Virus record (IMG/VR): IMGVR_UViG_3300009149_000014
Location: 32,001 to 96,000 of that record
Reading direction: 5' to 3' (one strand)
Source: a virus
DNA length: 64,000 nucleotides
In this document: piece after piece, positions 1 to 64,000 of the stretch
Layout of the letters: every line of letters begins with the position of its first letter
Numbering within the stretch: position 1 is the first letter of the stretch
Notes under the pieces: model-generated
Told to the model about the DNA's origin: nothing
Seen by the model: only the letters and a program-made list of their open reading frames with translations
Databases searched by the model: none
Program-made: the position numbers and the translations under genes

Positions 1-2
1 TT

Positions 3-212
3 GTGTCGGCTAGCCCGCGAACTTTTCTATTTAATATGAACATTGTCGATTTGTCATTGTGTCCTTACCAAATGAGGGCACAATACACCATCCTGAATGG
101 TATCCAAGAGGAAACTAAATTCGATCTTAACTCTGCGAGAGGCATTTTAAGCCAATATAATATGTATCCGGCTTTGCACGAGTTAGATTGGTCAGCTTCT
201 CACGAGGAATAA
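3..212 (+). CDS. C-terminal fragment of a gene starting before the window; possibly 5'-3' exonuclease/RNase H C-terminus
   Basis: Open frame from the window edge, stop abuts the next ATG (214). NMNIVDLSLCP loosely resembles the N-x-x-L-I-D-L-x-x-x-P tail of T4 RNase H-like nucleases. Confidence 0.35.
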   Translation: MSASPRTFLFNMNIVDLSLCPYQMRAQYTILNGIQEETKFDLNSARGILSQYNMYPALHELDWSASHEE

Positions 213-213
213 T

Positions 214-465
214 ATGGCAGTCCACACTGTTTATGTCAAACCAACTCTTATCGACTCGAATGGTAACATTGTCGATAAAGATGGCCCACAAACTACCATC
301 CAACAAGTAGCTCAAGCGATGGCTACTGAGATCAGAGTCATTCCTGATTCAAGTATCCCAAGTTCTTTGAATTGGCCAACCATCGAACAATATCTTCAAT
401 TAGAAGATGCTGCTGGATTCTCGCCAAGAACAGTCACCGCTACTTTAATCGTTACCGAGAACTAA
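214..465 (+). CDS. hypothetical protein (83 aa)
   Basis: GAGGA Shine-Dalgarno before ATG, tight packing between neighbours. Confidence 0.7.
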   Translation: MAVHTVYVKPTLIDSNGNIVDKDGPQTTIQQVAQAMATEIRVIPDSSIPSSLNWPTIEQYLQLEDAAGFSPRTVTATLIVTEN

Positions 466-470
466 CGTCG

Positions 471-914
471 ATGGTAAAGCACGAAGACTATATTCCACAG
501 TCAAAGCTGGCGGAGTATCGTAGAGCAAATACTCCTGTATACTGTCCATTATTGGGTCATGAAGAAATTCTACCAGTCGTAGATCACGACCACAAATCAG
601 GCAGAATTCGCGGAGTTGTGTCTTCGGAAGGTAATGCTTTAGTTGGTAAAATCGAGAATTTCCACAAATCTCGCTGTATTCACGGCAAGTGGGATCTCCC
701 AACTGTTCTTCGTGCTATCGCCGACTATCTCGAACAAGAACAAGGACCACTTCATCCTGTCGGTACTCGTCAATTAACTAAACGATTTGGACGTGCTAAA
801 AAAGACGAACAGATCGAACTGCTTTCTTCTGTCGGAGCCACAACAGAAGAAATCGACGGATGCACGAATAGCAAAGATCGAACAAATCTTTATCGTTCCA
901 AAATCGTTAAATGA
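471..914 (+). CDS. gp49: recombination endonuclease VII (T4 gp49-like Holliday junction resolvase)
   Basis: VVDHDHKSGRIRGVVSSEGNALVGKIEN matches the EndoVII DHDH..G..RG.....N...G motif; LRAIADYLE tail. Start moved to ATG 471. Confidence 0.85.
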   Translation: MVKHEDYIPQSKLAEYRRANTPVYCPLLGHEEILPVVDHDHKSGRIRGVVSSEGNALVGKIENFHKSRCIHGKWDLPTVLRAIADYLEQEQGPLHPVGTRQLTKRFGRAKKDEQIELLSSVGATTEEIDGCTNSKDRTNLYRSKIVK

Positions 915-961
915 TTTTCTCCCAAAAGATAAAGATGTCGTTCTACTAATTAGGTGATGTT

Positions 962-1246
962 ATGGCTTGTTGCGGTGGAAGTAAAAAAGCTTTAAGAGTG
1001 CAAATCGCACCCCAATCTAATCAAGGCCAAACTCTCCAGGCCCAAAAAGTAACACTTACGCCACCCTCTACTATGCGTGTCTTTGTAAATAATCAAAGAA
1101 CGGGTGAAAGAACTGTTGTTCAGGCTGTTAGAAAACCGGACAATGAACCATGTCCGCTATGCCATCACCCAATTATGATGACACGTGTTGGTGGAAGGCC
1201 CCGCAAGCAATGCACGAATTTTTCCTGTCGGCATATTATACAATAA
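962..1246 (+). CDS. small zinc-ribbon protein
   Basis: AGGTG SD; N-terminal MACCGG; C-terminal CPLC-x15-CTNFSC. Confidence 0.7.
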   Translation: MACCGGSKKALRVQIAPQSNQGQTLQAQKVTLTPPSTMRVFVNNQRTGERTVVQAVRKPDNEPCPLCHHPIMMTRVGGRPRKQCTNFSCRHIIQ

Positions 1247-2079
1247 TCTTCTTCTGTATTGCATTAGCCACAGAAGCTTTCATCGAAATCATCAAAGAAT
1301 CAGATATTAGTTTAGCTCTGATTCATGCTAAGATTATCCCAAGATACAATCAAAATCCAACCACTTTTAATTGGGTTTTGTTCAAATGGATCACATGCGG
1401 GCAATGCATGAGTGTGATCTATAGTATCCCAGGTGCTGTTTTCATGAGCACTTTGGTTCCATGGTATTATCTTCCATTTTCTTTCTTTGCATTCTTATTT
1501 GCATTACAACGTACGGCCAATTGGCTAAATACTTCATACAAATTGCTGGCCCGTGGTCGTGTCACAGCAATCGAACTAGTGTCACCATTAGTAACAATCG
1601 GATCAGAAATGGCAGAATATAATCCAGAAGCCTTATTAAGTCAAGCCAAAGAACGAGAATTTCGTCGTGGTACTGAACAAAGAGTGATTATCAATTCAGT
1701 CCAAGACATCATTCGAATGATCAAATTGCTCAAAGACAAAAAACCCGGTTCTGGGCGTGTTGTTAGTGTAAACATCGGTAAAAGTGAATTCCATGTGAAT
1801 ACTTCCACCGATCATCCACCATACATGCAGATTATTCAAGACGCATTTGTTGGGGTCAATCAAGACGAGTCGCCTGCTCCCGTTATCGAAATCAATGAAG
1901 GCGAACGGTTGGTACCATTGAACATCGGCTCCAATCATGCTATTGACGGTTTTATCACCAAGTGCACCGGTGGTGTTCGTGATGGTAATAGAATTAAATG
2001 GTCACTCTCCGAGGGTGATTATTTTTATGACCCAGTTACCGATAAACTCACAATGACTGATCGGGTTGATCATACTTGA
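1210..2079 (+). CDS. membrane protein, N-terminal DUF1360-like region plus soluble C-terminal domain
   Basis: Several hydrophobic segments and WITCGQCMSV (CxxC as in DUF1360). Start moved to ATG 1210. Confidence 0.55.
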   Translation: MHEFFLSAYYTIIFFCIALATEAFIEIIKESDISLALIHAKIIPRYNQNPTTFNWVLFKWITCGQCMSVIYSIPGAVFMSTLVPWYYLPFSFFAFLFALQRTANWLNTSYKLLARGRVTAIELVSPLVTIGSEMAEYNPEALLSQAKEREFRRGTEQRVIINSVQDIIRMIKLLKDKKPGSGRVVSVNIGKSEFHVNTSTDHPPYMQIIQDAFVGVNQDESPAPVIEINEGERLVPLNIGSNHAIDGFITKCTGGVRDGNRIKWSLSEGDYFYDPVTDKLTMTDRVDHT

Positions 2080-2098
2080 GTGAAACTCGTATTGCGTA

Positions 2099-2398
2099 AT
2101 GAATGATTTCAAACCAGCATGTCATACTTCTACGATTCTCACGTATCAACCGCTTTACGGCGATCACCTAATTTGGTCTCGTTGGTTTAGTACGTGGCAC
2201 GGATTCCTCATAGATTTCAAAAATCCAGATGATTGTACATTCGTTGTTGCGGGTTTGCCTTTATTTCTCGTGAATCAAGACGGACTGGGAAAATCGATCA
2301 AAAGAATTAGCCTCAATCAAATTCGTAATTCTAAAGGCGGCAAATTCGCCATCATAAGGCATTTAAATGAGCATAGTCTCCCAATCTGGTACGTATAA
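2099..2398 (+). CDS. hypothetical protein (99 aa)
   Basis: ATG ORF filling the gap, overlapping the next gene. Confidence 0.65.
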   Translation: MNDFKPACHTSTILTYQPLYGDHLIWSRWFSTWHGFLIDFKNPDDCTFVVAGLPLFLVNQDGLGKSIKRISLNQIRNSKGGKFAIIRHLNEHSLPIWYV

Positions 2399-2915
2399 AG
2401 CACCAGTAATCCAAGATCTTGAACCAAATTGCCCCTTGTATGGCAAAAACATCTATTTCATTAAACCATATCAGCCTGGGTTTTCCATCTTCGCTTTGCT
2501 TGGCAATGATGTCGATGTGACGTTACAATTGCTTACTTGGGACGGAGTAATCATCACCGAATTAGATGAATTACATATGAAAGCATTATCGCTGAACGAA
2601 GCATTCATTCCGGTTGCTTCAGCTTCAGGGATTAATAGGTATCAAATATTCTTTAGCTCTGATCTAATTGTCACAGATTTTGTCGAACCTCAAGGTCAAT
2701 TTGTGAGTCCGGGGATGTTGGCTCAACTCTTCGAACAATCCTTTAGCGTTCAACAAATCGTTGCTAAAGGTGTATTGGATGCCAATTCGGTAAATAATAT
2801 GCTTAATGAGCATCAGGAACTAATCCTCAAGCCCTCTGTGAAAACAGTAGTAGGCAATAATAAAACAAGGCCGTTGTATGCCAGAATATATCAATCCATG
2901 GCCACACACAGTTGA
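2367..2915 (+). CDS. hypothetical protein (182 aa)
   Basis: Long ORF coupled to both neighbours. Confidence 0.7.
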   Translation: MSIVSQSGTYKAPVIQDLEPNCPLYGKNIYFIKPYQPGFSIFALLGNDVDVTLQLLTWDGVIITELDELHMKALSLNEAFIPVASASGINRYQIFFSSDLIVTDFVEPQGQFVSPGMLAQLFEQSFSVQQIVAKGVLDANSVNNMLNEHQELILKPSVKTVVGNNKTRPLYARIYQSMATHS

Positions 2916-4935
2916 ATTAATCGGCCCAGCCGGTGAGAGAATTCGACTAAAAAGCAAATCGCGAAAACAGCTTGATGCCTATTACGATCGTTATGCTGAT
3001 CGTGGATATATCGAACGAGTGGGTGATGCTGCACCCGCTAGTCCAGAAATAGTCACTCAGAAAACAAATCACTCAATCAATATACCAGTAAACCATCTTA
3101 GACTTGGCGTTAAACCTCGTATTCAACAAACGACAACTTCCAGAACAGCACGTGCCCAACGCACCACTCCAATTAACGCTCCCCAATCAGCTCAACCACA
3201 AGCACAACAAATCCTTCCACTAGCACCCGTTACTAAATCAAGACAATACGAAAAACCAGTTACAGAAGTCCTTCCGACCGCCAAGGGGATCAGAAGACAG
3301 GCTGTGGTTCCAGACGATAGACCGCAATTACGACCAAGCATCGCTGGAGTCACCACAAAACGAGACAAAACCAAACAAATTGTTGGTCGCGTTATTTCAG
3401 GCGATGCATTACAAATTCACCAAGATAATAGTGCAAAAGCTCCATACCGGATCAGCAATGGAGTCGGAATTGGAGTATTATCCTACAATAGAGGTGCATC
3501 ACTCAATCGATTTGTCGAATCTGTCAAACGCACCTCAGATCTAAACAGATCGACTCTCTTTATTTCCGACGATGCAAGTACGGATCAATATACCCTCAAT
3601 GTCCTAGCCCAATTGGAAAAAGATCCGCGTATCGTTGTCATTAGAAATACTCAAAATATCGGTATTTCTGGTAATTCAAATCGGCTATTACGTTGTTTGT
3701 CCAGATTCGAACACATGTTCATTTGCAATGATGATGTAGAATTCACTCAACCAGGATGGGCAGAATTCTACATTAGAGGTGCTCTGGCTTCAGGATTCCA
3801 TCATTTTTGTTATCGCCAGCCCAAGATTTACAACGCTAAAATCGGTGAAGAAAAAACGTTTAAAAACATCCGCATGAACTATGTGAATGATAAACCACAT
3901 GGTGCCATGTTGTATATGTCTAATCAATGTTTCAAAACAATCGGATATTTCGACCCACAATATAAATTCTACGGAATGGAACACGTAGATTGGTCCATGA
4001 GACCAGCGGAATTCAATCTTCAACCACCTGGGTTTTATGATCTTGTCGGTTCAACAGATTATGTCAAGATTTATCCAGAGGCTACTTCTGTTGAAAACAA
4101 AACACAATTTTATAATCAAAATCGTGCCAAGTTCGAGAAACGTGAAGCCAAGAAATATGTTCATCCGTGCCCAGAATCGGAAGTACCAAAAATTTCCTAC
4201 GTCATTCCGTGTCGAGACATAGATCGATCATCAAGTATCAAATCGGTAGTGATGGGTGTTATCGGCCAATCGTTCCCAGAAATCGAAATTTGGCTGGTTG
4301 AACAAGATCTGAGTCAAAAGATCGACCGTGCTACAATGCCATCGATTAATCATCTGTTCGCAGATGGTAAAGGACGAGCTTTATTCAATAAATCATTGGC
4401 GTTTAATGCGGCTGTCCATAAATGCACAACCGATTCAGTGATTCTTCATGATGCAGATATGCTCTCTCGTGTCGATTATACAAAACGCTCTTATGATTTA
4501 CTTCAAACCCACGAATCAATCCATATTTGTGGTCGCGTGATATATCTCAACATGGAATCAACCAATCGCGTAAATCAGTGCGGGTATGTTCCCGGAGATG
4601 TTCAATTTGAAAGAATAGTCGGCTATTTTGAAGGTGGATCACTAGCAGCTAGAATATCAACATACTGGCATTTAGGCGGCTTTAATGAAGACTATTGGGG
4701 TTATGGTTGTGAAGACTGCGACTTCTACACCAGAATATCAAGTGCTTCATCTTGGCTTTGTGATACTGAATTCGATCTGATACACCTCTGGCACGGGCGT
4801 GCAGAAGGGTGGAATGATCACCATAAACAAAACAAGCAAATAGAAGAGCAATTAGGTCGTATGTCAGCATATCAACGTGTCAGACTACAACATGAACAAT
4901 TGTTCGCCTTGGGCTATGGGTCACATCTAGCATGA
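2878..4935 (+). CDS. two-domain glycosyltransferase (GT2 plus GT2/GT7 galactosyltransferase-like) with N-terminal small domain and low-complexity linker
   Basis: GVLSYNR, ISDDASTD, CNDDVEF, YGMEHVDWS (domain 1); ISYVIPCRD, FNKSLAFN, HDADM, GGFNEDYWGYGCEDCDF, HLWH (domain 2). Confidence 0.9.
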   Translation: MPEYINPWPHTVELIGPAGERIRLKSKSRKQLDAYYDRYADRGYIERVGDAAPASPEIVTQKTNHSINIPVNHLRLGVKPRIQQTTTSRTARAQRTTPINAPQSAQPQAQQILPLAPVTKSRQYEKPVTEVLPTAKGIRRQAVVPDDRPQLRPSIAGVTTKRDKTKQIVGRVISGDALQIHQDNSAKAPYRISNGVGIGVLSYNRGASLNRFVESVKRTSDLNRSTLFISDDASTDQYTLNVLAQLEKDPRIVVIRNTQNIGISGNSNRLLRCLSRFEHMFICNDDVEFTQPGWAEFYIRGALASGFHHFCYRQPKIYNAKIGEEKTFKNIRMNYVNDKPHGAMLYMSNQCFKTIGYFDPQYKFYGMEHVDWSMRPAEFNLQPPGFYDLVGSTDYVKIYPEATSVENKTQFYNQNRAKFEKREAKKYVHPCPESEVPKISYVIPCRDIDRSSSIKSVVMGVIGQSFPEIEIWLVEQDLSQKIDRATMPSINHLFADGKGRALFNKSLAFNAAVHKCTTDSVILHDADMLSRVDYTKRSYDLLQTHESIHICGRVIYLNMESTNRVNQCGYVPGDVQFERIVGYFEGGSLAARISTYWHLGGFNEDYWGYGCEDCDFYTRISSASSWLCDTEFDLIHLWHGRAEGWNDHHKQNKQIEEQLGRMSAYQRVRLQHEQLFALGYGSHLA

Positions 4936-5180
4936 TTGTTGTTGAAGCCAAACTAATTCCATTCGGTGATTTTACAGCACCAAGCACAACATTGTGCCGT
5001 CTTGAAATTATTAATGATGGCACTGGTACTTCAACTCATGGCAATTATCGTTTGCGGCTCTATTCAAAAGGTGTATCACCCCGATTGCTCAAAAAAGGCC
5101 GTATTGACAATTGGCCTAGAAAAAGTAAGGCTGCTTGGCGATTAATCGCCGAAGCATTTAAAATTATGGAATTATCATGA
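4932..5180 (+). CDS. hypothetical protein (82 aa)
   Basis: 4-nt overlaps with both neighbours; IINDGTGTSTHGNY is a motif seen in small phage proteins. Confidence 0.7.
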   Translation: MIVVEAKLIPFGDFTAPSTTLCRLEIINDGTGTSTHGNYRLRLYSKGVSPRLLKKGRIDNWPRKSKAAWRLIAEAFKIMELS

Positions 5181-6136
5181 AAAAGATACTTGTTGTTCAT
5201 CGTCCAGGCGGTGCTTTTGGTTATATTACTGACGGTTGGATCAACGCTCTGCGTGATCGTGGTCATACTGTTCAACGATGGGATGGCACACTTGACTCGT
5301 GGCGTGCTTTCCGACCTGATCTGTATATTGGATCATCAGGACATCGCCAACCTTTGCCGAAAGACCCAAATTGTGCTTTCGCCATGCACGTCAATCCATA
5401 TGGCCCAATTGATTGTGGTGGTATTAATGAACCGATCCAATCAATTGATTATATCATAGATCTTCGTCCTAATGTCGTCTTTGGTTACGGATTTGATGAA
5501 GATCGCATCTACTGGCAATATTGGCAAGAAGAAATGGGTATTCCATGGGTACCAATGCCAACTGGTGCTGATGCAACAGTATTCAAAAGTCGAGTTCCAT
5601 TGGACCAACGTTCATTAGATGCGGTTTATATTGGTGGACGTTGGGCTTATAAGGCCCAAAGCATTGATTCATACTTGATCCCAATGGTTCGTCATATTCA
5701 AGGTAACGGTCGATCGATGGAGATTTATGGTTGGGGAGATTGGCCACCTAATCAAAGCCGTGGTATAATTCCAGATGATCAAGTTACATCGACTTTCAAT
5801 AAAGCGAAAATCGGCCCTTGCATCTCTGAGCCTCATACACATCAATGGGGTTTCGATCTTCCAGAACGAGTCTGGAAAGTCGCAGCTTGTGGCTGTTTGC
5901 CAATCCACGATCCAGTGCCTACACTTCGTCAAGTGTTACCATCTTTACCAATGGCCAAAGATGCAAATGAGTATGCTCATCTTCATTTGCACTATATGAT
6001 TCATGATGATGAACGCAGACGACTCGCAACCGAATTGCATACTACCGTTATGACTGGACATACTTACCACCATCGATTGGCTCGCATGTTCACAGCCTTA
6101 AATTGGTCCGAAGATGCTCAACACATGGTCGCATAA
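5177..6136 (+). CDS. GT-B fold glycosyltransferase (CgeB / Glyco_trans_1_2-like)
   Basis: PTGADATVF, DAVYIGG, IYGWGDWP, FNKAKIG, ERVWKVAACG, HTYHHRL typical of the CgeB-like family. Confidence 0.8.
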   Translation: MKKILVVHRPGGAFGYITDGWINALRDRGHTVQRWDGTLDSWRAFRPDLYIGSSGHRQPLPKDPNCAFAMHVNPYGPIDCGGINEPIQSIDYIIDLRPNVVFGYGFDEDRIYWQYWQEEMGIPWVPMPTGADATVFKSRVPLDQRSLDAVYIGGRWAYKAQSIDSYLIPMVRHIQGNGRSMEIYGWGDWPPNQSRGIIPDDQVTSTFNKAKIGPCISEPHTHQWGFDLPERVWKVAACGCLPIHDPVPTLRQVLPSLPMAKDANEYAHLHLHYMIHDDERRRLATELHTTVMTGHTYHHRLARMFTALNWSEDAQHMVA

Positions 6137-6771
6137 TGGCCTTAGTAACTGACAAATTCATCTATGCCCACCTCCCAAAAACAGGTGGGCAATTTGTTAG
6201 ACATGTGATTGACGAGTGTGGTATCGAATATAGAGAAGAAGAATCATATCACGCTGCTCCGTCTGCTCTAGTACGGAATGGCTTCGATCTTCCGATTCTC
6301 ATCACAATCCGTCACCCTGTAACATGGTATCAATCTAGATGGCATCACCGCCTCCGTCATGGTTGGTCTGCACATCATCCTGTAGATTGGGCATGTGCTT
6401 CAAACGATTTTAATCAATTCGTTCTTAATGTGATCGACTATGATCCTAATGGTCGATTTACTTCTCTCGTTCAATTATTCCACCGTCGCAAAAAACCGGG
6501 TTCGACTGTTGATTTTGTTCTCAAGAATGAGACTTTGACCGATGAATTATACCATTGTTTAGTAGGTCTTGGATATACGATTGATCGGGATTTTTATAAT
6601 AATCTCCGCAAGATCAATGTCTCTGGCAAAAAAGGTGTTTCTTCAGCAGATGTAGCCGTTTATCGGCCTGAAGTATTAGAAAAATTGCTGGAACATGAAA
6701 AATGGGTCATTGACACATTTTATGATGGGATCACCGATCCCAATGCCCTGACAAATCAACTTGTTGTGTAG
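6136..6771 (+). CDS. sulfotransferase family protein
   Basis: N-terminal YAHLPKTGG (5'-PAPS loop) and TIRHPVTWYQSRW (3'-phosphate binding R-x7-S); TAATG coupling at 6134-6138. Confidence 0.8.
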   Translation: MALVTDKFIYAHLPKTGGQFVRHVIDECGIEYREEESYHAAPSALVRNGFDLPILITIRHPVTWYQSRWHHRLRHGWSAHHPVDWACASNDFNQFVLNVIDYDPNGRFTSLVQLFHRRKKPGSTVDFVLKNETLTDELYHCLVGLGYTIDRDFYNNLRKINVSGKKGVSSADVAVYRPEVLEKLLEHEKWVIDTFYDGITDPNALTNQLVV

Positions 6772-7498
6772 CATTGCGATCTTTCCAAGATCGATACTCC
6801 GGGCTTTCTTCTGATAAGTCATGTTCGCAGATTACTCTGCTATTCAAAACATTCATTAAACCTGACTTTATTGATTGATTACACAACCATCCATCATCGT
6901 CATTGTAAAGTCTGGTTCCTGGAAATCCACCAATCTCGTTGAAAAAGAGATTGTTGACGAGCATTAGGCATCCGGCTAGTGTTGAATTACAAAATATTCC
7001 ATTTTCTATTTTCCTCATCTCGGTCCAATTGTGCATTACGAGATTTCTCGTCTGCATTTGATGTTCCCAAGTTCGATTGTGTTGAGTTAAAGCTGGGGTC
7101 ATTACCCCAACTTGATAACCATTTTCACACAATTTATTGGCACTATTGATGAGATTCTGAATACCGTTGGGCGGAATGATGACATCAGGGTCCATGGTGA
7201 TAAACCATTGGCCTTGTGGTATCATTCCCCAATGTTCTCTAATTGAAGATGGTTTCCCGATGTTTTTGGGATTTTGGATTACTAGAACATTGGAATGCGT
7301 AGAAGCTTTCGCCAATTCTTTGTCGAGCCCGCCCTCGGAATTGTCGATGATGTAAATAGGGTGCCTAGTTGCTTTCACCAAGCTTTCTAAGCACCGTTGG
7401 AATGTTTTTGGACGGTGATAACTGGTGAGGATGATCGGGACTGGTCTATGCGTAAGTGATTTGTCCCAAGTTTCGCAAATTGTCAAGTTGACCCACAC
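6731..7498 (-). CDS. glycosyltransferase family 2
   Basis: IILTSYHR, IIDNSE, TMDPDV (DxD), GCLMLV, IGGF, YNDDDGWLC. Start uncertain (GTG 7498 or TTG; no ATG before the domain). Confidence 0.8.
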   Translation of the reverse strand: MWVNLTICETWDKSLTHRPVPIILTSYHRPKTFQRCLESLVKATRHPIYIIDNSEGGLDKELAKASTHSNVLVIQNPKNIGKPSSIREHWGMIPQGQWFITMDPDVIIPPNGIQNLINSANKLCENGYQVGVMTPALTQHNRTWEHQMQTRNLVMHNWTEMRKIENGIFCNSTLAGCLMLVNNLFFNEIGGFPGTRLYNDDDGWLCNQSIKSGLMNVLNSRVICEHDLSEESPEYRSWKDRNATQQVDLSGHWDR

Positions 7499-7673
7499 TG
7501 ATTCGCTGTAGCTCCACAGTTAGTGAACTGCCGCCGACCATTTGATAAACACCGTCTTCACTTGGACGAATGCTACTTTTTGGATTAGCTTTTGCAGCTT
7601 CGATTGAATTAACCATGATCGTAACGACTTGGTTAGTTATATTTGTGATTCGGACGACAGTTGTATTTGCCAT
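7446..7673 (-). CDS. small protein (75 aa), paralog of 19390..19638
   Basis: MANTTVVRITNITNQ...GQLDNLRNLGQI aligns by eye with VRIINVSRQ...GQTENLAQRGLL. Start moved to ATG 7673. Confidence 0.7.
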   Translation of the reverse strand: MANTTVVRITNITNQVVTIMVNSIEAAKANPKSSIRPSEDGVYQMVGGSSLTVELQRISVGQLDNLRNLGQITYA

Positions 7674-8499
7674 GATTAAACCTCGATTGACTATTGCGAG
7701 TTGTGTCTCTAACCTCGAAGCCTTTGAGGCTTGTCTGCTTGAGTCTATTTCATCTTTGCGTTCAGACCTCGAAATAAATATTCTCCCGATATACAACCCA
7801 AATAATATCTATTCCGCTTCAGTAGCCGCCAACTTGGCTATGGAAGTGTGCCGGGACAGATTTCTTCTTTATGTCCATCAAGACGTCAAGTTTCTCCCTG
7901 ATGCCGCTGAAATGATCGCCACAATCTTAAAACACTGGCCCAAAAACACAGCCGTCGTTGGAGCCGCTGGAGTCAAGGACTACGTAACAATTGATATCGC
8001 CGGTCCATGGGGACTCGGCCTTCGCAAAGACAATTTAATTGGTTCAGTTTATGATAATAATGAATTAATATGGGATGGTGATATCGGCTTTCATCCCACT
8101 CAATCAGTCGATGAAGTCTTCATGCTCCTTGACACTCATTCGGGAATCCGATTTGACCCGTCATGGCCCGGTTATCATCTCTACGGCCTGGACTTCTGTC
8201 TTCAAGCTCGTTCGGCTGCTTTCGGCGTCATGTGTGCCAACATCCCAATAGAGCATGTCGGTAGATATTCAGCTAGTTTATATCGAGACAACAATTTCAT
8301 GGGACGATTGATCGCATTGTATAAAAAATGGGGCTCACGATTTTCCCATCTTTTTGCACCTTATTGTCATTGGGATAATAATCGAATTGCTAGTTATATC
8401 CCGTTTGCTCTTAAAGATCAATTCAACCAACGTATCGACATTCCTAGACTATCGGTGACAGTATCAAATGAATTGTGTATTTCTCCACCACCAAAATAG
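7672..8499 (+). CDS. glycosyltransferase (GT2-like, Glyco_tranf_2_5 type)
   Basis: SASVAANLAM, LYVHQDV, AVVGAAG, SVDEV, FDPSWPGYHLYGLDFCLQAR. Start moved to ATG 7672. Confidence 0.8.
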   Translation: MIKPRLTIASCVSNLEAFEACLLESISSLRSDLEINILPIYNPNNIYSASVAANLAMEVCRDRFLLYVHQDVKFLPDAAEMIATILKHWPKNTAVVGAAGVKDYVTIDIAGPWGLGLRKDNLIGSVYDNNELIWDGDIGFHPTQSVDEVFMLLDTHSGIRFDPSWPGYHLYGLDFCLQARSAAFGVMCANIPIEHVGRYSASLYRDNNFMGRLIALYKKWGSRFSHLFAPYCHWDNNRIASYIPFALKDQFNQRIDIPRLSVTVSNELCISPPPK

Positions 8500-9271
8500 T
8501 GTCAAAACATTTCGTCTTAAAGACTTCCGGAGTCGTCGTATCGATGTGACACATATCAATTGTGGTCTGACTAACAGTTATAAGCCCGGCCACCGTGAAT
8601 CCGATTTCTTTCCAGGTTATGCTAGCTATAATTCAATTTTATTCGAAAGCAGTTGTATCTTAACAATATGGGAGCACATGAATGAGCTTTTTGATGATTC
8701 CCCCATTATGATCTTGCATACCGACATCACACCATTGTTTCGCGTAGCCGATACTCTCGACTATTTGGAACAATTCGATTCATTTGCTTGTGGACTCACC
8801 GTGCCGAGTTATCATGCTAATGATTACGATCAATTGGTAATTGAAGACACTGATAAATATCGATGCAGTGTCGATCCTTGGCAAGTCATGAAATTCGACG
8901 GTGTTGTGGATATCTGGGATCTAATTCGTGTGATCGATCCTGAAGCTTGGGAATTCGGCATGGACACCGATCCGATTATGATCTATTCTCACCAATTCGT
9001 TGCATCCAAGGACATTTTCAACAAGCTTGGTTACAAATTGTGCCAATTGGTCACACAATTGAAACTGGGACAATGTGGTCTTTGGACACCACATGTTTTC
9101 GAACGCATCATTGCCCTCCGTCTCGCCATGGAAACTGAACCGAGGCTCCTCGCAGCCTTTAGTCATCAGAGTTCGTCCGGACCTAAAGGAGACGGTGCTT
9201 TGACTTTATACGGCCCAAGGCCGCACAAATACTTGCGTCTCAAGTCAAGAGTATTAGATCCAATCGATTAA
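8468..9271 (+). CDS. hypothetical protein, possibly GT-A-like glycan biosynthesis enzyme
   Basis: LHTDI and PHVFERII motifs; position within the glycosyltransferase cluster. Confidence 0.5.
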   Translation: MNCVFLHHQNSVKTFRLKDFRSRRIDVTHINCGLTNSYKPGHRESDFFPGYASYNSILFESSCILTIWEHMNELFDDSPIMILHTDITPLFRVADTLDYLEQFDSFACGLTVPSYHANDYDQLVIEDTDKYRCSVDPWQVMKFDGVVDIWDLIRVIDPEAWEFGMDTDPIMIYSHQFVASKDIFNKLGYKLCQLVTQLKLGQCGLWTPHVFERIIALRLAMETEPRLLAAFSHQSSSGPKGDGALTLYGPRPHKYLRLKSRVLDPID

Positions 9272-9471
9272 GAATTGTGCAACATCGTTACGATTGCACA
9301 TAATGCCGGATCGGCTTCTTCGAAATTATCGCTTGCCACAAGCCCGGTTTCGACGTCAAGAGAATGCTCAATTATTGCTTGGTCGAAGATAGTGATACAT
9401 TCTACTTTAACAACATTCTTTAATGAGCTGCTGCTTGACAATAGATCACTCGATGCTCTTAGTTCTTCCAT
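9268..9471 (-). CDS. hypothetical protein (67 aa)
   Basis: GGAGG SD 5 nt before ATG 9471; stop shares TTAA with the convergent gene. Confidence 0.6.
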   Translation of the reverse strand: MEELRASSDLLSSSSSLKNVVKVECITIFDQAIIEHSLDVETGLVASDNFEEADPALCAIVTMLHNS

Positions 9472-9519
9472 CAGTTCCTCCAATTTATGTAGCTAATTCA
9501 CGTCGTATTGTAAGGGCAT

Positions 9520-9640
9520 AGTGAGGAAGTTCAGGGTCGCACGCAGGGGCACCCTGACCGGCATAGTTTAATTCAGAATCTACTCTTGAAATACAGAGTA
9601 AGGTCCAGGTGACTTAATCCTGGTGTCGGCCTCACTTTTT
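9520..9640 (+). ncRNA. structured tRNA-like non-coding RNA (aberrant cloverleaf within a three-way junction)
   Basis: Helices AGTGAGG/CCTCACT, TCAGGGT/ACCCTGA, CCGGCA/TGTCGG, GTTT/GAAT, TACTCT/AGAGTA, CCAGG/CCTGG; upstream TATTGT and a 3' T-run; no ORF here. Confidence 0.7.
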
Positions 9641-9726
9641 ACACGTGACAATCGGTAATTAACAAAAATCCGCCTGATGCAACACTCAGTAGACGGACAC
9701 AATAACCGAATTTGGGAAAGCTACCA

Positions 9727-11763
9727 ATGACTGCAATTGATGATCTAAGACAAAAAATCGACGAAGCCGCTTCTGCCTATTACAATCGCGGTGTTTCAAT
9801 CGTCAGCGATGATGAATTCGACACAATGCTCGACATGCTGCGACGTCTTGACCATAAAGACGAACGTCTCACCCGAATTGGTTTTGAGCCAACTCTCGAA
9901 AAGGTGGAACATGCTCATCCAATGGGTTCGCTCGATAACATCGATGCCAATAAACCAAATGAGCTTCAGACCTACATTAAGCGTAACAAAGATTACACTC
10001 TTGCTGATTCGCTTTATCACGTTACTCCCAAGATCGACGGATCATCGATCGCGTTGACCTACAAGGGTGGAGTGTTGACCCAAGTGCTAACCCGTGGCAA
10101 TGGCGAAGTGGGTCAAGATATCACAGCTAAAGCATCATTTTTCAAAGGTGTGCCGACCAAGCTACCAGAACCAGTGGATATTACCGTCCGTGGTGAAGCA
10201 GTTATGCACCGGGACGTTTTCATCAAGTATATTGAGTCCGCTCAACTCGAAGGTGTGCGAAATCCGCGAAACGTCGGCAATGGAATTATCGTCCGAAAAG
10301 ACGCCTGCGGAGCCGGGTTGATCAATTTCTATTCTTTCAATGTCGAATCGGACACGCCAATTAAGATCTTGGATTCGGTTCATCGGTGCTACCAGTTCTT
10401 GCAAGAAATGGGTTTCACTACGCCGGATTATCAAATTGTTGCAGCTGATGGGATCACCACACTGGTCGATACGATGATCCAACGTGATTATCCTTTCGAT
10501 ATCGATGGCCTCGTGATCCGTGTTGACGATATGCGACAACGCGAAATCATCAACGAAGGTGGCGACGATCTTCGTCCCCGCAGTGACCAAGCGATCAAGT
10601 TCAACAGCAAGAAAGCTGAGACTACCATTACTGGTGTCACTGTGACTGTCGGTTCAACTGGCAAGATCACACCGACATTGACTGTTGAACCGGTCGAAAT
10701 TGGTGGGATTGTCAATAGCAATGTTTTGATCTACAATTATGATGAACCAGAACGATTGAAGATTGGTATTGGCGATAAGATTCGTGTAGTCCTTGCTGGG
10801 GATATTATCCCCAAGGTCTTGTGCGTGGTCGATAAGGCTAGTCCGCCGACTGTAATCACTGCTCCCAAGACTTGCCCATCGTGTGACCATCCGATTTCTC
10901 GCAAGCAATTGTTGAAGGGCGAATCGGTCGATTTGTATTGCACGAACCAAAAATGCCCCGGTATTCAATTTGAGAAGATCCAAGGGTTTATTGGTTCATC
11001 CAAAAGAGGAATGGGGATTCTTGGGATCGGTGAGCATTTGATCAACCATTTGATCACTTCTGGCCATGTCAAGAGTATTCCAGATCTCTATGATCTAACC
11101 GAAGATCAACTTCGAATCATGTCGCTTGGTAATGGTGTTGTTGGTGCCAAACGTGCCAAGACGATCGTTAACAACATTCAAGAATCCAAGGGGTTCACTG
11201 TTCAAAAAGTGGTGGGATCTCTTGGGATTGATGGTCTTGGCGAGCATCGTGCCGAGATCATGATGGAAGTCGCCGATGGCGGTTTGGCTACTCTTGATGA
11301 TTGGATTGCTTGTGCTAATGGTTCAGAATTGATTCTGAATTTGAAGCATCCCCATTTGCCCGCTAATGTCATGGCATCTGTTCAAAGCCAATTGGTCGCT
11401 ATGAAGGATGATTTGCTACGCTTGCGTGAGCTTGGCGTTGGTGTTCATGTGGCTCCGGTTGTAACTGAGGATGGTGGTCCGAAGCCTTTTGCTGGTAAGA
11501 CGTTTTGTTTTACTGGTACACGAATCCATTTGGATATCGTCGAGAAGCTTGGGGGTGAGGTTAAAAGTGGTGTGAGTAAGACTCTTGATTTTCTGGTCCA
11601 GCGTGATAAGTCAGAGCGTACGTCGAAGGCGAAAAAGGCTGAGGCTTATGGGACTACTGTGATTGGTGTTCCTGAGCTTGAGACGATGATTAAGGAGGCT
11701 GATCCTACGATTCTTGGGACGGCTTCGTCTGGTTTGGCTGCTGTTTTTGAAATGCTTGATTAA
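9727..11763 (+). CDS. ligA: NAD-dependent DNA ligase
   Basis: VSDDEFD, HPMGSLDN, PKIDG active site, TRGNGEVGQDIT, VRGE, NPRN, DIDGLV, AGDIIPKV, C4 zinc finger, HhH motifs, C-terminal BRCT (FCFTG). Confidence 0.97.
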   Translation: MTAIDDLRQKIDEAASAYYNRGVSIVSDDEFDTMLDMLRRLDHKDERLTRIGFEPTLEKVEHAHPMGSLDNIDANKPNELQTYIKRNKDYTLADSLYHVTPKIDGSSIALTYKGGVLTQVLTRGNGEVGQDITAKASFFKGVPTKLPEPVDITVRGEAVMHRDVFIKYIESAQLEGVRNPRNVGNGIIVRKDACGAGLINFYSFNVESDTPIKILDSVHRCYQFLQEMGFTTPDYQIVAADGITTLVDTMIQRDYPFDIDGLVIRVDDMRQREIINEGGDDLRPRSDQAIKFNSKKAETTITGVTVTVGSTGKITPTLTVEPVEIGGIVNSNVLIYNYDEPERLKIGIGDKIRVVLAGDIIPKVLCVVDKASPPTVITAPKTCPSCDHPISRKQLLKGESVDLYCTNQKCPGIQFEKIQGFIGSSKRGMGILGIGEHLINHLITSGHVKSIPDLYDLTEDQLRIMSLGNGVVGAKRAKTIVNNIQESKGFTVQKVVGSLGIDGLGEHRAEIMMEVADGGLATLDDWIACANGSELILNLKHPHLPANVMASVQSQLVAMKDDLLRLRELGVGVHVAPVVTEDGGPKPFAGKTFCFTGTRIHLDIVEKLGGEVKSGVSKTLDFLVQRDKSERTSKAKKAEAYGTTVIGVPELETMIKEADPTILGTASSGLAAVFEMLD

Positions 11764-11823
11764 TCAAATGATACCAATGAGTAAATAAAGGAACGATTCT
11801 TCCTTTTCCCATTGGTGTTGTTT

Positions 11824-12801
11824 ATGTCAAATCAGCCTAAAGCTTTGATTACTGGTATTACTGGTCAGACGGGAAGTTATCTGGCTGAATTGTTGCTGTC
11901 GAAGGGTTATGAGGTTCATGGGATCACGAGGCGGACGAGCACTCCAAATACTGGTCGTATTGATCATATTCTTAATCTCATTACTATGCATCCTGCTGAT
12001 TTGCATGATGAGTCTTCTCTTATCCGCGTTATTGATGCCGTAAGGCCCCAAGAGGTCTATAATCTTGCTGCTCAATCGTTTGTGAAGGTGAGTTGGGATG
12101 CTCCCGTTCATACTGGTGAGGTGACGGGGTTGGGTGTTGCTCGTCTTTTAGAGGCTATTCGGACTGTTGATAAGAGTATTCGGTTTTATCAGGCATCTAG
12201 TTCAGAGCTTTTTGGGCAGGTGGTTGAGGTTCCTCAGAGGGAGACTACTCCTTTTTATCCTCGTAGTCCGTATGGTGTTGCGAAATTGTATGGTCATTGG
12301 ATGACCATTAATTATCGTGAGTCTTATGACATGTTCGCTTGTTGTGGGATCATTTTTAATCATGAGTCTCCGAGGCGTGGTCTTGAGTTTGTGACTCGGA
12401 AGATTACGCATACTGCTGCGATGATTAATTATGGGAAGGCTACTGAGTTGCGGCTTGGTAATCTTGATTCACAGCGGGATTGGTCGCATGCGTCTGATAT
12501 GGCTGAGGCGATGTGGTTGATGCTTCAGCAGGATAAGCCGAAGGATTATGTCTTTTCTTCGGGGGAGACTCATACTGTTCGTGAGTTTGTTGAGTTGACT
12601 TTCTCGCGATTGGGTATGGATTATCAAAAATATGTTAAGGTCGATCCCCAGTTCTTCCGCCCTGCTGAGGTGGATATTCTTCTCGGCGATTCATCGCTTG
12701 CACGTGAAGAATTGGGGTGGAAACCAAAAATAAGTTTCGAACAGTTGGTTCATGATATGGTTGATGCGGATATGAGGCTTGTCGAGAAGACATTTGTTTA
12801 A
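11824..12801 (+). CDS. gmd: GDP-mannose 4,6-dehydratase
   Basis: [74 protein letters not shown]. Confidence 0.97.
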
Positions 12802-12873
12802 ATCTCATAGTCCACTCAAAATTATGATAACCACTTTCACAGTCGTTTAACAAACTTTTTCGGAGGGTTCCAA

Positions 12874-13278
12874 ATGGCATCACAGCCTGCGAACACACAG
12901 ATCAGAGTTTTCCGGACGCTCCGGTCCTATCGCAGGGCTGATCGTCAGGAGTCCATTGCAGCTCTTACCAAGAGACTTCGCCCACAGGTCATGAGCATTC
13001 CAGGTCGTGAAGACTTGGTTGAAGTCAAGACCCGTGACACGAGCGTTTCCGACTTTAGCTCCTACATGGGAGAAGCTCGGGTTACTGCTACTCGCGGTTA
13101 TCCAATCGTTGTCGGTCTTCGCGATCAGGTCAGCTTGGCGAATGCTCAGGGCAACATGCCTGGTATCGGCTTTGCGTTCAAGATCGGTCAAGACAGTTTC
13201 ATCACCAACACTGATGCTGGCTTGGTCCGTGACTTGCACCAAGATGGTCGCAAACTTGCTCCAGACGTCCAAGTCTAA
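12874..13278 (+). CDS. hypothetical protein, probably abundant virion protein
   Basis: Strong GGAGG SD, own promoter-like motif upstream and terminator downstream. Confidence 0.75.
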   Translation: MASQPANTQIRVFRTLRSYRRADRQESIAALTKRLRPQVMSIPGREDLVEVKTRDTSVSDFSSYMGEARVTATRGYPIVVGLRDQVSLANAQGNMPGIGFAFKIGQDSFITNTDAGLVRDLHQDGRKLAPDVQV

Positions 13279-13304
13279 GCTTGGTCCTGGTAAGTCGAGA
13301 TCCA

Positions 13305-13341
13305 AAAGAAGCCGGGTTGCTAAAGCTGTCCGGCTTCTTTC
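13305..13341 (+). terminator. intrinsic terminator (possibly bidirectional)
   Basis: AAAGAAGCCGG / CCGGCTTCTTT inverted repeat. Confidence 0.7.
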
Positions 13342-13457
13342 GTATACAAATTAATTACTTGTTATGACCCTTGTTCACTTTCTCCAGGTGTTCAAGGGTC
13401 TTTGCGTATCCGGGCAAAATTTATAATGCTGAACATTTGTGCCTGGAGAAGAGATAA

Positions 13458-13547
13458 ATGGCTGCTACAGTTTTAATTCAGCGATATAATGGTGCCTGTG
13501 CAACTGGTACTACCATCACCGGTGTGGGAATAAAAGATGGCCGTTAG
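13458..13547 (+). CDS. 29-aa small ORF (MAATVLIQRYNGACATGTTITGVGIKDGR), not in the ORF track
   Basis: GGAG SD, upstream AAATTTATAAT, overlaps the next start codon. Confidence 0.45.
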   Translation: MAATVLIQRYNGACATGTTITGVGIKDGR

Positions 13548-14100
13548 CCCCAAAACATTTGCAGTAAACCCAAAAGAATGGCGAGTCTTTAAACTCTGGG
13601 TCACTTTGACACCATTGTCTACGACTCTTGAAGCGGAGCCTCCTCGGCTTACTGTATATCGTGAGATGGGGCGATTAGCCGCTGCTGCTTATAATCAGCT
13701 CAAGAATCACCCGTTGATTAAATTACCAGAACCTCCAACTTCTGCTGTTACATCTGGTTCTATAATCAGTGGTATTGTTGGATCTTTCAATTATACTCCA
13801 CAGATTGGCAATAATGAGCCTTACATTTTTGTAATGGGCCATTTTCATTCGACTCGGGACATCAAGAATCCCTATTCGATGAGGCCAGTATATAGCGGTG
13901 GAGTTTTGTACGACATACCTAACGGTTATCCTTCTTTGCGGGCTCCTAACCCAAACGTGTTAGAGGACGTCAAAGATTTAAAGGGGATCATCGGCACTGA
14001 AATGTCTGCTTCCCTACCGGTTAGCGTCGATTATAACATCGATAAGATCGATTATCTGGGTCTAATCTTTGGCACGGGTGGGCTTCATTTCCCACGTTAA
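13537..14100 (+). CDS. hypothetical protein (187 aa)
   Basis: Long ATG ORF. Confidence 0.7.
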   Translation: MAVSPKTFAVNPKEWRVFKLWVTLTPLSTTLEAEPPRLTVYREMGRLAAAAYNQLKNHPLIKLPEPPTSAVTSGSIISGIVGSFNYTPQIGNNEPYIFVMGHFHSTRDIKNPYSMRPVYSGGVLYDIPNGYPSLRAPNPNVLEDVKDLKGIIGTEMSASLPVSVDYNIDKIDYLGLIFGTGGLHFPR

Positions 14101-14168
14101 TCTTCGCTACCATCAGGACCAACCCTTCGACGGATTGTCTCTTAGATGGTTTTATAGCGAGTTAACAC

Positions 14169-15518
14169 ATGCCAAAGAAGTCTCGTCTTGATAAACGACT
14201 AGTATACAGCACTATCAAGAAACATAAAGGCAACATGTCCAGAGCAGCGGAAGAATTGGGTATTGCCCGTTCTACTTTGTTGCACAGATATCGCAGCCTT
14301 GAATCTGGAACAGCTCTTGATTCCAATGAACACTCCGACGAAGTGTTAACGACTCTGAAAGAATCTGATTCCGAACAGATCTCTTATTCATCTAAGAACG
14401 AAAACGAACTCGATTTTGTTTGTTTGATGCGTAAGAAAGTCTCAGCCGATGAGATCGCCAAGCAAGCCGGGTACGACTTGCGACAATGGCGAGTTACTGA
14501 AGTAAAAATCAACCAATGGCAAGTTGCCGGTAAGAAAAAGAACGGCCAAGAAGAAGGAACAAAACGATGGCTTGCGGAAGACCTATGGAAAGAACAACTC
14601 TACCAAATCAAATTCAAGCTCGAACGCAGAGCACCCAAGTTTGTCCAAGACGGCGTAACCGCATTAATGGAAAACTGGACTGGAGCCCAGAAGGTTCCAA
14701 AGATCGAGCGTCGAGCAACGATGGCAAAGCCGCATTTGCTCGAAATCAGCCTGTTCGACGCCCACTTTGGCAAATTGGCTTGGGCCGAAGAGACTGGTGA
14801 AGATTATAATCTGAAGATAGCTGAAAACATCTATTTGAATGCAGTAGATGATCTCATCGATCGTACATCCGTTTTTGATGTTGAACGAATTGTTTATCCA
14901 ATCGGCCAAGATTTCTTTAATGTCGATAATTGGAAGGGTGAAACTTCCAATGGCACATTGGTCGAATCAACAGATGATCGATTTACTAAAATCTTCACAG
15001 TTGGTGTCGAATCTATTAAATGGTCGATGATGAGGTGCCGAGAAATCGCACCAGTTCATATCATTTGGTCTCCCGGCAACCACGATCGATCGACCTCTTG
15101 GTACCTTTGCAAAGCGATCCAACAATATTGTGAAGGTGCCGGAATCACCGATGTCACTTTCGACCTTGGGCCGAACCAACGTAAGTACGAGCTTTTCGGT
15201 AACACTCTTCTTGGTTTCACCCATGCCTGTGATGAAAGGATGGCCGATCTTCCACTCATCATGGCTAAAGAAGAGAAGCATCTTTGGGCTCAAGCTGACT
15301 ATCACCAGTGGCACGTTGGTCACTTCCATCGTAAGAAAGAAATGCGATTCATTGCCGGTGACACCTTTAATGGTGTATCGGTAACGATCCTCCCGAGTCT
15401 TACTGCGACCGATTCTTACCATTATCGAAATGGTTGGGTCTGCCCTAGTAGAGCAGCTGAGGCTTACCTTTGGTCCAAGGATAAAGGATTGTCCAACTTC
15501 ATGGTCCACAGCCTCTAA
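14169..15518 (+). CDS. Fis-type HTH plus calcineurin-like metallophosphoesterase
   Basis: KGNMSRAAEELGIARSTLLHR (HTH_8); DAHFG, GQDFFNVD, PGNHD, FTH, GHFH. Confidence 0.85.
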   Translation: MPKKSRLDKRLVYSTIKKHKGNMSRAAEELGIARSTLLHRYRSLESGTALDSNEHSDEVLTTLKESDSEQISYSSKNENELDFVCLMRKKVSADEIAKQAGYDLRQWRVTEVKINQWQVAGKKKNGQEEGTKRWLAEDLWKEQLYQIKFKLERRAPKFVQDGVTALMENWTGAQKVPKIERRATMAKPHLLEISLFDAHFGKLAWAEETGEDYNLKIAENIYLNAVDDLIDRTSVFDVERIVYPIGQDFFNVDNWKGETSNGTLVESTDDRFTKIFTVGVESIKWSMMRCREIAPVHIIWSPGNHDRSTSWYLCKAIQQYCEGAGITDVTFDLGPNQRKYELFGNTLLGFTHACDERMADLPLIMAKEEKHLWAQADYHQWHVGHFHRKKEMRFIAGDTFNGVSVTILPSLTATDSYHYRNGWVCPSRAAEAYLWSKDKGLSNFMVHSL

Positions 15519-15553
15519 TTAAACCTACAAGGGATTTTACTCGGAGAATTAAA

Positions 15554-16351
15554 ATGAGCTGTGCAGGATCAATAGTAGGCCCAAGTGGAATTGGACCAAG
15601 CGTTCTCAAAGTCAATACTGAGCCTTTGAAACGTTACGTTCTGCATAAGCTCGGTTATCCGAATATTAATGTTGAATTAACCGAGGCACAGCTTGAGGAT
15701 ATTATTCGAGTGGCTGGTGATTTCATCGCCATGTACTTTCCACGGGAGCAGAAAATTGCCACTTTTTACACTGTACCTCTGCAACCGACTTATCCGATGC
15801 CGGATGATGCGTGGTGGATCGAAGAAGTAAGCTGGGACCCCTACACAGCTAAAGTCGATGATATCTTCGGAGCCGATTACTACTTATTGAACTACGGTAA
15901 TTTCGTCGGCCCGAACTCTATGGTCTTAGACTATCACATGCTCCAGGCTTACCGAAAACATAGTGCTAAGATTCTTGGCGTCGAAGGACGTTGGGAAGTC
16001 ATGGGCGAAGTCGAAGGCCCTGTCACTGATGATCAATTGGATGCCAAATTCCAACGCATTCGATTAATCCCCACTCCGAAAGCATCTTTCCCGGTCGTTG
16101 TAGTATATCTTCCTTGCATCAACCACTTCAGAAGCCCTCAGGCCCGCAAACTGGCTTACGATTACGTGGAAGCTGAAGCGAGAATTGCTCTCGGCATGGC
16201 GAGACGTAAGATCCAGGGTGTGCCTACTCCAGATGGTGGCACATTGACTTACGATGGTGAGGCTTTGGTCAAAGAAGGCGAAGAGTTGAAAGATAAAATC
16301 TTAGAGCAAGCAATGCTCCAAGGTGAGCCTCTTGGGATTATAGCAATCTAA
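15554..16351 (+). CDS. gp13: neck protein (T4 gp13-like head-tail adaptor)
   Basis: LKRYVLHKLGYPNINVELTEAQLED and LGMARRKIQGVPTPDGGTLTYDGEALVKEG are gp13-family hallmarks. Confidence 0.85.
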   Translation: MSCAGSIVGPSGIGPSVLKVNTEPLKRYVLHKLGYPNINVELTEAQLEDIIRVAGDFIAMYFPREQKIATFYTVPLQPTYPMPDDAWWIEEVSWDPYTAKVDDIFGADYYLLNYGNFVGPNSMVLDYHMLQAYRKHSAKILGVEGRWEVMGEVEGPVTDDQLDAKFQRIRLIPTPKASFPVVVVYLPCINHFRSPQARKLAYDYVEAEARIALGMARRKIQGVPTPDGGTLTYDGEALVKEGEELKDKILEQAMLQGEPLGIIAI

Positions 16352-16496
16352 GAAGGTGAAATATCACGCTTCCGACGAAAACACCAATTCCCAGCATTAC
16401 AATCGCTTGCATCTCATCGATGGATTCATAAACTCCGCAATAAGTATGGTTTCTTGCCATTGTATATTTATTCAAACCTATTATAGAGGTGAAAAC

Positions 16497-16973
16497 ATGG
16501 AACCCATTGAAATCGGTAATTTGTTGCAAGTGTTGCCCGGTGGGTTGATTCGGGTCCCTACTTGTGAACCGCCGAGTGCTGTGAGCACTTTGCGGTTTTC
16601 TGCATATTATGCAGAGAGCAATTGTGATGGGGCTCTTGTTAGTCTTGCTGACGCTTTGGCGGCATTACCGGGGTCTGAGGTTATTTATGGGTTCAATTTT
16701 GGTCCACCTAATTTCCGACAACGATGGCTTAGATTACCGCCGACTCAGCTTGTTTGTCCTTGCCCTGGTAATACAGATTGGTATGGTATTTTAAGGGATC
16801 TTCCTAAGATTCAGACTGAAGAAGAGCCTGGTCCTTGTGGTCTTGAGACTGCTGAGTGGTGCCAAGAGCAGGATTATAATATTCCGCCTGCACCTGACAC
16901 TTATTTTGAAGCTGGTGAGTATCCGGCTGGGGTTGGGTTTTTGCCTCCTATTACACCCAACCAAAGGGATTAA
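16497..16973 (+). CDS. hypothetical Cys/Pro-rich protein, probably structural
   Basis: GAGGTG SD before ATG 16497; lies between neck genes. Confidence 0.65.
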   Translation: MEPIEIGNLLQVLPGGLIRVPTCEPPSAVSTLRFSAYYAESNCDGALVSLADALAALPGSEVIYGFNFGPPNFRQRWLRLPPTQLVCPCPGNTDWYGILRDLPKIQTEEEPGPCGLETAEWCQEQDYNIPPAPDTYFEAGEYPAGVGFLPPITPNQRD

Positions 16974-16974
16974 G

Positions 16975-17604
16975 ATGCCTCTTTACGATTTCGGTAATCG
17001 TGATGAGCTTCCGGGACCTTCACAATTTTTGCAACAGTCTCAGGATAATCGGACTGAGCAAGAAAAAGTGAATGGTGCATTGTCGGTGTATAATCCTGAA
17101 TCGCCTGAAGTGCTTTTGGCTCGTACAAATGCCGATGAGATGATTAACACTTCGGGTGCTGAAGTGAAGATTTATCCTCGTACTGATAATGCGGATTTTG
17201 ATCTTGTTTGGGAAGAAGATCCGGACCCGACGTACTTAAATCATTACAAGATTAAGGCTTTTTTCAAGCCTGCGAATTTGAAAATTGAATTGAAGAAGTG
17301 GGGTATTGATACTGCTGCTCCGACTGAGGTTATTTTCAGTCATCGTCAGTTGTTTGAAGTGCTCGGTGAACGAATGCTTCGGGCAGGCGATGTTATCTAT
17401 TTGCCGTATAATGCAGCTGCGATCAATCCGACTCATTATAAAGTAACTAATGGTGCTCCGTCTGGAAATTATCGTTACATGTGGCTTTACTTCACTTGTC
17501 AAGCGGTGATTCTAAAGGCTGATACTACTGTTCGAGTTCAGGATGATTTGCAGGAACGTTTTCAGGCTGATCCTGGTGGTGCTGGTTTCAGGGAGTCTTA
17601 TTAA
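16975..17604 (+). CDS. neck/head-completion protein (T4 gp14-like)
   Basis: EMINTSGAEVKIYPR, VWEEDP, LKKWGID, AGDVIYLP; position after gp13. Confidence 0.7.
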   Translation: MPLYDFGNRDELPGPSQFLQQSQDNRTEQEKVNGALSVYNPESPEVLLARTNADEMINTSGAEVKIYPRTDNADFDLVWEEDPDPTYLNHYKIKAFFKPANLKIELKKWGIDTAAPTEVIFSHRQLFEVLGERMLRAGDVIYLPYNAAAINPTHYKVTNGAPSGNYRYMWLYFTCQAVILKADTTVRVQDDLQERFQADPGGAGFRESY

Positions 17605-17858
17605 TGGCTGAAGGCTTTAAAAATCTGCGTCGTGGCTTAGAAATTAAGATGCACGAAATTGTGAATGATGCCGCCCGTGATATTACCGATCGTGTGAATC
17701 GCTTTGAACCTGCATTTAAGGCTAAACCTTCTCAGACTGGTTCTGGGCCTGAGATGGCTGAGGTTACTGTGACTGGGGCTGCTGAGTTGTCGAAGGAGAA
17801 GCAGGCTTTGGTTAGGAAATCGATTGATGAAGCGATCGAAAAGACTTTGGGAAGATAA
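17604..17858 (+). CDS. hypothetical protein (84 aa)
   Basis: GGAG SD, TAATG coupling. Confidence 0.7.
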   Translation: MAEGFKNLRRGLEIKMHEIVNDAARDITDRVNRFEPAFKAKPSQTGSGPEMAEVTVTGAAELSKEKQALVRKSIDEAIEKTLGR

Positions 17859-17860
17859 TA

Positions 17861-18562
17861 ATGAATAAAAAGTGTGCTGGTTGTTATCAGCTTAAACCGC
17901 TGAACGAATTTTCTCCGGACCGAAGAACCAAGAACCGTATGAAAGATTGTTGTGATAAGTGTATTCGAGAAAAATCGAAGATGAGATCGAAAAAACATTA
18001 TCACAACAATCGAAGAGAAATAATCAAAAAGAACGGTGAATACCAGAAAACAAATCGATCAATTAGTAACGCGGCTTGCAGAAAACATTATATTAGTCTT
18101 AAAAACGAGTGTTTTTCTGTTTTAGGTGATAGATGTTCTATTTGTGGTTGTAACCAAACAGAATGTTTGCAATTTGATCACAAACGAGATAATGGAACTC
18201 AAGAGAGAAGAATTCTAAAACCAGCACAGGTTTTTCGTCGAATTATAGAGAACCCTGATGAGTATCAAGTATTGTGTGCTAATTGTAATTGGCTGAAAAG
18301 AGAATCTTGGAAAACTAGAACGGAACTTGTGACAGAACTTAGAAATCAAGCAATTGCCAAATTTGGATCAGTTTGTTCACAATGCTCTGAAACGAATCGA
18401 GAAGTTTTACAATTTGATCATATCAACAATGATGGAGTGAATGGTGTTAATTATGGGGTCGCCAGTGCTAGGTATAAGAAATATATCAAGGAAGATGTTG
18501 ATTTGCAGCTTTTATGTTGCAATTGCCATCAGATTAAGTCCATCAATCAGTTGAGAATCTAA
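17861..18562 (+). CDS. free-standing HNH endonuclease with two tandem HNH repeats
   Basis: N-terminal CAGC...CDKC; two copies of CSxC..LQFDH..N.G..Q.LCxNC; more A-rich than flanks. Confidence 0.85.
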   Translation: MNKKCAGCYQLKPLNEFSPDRRTKNRMKDCCDKCIREKSKMRSKKHYHNNRREIIKKNGEYQKTNRSISNAACRKHYISLKNECFSVLGDRCSICGCNQTECLQFDHKRDNGTQERRILKPAQVFRRIIENPDEYQVLCANCNWLKRESWKTRTELVTELRNQAIAKFGSVCSQCSETNREVLQFDHINNDGVNGVNYGVASARYKKYIKEDVDLQLLCCNCHQIKSINQLRI

Positions 18563-18563
18563 A

Positions 18564-19388
18564 GTGAGTATTTACGATTTTAATGCTGATCTTCGTCAGT
18601 CTCCTAGTCCTGAGATGTTGGGTCCGCATGTTCGTAAGATTCCTGGTATTGAGCAGCTCGATGATATTAAAGGTCAACGAGTTGAGAATTTAGGCGAGTT
18701 TAATTCTCAATATTCTGCTTATGTCCGTGAGGATGTGCCGGTTGCTTTTTATGGTCTTGAGCGGTCGTTGAAGCATTATTTTAGTGATATTCCGGTTCCT
18801 GCTAAGGATCACGTTCGGTTTATGCGGGTGCGGATTGCTGGTGCTGAGCTTGCGACTTTGTTTCATACTCAGAGTCAACAGGAGGGTAAGACGATTCTTC
18901 CGATTGCTGCTCTTGAGGGCGGGAAGGATTATGAATTTAATCCACTTAAATATAGTCTACCTTATTATCCGATGACTGTTCGTTATTTGAATAATTGTCG
19001 TAATAAGGTGGCGAAGGTTTTTCGACCTGTTCCTGTGCTTGTGAATTATACTCTCACTGTGATTACGCAGTCTAAGCGTGACATGGGTATTGTTCAGACG
19101 CATTTGTTGCGTCGTTTCAATCCTTATGCTGAATTGATGGTTGATGATGGTAGAATTAGCGGTGCAGTTCAATTGTACTATAAAGGTGCAAATACAACTA
19201 CACAGCTTGAAGTGCCTTTTGACCAGGATCAGATCCAAACGTGGGAATTGTCATTTCAGGCTGATACTTGGATTCCTTTGCCTGAGTTGATTACTCCTAC
19301 TGTTCGTGGTACTGTTGCGGTTTGGCGGGAAAGTTGCGGCAGTAGTATTAACCTTAAGATCCCTTCATTTTTAGACGCTGGAGTGTAG
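18564..19388 (+). CDS. tail terminator / sheath stabilizer (T4 gp15-like)
   Basis: ILPIAAL, FRPVPVLVNYTLTVITQSKRDM..IVQTHLLRRFNP, LSFQADTWI; position before the sheath. Confidence 0.7.
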   Translation: MSIYDFNADLRQSPSPEMLGPHVRKIPGIEQLDDIKGQRVENLGEFNSQYSAYVREDVPVAFYGLERSLKHYFSDIPVPAKDHVRFMRVRIAGAELATLFHTQSQQEGKTILPIAALEGGKDYEFNPLKYSLPYYPMTVRYLNNCRNKVAKVFRPVPVLVNYTLTVITQSKRDMGIVQTHLLRRFNPYAELMVDDGRISGAVQLYYKGANTTTQLEVPFDQDQIQTWELSFQADTWIPLPELITPTVRGTVAVWRESCGSSINLKIPSFLDAGV

Positions 19389-19389
19389 T

Positions 19390-19638
19390 ATGGTTAAGGC
19401 CGTTAAGACCGCTCGAACCAAAGAGCGAAATCCTGTTCGTATCATTAATGTTTCGCGACAAATGATTCCAATTCAGTTAACTGCTGAAGGCGAAGATTTT
19501 TTCAGAGGCCAACAGCAAATTCAGCTTCATGCTGGTCAAGATGTTTTGGTGGATGAGAAGTATCTCATTAAGGGACAGACTGAGAACCTTGCACAACGTG
19601 GTTTGTTAAAACTTATTAGGCAAACCAAGAGTGAGTGA
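19390..19638 (+). CDS. small protein (82 aa) upstream of sheath, paralog of 7446..7673
   Basis: GGAG SD; by-eye similarity to the minus-strand 75-aa ORF. Confidence 0.7.
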   Translation: MVKAVKTARTKERNPVRIINVSRQMIPIQLTAEGEDFFRGQQQIQLHAGQDVLVDEKYLIKGQTENLAQRGLLKLIRQTKSE

Positions 19639-19715
19639 TATTCGCCTTCAATAGAATACGCTCCGTCCGGCAAAATTACCTTTGAACAATCTAATAATTG
19701 CGGAGCTTTGATACA

Positions 19716-22571
19716 ATGCCAACTTACTTGAGCCCCGGCGTTTACTCAAGAGTGGTCGAAATTGCCACGTTGCCAAATGCGACTGGTCCACTTCGTCCTG
19801 GCTTTATTGGTACTGCCAATAAAGGTCCTGTGAATACGCCTGTATTGATCACCAATGCTCAGCAATTCATCGACGTTTTCGGCGAGCCCTTCCCAGATAG
19901 CTATCTCGGATACGCTGTTTTGGCTTTCCTTGAAGAAGGGAATCAAGCATACGTCCTTCGAGTTGCTGTTGAATGCGAAGAGGGACAACCACAAGAATTG
20001 CGTGACGTCTGTATCGACACCAGTGGTTCCAGAATCGAAGGTTGGGGTCGTGTCCCAGTCTTTTCTGGAATCGATGTCGGTCGTATTCCATTCCGAGCAA
20101 TCGGTGACGGAAACAATGCCAATCCAGGGCCTGTTTCATTTCACCCAGCCAGCATTTTCAATAGCAACTATGTTGATGCTAGCCTGAGTAGCACTAATGG
20201 TGCTACCGCTGCCACTCTTGGTTTTCTGGGCAATTACACAGGCGATATCGACGATTCATTCACTTTGGTAATTCGAAGTGAGCCAGATCTTTCTTCCGGA
20301 GCCGGAATCGGCGGTGCAGAATTTCAAATCATTCGTAATAGCGATGGTGAAGTTCTGGTCGATGATGTGCTCGTTGATCAAAGTGCTAATAACATCAGTG
20401 ATTGGATTCCAGTACCGGATGCTGGTTTCAGTGTTCGGGTCGAACTGACTTCGGGCGAGCTTGATATCGGTGACACTTTCACTTGGAATGTTGAGCCTGA
20501 CAACCGATCTTTTGCGATCGCAGTTGAAGGTGATGCGACTCCAAACGTGTATCAAATGCCAACCGCAACTTTCACAAGTGTCAATGATTTTGTGGTCGCT
20601 GCTAATGCTTTGTTGGTTGGTGAAGACTACATTTTCGCCCCTAACATCGTTGATGGTGTTACAATCGCGGAAGTACAATCGATCACTGAAGGTGACAGAA
20701 TTCAGTTGATGGCTACCAATGCGTTTGCTCTTGAATTGAATACCCGGCAATATGCTTGGGATATTCCACGAGCTTACTTGCTTGGTCTCGATCCAGGTCC
20801 TTACACTTTCAGTTCACAAAACAATCGTGTGATCTTGAACGTGATCGGCGAGAACGACACACAACAAATCTCTGTGTCAGTCGCTACCGGAACGAATATC
20901 ACCACTACTTCTATCGTTGGTACAATCGACGGTGCTGGTTCAATCAATGGTGAAAATTTCTACGAAGCGATCGAGTTGACCGTACCAGGTGGCACGACTC
21001 ACTTGGCAATCATTACTCATCCAGATCATCAAAACGATACACTTGAATTGTTGGCTAACTTCAGCAATATCAAAGTTCTTCGATTCGCTGACGAAGTGGA
21101 TATCATCAATCCTTACCGCCGAAGCTACCGAGGTTTCTTCGATAGCCGAACTTCTCTTCCAGAGCCTGGACAAAACGATCCGTCCGTACCACTTTCTTGT
21201 GAAATGAATCCACTCAGTGCTGCATGCATCGCTGATTCGAATTACTTCCAGAATATTGTTGGTTGGTTCGTTGCTCCAAGTGCTGGAACTTGGGCTGATA
21301 ACATCACGATTCAACTCTCGCTCTTCACTGAAGGTGTGGGTGATATCGCTGGTCGCTTCAAACTGATCGTCCTTGGTTCACAAGGTGAAATCCTGGAACG
21401 AGTTGAAGACTTTACCTTCGATAGACGAGACACCAACTACATCGCCAATTTGATCAATCCTGGCACAAGTGGTGGCGGTCTTCGTGGCAATCTTTTCGTC
21501 CATTGGGAAGATCGTCCAGGTTTCTTGGGCAATGATCCAAACTTGAGCACCTACGAACTACGTCAACCTTCACAATTTGCTGCTCGTCAGTACACTGGTG
21601 GTGCCAATGGTATCCCAACTGACCCAAGCTTTTCGAACTTGCTTGATGCTGCTGTTATCGGTAGCCCACAGCTTGCGACTGGTTTGTATGCTTTCGAAAA
21701 TCCAGAAGGACTTGAAATCGATGTGCTCGCTACTCCTGGTTTCAGCTCTGGAGCTGTTATTGGTACTGCGATTCAGATCGTTTCCAGCCGTGGTGATGCA
21801 GTTTACCTTGTTGATCCTCCGTTCGGTCTCCGACCACAACAAACGGTTGATTGGCACAATGGTATGCTTTTGAGCGATTTGCAACAAGCGATCAATACGA
21901 GTTATGCCGGTCTTTACACTGGTTGGCTGTTGGTCTTCGATCAGTTCAGTGGTCAGAACGTTTGGATTCCACCATCCGGTCACATTTCCGCAGTGTTCAG
22001 CCGATCCGCTCGTGATGCTGAACCTTGGTCAGCTCCTGCTGGTTTGCGTCGTGGTCGTTTGTTGAGCCCAATTGCGGTTGAATACTCGCCGACTCAAGGT
22101 GAACGCGATCTGCTTTACGGTTCTGGCAACAGTGTCAACCCGATCGTGAATTTCACTCAAGAAGGCTTGACAGTTTGGGGTAATCGCACCCTGCAACGTG
22201 GTGAAGCTCCTTTGAGCCGAATGGACGTTCGATTGCTTGTTAACCGAATTCGTCGTGGTCTTGCTCAGTTGCTTCGCAACTTTGTCTTCGAGCCAAATGA
22301 TCGGATTTTGTGGTCACAAGTTCGAGCTTCGATCAATCCGTTCTTGGCTGATATTCAGTCACGTCGTGGTTTGGTTGAGTACGTTCTGATTGTCGATGAG
22401 AATAACAACACGGCTGAACGAATCGACCGTGGTGAGCTTTGGGTATCTGTGATCTTGGTTCCGCAACGTGCTGCTGAGATCGTTGTACTCAACATTGGTG
22501 TTACTCGCCAAAGTGTGAGTTTGACTTCGGAAGAGGTCTTGTCAGCTGTTGGCGTTGTGAATGGTGGTTAA
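19716..22571 (+). CDS. gp18: contractile tail sheath protein
   Basis: YLSPGVYSR, FIGTANKGPVNTP, WIPPSGH, PWSAPAGLRRG, VNPI, VWGNRTLQ, FVFEPND, NNTAERIDRGEL. Confidence 0.96.
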   Translation: MPTYLSPGVYSRVVEIATLPNATGPLRPGFIGTANKGPVNTPVLITNAQQFIDVFGEPFPDSYLGYAVLAFLEEGNQAYVLRVAVECEEGQPQELRDVCIDTSGSRIEGWGRVPVFSGIDVGRIPFRAIGDGNNANPGPVSFHPASIFNSNYVDASLSSTNGATAATLGFLGNYTGDIDDSFTLVIRSEPDLSSGAGIGGAEFQIIRNSDGEVLVDDVLVDQSANNISDWIPVPDAGFSVRVELTSGELDIGDTFTWNVEPDNRSFAIAVEGDATPNVYQMPTATFTSVNDFVVAANALLVGEDYIFAPNIVDGVTIAEVQSITEGDRIQLMATNAFALELNTRQYAWDIPRAYLLGLDPGPYTFSSQNNRVILNVIGENDTQQISVSVATGTNITTTSIVGTIDGAGSINGENFYEAIELTVPGGTTHLAIITHPDHQNDTLELLANFSNIKVLRFADEVDIINPYRRSYRGFFDSRTSLPEPGQNDPSVPLSCEMNPLSAACIADSNYFQNIVGWFVAPSAGTWADNITIQLSLFTEGVGDIAGRFKLIVLGSQGEILERVEDFTFDRRDTNYIANLINPGTSGGGLRGNLFVHWEDRPGFLGNDPNLSTYELRQPSQFAARQYTGGANGIPTDPSFSNLLDAAVIGSPQLATGLYAFENPEGLEIDVLATPGFSSGAVIGTAIQIVSSRGDAVYLVDPPFGLRPQQTVDWHNGMLLSDLQQAINTSYAGLYTGWLLVFDQFSGQNVWIPPSGHISAVFSRSARDAEPWSAPAGLRRGRLLSPIAVEYSPTQGERDLLYGSGNSVNPIVNFTQEGLTVWGNRTLQRGEAPLSRMDVRLLVNRIRRGLAQLLRNFVFEPNDRILWSQVRASINPFLADIQSRRGLVEYVLIVDENNNTAERIDRGELWVSVILVPQRAAEIVVLNIGVTRQSVSLTSEEVLSAVGVVNGG

Positions 22572-22573
22572 GT

Positions 22574-22606
22574 AATGGGGAGCCCTTGAACCGGGTTCCC
22601 CATTTT
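22574..22606 (+). terminator. intrinsic terminator after sheath
   Basis: AATGGGGAGCCC / GGGTTCCCCATT stem ending in a T-run. Confidence 0.7.
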
Positions 22607-22634
22607 CAAACAATCGGGGCAACCCGTTCACATA

Positions 22635-22670
22635 GGGGCGTGATTCTCGGTGGAATCACGCCCCATTTTT
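22635..22670 (+). terminator. second intrinsic terminator
   Basis: Perfect 12-bp stem GGGGCGTGATTC / GAATCACGCCCC followed by ATTTTT. Confidence 0.7.
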
Positions 22671-22718
22671 ATAGCCCCGTCCCCAAAGATACTTTGTCTT
22701 ATCTCGGGGGATAATACC

Positions 22719-23213
22719 ATGAGTGATCTTTTTATGACTGTGGAGTCTTTGGACTCCAAACATCGGGAAAAGTTCGTTCCGATTCTTCGATCTTGCATTG
22801 ATGAGACCAAGGTTGACCTTGAGGAAAGCATTCCTCATTATTTGTATAATCTTGGTCAGAACGCTGGGATAATGGGATTTAACATTTACGGCGATCCTAT
22901 TGCATATGTCTTGTATAATAAGACGCAAAATCATCCTATTCTTTTGATGCATTTTTGGGTTCATCCGAGATACAGACGGCAGAAAGTGGGGGCAAGAATG
23001 CTTGCTCATATTAGTCGTACTGAAAAACCCAGTTTGATTATGACGATTTTGAATGAAACATTGGTGACGGCTCAATTGTTTTTGAGATCTTTGGGATTCT
23101 TTTGCACGCAAATTATACGTAGTAGCGAATTTACTAATGATCAATATCGTTTCGTTGCGAATGTTTACAATCCCATGAACAGATTAGCGGTTTATAATCC
23201 GCAGATGTTCTAA
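22719..23213 (+). CDS. GNAT acetyltransferase (RimI-like)
   Basis: WVHPRYRRQKVGARML (acetyl-CoA motif A), NETLVTAQLFLRSLGF. Confidence 0.8.
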   Translation: MSDLFMTVESLDSKHREKFVPILRSCIDETKVDLEESIPHYLYNLGQNAGIMGFNIYGDPIAYVLYNKTQNHPILLMHFWVHPRYRRQKVGARMLAHISRTEKPSLIMTILNETLVTAQLFLRSLGFFCTQIIRSSEFTNDQYRFVANVYNPMNRLAVYNPQMF

Positions 23214-23257
23214 GAAAAACTAGAATAGTCGGATTCATCGAATTAGAGGACTAACTA

Positions 23258-23854
23258 ATGCCTGGCTTCAATGTTGCACCTTTTGGTGGTTCACTTCCTG
23301 GTGGCCCCTCGAATAATATCGAAACACGTCGCCAAAACCGTTGGGTTTTCGAATCCTTGGGTAGAGGTGCAAGTGCCTGGACTAACACTGAGTTGTTGCT
23401 CCTCGAATCGGCTTCTCGACCGAAATTCGAGTTCGAAGAAGTCGAGATGCACCACAACCAAGAAACTGCATACTTCGCTGGTAAGCACAAGTTCCAGCCA
23501 GTGAAAATGCGATGGTATGATGCCGAGCAAGATCCTGACATTTCGAAGGGTGTCTACCACTGGATTGAAACCGTGCTAGATATTGGTGACCAGCTGGTCG
23601 CCCACCCACGTTTTTACAAGCGTGAAGCTTCTTTGCGGATGTTGGATGGTACTGGTCAACCAAACGAAGTCTGGTCAATGATGGGCTGCTGGCCTAAAGA
23701 TTGTGACTGGGGCGATTTGGATTACACCTCTTCCAAGATCTGTATGATCGAATGCACAATGCGTTATGACCGTGCGGTTCGACAATTCTTGGACGGAAGC
23801 TGCCCAACTCCAATTGCACCACAACCAATCACGCCAAGCTGCCCAGTCGTTTAA
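23258..23854 (+). CDS. gp19: tail tube protein
   Basis: RRQNRW, SRPKFEFEEV, YFAGK, YKREASLRMLDGTG..EVW..GCWP..GDLDY..MRYD. Confidence 0.9.
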   Translation: MPGFNVAPFGGSLPGGPSNNIETRRQNRWVFESLGRGASAWTNTELLLLESASRPKFEFEEVEMHHNQETAYFAGKHKFQPVKMRWYDAEQDPDISKGVYHWIETVLDIGDQLVAHPRFYKREASLRMLDGTGQPNEVWSMMGCWPKDCDWGDLDYTSSKICMIECTMRYDRAVRQFLDGSCPTPIAPQPITPSCPVV

Positions 23855-23869
23855 TAACACTGGTGGTTT

Positions 23870-24481
23870 ATGCCTGGATTTAATGTTGGTCACTTTTTTG
23901 GTGAATGCGAAGATGGTGCACCGGGACTTAACGGTGCACCATCAATTGTTCCCAATGTTACTGAAACAGCTCGTAGACATCGTTACGAGCTGATTTTAAG
24001 CTCATTGCCCGGTAATCGTGCTGCAGATAGTATTTTCTTTCCCCTGATAGTTCCCTTGGCTTGTGAATCTCTCGACAGGCCAACGATGCGTATTCAAAAA
24101 GAAAGAGTGTGGAATGGAGCAGACTATGCTAACGTTCCACTTCGAGGCGAATACGATCCTATTAATGTGACTCTTTATGAAGTTCTCCGTGATGATGACA
24201 GTGCTCCAATTGCGAATTGGACATTAGAATCAGTTCTTTCATGGTGGACAAACAGCTCATTTAGTGTTATCCATTCCCGCCCTGGGTTTGCTACTTCTCG
24301 TCGAGTTACCGCTACTATCAAAATGTTGAATGGTCTTGGTAATCCGATCTGGGCATATAGATTGCATCGTTGCTGGCCGGAAGTTATCAGTCCGGATTCT
24401 CTGACATACAAAAATTCAGAAATAGCAACAGTCGCACTCACTTTGAATTTCGACAAAGTGGAAGAAGCAATCGATTTATAG
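23870..24481 (+). CDS. tail tube-like paralog 2
   Basis: MPGF start, RRHRY, DRP, YDPINVTLYE, YRLHRCWP, LTY, LTLNFD. Confidence 0.75.
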   Translation: MPGFNVGHFFGECEDGAPGLNGAPSIVPNVTETARRHRYELILSSLPGNRAADSIFFPLIVPLACESLDRPTMRIQKERVWNGADYANVPLRGEYDPINVTLYEVLRDDDSAPIANWTLESVLSWWTNSSFSVIHSRPGFATSRRVTATIKMLNGLGNPIWAYRLHRCWPEVISPDSLTYKNSEIATVALTLNFDKVEEAIDL

Positions 24482-24489
24482 GTAACATA

Positions 24490-25068
24490 ATGCCCGGATT
24501 TATTATTAATCAATTGGGTGGTAACAATGGCGGGTTCTCTCCAGAACAACGTTACTATGCCTCATTTTCATGGGAGATTGTTGATATTAGTAACAAGCTT
24601 CCCACTTTTGCTCGATTTCTGAATAATACCCTACTTCTTCGCACTGCTACTCTCCCTCACGTTACCTTTCAAAAAATCGAAACAGAAGGAGGGACAATTA
24701 AATACAAGTTCGCTGGTAAACCCGCTTACGAAGATGTTCGAATTTCATGGTACGACACTGAAAATTTAGCAACCGTCTATAAAGAATGGTATAATATCAT
24801 TTATACCAATGATCTCGGCATTCAAGCTCCAAATGCATATAAAGGTGACGCTGTTCTGCGTAAATACTTATCGGACAGACCTGATAGTCAAGCCAGTCCG
24901 GTTACAGAACCAGCCTCCCAACCTAGTGGTACAGTAAGATATCAATTGTTTGGGTCGTGGCCTACGTCATTTAAGGAAAGTGAACTCACCTACCTTGAAG
25001 CGTCCATAAAAAGTGTCGAAGTTACCCTAACATACGATTATTTCGAATCGGAAATAACAGATGCCTAA
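24490..25068 (+). CDS. tail tube-like paralog 3
   Basis: MPGF start (ATG 24490), YKFAGKP, ISWYD, YKGD, LFGSWP, LTY, VTLTYDY. Confidence 0.8.
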   Translation: MPGFIINQLGGNNGGFSPEQRYYASFSWEIVDISNKLPTFARFLNNTLLLRTATLPHVTFQKIETEGGTIKYKFAGKPAYEDVRISWYDTENLATVYKEWYNIIYTNDLGIQAPNAYKGDAVLRKYLSDRPDSQASPVTEPASQPSGTVRYQLFGSWPTSFKESELTYLEASIKSVEVTLTYDYFESEITDA

Positions 25069-26107
25069 CGAAGAACGCGAAATCGATTTGGAAGGAAATA
25101 ACACTCCAGCCAAATCTTCCCCTAACCCAGCCAACGAGAAAACTGTTCACGTTGACGAAAAAGAACAACTGAATCCGCAAATTGCCGCACTTGGCAAAGA
25201 CATGACGGACGACGAGTTCTTGTATGCGATTGCCAATGCTCCGGATGAAATGCTCATCCCTTGGGAAGAAGTTCCAATCCCAAGTGGCGGTCTTTATTAC
25301 GAAGGTTGGACAAATGGCACAGTTCGCGTTCGTGCTATGACACAAAGTGTCGAAAAAGCCTTTGCCAACCGACGATTAGTCCAAAGTGGTGGAGCAATCG
25401 ATAAAATGTTCAACACCTGTGCAGAACTCCCAGGTGCAATGGACCCCCAACAATTGTTGATTGGTGATCGAACATTTTTGTTGTACTATATTCGCGGTTT
25501 GACCTACGGTAATTTGTACAAGTTCGTTGTGACTTGTCCTCATTGCAAAGCTGAATCAAGCCACGTTTACGACATGAATGAGCTTTACTCAACTGTCATT
25601 CCGGCAAATCAACAGATTGGCAACGAACCGTTCAAAGTCATTTTACCTCATTTGTCAGCCATTAGTGGTCGTGAAATCTGGGTTGGTGTACGATTCTTAC
25701 GCCAAGCAGATATCACAAACATCATGGCTTCACGTCGATTCAATAAGCGACTCGAAGGAAATAGTGTTCGAGCCGGTAATGTTCGAAATCGTGGACGTCG
25801 AGGCCAAGCACCTCAATCTGGCGTTGATGAACAGCAATCACAAGCAGACATGCTACTAGACGGTTCGGTCGAAAAGACCATTGTTTCCGTCAATGGTAAT
25901 CGCGAACCAGCTTTAATCCAGCAAATCGTTTCACGGCTGCATTCTCGTGATAATGCGGCCATCCGGGACTTCCTGATGGAGAATACCCCCGGAATCGATA
26001 CTACCGTCAATGTAACATGTCCGGAGTGCAGTAATGAGGCAATGATGGAATTGCCCATTACTGACGGGTTTTTTCGTTCGGCTGAGCGATCAGGAACTAG
26101 AAAATAG
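25061..26107 (+). CDS. baseplate hub / tail assembly chaperone (T4 gp26-like)
   Basis: IPSGGLYY, VRAMT..EK, LLIGDRTFLLYYIRGLTYG, two CPxC motifs, C-terminal ITDGFFR. Confidence 0.8.
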   Translation: MPNEEREIDLEGNNTPAKSSPNPANEKTVHVDEKEQLNPQIAALGKDMTDDEFLYAIANAPDEMLIPWEEVPIPSGGLYYEGWTNGTVRVRAMTQSVEKAFANRRLVQSGGAIDKMFNTCAELPGAMDPQQLLIGDRTFLLYYIRGLTYGNLYKFVVTCPHCKAESSHVYDMNELYSTVIPANQQIGNEPFKVILPHLSAISGREIWVGVRFLRQADITNIMASRRFNKRLEGNSVRAGNVRNRGRRGQAPQSGVDEQQSQADMLLDGSVEKTIVSVNGNREPALIQQIVSRLHSRDNAAIRDFLMENTPGIDTTVNVTCPECSNEAMMELPITDGFFRSAERSGTRK

Positions 26108-26297
26108 ATACGAATCGCTCTTAGAAGAACAGTATCTATTGAAAAAACACGCTAATCTTTCATTGTTCGAACAAGAACAGATCCCAGCTGAAGATCGCCG
26201 ATGGTGGCTCGAAAGGATCAAAAAAGACAACGAAGAAGCAGAAAACCAATCTCGACGAGCCCAAGGCCCATCGAGAGCACCCGGTAGCCGTTCCTAA
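26070..26297 (+). CDS. gp51-like chaperone extension with no start codon; predicted +1 frameshift product fused to 25061..26074
   Basis: Open +1 frame encoding YESLLEEQYLLKKHANLSLFEQEQIPAEDRRWWLERIKK (gp51-like pattern); in-frame TGA at 26043; no ATG/GTG. Confidence 0.7.
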   Translation, partial: FFVRLSDQELENRYESLLEEQYLLKKHANLSLFEQEQIPAEDRRWWLERIKKDNEEAENQSRRAQGPSRAPGSRS

Positions 26298-26342
26298 ATG
26301 CTAAATTATCAAAACTAATTTAGCAACAAAAGGAACAATCTT

Positions 26343-27257
26343 ATGGCTGCATGTGACTGTCTAATTGAAAACGCCTATCCACGAATCAGCGGTCGAACAG
26401 GCAATCTGATCGATCTCAACGTGGATTTCTACAACAATGGTAAACTCGATGATCCATTTTGGATTCAAAGAGTCGAGATTTACCGTTGTTCTGTTTCACC
26501 AGCAAATCTCGAAGCAGTTATCTCCTTCGCAGATCCCACAGATCTCATCTACCCTGCACCAGCTTGCCAAGAGACCATCCCAGTAGATGTGGGCCAATGT
26601 GGAACAGCACCCCCTGCTAACCCAACCCCCATCCCAGGCAAATACCACCTACCATTCTTGATTCCATCAGACTTCAAAGCACCTGATGTATACATCGACG
26701 TTTGGTACTTCTACCCAAAGAACCCATGCCTGGGCGATCAATATCCAGACGTTTGCGACCCATCAGACATCACATCAGGATTCCAAGTCGATCCTCTATG
26801 TGACCCAACCGATCCAATCTTCTACGATCAACTCGTCACCTGCTGCCACCGATTCTGGGTATACCCAGACTCTTGGATGTGTGACGATAAACTCCAAACT
26901 GTCAATTTCGGTTTCGAACCACTCAACACCAGATTTAACAGCCCAGAAACCAAACCACTCGAAGTGGGCTTGATTCCACTGCCAGTATACAGCTACAACA
27001 AGTCACTCGTCGACTCATTGATCCCATTCATCAAAGGATCAATCACAGTTGGTACTCAATACTGTGACGTTTTGGTTCAAGATGCTCCAATGGATTTGGG
27101 ATTCCGTCAAGGAAATTACCGATCCAATCCATGGGTCGTTAAATGGAACCTCGACACCACGACCTTCATCCGAGGATCTTACTGGTACCAAGTCAAATTG
27201 ACTCTTCCAGATGGATCGACACGTGTTAGCCAGAAATTCTGGTTCGAGATTCGGTAA
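26343..27257 (+). CDS. hypothetical Cys/Pro-rich protein, likely virion component
   Basis: AAGGA SD, promoter-like motif, beta-rich C-terminus (GSYWYQVKLTLPDG). Confidence 0.7.
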   Translation: MAACDCLIENAYPRISGRTGNLIDLNVDFYNNGKLDDPFWIQRVEIYRCSVSPANLEAVISFADPTDLIYPAPACQETIPVDVGQCGTAPPANPTPIPGKYHLPFLIPSDFKAPDVYIDVWYFYPKNPCLGDQYPDVCDPSDITSGFQVDPLCDPTDPIFYDQLVTCCHRFWVYPDSWMCDDKLQTVNFGFEPLNTRFNSPETKPLEVGLIPLPVYSYNKSLVDSLIPFIKGSITVGTQYCDVLVQDAPMDLGFRQGNYRSNPWVVKWNLDTTTFIRGSYWYQVKLTLPDGSTRVSQKFWFEIR

Positions 27258-27289
27258 TATCCGAACAGTCGAAATCGTGTTATACTTGT

Positions 27290-28417
27290 ATGAAGTATAA
27301 AATCCCGCCCGATAAAATTCGCAAATGGATCGAGGCGAACTTTGATTATAAAGTTCGCAAAAGCGGACGTGAATATCTAATTTGCAATCCCCTGTATGAC
27401 ACTGATAAAAAACGATTCAATATCAACATTGAAACGGGGGGTTGCCACGATTGGAACGGCGACGAATGGGCCGGTGATCCTAATCCCAAAACCGGCAAAC
27501 GCCCTTGCCATATTGTTCGTTTTGTTCAACTTTATCGCGGTGTAAGCTTCCGCGATGCTCTCCGTGAACTCATCGGCGACGGAGCCCTGATACACGCTTA
27601 TCAGCGTTCAGAGCCCGCCGAAGTCAAAGAAGACACCACGGAGACCATGGCGATTCAGATTCCGAAGGGCTTTAAGCCCCTCGATAATCCGGATTCCCTC
27701 ATGAAACGGCCTCTATGGAATTATCTTCTGTACAGAGGATACACACCAGAAGAAATAATTGAACAAAATATCCACTATCGTGGTTCTGATATTCTATGGC
27801 TTTATACCGAGTTCGGCGAATTGGTTTATATGCAAAGTCGGAACATCTATACCAAAAGGTTCTGGTTCCCTTCGACTGATGTTCTGGATGATCAAAATGA
27901 GAAGATCGGAGAATTAGAAGTCACTCGGGACCACGTGTTGTACGGCTTTGATGAAATCCCCAGAGCCGAATATATTATCCTCACGGAATCGATTTTCGAC
28001 AAAAACACTCTCGGTATACACACTCTTGGTACTGGTGGAGTTATTCTGTCTGAAGGACAATTGAAGAGAATTAAGCTTATTGGCCCCAAACAGGGGATAG
28101 TATTAGCTCCCGATAATGACAAACCAGCCATCGAAAGTATTCTTACTAATGCTCCTCGATTGGCAAATATGGGGTATAAAGTCTTTTTCTCTATTCCTCC
28201 TAGTCTTCCCTACACCAACGCTAAAGGTGAAGAGGAATTTACGAAGGATTGGAATGAGATGTTGACGGGATTAAAATTAACGAGACCCCAGATCGTTGAA
28301 ACAATGAATCAGAGATTGGTTCCTTTCAACGAAATAACCAGGCTCCGATTGAGACAATTATTGGTATCGGATAAAAAGGCACTTAACAATGGCAAATCAA
28401 GATCATTCCTCGCCTAA
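27290..28417 (+). CDS. DNA primase (DnaG / T4 gp61-like)
   Basis: FVQLYRGVSFRDAL, YLLYRG, YMQSR, LYGFD, LTESIFD and APDND TOPRIM motifs, KDWNE. Confidence 0.88.
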   Translation: MKYKIPPDKIRKWIEANFDYKVRKSGREYLICNPLYDTDKKRFNINIETGGCHDWNGDEWAGDPNPKTGKRPCHIVRFVQLYRGVSFRDALRELIGDGALIHAYQRSEPAEVKEDTTETMAIQIPKGFKPLDNPDSLMKRPLWNYLLYRGYTPEEIIEQNIHYRGSDILWLYTEFGELVYMQSRNIYTKRFWFPSTDVLDDQNEKIGELEVTRDHVLYGFDEIPRAEYIILTESIFDKNTLGIHTLGTGGVILSEGQLKRIKLIGPKQGIVLAPDNDKPAIESILTNAPRLANMGYKVFFSIPPSLPYTNAKGEEEFTKDWNEMLTGLKLTRPQIVETMNQRLVPFNEITRLRLRQLLVSDKKALNNGKSRSFLA

Positions 28418-28976
28418 GCCTCGCGTCTGGACCCGTGATGAAATTTCCGATTGGTTAGAATCACAACCTCCGGAATTTCAGGAAGTTCTGAAAGGAATGG
28501 GCCGTCTGATGTTGAAGTCTCATGCCGTTCGCGATCTTGCTGATGGATATAGTACGGTTCGCCGTTATCTTGAAAATGGATGGGTTATTCCGAGTGATTT
28601 GACAGCTGACACCTCTTTGATTAATCTCGGTATGATTGCACTTAAAAGAATGAGTAACCGTGGTATTCGACCTTTAGTTGCTCAACAAGCTCCGGCTATG
28701 CAGGTTTCTAGTCCAGGTGGATGGTTTGGAATGTTCAAGGACATGATGTTGGGTGCTCAAGAAGCCAGGATTTATGGAAATCTTGCTAATTTGGGTAATA
28801 ATCATCGTGAACAGATGAATTTTAACCATGAGGCTGAACGACGCCGACAAGAAGCTGATTATGCGGCGGACCGATATCGCAATGAGATGCTTCAAATAGA
28901 GCGTAGCCGAGCACAAGCTGAAGAACGCGAACGTCGATGTACTATTGATGGTCAAGGTAATAAATTATATTACTAA
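28389..28976 (+). CDS. hypothetical protein (195 aa)
   Basis: ATG ORF overlapping the primase end; coiled-coil C-terminus. Confidence 0.7.
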   Translation: MANQDHSSPKPRVWTRDEISDWLESQPPEFQEVLKGMGRLMLKSHAVRDLADGYSTVRRYLENGWVIPSDLTADTSLINLGMIALKRMSNRGIRPLVAQQAPAMQVSSPGGWFGMFKDMMLGAQEARIYGNLANLGNNHREQMNFNHEAERRRQEADYAADRYRNEMLQIERSRAQAEERERRCTIDGQGNKLYY

Positions 28977-29058
28977 TCCGACGTTTGTTTCAGTACCATT
29001 ATCAGTAAATATAGATGGAGTCTTTTTCCATTGATTGTTAGCTTACTGGTACTTCTCT

Positions 29059-32000
29059 ATGGCGTTCGATCCGAATCTCTACGCTATTCAAATTGCATTG
29101 AGCATTGACGCTGGTGAAGCGTTTAAGACTGTCAGTGATTTGGAAGGAAGAGTAAACAGTATCGAGGATGCCTTCTCAAAGGCAATGACTCAGACTTTGG
29201 GTCATGTGGCTACTGTTACTAGTGAGATTAATTCTCAGCTAGAAGGTATGACCGGACTTGTTACCGATATTAATGCTCAATATGCTGTTCAATTCGATCA
29301 GATAAGTGATACCTTAAATCGCGAATTGGAGCAAGTTAACAATATCGAACGAATCCAAGAAATCGAAGAAGAGCTATATGATCTTCGTCAAGAAATGTTC
29401 GAGAGTCTACAAGAATTCCGACTTATCAATGAACAATTGGTCGTTCTTTTTGAGAATCAACGAGTAACAACAACTGGTCTGAGCGATGTTTATGATGAAA
29501 TGCTTGATCAGTTAGAAGAAATGGGTGTTGATACTGATAACATCCGTAAATCTCTTGCAGGTTCAATTAATCAAGCGAGAGCATTTCGCACAGAATTCCA
29601 AGATATTCTACGAACGATTCAGCAATCCGCCACTGCGATGTATGCGAATGCAACAGCTATGGCTGAGATTACTAAGATGACCGAAAGATTCGTTACGGCG
29701 AATTATCGGGCATATGGCACACAACATCAACTTATGGAAGCTGTGACTGATACAGCTTCTGAATTTGGTGTTTTGCATGACGCAACAGCTGAAGCATATG
29801 AACAATTAATGGGTATTAGAGTTCCAATCGAATTGTTGGAACAATATGCCGGAATGGTCACTCAAACGTCTCGAATTTCAGGTGCTGGAACCCGCCAACT
29901 AGCAGACTATACTCGGACAATGGCAGGTAGCGGTCTAGAAGCTGGTGATACAGCTTACGTTTTATCCACATTGACGGCGGCTCAAGAACAATTCGGATTG
30001 ACCACCGATGAAGTAAACAAGATCCTTGCTGAGAATCTTGAAAAACTGGGTATGATGACTACTATTTATGGTAGTGATATTCCTAGAGATATGGCAATCG
30101 CACAAGCGGCTTTTGCTGGACTTATCAAACAAACTGGAGCAAGTGCACAAGCTGGCAATAAGCTTAACGAAATGTTGTACGCTACGGGTCAAGAAGCCAT
30201 TATTTTAAGGGCCAAACTTGGTGCTGCATTTAATGATGATACTGCCAGTCGATTTGATGTCATCAATGATAAATTTGGCGATATGGGCAAACAACTTTAT
30301 GAAGCTCAAGTAAGATCGAAACAAACTGGTGAATCAATCGATGGTCTTGTAATTGCTCTCGGTGCTCAAGCTAAAGCAATGGGTGGTAGTTATGAAATGG
30401 TCGATATGTATGCTAGAGCCATTAGAGATGCTGGTGGTGACTTAAACGCTGCTGTCAAACCATTTGCTGAATATGAACGCCAAATTGGTGCAGCTCAAGA
30501 CCGGCAACGCCAATTCACACAAAGCATTAACACTCTCTATTTCTCTGTTCAAAGTCTAACGGCTTCATTGTTTGCTTTGGTGCAACCAGTTATCCAATTT
30601 ATCGCCAGAGGGATGATTCCTCTGATTCAGATCGCCACATTTGTTGTCGACTCTTTCGTCAGCATCATTGACGTCTTCACAGGAACTTGGACAGCCTTAG
30701 AAGGTCTCATTCCACCATTGGCTTGGGTCCGCCAAGGTTTAGAAATGTTGGTCGCGGCTGGAATTCTTCTTGGTCCAGTAATCGGCGGTCTGATCGGATT
30801 GTTCTCCGCTGCTGCTGGTATGGTAGGTTTATTCGCTGGATCATTAGCTGCTATTGGCACGATATTTAGCCAATTTACTGGACTAGTCCAAGCCGGGCTT
30901 GCGAATCTTGGGCAATTGTTTATTTCATTTATGACCACCATCGGTACTGGTCTTGCAAGACTTGGTAGTGCAGTTGCTCCAGTAATGTTACCATTATTGG
31001 CCTTGGGTGGTGCTCTCTTAATGGTCGGTGCTTCGGCTTACTTGTTCGCTCAAGCTACTGTAATGATCGCTCAAGAAGGTTGGGCGGCTGTTGGTGTGAT
31101 GTTCGGACTTGTGGCTGCTATCGGTTTATTAGGACTTGCACTAGTTGGCCTCGGTATGCTTGCTCAAGGGCCTGTTGCATTGGGTTTGCTTGCTGTTGGT
31201 GCTGCTTTACTAATGGTTGGTGGTGCGGTCTATTTGGTTGGTGCTGGAATCGGTTTAGCGGCTAACGGTATGGCAGCACTTGTTGCAGCTGTGCCACCTG
31301 ATATTGGTGTTCGATTCGTGAGTTTGGCTGCTGGGCTGACCGCTTTGAGTCTAAGTGCTTGGATTATCACTCCCGGATTGCTTGTACTTGGTGTTGGGCT
31401 AGCTGCCATTGCTATTCCAGCGTATGTGGCTGGAATCGGTTTGACATCATTAGCATCGGCAATGGAATCATTGCAAGATATTACATTCCCAGATATTGGT
31501 GGGAAAATGCTCCTGTTCGCTCTCGATCTAGCTGCTGGAGCCTTGATCCTTGGTGCAGCTCTTATCCCATTAACTATTGCTGGTGCTGGGCTTTACATGT
31601 TCGCTCAAGGACTTCAAGCTCTACAGGGGTTTGAGGTTCCAGATCTTGGCGGCAAATTGATTATAATGGCTGGGAGCCTCGTTATCGGTGCTTATTTATT
31701 AGGAGCTGCTATTGCTCCATTAATAATTGCTGGTGCGGGTCTTTGGGCTTTTGCTCAAGGATTGAAACAGATGCAGGGGCTTGAGGTTCCTGATATTGGT
31801 CCTAAATTGATTGTGATGGCTGGAAGCCTTGCTCTTGGTGCTTATCTTCTTGGTGCTGCTGTTTGGCCTTTAATTATCGCTGGTGCTGGGCTTTACGCTT
31901 TTGCTACTGGTTTGCAACAATTGCAGGGGCTTGAGGTTCCAGATCTTGGTGGTAAGTTAATTGTGATGGCCGGGAGCCTTGCTCTTGGTGCTTATCTTCT

Positions 32001-33051
32001 TGGTGCTGCTGTTGCCCCATTGATTTTGGCAGGGGCTGGGCTTTACATGTTCGCTCAGGGGCTCGAAGCTTTGCAGGGGCTTGAGGTTCCTGATATTGGT
32101 CCTAAATTAATTGTGATGGCTGGAAGTCTTTCTAGTGCTGCGGTGATTTTGGGTCCTGCGGTGATTATGTTATCAGCAGCTGGTGTGGGTCTTTGGGTGT
32201 TCGCTCAAGGATTGAAGCAGTTGCAGGGTCTTGAATTGGAGGGCGTTGGGGACGATATTCTTTCTATTGCGATTGGTGTTGGTGCTGCCGCTTATATTCT
32301 TGGTCCTGCTGCTGGTTTGTTGACTGTTGCTAGTGTTGGGTTGGCTGCTGCTGGTGTTGCTTTGGGTGCTGCTGGTATTTCTATTACGGTTGGTGCGATT
32401 TCTCTTGGGTTTGCCACTAGTTTCTTGAATTCGGCTATTGATAATCTTGATGAGTCAGCTGATGTAATGGAGAGATTTACTTCTGCAGCTGAACGGTTTA
32501 ATGCTTTGAGTTTTAGTGCTTTGAGTGGTAGTGTGAGAGATCTGGGTAATGTGGCTAATAATATGGTTCATTACCTGCGTTCATTAACTTCAGCTGCTGA
32601 AGAAATGAACGATACTCAAATTGATGCAAAGGATCTTGCTGCGAGTATTTCTGAGGCCGCTATTTTGTTAGATGTTGCTGCTCAATCGTTGGCTAATCCA
32701 ACTCGAACTTTAACTACTCAAATCAATGGTATTGTCGAACAAGTAGAACGTTTGATCGCGGCTGAAGCTCAGATTCGAGAAATTGGTGGTGAGATTTCTG
32801 ATGTTGTTCAACAGCCTCGTGAAGAGGCTCAACAGCCGAATGAAATGAGAGTTGTCGAAAAAGTCACTGAAGCTGTTAATGCTTTGGTCGAAGTTAAACA
32901 AGACAATAGTGAAATGGTTGCTCTGCTTGCTAGATTAGTCGAGTTGATGGAGAAACAAGCTAATAATCAAAATCGAGAAGGTTTCTTTCAAAATGAAGCT
33001 GGTGAGCAACCAAGCGGCAAGAAATTCCATGAAGCTGGAGTCAAAATGTGA
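29059..33051 (+). CDS. tape measure protein
   Basis: ~1330 aa, helical Ala/Gly-rich, long hydrophobic region and internal repeats, upstream of baseplate genes. Confidence 0.88.
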   Translation: MAFDPNLYAIQIALSIDAGEAFKTVSDLEGRVNSIEDAFSKAMTQTLGHVATVTSEINSQLEGMTGLVTDINAQYAVQFDQISDTLNRELEQVNNIERIQEIEEELYDLRQEMFESLQEFRLINEQLVVLFENQRVTTTGLSDVYDEMLDQLEEMGVDTDNIRKSLAGSINQARAFRTEFQDILRTIQQSATAMYANATAMAEITKMTERFVTANYRAYGTQHQLMEAVTDTASEFGVLHDATAEAYEQLMGIRVPIELLEQYAGMVTQTSRISGAGTRQLADYTRTMAGSGLEAGDTAYVLSTLTAAQEQFGLTTDEVNKILAENLEKLGMMTTIYGSDIPRDMAIAQAAFAGLIKQTGASAQAGNKLNEMLYATGQEAIILRAKLGAAFNDDTASRFDVINDKFGDMGKQLYEAQVRSKQTGESIDGLVIALGAQAKAMGGSYEMVDMYARAIRDAGGDLNAAVKPFAEYERQIGAAQDRQRQFTQSINTLYFSVQSLTASLFALVQPVIQFIARGMIPLIQIATFVVDSFVSIIDVFTGTWTALEGLIPPLAWVRQGLEMLVAAGILLGPVIGGLIGLFSAAAGMVGLFAGSLAAIGTIFSQFTGLVQAGLANLGQLFISFMTTIGTGLARLGSAVAPVMLPLLALGGALLMVGASAYLFAQATVMIAQEGWAAVGVMFGLVAAIGLLGLALVGLGMLAQGPVALGLLAVGAALLMVGGAVYLVGAGIGLAANGMAALVAAVPPDIGVRFVSLAAGLTALSLSAWIITPGLLVLGVGLAAIAIPAYVAGIGLTSLASAMESLQDITFPDIGGKMLLFALDLAAGALILGAALIPLTIAGAGLYMFAQGLQALQGFEVPDLGGKLIIMAGSLVIGAYLLGAAIAPLIIAGAGLWAFAQGLKQMQGLEVPDIGPKLIVMAGSLALGAYLLGAAVWPLIIAGAGLYAFATGLQQLQGLEVPDLGGKLIVMAGSLALGAYLLGAAVAPLILAGAGLYMFAQGLEALQGLEVPDIGPKLIVMAGSLSSAAVILGPAVIMLSAAGVGLWVFAQGLKQLQGLELEGVGDDILSIAIGVGAAAYILGPAAGLLTVASVGLAAAGVALGAAGISITVGAISLGFATSFLNSAIDNLDESADVMERFTSAAERFNALSFSALSGSVRDLGNVANNMVHYLRSLTSAAEEMNDTQIDAKDLAASISEAAILLDVAAQSLANPTRTLTTQINGIVEQVERLIAAEAQIREIGGEISDVVQQPREEAQQPNEMRVVEKVTEAVNALVEVKQDNSEMVALLARLVELMEKQANNQNREGFFQNEAGEQPSGKKFHEAGVKM
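31489..32330 (+). repeat. 150-bp (50-aa) tandem repeat in tape measure gene, about 5.5 copies
   Basis: PD(I/L)G(G/P)K begins at 31489, 31639, 31789, 31939, 32089; degenerate copy at 32239. Confidence 0.9.
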
Positions 33052-33635
33052 GCAGTCGCTATCTAACAAATAAAGACAGAGGGATTGTTGAAGGTGTGCA
33101 ATTGTTTCTTGCTTATCGCAGTGAGCAAGTAGAATTTCAATTCCCACCTACGATTGAGAATGATTCCCGTCGTGTGAATTGGACTACTGAGAATTTGCCC
33201 GGTAAGGACCCTTTGGCAATTTATTCTAATAATTCCGCTCGTGAAATGACGTTGAAATTAGAATATATTGTTGAAGACCCATCTTTGGAAATTCTCGGGA
33301 ACATTTGGACAATTGGTCGTATAAAGAGACAAATTAACCTGTTGAAAGGTTATTTTTCTGGTCTTCAGGCTGATGCTGCTGGTTTCGTGGCCGCTGGAAC
33401 TATGACGGCTTATTTTATTCATACTTATATTACTGGTACATCGGCATGGAGTGTTCGAATTGGCAATGTCAATGTGACATATGATGGGCCGCAAATTGGC
33501 CCTGGTCCATTGTCATATCCGCTGAAAACAATTGTCAATGTTGATATTGCTACTGTTAGTTCCGGATCTGGTACTGAGGAAGTGTACTGGGACGGATTGA
33601 AACAGTTCCCTGAATTTGACGACTTGTGGTATTAA
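33048..33635 (+). CDS. baseplate / tail tube initiator-like protein
   Basis: FQFPPTIENDSRRVNW..NLPGKDPLAIYSN.SAREMTLKL; directly follows the tape measure gene (GTGA overlap). Confidence 0.6.
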   Translation: MSSRYLTNKDRGIVEGVQLFLAYRSEQVEFQFPPTIENDSRRVNWTTENLPGKDPLAIYSNNSAREMTLKLEYIVEDPSLEILGNIWTIGRIKRQINLLKGYFSGLQADAAGFVAAGTMTAYFIHTYITGTSAWSVRIGNVNVTYDGPQIGPGPLSYPLKTIVNVDIATVSSGSGTEEVYWDGLKQFPEFDDLWY

Positions 33636-33636
33636 A

Positions 33637-33954
33637 ATGACTCGATATGATAATGCTCAAAGCGTCTTATACAAGAATTTCGAGACAAAGGCTCGATTGC
33701 GGGAATATTCGTGGTTGGTTACTAAACCGATCGACACTGATATTTCGTCTTTTAAAGTGAACACTCAGACTGCTGGTGCTCCACGTCGAATCGCTCAACA
33801 AGTGTATGGTGATCATAACTTGTATTGGGTATTAGTGATGTTTAATAACAAATGGTTTGCTGATCCGGGGGCACTGCAGGTCTTGAATTGGCCTGTGGCG
33901 GGGCAAGTGCTGTTCTATCCGAATCGCTATGTAATTATACCAACGTTGTCTTAG
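33637..33954 (+). CDS. baseplate wedge protein (T4 gp53-like, LysM-like)
   Basis: GAPRRIAQQVYGDHNLYWVLVMFN..AGQVLFYP. Confidence 0.8.
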   Translation: MTRYDNAQSVLYKNFETKARLREYSWLVTKPIDTDISSFKVNTQTAGAPRRIAQQVYGDHNLYWVLVMFNNKWFADPGALQVLNWPVAGQVLFYPNRYVIIPTLS

Positions 33955-35276
33955 AGACCAACTGGTACCGCATTTGCGTTTAAATCGAGTTTGCTCAATT
34001 TCAGAACAGTCGTCCAATTGTTTTCATACCAAGTGTGTTCGAAACCGTAAACCAGCCAATTACCAGACATAAAATAATTCTTTACGCCGTCTTTGAAATT
34101 GTTGTGCCAATCGACGTAAACATTAACAGCTCCTAAACCAATCGTGCTGTCCCATACGCCGTGTCCTTTGACTTTCAAATCAATAGTGAACATTTTATAA
34201 GCGTGTCGCACATATTCTGTTCGAGCATAAGCATCAAAAAAGTCAATGTATGGGACTTCGATCTCGCCAGCACTAAAGTATTCTGGTGGACTCTCCACGA
34301 ATGACCGTCCAAAACGACCTTTTGCATAAGTTGCGTTTTCCGGACGGATCGTGCTACGAAGCACACCAGTCATTGGTTGTTTTGGTTTCCATTTATTTTC
34401 GGTATTGTTTTCACTTACGATTGCTTTATTGGGTCGATTCGTTTGGTCATAAACTTGCCCAAGCGTAGCTGTTACGCCTGCTGTAACTAGCCCCATTTCA
34501 TGATGGCCGAGGCTTGGATTTAGCACAGCTTCCCAATCAATTATATCGCCATAACCGTTCTCATCCATTTTCCGATAATAACCAAGGGATGATGGCGTGA
34601 AAGTCGATATTGGACCAATTTTTACTTCATCATTGAACATTCCAACGGCCCATGGTGTCCCTGACTCGTCCAAAGATGAAGCAATATGTAACCAATGTGA
34701 TAGCACGTCTCGTGGAGCACGCCTCATCATCCACCATACATTGGCTTTTGAATCTCTTGTTTCAGGCACAGTTAAATTGTATCCTGATGGAATATACCGT
34801 CTCAATAATTGTCTAATTACTTCACTGATGTTTCCTTCGAATCCTCCACCAAATGCGTCCCCAATTCTAAAGAAGAAATTGAGGGGATCAATAGCCAAGA
34901 TTTCAACGTAATCAATTTCTCCAGAACCATGTGGATAGATCATGACGATGTACGCTTTGATCGTCCTAGTCTCTTCTCTTGGATATCCACGACCACTTCC
35001 AGGTTCATACTTAATTTTCAAAGTCAAAGCGATTGGATTGTCACGGATTCTTTCTAACAATCTGTAAGACCCCGTGTTGTCCCCTTCGAACATCCCGTCT
35101 AAAATCGCAAAGTTCGGATTTTTAATCTGAATTCTTATGGCATAACCATTATTAATGAAACCTTTGAAAATGACCTTTTTAATATAAGGCCCTAGATCCC
35201 CGGCATTCAAATCGGGGATAAAGACTTCCACAGAAGCTCTTTGGCCTGCTATCGGTTTCAAATCAATGTTGGACAT
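33951..35276 (-). CDS. baseplate hub protein (gp27 / late control D-like), inverted orientation
   Basis: 441-aa ORF between gp53 and gp5; GNISEVIRQLL, LKVKG, SGNWLVYGFEH..WTTVLKLSK typical of hub proteins. Confidence 0.7.
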   Translation of the reverse strand: MSNIDLKPIAGQRASVEVFIPDLNAGDLGPYIKKVIFKGFINNGYAIRIQIKNPNFAILDGMFEGDNTGSYRLLERIRDNPIALTLKIKYEPGSGRGYPREETRTIKAYIVMIYPHGSGEIDYVEILAIDPLNFFFRIGDAFGGGFEGNISEVIRQLLRRYIPSGYNLTVPETRDSKANVWWMMRRAPRDVLSHWLHIASSLDESGTPWAVGMFNDEVKIGPISTFTPSSLGYYRKMDENGYGDIIDWEAVLNPSLGHHEMGLVTAGVTATLGQVYDQTNRPNKAIVSENNTENKWKPKQPMTGVLRSTIRPENATYAKGRFGRSFVESPPEYFSAGEIEVPYIDFFDAYARTEYVRHAYKMFTIDLKVKGHGVWDSTIGLGAVNVYVDWHNNFKDGVKNYFMSGNWLVYGFEHTWYENNWTTVLKLSKLDLNANAVPVGL

Positions 35277-35555
35277 ATGGTCGCCATTATCAAATACAAG
35301 AACAAGCTAAGAGTCGTATTTATCTTAGGTCGAGATAAGGGTAAATTGTACGTTCTTTCGAGCGAACAAATACCAGAACCTCTAGCCGCCCCATTATCTA
35401 AAATTCTTTATGGAATCGAAAGTTTAGGTAAGAGGATCGAGGTTTTGAAAGATGAATTCACCCCGATATATAAATCAGCGTTACGGATATTGGATGCTGA
35501 CAAAACAGTAGTAGTAGAATCTTATGACAAACCAAAATTCTCTGGTAGACCATGA
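35277..35555 (+). CDS. hypothetical protein (92 aa)
   Basis: Start moved to ATG 35277; overlaps the gp5-like start. Confidence 0.65.
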   Translation: MVAIIKYKNKLRVVFILGRDKGKLYVLSSEQIPEPLAAPLSKILYGIESLGKRIEVLKDEFTPIYKSALRILDADKTVVVESYDKPKFSGRP

Positions 35556-37749
35556 TTGGGACAATGTTCTTAATCGACCCCCTCTACTACATCTCAAAAA
35601 ATCTGGAGTCTATCGTTCAAAAGTCATCGAAACCAATGACCCATTGAACATGAACCGTCTCCGCGTCATGGTTCCAGAACTCCATGACGATGATATGCCC
35701 CGCGAATACGCACCATGGGCATGCCCAGCTCCAAGCATAGGAGGACGAGGAGCTTTTGCCTTTGTCGCTGCTACCATAGGCGACTGGGTTTGGGTTATGT
35801 TCGAAAAAGAAGATCCGCATGTTCCAGTTTATATTGGCTTTGCCAATCCAACTAGGCGTGGTGCTTACTCGATCCAACAAATCCACATCGAAACACTCCC
35901 TGTCTTAAACGCAAATGGTAAACCAAATCGATCTCGTCAAAACGATTATGACGCTCGATATTTACCAAAAGACGGACGTCCCATGAAAACGGGCTACGTG
36001 GACACTTACGGTAATACCGACATGTCCAGTGCCGTAGGCTATTTCCCAATCGAGCACCAAGCTCCACCAGCTCCAGCTGATCTTGGAACCAGAGCTGGTA
36101 CTAGTATCACACGACGTCGCCAGCCTCCACAAGTCAATGATCCAGACTTGAAATACATGCTGCGAATGACCAAATATGGTCATATTCAATTAATGAGCGA
36201 TCAAGGGTACTATTGGTACAAAGATCCGAACGATCCCAATTCAGAAATGGGCGAATTTTCAGGAGATCGTGATAGAGATTATGCGTATGAAGCCAAAAGA
36301 TGGTTAAATGTTCAGCGGCTCATCTCCGAAGATGACCCATCGAGCCAAGATCGCCGTCGCCAATTAATGATTACTCGATATGGACATCTTTTTGATATGC
36401 GAGATGTCGGATGGGGACAACTCGGACCTATCGCCTCCAAATCCAGAGCCGGTGAATATGGGCCTCGTCGTCATGTGAGCAGTGAAGAGACTCGTGATCA
36501 ACGTTTCATGCGAATGCGGACGAAAGGTGGAATGTACTTTATTATGGGTGATAGAGGATTTCACCCTGAAGAGGATAAATTCGTCAAACGCCGATTGTTT
36601 GATGATTTGCGGCTCCAAGATCAAGAGTTAGAACGTTATTGGGGTGGTGATAAAGATGCCCGGTTTATGGGCTGGATCACTCGATACGGATGGAAGATGA
36701 TACTCGACGATCGCGGAAGTGACGCTCGTCGAGCTGATAAACGAGACCGGCCCCGAGGTCAAGGTATCCTACTCAAGGGCCGGAGAAGGCCAGGGACGGG
36801 CACGGAAGATAGCACTAGTGCTTTAGGCAAGCCTCGTGGTTTCTTTTTTCAAATGGTGGAACGTGACGCATTAAATCACATGATGATGGGAAGCCCTATG
36901 GGGCATTCTATCGAAATGAGTGATAAGTACCAATATACTATGATCGCTACGACCATGGGTCGAAAATGGTCGAGACAATGGGAAGGATTTAGAGAACACG
37001 AATATAATTCACGACCGATGATGGAGCGAAATCCTGAACAGAAATCTCATCATCTCAAATTGGATCATGCTAATGAATATATTAGACTCAAGACTCGTGG
37101 TGGTCGTGGCAGCAATCCAATCGGGAATGTGGTCGAAAAGGGCGTTAGTAAAAGAGAATTGCAACAAGGATTTGAAGCCCGAGACGGAGCAAATGGCGAT
37201 GGTCCTTGGGTAGAGGTTGTTGATGCTCAAAGTCGCGGTATGTGGATGAGCAAGAATCAACAGTTGCTCATCATTCGTGGTAAAAAGAGAAAGAAACTAT
37301 ATCTCTGGATAAATGATACTACTCGCGATTTGGTGATTTTCAACGGTGAACGTAGTGGTACTGTGAAGATCTATTGTCGTGGTAGTATCGAACTTAAAGC
37401 TGAAAGAGATATTACTCTCGACGCCGGACGGTTGTTGAATCTTCGCGGTAATAGGATTCAATTTCAGGCTGATGCTGGTGCTAAAATGACTATGGCACGC
37501 AATTTCTTTTTGAATGCCAAAGTTAATGCTGAACAATTTAGGGGATTTTTCCCTGGAGTTATGCCTGGTCCGGGAGCTGGTTTCCCAGTTACGGACGGGG
37601 CTCAAGATGTCGAAGCTTTAGAAGCTCCCGAGTTGCCGGGAAAAATCGAACCTAGCGACCGTGGTAAAACGTATAATGGGCCTTTCACGGGAATTGATCC
37701 TGCTGAATTTAATCCCAAAATTGATAGTAGCAGCGAATCCAACCAATGA
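35524..37749 (+). CDS. baseplate central spike (T4 gp5 / VgrG OB-fold)
   Basis: YRSKVIETNDPLNMNRLRVMVPEL, PWA.P, IGDWVWVMFEKEDP..PVYIG; beta-repeat C-terminus. Confidence 0.85.
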   Translation: MTNQNSLVDHDWDNVLNRPPLLHLKKSGVYRSKVIETNDPLNMNRLRVMVPELHDDDMPREYAPWACPAPSIGGRGAFAFVAATIGDWVWVMFEKEDPHVPVYIGFANPTRRGAYSIQQIHIETLPVLNANGKPNRSRQNDYDARYLPKDGRPMKTGYVDTYGNTDMSSAVGYFPIEHQAPPAPADLGTRAGTSITRRRQPPQVNDPDLKYMLRMTKYGHIQLMSDQGYYWYKDPNDPNSEMGEFSGDRDRDYAYEAKRWLNVQRLISEDDPSSQDRRRQLMITRYGHLFDMRDVGWGQLGPIASKSRAGEYGPRRHVSSEETRDQRFMRMRTKGGMYFIMGDRGFHPEEDKFVKRRLFDDLRLQDQELERYWGGDKDARFMGWITRYGWKMILDDRGSDARRADKRDRPRGQGILLKGRRRPGTGTEDSTSALGKPRGFFFQMVERDALNHMMMGSPMGHSIEMSDKYQYTMIATTMGRKWSRQWEGFREHEYNSRPMMERNPEQKSHHLKLDHANEYIRLKTRGGRGSNPIGNVVEKGVSKRELQQGFEARDGANGDGPWVEVVDAQSRGMWMSKNQQLLIIRGKKRKKLYLWINDTTRDLVIFNGERSGTVKIYCRGSIELKAERDITLDAGRLLNLRGNRIQFQADAGAKMTMARNFFLNAKVNAEQFRGFFPGVMPGPGAGFPVTDGAQDVEALEAPELPGKIEPSDRGKTYNGPFTGIDPAEFNPKIDSSSESNQ

Positions 37750-38429
37750 TACTTAGCTTTCCAAGTGGATTTTATCGGACAGTATTACCACCGGCTCCCG
37801 AGAGTCGTGGTAATATTACTTATACTATCAGTAATGAATCTCCACCTCGTGGTGCTTTGTTCTTCTTGAAGATTAATAATGCCCTGGCTGTTAATTCTCC
37901 GCCTTTGGTTGCGACTATTCCGCAGGGCACTCTTAATAGTGGGACTTTACGAGCGTTTCGTAGTAATGGTACAATCGATATTGAGCCTCGTCCCATTGGA
38001 TCAATATTGGAGTTCACTGACCAATATCGTACTCTTGATGTACAGCAAGATTCGCTTGATGAGACTGTTAATTTTCCACGTTTCAACAATGTTTCGACTG
38101 ATCCGGTTAACACCAAGTTGCTTGATGCGTATACTCAATTTCAACGTCAATTGTTGACAGCTTCTCAACAGTCTGCTTCGAAACAGATCGAAATTGAGAA
38201 TATTGAAAGATTGACTAATGCAGCAGTTGCTAGTCTTCAAGCTACTCAGGAAGCTTTGAAAATCTTGATTGGTGATGTGGATTTATTGGCTGCTGAGGCT
38301 GATTTGTTGCAGAAAATCGATGCCAATACTCAACAAATAGCTGTTTTGAGACAAGAAATTGTGTCTTTGGATGCTGAACGATCTAAAGCTGCTGACTCTG
38401 TGAGAAGATTGTCGAAGGTAATTTCATGA
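37746..38429 (+). CDS. hypothetical coiled-coil protein
   Basis: ATGA overlaps on both sides. Confidence 0.7.
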   Translation: MILSFPSGFYRTVLPPAPESRGNITYTISNESPPRGALFFLKINNALAVNSPPLVATIPQGTLNSGTLRAFRSNGTIDIEPRPIGSILEFTDQYRTLDVQQDSLDETVNFPRFNNVSTDPVNTKLLDAYTQFQRQLLTASQQSASKQIEIENIERLTNAAVASLQATQEALKILIGDVDLLAAEADLLQKIDANTQQIAVLRQEIVSLDAERSKAADSVRRLSKVIS

Positions 38430-38815
38430 CAGCACGCTACGTAGGTTATAATCCTCCTTTTGTTGGTGGTCCTCAAAAGATCATGAGTCAACAAAAGGAT
38501 GACCGACTGATTGCTAATGATGTGTTGCAGAATCTTTTGATTTTGCCCGGAGAATTACCATTTAGGCCGAATTTCGGTGTCAATTTGCGTAACTTCACAT
38601 TCGAGAAGATGGCCTTACGCGATCTTGGTAGACTTGAACAAGAAATTCGAAATCAACTCATTCAAAATGATCCACGTCTCATTATCAAAAAACTCGATTT
38701 GATTCCAGATTCTGATAAGGCGACTTTAAGTATAAATCTTATTGTCAGCCTCAAAGAAGATCCTGATCGTAATATCGAGATTAAAAGACTAATTCAAATT
38801 CTGACGAGAAACTAA
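38426..38815 (+). CDS. gp25: baseplate wedge / sheath initiator
   Basis: NLLILPGELPFRPNFGVNL..FE..NDPRL (GPW_gp25). Confidence 0.9.
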   Translation: MTARYVGYNPPFVGGPQKIMSQQKDDRLIANDVLQNLLILPGELPFRPNFGVNLRNFTFEKMALRDLGRLEQEIRNQLIQNDPRLIIKKLDLIPDSDKATLSINLIVSLKEDPDRNIEIKRLIQILTRN

Positions 38816-38816
38816 A

Positions 38817-40418
38817 ATGACAACAGAAATCAAGTTGCCAACTGAGCCTAGAAGTTTTGCGATCGATCTTCCACCAGCTAATCTTCGGGCTCTCGATTTC
38901 TCAGCTCTTGATTATAACAATGCTCGCCAATCGATCATTGAATATCTTCGCACTTATTATCCACAAGATTTCAACGATTTTGTGGCTAGTAATGGTCTTA
39001 TTATTTTGATCGATATTATTTCTGCAATGACTGATAAGTTATCGTTACGAAATGATCTTTTGGCTAATGAAGCTTTTCTTTCGACTGCTGTTACTGAAGA
39101 GGCGGTTGAGAATCACTTACAATTGATTGGAGAACGAATCCGCCGTCAAACAGCATCAACTGTTGAAGTCGAAGTCACTGTTGATCAGCCAGCCTTTACA
39201 GATGTCCGAATTCCATCAGGGGCTCAAGTTTCAACTATTGGCCCTGATGGAAATGAAGTCTATTATGAAATTTACAAAGGTCCTGGTGACTGGACTAATG
39301 AAATTATCATTCCGGCTGGTAAACGTGGTGTAGTAGCGTGGGGTATTCAGGGTCGATTTGCTGCTGCTTATACTGATATTGCTCTTGGCGGGCCGAATCA
39401 ATCGTATGATCTTCCTGATGATGATATTTTGCCTGATCCAATATTTGTTGATATTACTTATGGTGGTGTGGTTCGTCGATGGAAGACTGTGCTTGAACCG
39501 ATTCAGAAATTTGGTGCTCAAGATGAGGTAGTGGAAGTTCAGTTTTTTACTACTATTGAGGGTCAACCTATAGCTCGGTTCATTTTTGGTGATGATTTGA
39601 ACGGTAAAGCTCCGATTGCTGGCTCTCAAATTTCGATTTTATATCGAACTGGTGGTGGTACAGCTGGACGAATTGCAGCTGGTGCTATTGATCAATCACG
39701 TTCTGTACGTTTTGATAATCGTTCTGTTACAGTCAATTATCGTAACATCGCCCCTAGTGTAGGTGGTGCTAATCATGAATCAATTGCAGAAGCCAAACGC
39801 CGGGCTCCAAAGATTTATTCTTTGCACACTGTCGTTGTGACAGCTAATGATTATGTCACGTTTGCTAATAATTTCCAACATCCTTACTATGGCACAATTG
39901 GTAAATCAGCTGTCATTTTGGAGACTTCTCCTAATCAAAATATTGTCGATCTATACGTTTTGGCTGTTGGTAATGATGGGTTGCCAGTTGCTGCCTCGGT
40001 TCAATTGAAAGAAGCTTTACAAAGTGCTCTTTCGTCGGTTAATGTTGTGACAGATGAAGTTCGAATAAAGGATGGATTGATTAAGGCGATCGATCTTAAT
40101 GCCATTATTGTTTTGGATCGAAACTCTGATGCTCGGGTGGTGCGGAACAAGGTCAATCAAGCGTTCACCGAATTCTTTAGTTTAGAGAATTTCGACCTTG
40201 GTGAACCATTGTATATTTCGAATTTGATTGAGGTAATTGAAAGTATTGATGGCGTGCGGTACATAGATTTACAGTCTCCGAATAAGAATATTTTGGCTTC
40301 GAGTCAGCTGGCGACTGGTGATCCGAATTACGTTGGCGTGAATGAAATCATCACTTTGGGTAGTAGTAAGATAGACTTCTACTACGACAACATCGCACCT
40401 GGCAATGCCACATTATGA
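38817..40418 (+). CDS. gp6: baseplate wedge subunit (T4 gp6 / baseplate J-like)
   Basis: DFSALDY, NDFVAS, NEAFLSTA, FGDDLNGKAP, YRTGGG..G, GGANHES, VVTANDY. Confidence 0.9.
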   Translation: MTTEIKLPTEPRSFAIDLPPANLRALDFSALDYNNARQSIIEYLRTYYPQDFNDFVASNGLIILIDIISAMTDKLSLRNDLLANEAFLSTAVTEEAVENHLQLIGERIRRQTASTVEVEVTVDQPAFTDVRIPSGAQVSTIGPDGNEVYYEIYKGPGDWTNEIIIPAGKRGVVAWGIQGRFAAAYTDIALGGPNQSYDLPDDDILPDPIFVDITYGGVVRRWKTVLEPIQKFGAQDEVVEVQFFTTIEGQPIARFIFGDDLNGKAPIAGSQISILYRTGGGTAGRIAAGAIDQSRSVRFDNRSVTVNYRNIAPSVGGANHESIAEAKRRAPKIYSLHTVVVTANDYVTFANNFQHPYYGTIGKSAVILETSPNQNIVDLYVLAVGNDGLPVAASVQLKEALQSALSSVNVVTDEVRIKDGLIKAIDLNAIIVLDRNSDARVVRNKVNQAFTEFFSLENFDLGEPLYISNLIEVIESIDGVRYIDLQSPNKNILASSQLATGDPNYVGVNEIITLGSSKIDFYYDNIAPGNATL

Positions 40419-40765
40419 TCAATTCATTAGAATACCAAACTAAAAATTGGGGTAAAACTGCTTGTCTGGGTGTCTACAATGATGTTATGGTCTGGCAAGC
40501 ATTTGTCGAGAAAGGGCACAAGTGCAGTGTCCATCATCACGAGCAAGATTACAATGAAATTATCGTAGTGAATGGTATGCTTCGAATTCACTTTTATGAG
40601 AATCCACCGAAAACTGAAGCTGAGTCTTTTATCGATTTGACCCCTGGAAGCCGTGTTACTATTCCACCGATGAAGGTTCATCAATTTGAAGTTTTAGAAG
40701 ATGGCGTGATAATGGAGCTTTACTGGCGTGACCACAACTTCGACATCGTGCGGCATAATGATTGA
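40415..40765 (+). CDS. cupin domain protein
   Basis: CSVHHH...NE...VNG and IPPMKVHQF cupin motifs. Confidence 0.8.
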   Translation: MINSLEYQTKNWGKTACLGVYNDVMVWQAFVEKGHKCSVHHHEQDYNEIIVVNGMLRIHFYENPPKTEAESFIDLTPGSRVTIPPMKVHQFEVLEDGVIMELYWRDHNFDIVRHND

Positions 40766-41132
40766 TAATGACACGAATATTGAATTATGGAATGTTCATT
40801 TCGACAATGATCAATTCAGTTATACATATATCAGTCAAGACAAAGCGATTCAATCGATTCAGACTTTTGCTGATTTGCAAATAAATGATCAAATCGGCAA
40901 TAAAAATGATATAATCGCTAAGATAGTTCAGAGCGTGAAGGATCAGCTCACTCGCAATTCTAGTGATGCTGTTCTTATGATTATGATTGGGGATGCCAGA
41001 GTTTATATTAAAAGAATTACTCTGGATAGCCAAAACCCCGTGATTAAGGCATTGGTTTCTGTGTTTCCTCAAGTTAATGCTGAAACACAGAAATTAATCA
41101 ATGGATTATTCACTTCTCCATTATGTCTCTAA
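40758..41132 (+). CDS. hypothetical protein
   Basis: Start moved to ATG 40758, overlapping the cupin stop. Confidence 0.65.
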   Translation: MIDNDTNIELWNVHFDNDQFSYTYISQDKAIQSIQTFADLQINDQIGNKNDIIAKIVQSVKDQLTRNSSDAVLMIMIGDARVYIKRITLDSQNPVIKALVSVFPQVNAETQKLINGLFTSPLCL

Positions 41133-41411
41133 ATTCGGCAATAATTGATTCTTCATTTGCCGAGTAAACTGAGCCCCTAGTGCGGTAGTATCGTAAGGAT
41201 GCCCCTGTGTGAACACAATTGGGGCATCCGAGTCGTGGGGTTTGAGTATGATAACAGCATCACATTCAGCTGGGACTTTCTCTTTGATGAGCTTCATTAG
41301 TTCCATCGTTGCTTCATCAAAGGTGTTTTCTGGTTGATTTTCTGCGTGTTGTTGAATAGCGGATTCAAGACTGCCATCTGCTAACCCATCGATCGGATTT
41401 CTATCAGACAT
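41121..41411 (-). CDS. hypothetical protein (96 aa)
   Basis: Only ORF filling the gap; protein-like composition. Confidence 0.7.
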   Translation of the reverse strand: MSDRNPIDGLADGSLESAIQQHAENQPENTFDEATMELMKLIKEKVPAECDAVIILKPHDSDAPIVFTQGHPYDTTALGAQFTRQMKNQLLPNLET

Positions 41412-42045
41412 GATTGATACTCTCTCTGTGACTTGTGAAGACGTTTACAAAATCTGCCAAAATCATTTTGCAATAGCTGGTATACCGTTAAAACTGGCCA
41501 AGGGAACACCCCTAGAACTTAGTTACATCTGGAAACACATTCAAAGGCTTACCAACAAGTTCGTCGAATGGAACTTCACGATTGATGAAATCGACGCTTA
41601 TATAAAAATCGTCGCCCATAAACTAAGCATGATGCCACCTAAGCAACGCAGCATCCAAAATGCCATCAAAAACGATATGCTCGAATACTGTTATTCTGAG
41701 CTGAAACGACAAAAGGATGATATTGGTAATTTGGTCGAGCAAATCGAACGCACACATAATTGGCTCATTTCAATCGCTGGAGCCGATACACATTTGCAAG
41801 TATCGCATTTGACTAAGAGACATAAGCCAGGTTCATTGCCCAATATCGTCTTGTATTTTCAACAAGGGCGATTGAGCAAACAGTACATTGCGTTCTCAGG
41901 ACCATGCCGCGAAGCTCTTAATGTCATTGGTCGTCAAAACACCGTTGAAAGAAATTTCTGCCCAACTGACACCGCGTTGCATTTCATTACGCAATACAAA
42001 TTCAAAAACCTCACCCCTGCTATTAGAAAAGTTATTGGAGATTAA
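41410..42045 (+). CDS. hypothetical protein (211 aa)
   Basis: Long ORF ending at the GGAG SD of nrdJ. Confidence 0.7.
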   Translation: MIDTLSVTCEDVYKICQNHFAIAGIPLKLAKGTPLELSYIWKHIQRLTNKFVEWNFTIDEIDAYIKIVAHKLSMMPPKQRSIQNAIKNDMLEYCYSELKRQKDDIGNLVEQIERTHNWLISIAGADTHLQVSHLTKRHKPGSLPNIVLYFQQGRLSKQYIAFSGPCREALNVIGRQNTVERNFCPTDTALHFITQYKFKNLTPAIRKVIGD

Positions 42046-42048
42046 TTA

Positions 42049-45000
42049 ATGTCCGTTCTTGCCTGTGATGTTACTGCTGACACGATACACAACTCGACGC
42101 GAATCATTCGAAATGTTCTAGCAAATTACGAATTCGACGGGGGAACGGCACAGCAATTCGAATTAAGCAACGAATTCACCCAAGATTACGCTAATCGAGA
42201 TCCTGATTTTGGATACAACGGTTTAGGTGCAGTCACTTATTATCGGACTTACTCGCGAATCAAAGAAAACGGTAAGAAAGAACGCTTCTGGGAGATGGCC
42301 AAACGAGTCGTCAACGGAACATTCGAAATCCAACGCCGTCATTGCCACAGATTCCATTTGCCATGGGATCGGATGCGAGCCCAAGACAGTGCCCAAGAAA
42401 TGTTCGAACGCATGTGGGCCTTCAAATTTCTTCCGCCCGGACGTGGATTATGGGTCATGGGCACCCCATTCATGTGGCGAGCCGGTGGTGCTGGTCTGAA
42501 CAATTGTTTCGCACACGAGACGGAATTTATCACCAGGGAAGGCATCAAAAGACTTGGTGATTGTGTTAACACAACCCAGAAGATTCTGACTTCTGGTGGT
42601 AAATGGGTTGACGCTAAGATTAAAAGTTTTGGCGAACAACCTCTCACTAAAGTGGTTTTGCGTCGTGGTCGTTGGCGTAAGACCATTTATGCTACTCCAG
42701 ATCACCGTTGGTTCGTGCATTCAAAATCTCGAAAATTTGCAACAGTCGGTGCTGCAGACGATTCAAAAAATGCTTGCACTCGTGAATGTACCACAGATGA
42801 GCTAAAAGACGGGCTTCGTTTATCGATGAATTTTGGGCAAGGAATTAATAATACCAATCTTCGCCCTAGTGCTTTTGGTGTTGCTCACGGCATTTGTTTT
42901 GGAGACGGCACTACTGGATCTGATAATGAAAGCCATGGAACTTACCTGTACCTGTGTAAGCCAAAAGATGAGCAACTAGAACGCTTTTTCTTGGCTTCTC
43001 ATCGCACCGAGGCTCCCGAGAGGGGCGAACATGGTGCGATACGTGTCGCTGATCTTCCAAGGGCTTTCCGGAGGTCTCCAGACTTAAATGAGTCTATGAC
43101 TTATTTGTATGGATTTTTGTGTGGTTACTTTGCTGCTGACGGAGACGTCACAGATAAAGGAACCGTGAGAATCTCGTCTTCCGAACGTGAGAACTTGGAA
43201 CTTGTGCGATCGATTTGTGCTATCCTTGGGATTGGTGTATTTGAAATCTCGCAAGGTCTTCAAACCATCAAAAAAGATGGTCAAGTCAAGAAATTCGTTG
43301 GATATCGATTGACTTTAATGGCCGAGCATCTTAATTCGGAATTCTTTTTAATCGATGAACATCGTGTGAGATTCGAAAATCGGATTCAGTCTAGCCGCAA
43401 GAAAGTTCCAACCCATCAATCATGGTATGTCGACTCCGTTGAATCGACCTGTCGGACAGAAGAAGTCTTTTGTCCACAAGTGCCAGAAACTTACTGTTTC
43501 ACACTTGCTGGGAACATTCTCACTGGTAATTGCGGATTTGTCTCCACTAATGACAACTTCCATGAAGACCCCGCTCAACCATTTGCTTTTGCTATGGACA
43601 TGCTCATGCTCGGTGTTGGTATTGGCTTCGATACCAAAGGAGCGGATTACGTGATGATTCGCAAGCCAGTGAATCGCACCACTCGTTACATTGTCGATGA
43701 TAGCCGTGAAGGCTGGGTTTTGGCTCTTACTGATTTGATTCACTCTTATACTATCAATCCAGAACTCGGTAGATTCGAATTCGATTTCAGTGAGATCCGA
43801 CCAGCTGGAACTCCAATCAAGGGATTCGGTGGTGAAGCATCTGGACCGGCTGAACTTGAAAAACTGTTAAATCGAGCCTCAGATTTCTTTGGCAATCTTG
43901 TCGGTCGACGCATGAACAGTGTCGATATTACTGACATGATGAATATGGTCGGTAAATGTGTTGTGGCTGGAAATGTTCGTCGAAGTGCAGAAATTGCGTT
44001 TGGCTTCCCAGACGATATTGAATATCGCTCGATGAAGAATCCAACTCGTGATCTTACACCAGAAGAAATCGGCCAATTTTACGAAGTCACCGGCAAACTG
44101 TATGCTGAAAATCGTTACGTTGCCACTTTCGACGACTTCGCTAATACCACCATCGCACTCGAAAAACGTCAACGGTGTATCGACGTCTGGAACGCCTGTA
44201 ATGATCGACGTTGGGCTTCTAACAATTCAGTCTTTGCTGATGTTGGCATGGATTACACCGATGTTGGTCAGCAGACTGCTGCCAATGGTGAACCCGGTTA
44301 TATCTGGTTGAACAACATGCGAGATTATGGTCGTATGATTGATGGTCGTCAACCGGGGATTGATGGTCGTGTGATGGGTGCCAATCCTTGCGTTGAGCAA
44401 AATCTCGAATCATATGAGTTATGCTGCTTAGCTGAATCTTTCCCGTCGAAGCATGATGATGAAGACGACTACATGCGTACTATCAAATACGCCTACATGT
44501 ACGCTAAGACTGTGACACTACTCCCAACTCACAACGATCGTACTAATCGTGTAATGTTGCGAAATCGTCGAATTGGCTTGAGCCAAAGCGGTATTGTTCA
44601 AGGCTTCGAAAAATTCGGACGTCGCAGATACTTGCAGAATTTCTGTGATGCGGCGTACAGTGAGATCCGACGTTGGGATAACATCTACAGCGAGTGGCTT
44701 GCTTGTCGAGAAAGTATAAAGGTGACGAGTGTCAAACCGAGCGGCACAGTTAGTTTATTGGCTGGCGTGGCTCCTGGTATTCACTTTCCAGAGGCACGAT
44801 CCTATTGGCGTCGAATGCGGCTTAATAAGAGCCATTCGTTGGTGCGAATCCTTGCCGAGGCAGGTTATCATATTGAGCCTTCTTTTACTGATCCAGACAA
44901 TACAGTTGTCGTCAAATTCGGCGTCGAAGACGAAGGGGTACGTCCTGTAGAAGATGTGTCCGTCTGGGAACAAATGGACAATGTTGTTGCTCTACAACAC

Positions 45001-45276
45001 TACTGGGCCGATAATGCGGTGAGCGTTACTATCAAGTTCGCTCCTCATGAAGCCAAAGACATTCCAAAGATTCTTGAACATTATGAAGATCGAATTAAAG
45101 CAGTGAGTTTCCTTCCAAAGACCAATCATGGTTACGTGCAGGCTCCTTATGAGGCTGCAGATCGCCAAGAGGTCCGTGATTACAACGCTGGTTTGCGACC
45201 AATCGACATGTCTCAATTGCTTGAAGAAGGGGTCGGTGAGAAGTATTGTGATTCTGATAAGTGCGTTCTGAATTAA
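42049..45276 (+). CDS. nrdJ: class II (adenosylcobalamin-dependent, monomeric type) ribonucleotide reductase containing an intein
   Basis: YYRTYSR, FLPPGRGLW, LNN/C, VVAGNVRRSAEI, ANGEPG, ANPCVEQ, TSVKPSGTVS, QAPYE, C-terminal CDSDKC. Confidence 0.95.
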   Translation: MSVLACDVTADTIHNSTRIIRNVLANYEFDGGTAQQFELSNEFTQDYANRDPDFGYNGLGAVTYYRTYSRIKENGKKERFWEMAKRVVNGTFEIQRRHCHRFHLPWDRMRAQDSAQEMFERMWAFKFLPPGRGLWVMGTPFMWRAGGAGLNNCFAHETEFITREGIKRLGDCVNTTQKILTSGGKWVDAKIKSFGEQPLTKVVLRRGRWRKTIYATPDHRWFVHSKSRKFATVGAADDSKNACTRECTTDELKDGLRLSMNFGQGINNTNLRPSAFGVAHGICFGDGTTGSDNESHGTYLYLCKPKDEQLERFFLASHRTEAPERGEHGAIRVADLPRAFRRSPDLNESMTYLYGFLCGYFAADGDVTDKGTVRISSSERENLELVRSICAILGIGVFEISQGLQTIKKDGQVKKFVGYRLTLMAEHLNSEFFLIDEHRVRFENRIQSSRKKVPTHQSWYVDSVESTCRTEEVFCPQVPETYCFTLAGNILTGNCGFVSTNDNFHEDPAQPFAFAMDMLMLGVGIGFDTKGADYVMIRKPVNRTTRYIVDDSREGWVLALTDLIHSYTINPELGRFEFDFSEIRPAGTPIKGFGGEASGPAELEKLLNRASDFFGNLVGRRMNSVDITDMMNMVGKCVVAGNVRRSAEIAFGFPDDIEYRSMKNPTRDLTPEEIGQFYEVTGKLYAENRYVATFDDFANTTIALEKRQRCIDVWNACNDRRWASNNSVFADVGMDYTDVGQQTAANGEPGYIWLNNMRDYGRMIDGRQPGIDGRVMGANPCVEQNLESYELCCLAESFPSKHDDEDDYMRTIKYAYMYAKTVTLLPTHNDRTNRVMLRNRRIGLSQSGIVQGFEKFGRRRYLQNFCDAAYSEIRRWDNIYSEWLACRESIKVTSVKPSGTVSLLAGVAPGIHFPEARSYWRRMRLNKSHSLVRILAEAGYHIEPSFTDPDNTVVVKFGVEDEGVRPVEDVSVWEQMDNVVALQHYWADNAVSVTIKFAPHEAKDIPKILEHYEDRIKAVSFLPKTNHGYVQAPYEAADRQEVRDYNAGLRPIDMSQLLEEGVGEKYCDSDKCVLN
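42505..43530 (+). mobile_element. intein with LAGLIDADG endonuclease in NrdJ (342 aa)
   Basis: GLNN|CFAHETEF ... GNILTGN|CGFV; ATPDHRW block B; AHGICFGDG and FLCGYFAADG. Confidence 0.92.
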
Positions 45277-45303
45277 CTTGAATTGATTAGCTTGTGATAT
45301 AAT

Positions 45304-45350
45304 AGACCCTAGGTAATTTCCTCCAAAATTATCTAGGGTCTTTCTGTTTT
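45304..45350 (+). terminator. intrinsic terminator after nrdJ
   Basis: AGACCCTAGGTAATTT / AAATTATCTAGGGTCT stem then TTCTGTTTT. Confidence 0.75.
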
Positions 45351-45400
45351 AGAATTACCAGACGTGTTATTACCTCAGTGATTAACCTTGAGGACTGAGT

Positions 45401-48091
45401 ATGAGAGCTGTATTGGCCGATAATCGGCATATTACGATTGATAGTATTTCGGATTACGAAATGAACATCCTGTGGGATGAATTCACTTTTGAAGATCCGA
45501 ACGTGTATGCTTCGAACAGTGCTGCTCGAAGTTGGCAGGGCAAGTATCGCAAATTCGATAGAATTAATCGAAGAGTGATGCGAACATTTCTAGGTCGTCT
45601 TGCCTACGTCGCCCGGAAAAACGAACTTCCATTTGAAGTCGTGGATCTTCGTCCAAAATGGAAATATACTTACATCGACGAAAAACTCGTCGACAAAGAT
45701 TTTCTGCCTGGGATTACCTTAGAAGATTATCAAATCGATGGTATCAAAAAAGGTATCAAATGTGAATGTGGCATCTTTAAACTGACCACAGGAGCCGGTA
45801 AATGCCTTGGTAAAGACACTCCGGTCATGATGTTCGACGGATCTATCAAAAAGGTCCAAGACATTAGGGCCGGAGAATTACTAATGGGTGATGATTCTAC
45901 TCCACGTCGAGTGCTTAGCACTTGTAGTGGCCGAGAGAATCTTTATCAAGTTGATCAGATCTATGGTGATTCATATGTTGTGAATGAATCGCACATTCTT
46001 TCTCTGATGAAATCGCCCGCTAGAAAAGGTCAAGTGTCTGAGAAAATTGATATCGGAGTTGCTGATTATCTTAATTCTACCAACTATGATAAGCATCGAT
46101 TGAAAGGATATAAAGCTCCGGTGGAATATCCCATCAGAGATGTTCAATTAGATCCTTATTTCTTGGGATTGTGGCTTGGAGATGGTATTTCGGCTGACGC
46201 ATCCTTTTGTTTGCACGAAGAAGATTCGAAAGAAGCTATCAATGCTTTGTATGAATACGCCACTTCGCTCGGTTGTGTGATTCACACTTACGACGAACCA
46301 TCAAAAGCGAACAATTATGCTATTCGTTTATACGAAGGTATTCATGCCCCTGAAGATTATGTTGCTCATACTCCTAATCCATTTCGACAAGCGTTAAAAT
46401 CGTACTGCCTTATTAAGAATAAGCACGTTCCGGATGATTATGTTTATAATTCCAGAGAAATTCGTCTTCAGCTGCTTGCTGGTTTAATCGATGCTGATGG
46501 TGAATTAAACAATAATGGATATACAATCAATTTAAAGAATCGTTTGATCGTTGATTCTTGTTGTGTGATCGCTCGGTCTTTAGGATTTCGAGCCAATGTG
46601 GTACCAAATAAAAAGAAATCACAAACAGGTTATGAAGGACAATATTGGAAATTATCTATTTGGGGTCACACTGACCAAATTCCAGTGAAAATCGATTATA
46701 AAAAGGCAGCTCCAAGGAAGATTAAAAAAGATCCTCTTGTGTATGGTATAGAATTAACTGAATTGGGTGAAGGTGATTATTACGGTTTTGAGATTGATGG
46801 TAATAAGAGATTCTTACTCGGCGATTTTACCGTTACACATAACACCGAGATAATTGCTGGTCTTTGTAAAGCGATTAATTGTCCTACTCTCATTCTTGCA
46901 GATATGACCGTGGTGGTTGCTCAACTGCGAGATCGCTTAAAACTTCGGGAAGTAGCCTCAGAAATAGGTATGTTTTTCGCTGGCGAAAAGCCTAATGGAG
47001 AACAGATCGTCATTGGATCTATTCAGAGTCTCAATACACCCAAACCACCCAAGGACGAGCCTCAGGAACATCAATATAAGAATGAAAAGACATTCAAGCA
47101 GGCTCATAAGAGCTGGCAGTCGTCTCTTTTGGCTTATGAGACTCGTAAACGCAATTATAAAATGTTGATGGAGTATGTTAAGAATGCTGAAATGCTTATC
47201 GTGGATGAATGTGATCGGAGTAATTCTACCACATACAAGCAAGTAATTCGCAAGTTATTCAAGGGCCGTCGTCGTTACGGATTCAGTGCTACTCCTTTTG
47301 ATGATGCGAAACCGATTGCTAATCTCAACGTGGAAGAGAATTTTGGATATATCATTTACGAAATGAATCGTAAGGATGTTGAGGCTAGAGGTCGGATCAT
47401 TCCTCTTAAGTATCGTATGTTGGTTTATGAAGACCCAACATATGAACTTCACAATAAGATTGCTCTTGATGAGGCGACCAATATGTTTTTGGTCGACAAT
47501 GAGCGGTTGCATGATATGGTGTTTGGGATTGTTAAACACCATGCTGGCGAGAAAAATATGATTCTTGTTGACAGAATTCCGCTTGGTGAGAATTTGCTTG
47601 CTCGTGCCCAATCTATTGGTCTCAAAGCAGCCTTTATTTACGGTAAGACTGCCAAGCAAGAAAGAAACGATATTATTGACTCTTTTGCTGCTGGTGAATT
47701 AGATGTTCTAATTGGAGGGAAAATAGTTAATAGAGGGCTTGACGTCAAAGGTGGGGTTGATAATCTCATCATGGCGGCTGGCGGTAAGCTACGTTCGGAC
47801 TTCTTGCAGAAGATTGGACGTGCTTTAAGGGTAAATAATAGAGGTTACAGTTACGTCTATGATGTGCTGTTCCGTTGCAATCATTACCTTTATGAACACG
47901 CCAAGGCTCGTCTGCAGACAATTGTTGATGCAGAATACGATTCAGCAGTGAATTTTGGATATACAACAATAGATGGCCCGTCACTCATTTCCCGAAACTT
48001 CCGTCCTCCGGCCAGACCTAAGACCGGACGCGGAGGAACTCAAAAAGAAACACTATTTCATCAACGAGATAGTGGAATGGAAGCTGACTAG
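45401..48091 (+). CDS. uvsW: superfamily 2 DNA helicase (UvsW-like) containing an intein
   Basis: LEDYQ, TTGAGK/T Walker A, VDECD, FSATP, RGLDV, QKIGRALR. Confidence 0.88.
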   Translation: MRAVLADNRHITIDSISDYEMNILWDEFTFEDPNVYASNSAARSWQGKYRKFDRINRRVMRTFLGRLAYVARKNELPFEVVDLRPKWKYTYIDEKLVDKDFLPGITLEDYQIDGIKKGIKCECGIFKLTTGAGKCLGKDTPVMMFDGSIKKVQDIRAGELLMGDDSTPRRVLSTCSGRENLYQVDQIYGDSYVVNESHILSLMKSPARKGQVSEKIDIGVADYLNSTNYDKHRLKGYKAPVEYPIRDVQLDPYFLGLWLGDGISADASFCLHEEDSKEAINALYEYATSLGCVIHTYDEPSKANNYAIRLYEGIHAPEDYVAHTPNPFRQALKSYCLIKNKHVPDDYVYNSREIRLQLLAGLIDADGELNNNGYTINLKNRLIVDSCCVIARSLGFRANVVPNKKKSQTGYEGQYWKLSIWGHTDQIPVKIDYKKAAPRKIKKDPLVYGIELTELGEGDYYGFEIDGNKRFLLGDFTVTHNTEIIAGLCKAINCPTLILADMTVVVAQLRDRLKLREVASEIGMFFAGEKPNGEQIVIGSIQSLNTPKPPKDEPQEHQYKNEKTFKQAHKSWQSSLLAYETRKRNYKMLMEYVKNAEMLIVDECDRSNSTTYKQVIRKLFKGRRRYGFSATPFDDAKPIANLNVEENFGYIIYEMNRKDVEARGRIIPLKYRMLVYEDPTYELHNKIALDEATNMFLVDNERLHDMVFGIVKHHAGEKNMILVDRIPLGENLLARAQSIGLKAAFIYGKTAKQERNDIIDSFAAGELDVLIGGKIVNRGLDVKGGVDNLIMAAGGKLRSDFLQKIGRALRVNNRGYSYVYDVLFRCNHYLYEHAKARLQTIVDAEYDSAVNFGYTTIDGPSLISRNFRPPARPKTGRGGTQKETLFHQRDSGMEAD
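45803..46843 (+). mobile_element. intein with LAGLIDADG endonuclease in helicase Walker A (347 aa)
   Basis: GAGK|CLGKDTPV ... DFTVTHN|TEII; VNESHIL; FLGLWLGDG and LLAGLIDADG. Confidence 0.95.
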
Positions 48092-48881
48092 ATACATCTG
48101 GACTGGTACCACCAGTGTGGAATATCGAAATTCTATCATGGAACATGCGAATGAATTGATCATTCAACTTATTCGCAAGCAAGGATTGTACAACATCTAT
48201 AGGGGCCATGACCCCAGTGCGTTGAACGAATTAGTGCATGTTGCTTACATGCAAATCGAACGCACCCTCTACAAGTATCGAGCCCGACCTCATTGTCGAA
48301 GTTGTTTCTCTTGGGATCGACCGAATGCTAGTATTCTGTATGAGCCTGCTCAATTTGAATTTGGGATCACGCCCCCTGAACGTTTAGTGAAAATGCATCC
48401 AAAGTGCCCACATTGTGGGGCGGTGCTTAAAGCTGACGCTTACATTGAGCCTTCTCAAGGATTGTATGGTGGGACTTATGACATTCTATATCGTGGAATG
48501 TCTAAAGTCTTTAACATGTGGTCGCAGGTTGCTCGTACTGTCATTTTGGCTTATGTCAAGAAAGACACTCGTGATGTGCGTAATGGCGATAATTATACTG
48601 AGTTTATTAATCGCAAGCATTCTAGCGGCAATAATGAACAATATGTCAGTGCTTTGATGCAGGCTAAAGCCGAAATGTGGTTTAATCCTGAGTATTGTGC
48701 TGTGGTAGATGCTTTGGTTGAACTTTCAAGTGAGTCTGATCCGGATAAGAATTTCAAGAAGAAACTGTGTACCATCTCTGGAGTCGAACGTAAAACTGTG
48801 GATCATGCTTTGATCGTACTGCAAGTGATGTTAGAATTACATGCAGAGAATTTCAATGCAAAAGAATTACGATGCAGTTAA
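47973..48881 (+). CDS. putative late-transcription sigma factor (T4 gp55-like) with zinc-ribbon insertion
   Basis: KKHYFINE N-terminus, ELVHVAYMQIERTLYKY and SKVFNMWSQVARTVILAYVKKD resemble gp55 / sigma region 2; CRSC...CPHC lies between them. Confidence 0.6.
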   Translation: MARHSFPETSVLRPDLRPDAEELKKKHYFINEIVEWKLTRYIWTGTTSVEYRNSIMEHANELIIQLIRKQGLYNIYRGHDPSALNELVHVAYMQIERTLYKYRARPHCRSCFSWDRPNASILYEPAQFEFGITPPERLVKMHPKCPHCGAVLKADAYIEPSQGLYGGTYDILYRGMSKVFNMWSQVARTVILAYVKKDTRDVRNGDNYTEFINRKHSSGNNEQYVSALMQAKAEMWFNPEYCAVVDALVELSSESDPDKNFKKKLCTISGVERKTVDHALIVLQVMLELHAENFNAKELRCS

Positions 48882-48963
48882 AATATGTTAGTGATGGTGC
48901 GTTCTTTCCTTATGCGTGGGGAGATCGTGTCAGTTCATTTGTTGACCCCAAGGAACGAGATAG

Positions 48964-49413
48964 ATGGCTGAAACGAACAAGTTCGAATGGGTCCTCAGCG
49001 TCTGCACCAAGCAAGCCCCGTCGTTCGAAAAAGTCCAAGAAATCCTCGAAGAAAAAGGCGTAAAAATTACGCCTCGGGATTATATTATTGCCTGTAAAGA
49101 GAATAATCTCACTCCAGACATTGATCCCGTTTTCGTCAAAATCGCTGAATCTACCGCTACTCTTGAAGATGTCAACATGCTTCTAGAAGATGTCGGTGAC
49201 GCTGTGCGAGAACGAATACTCCGTCGAGTCCGGAAAAGTGCCACCAAAGGCCATATAACTCACGGGGGCCGTCAGAAGCTGGGTGGTGAACGAATGTCAG
49301 GACGAGTCACTCCAAAACGCAAGAGAAGCGGCCACACTCAAGATCACGGTAGAGGTGAACACGGACATGACAAATCAACCGAACAACAACAAAGAGATGC
49401 AAAATCCTCTTGA
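48964..49413 (+). CDS. hypothetical protein (149 aa), basic C-terminus
   Basis: AAGGA SD upstream; IAES and LLED motifs like head core proteins. Confidence 0.65.
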   Translation: MAETNKFEWVLSVCTKQAPSFEKVQEILEEKGVKITPRDYIIACKENNLTPDIDPVFVKIAESTATLEDVNMLLEDVGDAVRERILRRVRKSATKGHITHGGRQKLGGERMSGRVTPKRKRSGHTQDHGRGEHGHDKSTEQQQRDAKSS

Positions 49414-49918
49414 AGAAATGGAGGCTATGCTCTCTGAGTTAGATTCTACACTTGAATCACCTCAGGTGAACGGTGAATTGGTGATTGAACCAGAACGGAA
49501 TCCTGGTCCACAAGTCATAAGCCAAAGCATCCTCAAAAACGATCAACCAGAGGATGAAGAAATTACAGACGAATTCGAAGAATTCGTCATCGAAAAGGCC
49601 CGTACCCTCACTGAACTCGTTCTATCCAACTGTGAGGAAGATCGTAATGAGGCCACGGCTGCCATCCAATTAATCAAAGACTTGATCACAAGCCAGGATA
49701 GAGTAGTTCATGGCGGCACGATATCGAGATTAATTCAAGCTATTGATACCAGATCTAGTATCAACATGACCATCGTGAAAGCCCTTGAATCACAAGCTAA
49801 AATCTTGTCAGCTCGAAAGGGACCCACAAAACAAATAACCAATAATAACAATACTGCGGTCGGTAGTTCATCACTGATCAGCATCCTAGAAGCTGGCATG
49901 AAAGCCAAGACAAATTAG
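49367..49918 (+). CDS. putative terminase small subunit (gp16-like)
   Basis: Directly upstream of terL; helical core and C-terminal TNNNNTAVGSSSLISIL resembling gp16 tails (TNNxxFVGSTxEL). Confidence 0.6.
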   Translation: MTNQPNNNKEMQNPLEEMEAMLSELDSTLESPQVNGELVIEPERNPGPQVISQSILKNDQPEDEEITDEFEEFVIEKARTLTELVLSNCEEDRNEATAAIQLIKDLITSQDRVVHGGTISRLIQAIDTRSSINMTIVKALESQAKILSARKGPTKQITNNNNTAVGSSSLISILEAGMKAKTN

Positions 49919-49928
49919 GAATACTCGC

Positions 49929-52900
49929 ATGGGCGAACTCGAAAAAGAAATATTAAAATGCCAGAAATCTATAGCTTATTTCTTATCTGAACATTGCAGT
50001 ATCCAACACCCATCTGCTGGTATCGTTCCATTTGTTCCATTTAAATATCAGCTCAAAGCCCTAGATTCATTCGACTCGCACCGTTTTAATATCGTCCGAA
50101 AATGCCGACAGTGTGGAATTTCCCAAATCTCAGGTGCTTATGCTTTGCACCAAGGAATGTTCTTCCCTTATCAAACCATTCTAATTATCTCTAAGAAAGA
50201 AGACGACGCTAAAAATTTCTTGCGACGTAACATCACTTTCTTGTTTGATAACCTCCCAGAATGGATGCAGAAACTCTGGGAACCGACCAAACGCAATGAG
50301 CACGAAATTGTATTCCCCAACGGATCAAGCATCAAATCATTGACCAGTAGTCCAGAAGTGCTCCGATCTCACTCTGCCTCACTAAATATTATTGACGAAG
50401 CCGCTTTTATACCGAGTATGGACCGTATGTGGGCATCAGGATATTCTTGTGTTGTAGCCGAAACACTGTTGACAACCAGCAGTGGTTTAATCCGTATGGG
50501 TTCATTGCCAAAAGGTAAAGAACGTTGGCAAGATATTAATATCGATATCCAAACAGACGAAGGTATTTTCTCAGCCGATAAAGTCTATCTATCCGGCGTA
50601 GCACCCGTACGCAAGATCACGACAGAACTAGGCTTAGAAATAACAGCTACTCCAAACCATCGAATCAGAGTAATAAGCCCGAACGGCGACTACGTTTGGC
50701 AATATGTCAACAATGTCACCCCTGGTGAATACATCGTTACCAGGCTTGGTGATCTACCGACAAAACAAAAGATCAATCACGAATTATACATGGCTGGTAT
50801 CTTATACCCAAGAGCTACCAAAGTCGGTAAAGACGTGCACACCAAATTCAACAGCCAATTGCAAACTAAAGAATTCGCAGAGGCTTGTGAAGCTGTCTTC
50901 GGACCCAATGGCTATGTTATCAACAAAAGACAACTGAAAATCACTTCACCTAAAGTTTTCGAACTTGCCGAGAAGTATGGTTTTCAATTGACTACTCCAT
51001 TAGATGAACGTTCAATTAGTGATGAAATTTTCGCCCTTGGCCGTGATCAATATTATCACGTCTTGTGTGGAATAATCGACGCTCAAAGTGCGAGCGGCAA
51101 AAGGATTGGTGCTATCTTCGATAGCAAACAATTGGTTAATGATATTCAAAATCTGATGTTCGATTTTGGATTTCCAATTTCTGTTACAACCACTTCGACA
51201 GAACAACATCGATTAATTGTAGTCGATTCCGATTTGGGCAATGTCTTTTTAGATCATTTTTATTCTACCAGACATGATCTTCGTCTTTGTGCTGAATCTG
51301 GACAATCATACAACACAGATCATCCAGTGCTAGTTCATTTATTTGAACAAGAATGTAATACTTTAATTAGGGAGAATCCAACCGATGAAACGATTAGTCG
51401 ATGTGGTTCTTACGGTCGCATTCGATATAATGATATTCGTGGTCTGCTGCGTTTCAATGTGGGCGATATTAACAGCTGGCTAGTCAAAAACAAGCTTTTC
51501 GTCGATCGAATTGTCAAAGTAGAAGAGGACATTCGAGAAACATTCGATATCCAAGTCCCCGAGAAACATTGTTACATTTCCAACAGCCTTGTAAGTCACA
51601 ACACGCTTCAGCACGGTGGACGTGTCATCGTGGTGAGCACATTAAACGGTATGGGTGACTGGTACTACAAAATGCTCAAAGGAGCTGAGCAAGGCACTAA
51701 TGGTTTCAATCTGATTGAGATCAACTGGTACGACATGGATTGGGAAATTGAATACAAAGACAAGGGTACTAATGAGCAGGTTCGAATCGCTCCATGTGAT
51801 GGAATTCGTGAGTGCCAAACTGCTGATGAACGAGAAAAGTATGGTCCATATTGGTCTCCTTGGTTAGAACAGCAATACAATGCTCTGGCTGAAGAAGGAG
51901 AAACTTGGAAATTCGATCAGGAAATCTTGGCTCGGGTTGTTAGTTCTGGTAAGACAGTTCTCCCACCTGTGAACCTCGATACTATTGATGGAATGATCCG
52001 TAAACCCATTAAAATCGCCAAGGGTATTCATCAATATATGCATCCTATCAAGCGAGAACCAATTGTTCTCGACTTCGATTTTGAGGGTAACCAAGGGCTC
52101 TGGTTTTGGGAAATGCCGGTTCGCCAACATCCTGATGCTCCCCAAGGTTACACTTATACTTTGGGTGTTGATACGATGACTGGTCGTGGCAATGACTTTC
52201 ATGGTTTGGAAGTTTTTTGTCTTGAGACGGGTGAACAAGTCGCAGAAATGATGATGCGATGTATCCCTAAGATGCTTTGTCCTTATATTGACATGTTAGG
52301 TCGATTCTACAATAATGCAATGGTTAATGTGGAACGCAATAACGGTGGTGATGGAGTTATCGATGAACTTCGTCTTGAGTATGGTTATCCCAATCTCTGG
52401 CGAAGAATTCGGATTCCTGATAAAGCTGGTATGAAACCAAAGCTTGACCCTTATGGACACTTCACAACTGACATTACTAAAATCGGGCTTAATAAGTTGA
52501 TGGTTGACTTGTTGGGATCTCCAGGTTGTGTGAAGGTTTATAGTTCACGATTGCATGATCAATTATGCACATATATTAATCATCGTGATCGTGGTGGTCG
52601 GCCAACCGGGAAAACCGGAGCTGAAGTCGGTTGTCACGACGACCTTTGTTTAGGTGCTGGTCTTGGATTAGTGGCATTGGTAAGTAATCCTGATCCAGAT
52701 AAAAGTAAAGTATTGCCGTTCAAGAGAGATTTGGATATTAGTTTCATGGGTGAATCACCCGATGCTACTATCATGGCACATGATCCGAGTTTAGTCGGCC
52801 CAGTTTCGGTCGACCATCCCGATACTGGCGAAGAATCTACCTCTTATGAAGACCAAGTAGCTGGCTTTGCTAGAGACTTGTGGTTAGGCGATAGGAAAAC

Positions 52901-52943
52901 AATCGATCAAGCTGTTGTAAAGAGAAAATCATATTATGCCTAG
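49929..52943 (+). CDS. gp17: terminase large subunit containing an intein
   Basis: FVPFKYQ, KCRQCGIS, IIDEAAFI Walker B, VVSTLNG, LGVD, VERNN, HDDLC nuclease motifs. Confidence 0.95.
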   Translation: MGELEKEILKCQKSIAYFLSEHCSIQHPSAGIVPFVPFKYQLKALDSFDSHRFNIVRKCRQCGISQISGAYALHQGMFFPYQTILIISKKEDDAKNFLRRNITFLFDNLPEWMQKLWEPTKRNEHEIVFPNGSSIKSLTSSPEVLRSHSASLNIIDEAAFIPSMDRMWASGYSCVVAETLLTTSSGLIRMGSLPKGKERWQDINIDIQTDEGIFSADKVYLSGVAPVRKITTELGLEITATPNHRIRVISPNGDYVWQYVNNVTPGEYIVTRLGDLPTKQKINHELYMAGILYPRATKVGKDVHTKFNSQLQTKEFAEACEAVFGPNGYVINKRQLKITSPKVFELAEKYGFQLTTPLDERSISDEIFALGRDQYYHVLCGIIDAQSASGKRIGAIFDSKQLVNDIQNLMFDFGFPISVTTTSTEQHRLIVVDSDLGNVFLDHFYSTRHDLRLCAESGQSYNTDHPVLVHLFEQECNTLIRENPTDETISRCGSYGRIRYNDIRGLLRFNVGDINSWLVKNKLFVDRIVKVEEDIRETFDIQVPEKHCYISNSLVSHNTLQHGGRVIVVSTLNGMGDWYYKMLKGAEQGTNGFNLIEINWYDMDWEIEYKDKGTNEQVRIAPCDGIRECQTADEREKYGPYWSPWLEQQYNALAEEGETWKFDQEILARVVSSGKTVLPPVNLDTIDGMIRKPIKIAKGIHQYMHPIKREPIVLDFDFEGNQGLWFWEMPVRQHPDAPQGYTYTLGVDTMTGRGNDFHGLEVFCLETGEQVAEMMMRCIPKMLCPYIDMLGRFYNNAMVNVERNNGGDGVIDELRLEYGYPNLWRRIRIPDKAGMKPKLDPYGHFTTDITKIGLNKLMVDLLGSPGCVKVYSSRLHDQLCTYINHRDRGGRPTGKTGAEVGCHDDLCLGAGLGLVALVSNPDPDKSKVLPFKRDLDISFMGESPDATIMAHDPSLVGPVSVDHPDTGEESTSYEDQVAGFARDLWLGDRKTIDQAVVKRKSYYA
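50448..51602 (+). mobile_element. intein in TerL (385 aa) with apparently degenerate LAGLIDADG domain
   Basis: SGYS|CVVAETLL ... TFDIQVP..SNSLVSHN|TLQH; ATPNHRI block B. Confidence 0.92.
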
Positions 52944-55026
52944 TAATTGGCTGGCGTTCGATAGATTACGAGCCTATATTAGTGGCTCTGGTCTATATCG
53001 CCATGAAAACATTCTCCAAGACCAGCCCTCACTGGATACTCTCACTAGTGCCGGTCCCGAGCGAAACGGGCTACAATCGGCAATTATCCAAAGTATTCAA
53101 GTCAACTATTTCCGACGTGAGAGATACAAAGACTACGACAAGATGGATGAAATGGGTGAGATCTCTCTCGCCCTAGACATGTACGCTGACGAATCATGTG
53201 TAGTCAATCCAGAAACCGGCCACATCGTCCAAGTTTACGGCGAAAGTACCAGAGTCAAAAAAGAAGTCCAAGATCTCTTCAACAAGACTTTGATGATCGA
53301 TCACCAATGTCGATCAATGGTCCGCTATCTCTGCAAGTACGGCGATTGTGCATTTCGAATCATCCTCGACAAGACCAGAACCGGCGTTATCGGTATTAAA
53401 AGGCTCGATGTCTACAACTTTACCAGAGTCGAAACGTCAACTGGTGATCTTGTTGCATTCCATTATGCCGACCCTGAACTCAATCAATCATACTTCTTAC
53501 ACCCGTGGGAAGTCGTCCACTTCCGCTTGACGAATTTTGAAGCCAAATACCACCCTTATGGTAAGTCAGTTATCGAAGGTGGGCGGAAAGCTTTCAAACA
53601 ACTGATTCTGATGGAAAGTGCGGCTGTCATCTATCGATTGACTCGTGCCCCCCAAAAGAGGAAATTCACCATTCCAGTTGGTAATATTCCCAGCACTCAG
53701 GTTCCTGAATACTTGCGTAAAATCGCAGCTGGATTTAAGAACAAAAGATTCTATAACCCATCTAATGGTCAATTCGATGAACGATATGCACCATTGACCC
53801 AAGAAGACGATTTCTTTCTACCAAAACGCCCAGATGGTTCAGGGCCTGATATTGAGACTCTCCAAGGTGCTGACAATCTCGGACAAATTGAGGATATTGA
53901 ATACTTCCTCAAGAAAATGATAGCTCCCACCAAAATCCCCCCATCCAGACTTGGTATTGGTGACAAGACCGGTGGTGAAGATGGGAAACCATTAAGTCAG
54001 ACTAGTAGTGATTTCGCCAAGAATGTTGGTTGGATTCAACAAGTCATGGCTGTTGGTCTGACTAAAATTGCTCTTGTGCATTTGGCATTAAAGGGTTACT
54101 CTCGTGATGAGATGAATTCTTTCTGGACCACTATGATGGTCAATTCGGCAATGGAAGAATTGTATCGAATTGAGACATGGCAAACTCGTGTCAATATTAT
54201 GGCCGACCTTCGCGAATTGGGATGGTTCCCTAAAGAATGGATTCTATCACACTTCACCGATTTGAGCCCAGACGAAATTGAACAAATGATGCTCAAGGGC
54301 AACACAGACATGGGTGATGAGGCTGCTCCAGAACTTGGCGGCGGCGGTCTTGGTGGCGGCGGCGGTCTTGGTGGCGGCGGTGCTGATATGTTTGGTGGTG
54401 AAGATGCAGCTGATGATTTGGGCGGCGATGATCTGGGCGGCGATGATTTAGGCGGCGATGATCTAGGTGGCGATGATCTAGGTGGCGGTGGAGATCTGGG
54501 CGGTGGTGCATTGTTAGACGCCGTTGGCGGAGGCGAAGACGACGAAGAATCAATGTTTGGTGAATCCCTTGATTATAGGCTCCAAAAATTAGAGCAACAA
54601 AACGCTATTCTAGAAAAACAAGCTGTTGTAAGAGGTAAAATATCCCAGCTTCAATCTCTCATTCTTTTGGGTAAGAATAAACGCGACAATTCAATTTGTT
54701 CTGCGATTATTGAATCTAATGAATTACTTGGGGTTCCGGTCGGAACACAAAATAGTAATAAGAAAAGTGATGAATTGGTTTTAGAAGGTATCGACGAGAT
54801 TCGAGAGAAGTATACGTTGGAATATTATGATCCAGATGAAGCTTCTCAAAAAATATTCGGTGAAGTACCTGATCAAAAAATTATTCAAGAAGCTGCTGAA
54901 CACACGATCAAACGTGAGCAGTTACTTCTTGATATTGATCGCGAAAATGCCATCGTGGCACTTGAACATCACGAAGCGACTGGTAAAATTACTCAAGATG
55001 ACGTGAATGCCGCTGTGTATGGTTAA
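52936..55026 (+). CDS. gp20: portal protein
   Basis: EISLALDMYADE, KYGD, PYGKSVIE, AVIYRLTRAP, EDDFFLP, IETLQGADNLGQIEDIEYF, KIPPSRL. Confidence 0.95.
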   Translation: MPSNWLAFDRLRAYISGSGLYRHENILQDQPSLDTLTSAGPERNGLQSAIIQSIQVNYFRRERYKDYDKMDEMGEISLALDMYADESCVVNPETGHIVQVYGESTRVKKEVQDLFNKTLMIDHQCRSMVRYLCKYGDCAFRIILDKTRTGVIGIKRLDVYNFTRVETSTGDLVAFHYADPELNQSYFLHPWEVVHFRLTNFEAKYHPYGKSVIEGGRKAFKQLILMESAAVIYRLTRAPQKRKFTIPVGNIPSTQVPEYLRKIAAGFKNKRFYNPSNGQFDERYAPLTQEDDFFLPKRPDGSGPDIETLQGADNLGQIEDIEYFLKKMIAPTKIPPSRLGIGDKTGGEDGKPLSQTSSDFAKNVGWIQQVMAVGLTKIALVHLALKGYSRDEMNSFWTTMMVNSAMEELYRIETWQTRVNIMADLRELGWFPKEWILSHFTDLSPDEIEQMMLKGNTDMGDEAAPELGGGGLGGGGGLGGGGADMFGGEDAADDLGGDDLGGDDLGGDDLGGDDLGGGGDLGGGALLDAVGGGEDDEESMFGESLDYRLQKLEQQNAILEKQAVVRGKISQLQSLILLGKNKRDNSICSAIIESNELLGVPVGTQNSNKKSDELVLEGIDEIREKYTLEYYDPDEASQKIFGEVPDQKIIQEAAEHTIKREQLLLDIDRENAIVALEHHEATGKITQDDVNAAVYG
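54412..54500 (+). repeat. 15-bp coding repeat (GGDDL)n in portal C-terminal tail
   Basis: GGYGGCGATGATYTR four times at 54421-54480 plus partial copies. Confidence 0.85.
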
Positions 55027-55098
55027 TACGTCTTCTCGACAAATATAATCCAGCATTTAACATCTGTCTAACGTTTGTTTTATAGGATACTTACGCCA

Positions 55099-58000
55099 AT
55101 GTCGGCCTACACAAAGCCTCAACAACTCGATGTGCGAAAGTTTATCCGTCTTATCAACAGTGGATTCAATACTCAGCTTAACGAAGCTGCTGGTTGTGTC
55201 CGCAAAGCTGGTAAGAAGGTAAACCGCGATTGGAAGTTGGTGGCTTTAAATGGTACAGAGTTACTATTTGAAGACGCTACATCTGACCAGTACATTCTCG
55301 CCAAGTACACTTCTAAACCAACGCCAAAACTGAGCAACATTACCCCGATCGAGATTGTCGACGAAGGTAAGCAAGACGAATTCGCAGACGCATGTAAATT
55401 ACTCGTCGAAGCCGTCGAATCAGAAGACAAAAAGGCCGTAAATTCAGCCTTTAATCGGATGAGTTTGCATCGATTCTCAAGCCGAATCATCCCAGAAAGC
55501 AAAAGAGTCCGTTGCAAAGACGGCAGTATCTATGAACTGCCAGTCAATGAAAACGCCACTTTCAACGCTGTAGAAATCGGCCAAATCCTCAAAGAAGCCA
55601 AGACCCACTACTCAAGTGGTGTAGTCATCCAAGAAGGCAAAATCGTTGCCTACAACGGTTCGGGTAATAAACTCCGGATTGACCCATTATTGCCATACGC
55701 TGTACGGGCACGTAGCCTGCGACAAGTAGCAATCGATGGCCACGCCAATCAACAATTCCGTCGTGCAGTGCTCGAATCCGCAAGCCTTTTGGCTGAAGGT
55801 AAAAACGAGGAATCCGCAAAGACCATCGGTCGAGCCTTGCAAAAAGACGAAGAATTCACTCTTTTGAGTGAAGGCCAAATGATTGGTGTTGTCGCTAATT
55901 GTCTAGCCACAGAAGCAATTTTCAATGATAAACTGGCTAGCGATCTTGGTGTCATGGCCCATCAACTTAACCTCAAGTTGAATCGTGGAACGATCGTTAG
56001 AGAATGGCGTAAAACAGCTAAGAAAGCTGGATCAACTGTTCTGCTTGAAAATGTCCATCGTCTTGAAAATGCCTCGAATTTTGATTCAGCATTATCCAAA
56101 TTCCTCTACATCTTGTTCGAGGATTCTGGCGGTCGCGATACCAAAATCTTGATGCTTCGCACTACTCTTGAGAAGATGTCCAATGACATCCCAGGAATCG
56201 CCAAAGATCCCAACCTCAATGAGAAAATGCAATCATTGATTGGTCGCCTTAAGAATGACCAAGTTGATGAAGCGACTCTATTCGAAGCTGAAGACGTGGT
56301 AGCAGCTGTTGGAGATGAACTCCAAGACACTGAAACACTCGATGACTTCGATGCAATCGGTGGCGGTGGTGACGAAGAATTCGATCTATCCAATATGGAT
56401 GACGAAGCTGCTGATGCTACTGGCGACAGCATGGTCCAAGATGATGGCAAGGGTGGAACTACAATTACCATCAATAGTCCACTTATCCAAATCGGTGGCG
56501 ATAGCGGAACACCAGACGATGGTGCCGAAGCAGACCTCGATGGAGCAATGGGCAATGACCTCGACGTCGACCCAGACGCTCTTGATGTCGATTTAGCAGA
56601 CACTGACGAAGCTGATGGAATGGGCGATCTTGGCGGCGAAGAAGGACAACAAACTGATCCTTTGGCAGTTGGCGGAGTCGACGACGAAGACACCTTCGAT
56701 TTCGACCTTGATGGCACCGACGAAGAAGACGAGGACGAAAACGCTCAACCAAGCCCTTTCGGTGAAAGTGTCCAAAGCCCCGTTCATTATGAGATGAAAT
56801 CGGGTTCTGAGGACGATATGCCTCCGACATCTTTCCCAAAACGCGGTTTCAAAATCAGCGAATCGGTCAACACTTACGGCCAAAAACTCCTACAGCAAGG
56901 CGGCTTGATTGATGACGTTTTGTCCACAATGCACTCTTTAGTGTTAGCTGGCCAAGACAATATTCAAGAAGCGGCTGGTTCAGCACTGAAGGTCCTGAAG
57001 ATTTCTTATCCGAAAGCTTCACAATGGCAAGTAGTGCAAGAAGCTGTTGCTGCCTATGAATCAGCTGATATGGAAGCCGTTGCAGAAGACGCAGACGATC
57101 CAAATTATCAACTGCAATCTGGTCGCAATCCCGTCCACGCCCGTATCGTCAATCTTGGCGAAGAGGCCGATGAAGAATCAGATGACGAAGAAAAAGTCGA
57201 AGAAGAACAACTTCGCGGCCCAAACACAAACCCATTAGGCATCAACAACAGTGATAATAAAGATCCTGTTGTTGAATGGTCGAATGTTGGAAATGGTGTA
57301 AGCCATGGTATTTGCGAAAACACCAAGTTTATTCTGGGTCATTCAGCACTAGATAAGATGGAATTACGTTCCATTGATGGCTCTGTGACTGTCCCAGTTC
57401 CCACTCCACTTTGTGAGAGTGCACTGGGTAGTTTGAACCTTGCCGATACTAGTGCTAAACCATTTCATAAGTGGGTTGGTCAAATCGTCGAATCAATTCA
57501 ACCTCTAACCGAGCTTGAAGATGATGATTTGGATGATGCTATTGATCAAACCGATGACGATGATGACATGCTTTCCGTTTATTCAGCCCCTGGGGATGAA
57601 GATGATTACGGAATGGATGACATGTACGAATTGAAAATGGTCCACACTGAAACTGGCGAAGAAGTCAACGTTGCAGCTCGACCTGATGGAACACTTGTAC
57701 CAACTGGTGAAGAAACTTCAGGAGATGATGAAGATGCAGACGACAACTTCGAAGGATCAGATGATGATAGATCAGATGATGATGGAGACGACGAAGGCTC
57801 CGAGGACGATGAAGACTCAGACGGTGGCGATGACGGAAGCGGCTCTGATTCGGGGTCTCCTGTCCCACCGCAATTCAAAAAAGACTCCGATGACTCCGAC
57901 GACGGAGACGACGATTCAGAAGATGGAGACGATGACGACTCCGATGACGAAGAAGAATCGGGAGAAGATGAGGAAGATGATGCTGGAGAAGAAGAAGATT

Positions 58001-58578
58001 CCGAAGAATCGGACGATTCCGACGACAAACCAGCCTTCCTAAAAGAATCAAAGGATAAAGACGGAAACGGACGCCCGGACTTCATCGACAAGAAAATCGC
58101 CGATAAAAAAGGCAAAAAAGACGAACCAATCGAAGAAGGCCCATACGATTACACACAAGAATCTTATGACGCCGAACTCGGACTTTATTGGTATCAAAAT
58201 GCATGGTATGTAGGAGATGGTCCAGTTCAATCAATGGTCGATCAACCAGCTCCTGCTGTTATCCAACAACTCGCAGCTAAATTGGGTATAACCAACCAAG
58301 TCGCCAAAGGCCAAATCGACCCTGATCAATTGATATTCGCAATCGGACTCGACATCGACTACGAAGGCGAATCTTTCCGTGGTGACATGAGCGGACCAAT
58401 CGATCAAGCCGAAGCACCATTCGATGATCGATCTGCCCGAATTACTGGTGCCAAAGTTAAATTGGATTTACCAGACGGAACCAAAAAAGAAATCCCACTA
58501 GGTCAAGATGTTGTCCGAGCACTAGCTGCTGAAATGGACGACGATCTTGGCTCCTGGGCTGCGGAGAGACAATACTAA
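55099..58578 (+). CDS. large acidic prohead core / internal head protein (~1160 aa)
   Basis: Between portal and protease; long D/E-rich tracts; many hydrophobic-x-E sites. Confidence 0.65.
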   Translation: MSAYTKPQQLDVRKFIRLINSGFNTQLNEAAGCVRKAGKKVNRDWKLVALNGTELLFEDATSDQYILAKYTSKPTPKLSNITPIEIVDEGKQDEFADACKLLVEAVESEDKKAVNSAFNRMSLHRFSSRIIPESKRVRCKDGSIYELPVNENATFNAVEIGQILKEAKTHYSSGVVIQEGKIVAYNGSGNKLRIDPLLPYAVRARSLRQVAIDGHANQQFRRAVLESASLLAEGKNEESAKTIGRALQKDEEFTLLSEGQMIGVVANCLATEAIFNDKLASDLGVMAHQLNLKLNRGTIVREWRKTAKKAGSTVLLENVHRLENASNFDSALSKFLYILFEDSGGRDTKILMLRTTLEKMSNDIPGIAKDPNLNEKMQSLIGRLKNDQVDEATLFEAEDVVAAVGDELQDTETLDDFDAIGGGGDEEFDLSNMDDEAADATGDSMVQDDGKGGTTITINSPLIQIGGDSGTPDDGAEADLDGAMGNDLDVDPDALDVDLADTDEADGMGDLGGEEGQQTDPLAVGGVDDEDTFDFDLDGTDEEDEDENAQPSPFGESVQSPVHYEMKSGSEDDMPPTSFPKRGFKISESVNTYGQKLLQQGGLIDDVLSTMHSLVLAGQDNIQEAAGSALKVLKISYPKASQWQVVQEAVAAYESADMEAVAEDADDPNYQLQSGRNPVHARIVNLGEEADEESDDEEKVEEEQLRGPNTNPLGINNSDNKDPVVEWSNVGNGVSHGICENTKFILGHSALDKMELRSIDGSVTVPVPTPLCESALGSLNLADTSAKPFHKWVGQIVESIQPLTELEDDDLDDAIDQTDDDDDMLSVYSAPGDEDDYGMDDMYELKMVHTETGEEVNVAARPDGTLVPTGEETSGDDEDADDNFEGSDDDRSDDDGDDEGSEDDEDSDGGDDGSGSDSGSPVPPQFKKDSDDSDDGDDDSEDGDDDDSDDEEESGEDEEDDAGEEEDSEESDDSDDKPAFLKESKDKDGNGRPDFIDKKIADKKGKKDEPIEEGPYDYTQESYDAELGLYWYQNAWYVGDGPVQSMVDQPAPAVIQQLAAKLGITNQVAKGQIDPDQLIFAIGLDIDYEGESFRGDMSGPIDQAEAPFDDRSARITGAKVKLDLPDGTKKEIPLGQDVVRALAAEMDDDLGSWAAERQY

Positions 58579-59288
58579 TGGTCGCGTTCAATCGTAACAC
58601 AATCGCCCAGACCGGAAAAATCCCGTCTGGGTGTACCATTATCCGCGATACCACATCAATGCGGGTAATCAAAAAAGAAAACGTAATCGTCGAAGGAATC
58701 GATGGTAGAGAAGAAAAAGCTCTACGTATCGAATCCCTACTGCAACGTGGCAACGCAGTAAACGAAAACACCCGCTACTACGACATGGACACCATCCTCA
58801 CTCCAGCCGTAGAACAAATCAAAGAAGACATCTTCAGCCGAACCGTAATGGGCGAATTCGATCACCCAGACTCCCTAAAAGTCAACCTTGATCGCGTCAG
58901 CCACCTAATGACCAACATCTGGGTAGACGGCAAAGAAGTCTACGGCACCGCCGAAATCCTACACCGTACTCCACACGGAGCCGCACTACGCGGCCTACTT
59001 GAGCACGATGTAAAAGTCGGAATCAGCTCACGTGGAGCAGGACAACTCTCCGAAACCACAGTTGAAGGCACTCCCATCATCCTAGTGAACGAAGGATTCC
59101 GCTTCATCACCTGGGACGTGGTAGCAAAACCAAGTGTATCAGACGCAATTCTACAAATTGCAGAAAGCTTGGAATACAAATTGAAACCAATCACACGGCA
59201 ATCGCCCAAATTGGTCAAACAAATTGGACGTCAAGCATACGAACGAATCCTCGTCAAAGAAATCAATCGATTCTTCGACCTTGATTGA
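58578..59288 (+). CDS. gp21: prohead protease
   Basis: NENTRYY, GEFDHPD, LDRVSH, TPHG, VGISSRGAG, TWDVVAKPS. Confidence 0.95.
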   Translation: MVAFNRNTIAQTGKIPSGCTIIRDTTSMRVIKKENVIVEGIDGREEKALRIESLLQRGNAVNENTRYYDMDTILTPAVEQIKEDIFSRTVMGEFDHPDSLKVNLDRVSHLMTNIWVDGKEVYGTAEILHRTPHGAALRGLLEHDVKVGISSRGAGQLSETTVEGTPIILVNEGFRFITWDVVAKPSVSDAILQIAESLEYKLKPITRQSPKLVKQIGRQAYERILVKEINRFFDLD

Positions 59289-59349
59289 AAATTACATAAG
59301 TAATCTTAAGCAAACACTATTATCAGAAGACAATCCGGGAGTTATCCAG

Positions 59350-60033
59350 ATGGCCCTTGACAAAATCAAATCCTTGCTCGCCAAATCAGGCGTTTCGAAA
59401 GAACTCGCCACCCAAATCGTTGAGTCGATGGAAGAGTATAAAGCTACCGTGGTAGCCGAATCTCAGCAAGAGCTGGCCGCGAAAGTCAAGGCAGCTAAAA
59501 CCGTAGTTCTCGAAGAAGTCGAATCGTACAAGACAGACTTGGCACGCCGAGTCCAATTGTTCTGCGAAAGCAAGAGTCAGACGATTGAACAGCAATTGAT
59601 GCGAAAATCCGCTGCAGGTGAAACTGAGGCAAAAGCCAAACTAACCAAAGTCTACGCCCTCCTAGAGGGAATCAACTTGAACGGCAAGCCAAACAGCCAA
59701 CTCACAGCACAGCTCGCAGATGCTAAAAATCAACTAGGTCGTCTGGGCAAACAGCTACAAGCCACCAAAGCCCAAGCTGAGCGTTCAGCACGCATCGCAG
59801 AGAGCGTCATGGAGAAGAATCAAAAACTCATCAAGGAGAACAAAAATCTCCAAGGTGGAAAACTGATTCAAGAAGGAAAGGACACCAAGGCAACCGCGAC
59901 CGAACCAGGAATCGTAGTACCTGCCCGCAAACGAGCAGTTACAGAACAAGTCGTTACCGAAAGTGCACTAGCACCCAAAACTAACAACACAACAACGAAC
60001 CCAATCGACGCAATTGCCGCTCGAATGAGATAA
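59350..60033 (+). CDS. prohead scaffold protein (gp22-like)
   Basis: Coiled-coil protein between protease and capsid; GGAG SD before ATG 59350. Confidence 0.75.
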   Translation: MALDKIKSLLAKSGVSKELATQIVESMEEYKATVVAESQQELAAKVKAAKTVVLEEVESYKTDLARRVQLFCESKSQTIEQQLMRKSAAGETEAKAKLTKVYALLEGINLNGKPNSQLTAQLADAKNQLGRLGKQLQATKAQAERSARIAESVMEKNQKLIKENKNLQGGKLIQEGKDTKATATEPGIVVPARKRAVTEQVVTESALAPKTNNTTTNPIDAIAARMR

Positions 60034-60094
60034 TCCAGTTATCTCAACACACGAAACCAAAACCTAAACAAACTGACTCTTAGAGGTAACAATA

Positions 60095-61645
60095 ATGTTA
60101 GCCACACCAAACCCAGCAGAACACAAAGACTACCGCGTCATCACCGAAGGAAGCCACAGCCTCGTTAAAAAGTGGGCTTCGGTCATCAAAAAGTGCCCCG
60201 AGATTCCAAAGCACCGCCTCCCAACCTTCGCTCGCGTACTGGACAACCAGTACAAGATCATGGAAGGCCGAGGCAACGGCAACGGTTTCGGACTCATCAC
60301 TGAAGATGTAACCACAACCAACAACCTGGCCGATTTCACCCGCTTCGCCCTCCCAATGATCCGCAAGAGCTACGCCAAGCTCATCAGCGACAACTTGGTC
60401 GGCGTACAGCCAATGAGCCAACCAGCCTCGTTGATCTTCTACATCCGATACCGCTACGCACTGACCAAGGGCCAAACACAAGCTGGCACCCAAATCATGC
60501 GTCAGAACACATCACAATCCTTCAGCCGCTACAACGGCTGGGCGATCGACCCATACTACTCCAGCCAGGAAGTTCGAGGTGAAGACCTCACCATCGGCGG
60601 TGGCAGCACAGTAGTAAGCGGAACCCTGGCACACCGTCCAGTTCTCGCAGGCTCAGTAATGGTCGAAGTCTTCAGCAACGCTGCAGACGCCAACCCACAA
60701 TGCGACGACGCCGTACCATGCTTGCGAATCACCTTCGACAGCAACGGCGACCCAGACGGTGTTGCAATCGGTGACTGCACCGACTTCACCACCGCAATCG
60801 CAGTCGACCTCATCACTCCAAACGCAACCGTCTTCGACCACACCAGTGGCCAAGTCACCGTTACTCTATCCTCTGGATCATTTCCAGTCGACGCAGTAGC
60901 CCGCGTTAACTACGAGTACGACCTCGAAGCCAACCCACTTCAGCCAGAAGTAACCTTGAGCATCGACAGCGACTCAGTTGCTGCCACAACTCGCCGATTG
61001 AAGACCAGCTGGTCCCTTGAAGCAGCTCAAGACATGAAGGCAGTCTACGACATGGACGCCGAAGACACCCTCCTCAACCTCATGGCTGACGAAGTAGTTG
61101 CCGAAGTCGACCGCGAAATCCTCAACGACCTCCTGGTCGCTGCAGCAATCCGATCGACCCACAACTTCGCAACCGCAGCCGGTGCCTCCGTCAACTTCAG
61201 CGACCGAAACTTGGCCCTCATGTACAAGGTTCTTGAGATGAGTAACATCATCCACCGAACCACACTACGTGGACCAGCCAACTGGATGGTCACCTCAGCT
61301 GACTTGAGCAGCAAGTTCGAGCAACTGAACGACTTCCGAGCATCCGACGCATTCGCCACCGAAGGCGTAAACCTCGGAATCCTCAACGTCGGACAACTCC
61401 AAAGCCGCATGAAGCTGTACAAAGACCCATTGTTCCCCAACTGTAAAATCCTCATGGGATTCAAGGGACCAACGGCTCTCGACACGGGGTACATCTACGC
61501 ACCATATGTACCACTTCTCTCCACTCCGACCGTCATGAATCCAGATTCCTTCGTCCCATCGAAGGGAGTGATGACTAGGTATGGCAAGAAGCTTTTGGAA
61601 GATGGTGGTCTCTTCTATGCTACCCTTAACGTGACAAATCTCTAA
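60095..61645 (+). CDS. gp23: major capsid protein
   Basis: KKW, VLDNQ, ALPMIRK, VGVQPMSQP..LIFY, TRRLKTSWSLEAAQD, EVDREI, GYIYAPYVPL, GVMTRYG. Confidence 0.97.
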   Translation: MLATPNPAEHKDYRVITEGSHSLVKKWASVIKKCPEIPKHRLPTFARVLDNQYKIMEGRGNGNGFGLITEDVTTTNNLADFTRFALPMIRKSYAKLISDNLVGVQPMSQPASLIFYIRYRYALTKGQTQAGTQIMRQNTSQSFSRYNGWAIDPYYSSQEVRGEDLTIGGGSTVVSGTLAHRPVLAGSVMVEVFSNAADANPQCDDAVPCLRITFDSNGDPDGVAIGDCTDFTTAIAVDLITPNATVFDHTSGQVTVTLSSGSFPVDAVARVNYEYDLEANPLQPEVTLSIDSDSVAATTRRLKTSWSLEAAQDMKAVYDMDAEDTLLNLMADEVVAEVDREILNDLLVAAAIRSTHNFATAAGASVNFSDRNLALMYKVLEMSNIIHRTTLRGPANWMVTSADLSSKFEQLNDFRASDAFATEGVNLGILNVGQLQSRMKLYKDPLFPNCKILMGFKGPTALDTGYIYAPYVPLLSTPTVMNPDSFVPSKGVMTRYGKKLLEDGGLFYATLNVTNL

Positions 61646-61679
61646 ACGAGATTAACCCGTTAAAACGAAAACGATACGA

Positions 61680-61710
61680 GAAAGCCCGGTTAACGCCGGG
61701 CTTTCTTTTT
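61680..61710 (+). terminator. intrinsic terminator after capsid gene
   Basis: GAAAGCCCGG / CCGGGCTTTC stem followed by TTTTT. Confidence 0.85.
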
Positions 61711-61745
61711 ATATATGCCATATTCATCTAATGTTATGTTTCTTG

Positions 61746-61805
61746 TTCTAAATATAACACATATCAAATCGCTCAAACATAATTTGATATGTGTTATATT
61801 TAGAA
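61746..61805. repeat. perfect 24-bp inverted repeat with 12-nt spacer
   Basis: TTCTAAATATAACACATATCAAAT (61746-61769) and its exact reverse complement (61782-61805). Confidence 0.92.
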
Positions 61806-61829
61806 ACAATAATCGCATGATGGAAAAAC

Positions 61830-63665
61830 ATGGCAAAATTCAATTTAACAATAGATCAATTAATATTAGAACTTGTATCAAAAACATCTGGCCAAATAGG
61901 TCGTGAATATGGTGTTAGTACAACAACCGTCACCAACAGAATCAAAAAGCTTGGCCTTGGTCATTTGATCACTAAGCAGAAAAAAGAGCTTGATGAAACG
62001 GCGGTGGTCGAAAGATATAAAAACGGCGAGTCGGCTCGTTCAATATCGATTGAATTGAAAGTTGACTATCGTACCATCAGAAGAATTCTTAAGAGCCACG
62101 AAGTCACTATTATTCATCCAGGTATACGTACCTATGTTCTTAATGAAAATGTGTTTGAGTGTATCGACACTCCAGAAAAAGCTTATTGGGTTGGGTTCTT
62201 ATTAGCTGATGGACATTTATCGTCAAAGTCTGGGATACAAATATCATTAGCAAAGTATGATGATATTTTACTCAAACGATTTGCATCATTTGTAGGATGT
62301 GATGATCCTAACTTGTGGTCAAGTCCACGACGTCACCCCAAAGCAATGTTTAATTTTCAATCAAAAAAGATGGGAAAGGATCTTAGAGATAAAGGATTTG
62401 ACGATTGGAAAGATGGAACAAGTCAAGTAATACTTGACAGTATCCCGGATTACTTATTCCATCATTTCGTTCGTGGATATTTTGACGGTGATGGTAGTAT
62501 ATCTTATCAACGTATTAGATTAAAGAGTGGTCTTAAAGGCCATAAAATGCATTGGACGGCATCGATTGTTTGTAAATTCGAAAACCACCTGCGAGCAATT
62601 GGGTCTAGACTTCCAATTGCTACATGGAAAGTTAAAGAACGAACTACTATTTTTACATTGTTGTTCAGCAATAAGTCCAATGTCAGATCTTTAGGAGAGT
62701 ATATCTATCAAGATGTTGAAGAATTGTTCCTTGATAGGAAAAAGGTCCGATTTGACATTTTGAATGATATGTATCCATTTTTTATGAAAACGATTCATGA
62801 TTTTTATATCCCTCGTGGTGTCGATCGTCTTTCTATAGTTGATCAATTTACAGAATGTCTCTTGAGAACTGGGTGGAAGACTAAGAGAGATTCGTTCACA
62901 CCATTGTTAGAAAAGACAATTGATTCTCTAGATGCTATTATAGATGACGAGTTGAAAATCGCTTCTAACAATCCTGATAATGCATTGTTTGAACATTGCC
63001 AACCTTGGATCAATTGGATTAAACTTGGGAATTCGACGCCAATAGCGGATTTTAGAACCAAACCGGGCAGGGTTAGAAGAGGCGTGCAGGCTTTCTTAGA
63101 AAGAGGATCTTTGAATCCTGAACGTCTTGTTAGAGAGATGAAATTTGTTGGTTTTTGTAGGGCGAGCTTGTTGAGTGCTGGTACCATTATCAGAGCAGTT
63201 AGACACTTTAAATTGTCAGGTTCATGGTTTGACCCATGTGCAGGGTGGGGGAATAGATTGTTAGCTGCTTATTATTTGAATATTCCATATTCAGCCTGTG
63301 ATCCAGGTATTTCTTTTTCTGGCCTTGAATATTTAAATGACAAATTAGACAATTTTGCCGATCTACAAAAATTGCCATGGCAAGAAGCAGCTTGGCAAAA
63401 GAGTGATTTTGTTTTGACTAGTCCGCCGTTTTATAATAAGGAAGACTATTTAGACGGCACTGAATATGGAAAGTTCGATGATTGGTGTGATGGTTTTTTG
63501 AAACCATTGACAGAGAAATCATTGAATCAATCTGAGAAAGTGTTGTTTCACACGGATGAACGGATGGCCGAATATCTAATGAAATTAGGCGGAGTACCGC
63601 ACCAATTGATTATTCCGAGCCGTTCTAAAAGTTCTAAAGAATTTTTTGTTTTGTTTGAAAGGTAA
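61830..63665 (+). CDS. HTH + LAGLIDADG homing endonuclease + DNA amino-methyltransferase-like fusion
   Basis: Two HTHs; AYWVGFLLADG and FVRGYFDGDG; FDPCAGWGNRL (SAM motif I) and TSPPFYNKEDY (motif IV). Confidence 0.82.
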   Translation: MAKFNLTIDQLILELVSKTSGQIGREYGVSTTTVTNRIKKLGLGHLITKQKKELDETAVVERYKNGESARSISIELKVDYRTIRRILKSHEVTIIHPGIRTYVLNENVFECIDTPEKAYWVGFLLADGHLSSKSGIQISLAKYDDILLKRFASFVGCDDPNLWSSPRRHPKAMFNFQSKKMGKDLRDKGFDDWKDGTSQVILDSIPDYLFHHFVRGYFDGDGSISYQRIRLKSGLKGHKMHWTASIVCKFENHLRAIGSRLPIATWKVKERTTIFTLLFSNKSNVRSLGEYIYQDVEELFLDRKKVRFDILNDMYPFFMKTIHDFYIPRGVDRLSIVDQFTECLLRTGWKTKRDSFTPLLEKTIDSLDAIIDDELKIASNNPDNALFEHCQPWINWIKLGNSTPIADFRTKPGRVRRGVQAFLERGSLNPERLVREMKFVGFCRASLLSAGTIIRAVRHFKLSGSWFDPCAGWGNRLLAAYYLNIPYSACDPGISFSGLEYLNDKLDNFADLQKLPWQEAAWQKSDFVLTSPPFYNKEDYLDGTEYGKFDDWCDGFLKPLTEKSLNQSEKVLFHTDERMAEYLMKLGGVPHQLIIPSRSKSSKEFFVLFER

Positions 63666-63931
63666 ATCTTGCGAAGCGGCATCATTCGAATGAGTCGATC
63701 CTTGGTTTCTTTGAATCTTTTGCTCGGGAGCGTTGTAAGAGAGTTGTAAATTCTTTGCCTTCTGGTGAGGGTGTGAGTAATAAGGCTTTTGGTCAAGTGA
63801 TCGTTGATAAATTGTGCGATGAGGTAGGAACTTAGCTGATTTTCTTTCATTGAATAACGAAGAGCCCGGTGAAGAGATTCGTCGGGCTCTTTTTGTGGGT
63901 GTGGAGAGACAAATATAGTGGGTTTGGTCAA
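63548..63931 (-). CDS. hypothetical protein (127 aa)
   Basis: TTG-start ORF; composition switch suggests minus-strand coding, but it overlaps the convergent gene by 118 nt. Confidence 0.4.
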   Translation of the reverse strand: MTKPTIFVSPHPQKEPDESLHRALRYSMKENQLSSYLIAQFINDHLTKSLITHTLTRRQRIYNSLTTLPSKRFKETKDRLIRMMPLRKIYLSNKTKNSLELLERLGIINWCGTPPNFIRYSAIRSSV

Positions 63932-64000
63932 TTTGTGTGGAGTTTATTATGAAACTTTCTTTTATCAGTGAGTCGGATCATGGTCCAGCTTATCATAATG

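Follow-up and report, generated by a model that had tools for sequence, protein, structure and literature searches.

The locus and the parts of the element

The DNA examined here (the window: 64,000 nucleotides, corresponding to positions 32,001 to 96,000 of the IMG/VR virus record IMGVR_UViG_3300009149_000014) was taken from a 116-kb record that is estimated to be approximately 32% complete, and that is 94% coding according to a crude map of its open reading frames (ORFs). Within the window, glycosyltransferase genes are followed by an ORF on the minus strand, a 48-nt spacer, an element of approximately 117 nt on the plus strand (9520-9636), a further 90 nt, and then the genes for a DNA ligase (ligA) and a GDP-mannose dehydratase. 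The element comprises six helices: a closing helix (P1), a side hairpin (P2), and a four-way junction that resembles a cloverleaf (P3 to P6). Every stem that had been listed in an initial inspection of the letters alone (hereafter, the sequence-only reading) was found in the window, as were the hexamer TATTGT upstream of P1 and the T-run behind it to which that reading had also drawn attention. The corresponding features are collected in Table 1.

Table 1. The element, its helices and its nearest neighbours in the window
Feature	Positions	Strand	Description
Small divergent acidic ORF (P0001)	9268-9471	-	67 aa; GGAGGA ribosome-binding site
-10-like hexamer, TATTGT	9506-9511	+	8 nt before P1; putative promoter element
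P1, 5' strand, AGUGAGG	9520-9526	+	Pairs with 9630-9636 (7 bp); 5 of 7 pairs changed on both sides across lineages
J1/2 linker, AAGU	9527-9530	+	Invariant; the same in 5 of 5 aligned sequences
P2 hairpin	9531-9557	+	7-bp stem (9531-9537/9551-9557) plus apical region; 4 stem pairs covary
P3, 5' strand, CCGGCA (acceptor-like)	9558-9563	+	6 bp; directly after P2, no linker
P4, D-like arm	9566-9579	+	4-bp stem (9566-9569/9576-9579); 6-nt loop AAYNCA, no GG
P5, 'anticodon'-like arm	9581-9600	+	6-bp stem (9581-9586/9595-9600); 8-nt loop in the window; 3 pairs covary
P6, T-like arm	9605-9623	+	5-bp stem (9605-9609/9619-9623); 9-nt loop in the window; 2 pairs covary
P3, 3' strand, UGUCGG	9624-9629	+	Partner of 9558-9563; continues into the P1 3' strand without a linker
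P1, 3' strand, CCUCACU	9630-9636	+	Pairs with 9520-9526
U-run	9636-9640	+	Directly after P1; not called by the terminator scan
ligA, NAD-dependent DNA ligase	9727-11763	+	Pfam adenylation, OB, zinc-finger and BRCT domains; PHROG 3869, E 4e-132

The arrangement of these parts is such that P1 and P3 have one uninterrupted 3' strand in common, with P2 inserted into the 5' strand behind the AAGU linker. The minimum-free-energy fold of the plus strand (-41.7 kcal/mol) contains P1, P2, P3, P5 and P6, and its z-score ranges from -2.6 to -3.0, as compared to a value of -2.2 for the minus strand; because this score is modest, folding energy alone constitutes weak evidence.

Distribution among related phages

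Four sequence lineages from a clade of uncultured phages (with LigA proteins that are 54-70% identical) carry the element, as does one additional contig variant that is 93% identical to the window. Protein searches placed members of the LigA clade in metagenomes at 49-70% identity, and pattern-based locus searches that proceeded from a LigA alignment (A1) yielded three lineages beyond that of the window. In the first of these (L002, L003, L004, L014 and L019, with L005 as a one-nucleotide variant; LigA 68-69%), a small gene on the minus strand precedes the element, and the ATG of ligA is located 21 nt after P1. In the second (L016; LigA 62%), a similarly placed minus-strand gene and the element are followed by a gene of the DUF5662 family (181 aa) with an ATG 20 nt after P1, and then by a gene of 212 aa that belongs to no known family; both of these genes (L016:657-1895) sit between the element and ligA. 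In the third (L013; LigA 54%), the element is found within a row of co-directional genes, where its P1 helix overlaps the stop codon of an epimerase-like gene that it follows immediately, and the ATG of ligA is located 29 nt after P1. This last copy forms an island of higher GC content (0.50, versus 0.23-0.30 upstream) in AT-rich surroundings.

The small ORF on the minus strand, at 65-67 aa, recurs in the window, at L016:272-475 (-) and at L002:2618-2815 (-), and is thus conserved in three lineages out of four; beside the element in L013 it is absent. Its product could be assigned to neither a Pfam nor a PHROG family, and the Atlas offered no neighbour of use. The variant contig (X7), which comes from another public run, is 356 nt in length and matches positions 9346-9701 of the window, and two further contigs (both termed X3) lie on either side of the element, the ends of which they overlap. 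The known occurrences thus amount to five IMG/VR contigs (including the source record itself) and another two contigs from metagenomes, together with fragments from at least two public runs, with a single copy of the element on each contig.

Searches beyond these sequences returned little. A scan of approximately 450 kb of unrelated or more distant ligA loci with model R1 produced no significant match (best E 0.48). Three DNA patterns drawn from the conserved core of the element recovered only the same four contigs from IMG/VR, a pattern of the T-like arm by itself recovered none, and a search of IMG/VR for close relatives that used only LigA as its query found nothing. Three pattern matches in GTDB genomes were rejected as chance, the best of them scoring 16.6 bits. 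Blastn searches of the GenBank phages returned no match and thus no close relative, and no cultured phage carries a LigA protein above 31% identity. The element family is rare and known only from metagenomes, with no cultured host. A further relative of the clade (L104, IMGVR_UViG_3300035698_017588; 95 kb) was recognized through an upstream 267-aa gene at 75% identity, and its contig stops inside that gene, before the position of the element.

Variation within a constant fold

Each helix of the element varies in sequence among the lineages. The stem of P2, which reads UCAGGGU/ACCCUGA in the window and ACAAGCU/AGCUUGU in L013, covaries freely, while its apical region keeps an invariant internal loop (CGYAC...GGGGC) in all lineages. 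The invariant unpaired nucleotides are concentrated in that loop and in J1/2, and are to be regarded as weakly sampled, since they are drawn from only four lineages of one clade. In P3, the L013 sequence replaces a C-G pair with U-A and a G-U pair with G-C. All four pairs of P4 vary and yet stay paired, two of them through changes on both sides and two through one-sided changes, and one pair appears as G-U, G-C and A-U. The loop of P5 holds the sequence GAAA in every lineage, at lengths of 8, 9, 6 and 6 nt across the four, and takes the form of a GAAA tetraloop closed by a G-C pair in L013 and L016. The loop of P6 measures 9, 9, 6 and 7 nt across the same lineages, and in none of them contains the sequence UUCRA. 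Dimerisation through the P2 loop was considered on account of short palindromes in three of the four lineages (UACGUA, CUAG and CGCG), and was discarded: the window contains none, and their frequency is at about the level of chance.

Evidence for a selected RNA structure

The homologs from the four lineages each fold, on their own, into the same six-helix architecture, with z-scores of -2.5 to -3.9. When applied to a MAFFT alignment (A3), RNAalifold returned six helices with a total of 38 pairs, and compensatory changes are displayed by 15 of these pairs. In a five-sequence alignment (A4), 98.4% of the pair cells are paired and 17 of the 38 pairs have changed on both sides, with at least one such pair in each helix; none of 500 shuffles attained the observed values, and slid registers pair at only 36-44%. 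Alignment A4 was fitted to a model and leans towards structure, and the MAFFT alignment gives similar counts. A sequence that was left out of model building (L016) scores 101 bits.

Additional changes were contributed by the contig variants. In X7, the substitutions A9524G and T9632C convert an A-U pair of P1 to G-C, which constitutes an extra compensatory change, and three others (C9633T, T9579C, which turns a G-U pair of P4 into G-C, and A9582G) are changes to or from G-U that keep every pair; the substitution C9635T in X3 likewise preserves its pair in P1. These observations, taken from comparisons of related uncultured phages, strongly support the conclusion that positions 9520-9636 of the plus strand correspond to a structured RNA under selection, the shape of which has been maintained by compensatory changes. 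The sequence-only reading had proposed a selected RNA as opposed to a decayed tRNA, and had suggested that P1, P2 and the cloverleaf be examined for covariation in homologs upstream of ligA; compensatory changes are indeed found in all six helices, P1 and P2 included, both by RNAalifold and in the pair counts from A4.

The same comparisons bear upon the notion that there is no RNA at all, and that the locus represents either an origin or protein-binding site that acts as DNA, or a decaying tRNA pseudogene in which the fold is a chance remnant. The modest z-score of a single sequence (-2.6) would be compatible with such an explanation. Against it stand the retention of all six helices in the face of two-sided change, the presence of a GNRA-type loop, and the behavior of P1 and P2, which lie outside of the cloverleaf and covary as strongly as the remaining helices. 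Non-canonical cells are furthermore distributed asymmetrically between the strands (14 G.U cells versus 3 A.C cells), which indicates that the selected molecule is the RNA of the plus strand, and makes a double-stranded DNA element unlikely. A DNA site or tRNA relic is thus judged to be very improbable.

Flanking signals and transcription through the element

In all four lineages the next gene starts 20-90 nt downstream of the element, on the same strand. A -10-like hexamer is found at the same 8-nt distance from P1 in every lineage, as TATTGT in L002, TGTTAT in L016 and TTAAAT in L013, and as TATTAT in X7 (by way of G9510A). No -35 element accompanies the hexamer, and a consensus scan for sigma-70 promoters and terminators calls nothing at the element. 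A phage-wide promoter motif was likewise not obtained from recurrences of the 25-nt block that is conserved upstream, from enrichment of intergenic k-mers, or from the T4-type sequence TATAAATA. On the other side of the element, a run of four to five U residues comes after P1 in the window, in L002 and in L016 (as UUUU in the latter two), and is absent in the fourth lineage, L013; X7 has no listed change at that position.

The spacers that separate P1 from the start codon are rich in A and U, and their folding reveals no structure, no expression platform and no alternative pairing. That of the window (9637-9726) contains approximately 65 extra bases relative to L002, and an imperfect hairpin within it (at about 9669-9696) is no better than those in shuffled sequences (z -0.3). 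The spacers of L002 and L016 (21 and 20 nt) are too short to house a separate promoter, so that the genes downstream would be transcribed through the element. It can be firmly inferred from this placement that the element is transcribed at least as part of the leader of the ligA-unit mRNA. The suggestion in the sequence-only reading of a stand-alone gene for a non-coding RNA therefore stands in respect of the structured RNA, and gives way in respect of its independence, given the start codons that closely follow P1 in L002 and L016 and the overlap with a stop codon in L013. Since the next gene in L016 encodes a DUF5662 protein and not LigA, a signal that is specific to the ligase is not implied, and the gene that is directly served by the element is not fixed.

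Resemblance to tRNA and its limits

The search program ARAGORN, at its default setting, finds neither a tRNA nor a tmRNA when applied to the window, to the 116-kb record as a whole, or to any of the four homologs, and reports none at the locus when its threshold is lowered to 80%. At a threshold of 70%, the inner cloverleaf is picked in two of the four homologs, as compared to 16 matches in 200 shuffled sequences, a result that represents a sub-threshold likeness of shape. Searches against Rfam 15, with its tRNA, YrlA and tmRNA models included, yield no match at E<=10 that coincides with the element (in slices of 601, 141 and 136 nt), and across the 64-kb window no family attains its gathering score.

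When compared directly with tRNA (RF00005), the element displays several points of agreement. The linkers of its four-way junction measure 2, 1 (1-2), 4-5 and 0 nt, as in a class I tRNA; its D-like stem is 4 bp and its T-like stem 5 bp in length; and positions that resemble U8, A14, the A15/U48 pair and A21 are kept in four of four lineages. The differences are more extensive. The acceptor-like helix P3 contains 6 bp and not 7, and its strands run into P2 and P1 without a linker, such that there is no free NCCA end or discriminator nucleotide. The D-like loop (AAYNCA) lacks G18 and G19, the loop of P6 lacks UUCRA, and that of P5, at 6-9 nt and with its GAAA, is not a 7-nt anticodon loop. Finally, the element carries an extra hairpin, P2. 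The element is not a tRNA, and its resemblance to one, as judged from the aligned sequences, is confined to the spacers of the junction and to a core of U8-, A14-, A15/U48- and A21-like positions; it is a resemblance of shape only.

The broken hallmarks of tRNA that the sequence-only reading had listed (the sizes of the loops, the missing GG, and the lack of a free NCCA end) are thus borne out. Its description of a tRNA cloverleaf holds for the spacing of the junction and the core positions, and fails for the 'anticodon' and T loops. Of the roles that it had offered, that of a decoy for anticodon nucleases, or of any tRNA mimic that depends upon the elbow, is unlikely, because the P5 loop bears GAAA, the P5 and P6 loops vary in length, and UUCRA is missing. 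A gene for a CCA-adding enzyme was not found on the 116-kb contig, which covers approximately 32% of the genome. As a separate matter, the complete lack of tRNA and tmRNA genes from this record (ARAGORN, default setting), together with the lack of any Rfam family at gathering score in the window, is unusual for a phage that is estimated at several hundred kilobases, of which about a third is in hand.

The likeness of shape does furnish an argument for a stable, tRNA-shaped non-coding RNA that would act in trans, having been freed by termination at P1 and the U-run or cut from a leader. The four-way junction of such an RNA would bind a host or phage protein that recognizes tRNA, and would thereby function as a scaffold, a sponge, or a decoy against defences that target tRNA. 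In accord with this possibility are the class I spacers and conserved core positions described above, the inner cloverleaves picked at the 70% threshold, the -10-like hexamer before P1 and the U-run behind it, and the precedent of tRNA-shaped phage RNAs such as YrlA (PMC4201824). Several observations nevertheless oppose it. The default ARAGORN search gives no score, and the 141-nt slice gives no Rfam match at E<=10; the tRNA elbow is not conserved, given the lack of GG in the D loop and a T loop that is variable in both length and sequence; the 'anticodon' loop is built on GAAA, and the 3' end of the would-be acceptor is buried in P1. The downstream genes of L002 and L016, moreover, must be read through the element, and the contig, at about 32% of the genome, contains neither a Ro/TROVE gene nor one for a CCA-adding enzyme. 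On balance, an RNA that acts in trans appears rather unlikely.

Comparison with other classes of RNA

The YrlA RNAs offer a precedent for a tRNA-shaped module in an RNA that does not decode. They carry the motif GNCGAAN0-1G, and their T arm, which is tRNA-like, becomes modified; their genes have a Ro60/TROVE gene as a same-strand neighbour, at a distance of no more than approximately 4 kb, and occur in some phages as well; and the ends of the RNA exit by way of the position of the anticodon stem (PMC4201824). The element, in contrast, lacks the GNCGAAN0-1G motif and any Rfam match, and its ends exit on the acceptor side, such that its topology is unlike that of YrlA, as the sequence-only reading had noted. 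No Ro/TROVE gene (PF05731) was found on the 116-kb contig (approximately 32% of the genome), and the alternative of a Y-RNA-like scaffold, which that reading had entertained, is weakened accordingly. Nor is the element a recognizable tmRNA, none being detected by the ARAGORN tmRNA search or by Rfam.

Among RNAs that act in cis, the put elements of phage HK022 are described as suppressing pausing and termination by contacting RNA polymerase (PMC9378689). These nascent antiterminator RNAs, putL and putR, would share with the element the property of a folded, phage-encoded RNA that opens a long operon and exerts its effect in cis upon the complex transcribing it; this is a likeness of placement only, and the element differs in being a six-helix domain. 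Riboswitch aptamers resemble it in their leader position, their closing P1 helix, their conserved unpaired nucleotides in junctions and loops, and a GNRA-type loop suited to tertiary contact. The element, however, matches no Rfam riboswitch and has no separate expression platform, the gene downstream of it is not constant, and no ligand can be inferred. An intrinsic terminator would consist of a short GC-rich hairpin with a loop of 3-8 nt, followed by a U tract, whereas P1 and the U-run enclose a structured 'loop' of 100 nt; a scan of positions 9250-9800 for intrinsic terminators called none.

A catalogue of structured RNAs in viruses lists 10,006 candidates (PMC10690425), and the literature yielded nothing specific to the element. 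On the strength of these sequence searches, and in particular the lack of a match in Rfam 15 or in the GenBank phages, the element appears to represent a previously uncatalogued RNA family.

A possible role as a cis-acting leader

Action in cis of one kind or another is judged to have a slightly better than even likelihood, and the reading that we tentatively favour, at somewhat less than even likelihood, is that of a cis-acting leader RNA for the unit that contains ligA, as suggested by its placement and conservation. Rightward transcription would begin, probably, from the -10-like element, and would place the RNA at the 5' end of the message as its leader. The folded domain would then act in cis on the ligA unit, possibly by binding a factor at the invariant region formed by J1/2 and P2. 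Closure of P1 would take place beside the U-tract and the unstructured, A/U-rich spacer that would accommodate ribosome binding, and may set how much transcription or translation reaches the genes that lie downstream, in the manner of an attenuator-type leader. Variants of this cis action might include a put-like effect on RNA polymerase (PMC9378689) or protection of the 5' end.

The specific version in which the domain, folded and perhaps bound to a factor, brings about closure of P1 up against both the U tract and the spacer for ribosome binding is possible, if well short of an even chance. Counting against it are the 7-bp P1 helix that closes a domain of 100 nt, which is atypical of an intrinsic terminator, and the missing U-run in L013. 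Counting against the cis-acting leader more generally, neither the folding of the spacers nor the consensus scan points to a separate expression platform, an alternative pairing, or a terminator-like site.

The element might instead be passive, serving either as a folded 5' cap that guards the mRNA against decay that depends upon the 5' end, or as a tRNA-like site for RNase P or RNase E at which the transcript of the upstream glycan genes would be parted from that of ligA. The first of these agrees with the start of P1 at 0-2 nt from the predicted 5' end, if the -10-like hexamer is used; the second agrees with the position of the L013 copy between two co-directional genes, and with the tRNA-like shape of the junction. 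A protective hairpin would nonetheless have no need of as many as six helices, nor of invariant loops and a GAAA that is conserved. For an RNase P site, P3 is one pair short of the usual 7 bp, P2 abuts P3 such that no free 5' leader exists, and the canonical T loop that is recognized by RNase P is missing. A passive role is accordingly thought to be improbable.

Beyond these readings, the element may belong to a new class of phage RNA that senses a factor, a speculative proposal that draws only on placement and conservation and to which we assign a low probability. In one version, it may act as a riboswitch-like leader for a metabolite that is tied to the downstream genes for the NAD-dependent ligase and for sugar-nucleotide metabolism, such as NAD+ or a nucleotide. 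In a second version, it may contact LigA or RNA polymerase through the nick-like stack of P1 on P3 and the invariant P2 loop. In a third, a tRNA-shaped RNA released from the leader may soak up a host defence protein that is directed against tRNA.

The build of the element is unusual, in that a cloverleaf-shaped junction is sealed within a three-way junction; within a clade of large, uncultured phages, this RNA heads the unit that contains the DNA ligase gene. Were it found to sense a ligand or protein, it would constitute a new class of phage regulatory RNA; were it found to be released, it would mimic tRNA in a new way. In either case, the element is a short RNA that can be synthesised, and for which clear mutational predictions can be made. 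Some caution is in order, since candidate structured RNAs of viruses have already been listed in their thousands (PMC10690425).

Neighbouring genes

Two further observations concern the genes that accompany the element. The ligA gene of the window is intact, and in its closest relatives (L002:3001-6049, as well as L003, L004, L014 and L019) it is split into two ORFs, one of which, at 398 aa, holds the adenylation and OB domains, and the other, at 324 aa, the zinc finger and BRCT domains. Between them, on the opposite strand, is a gene resembling a homing endonuclease of the LAGLIDADG_2 family, 266 aa in length and with an N-terminal HTH (L002:4181-4981). Farther along the same rightward row of genes in the window (14169-15518, plus strand) is encoded a protein of 449 aa with an N-terminal Fis-type HTH_8 domain, which is possibly a phage regulator of transcription.
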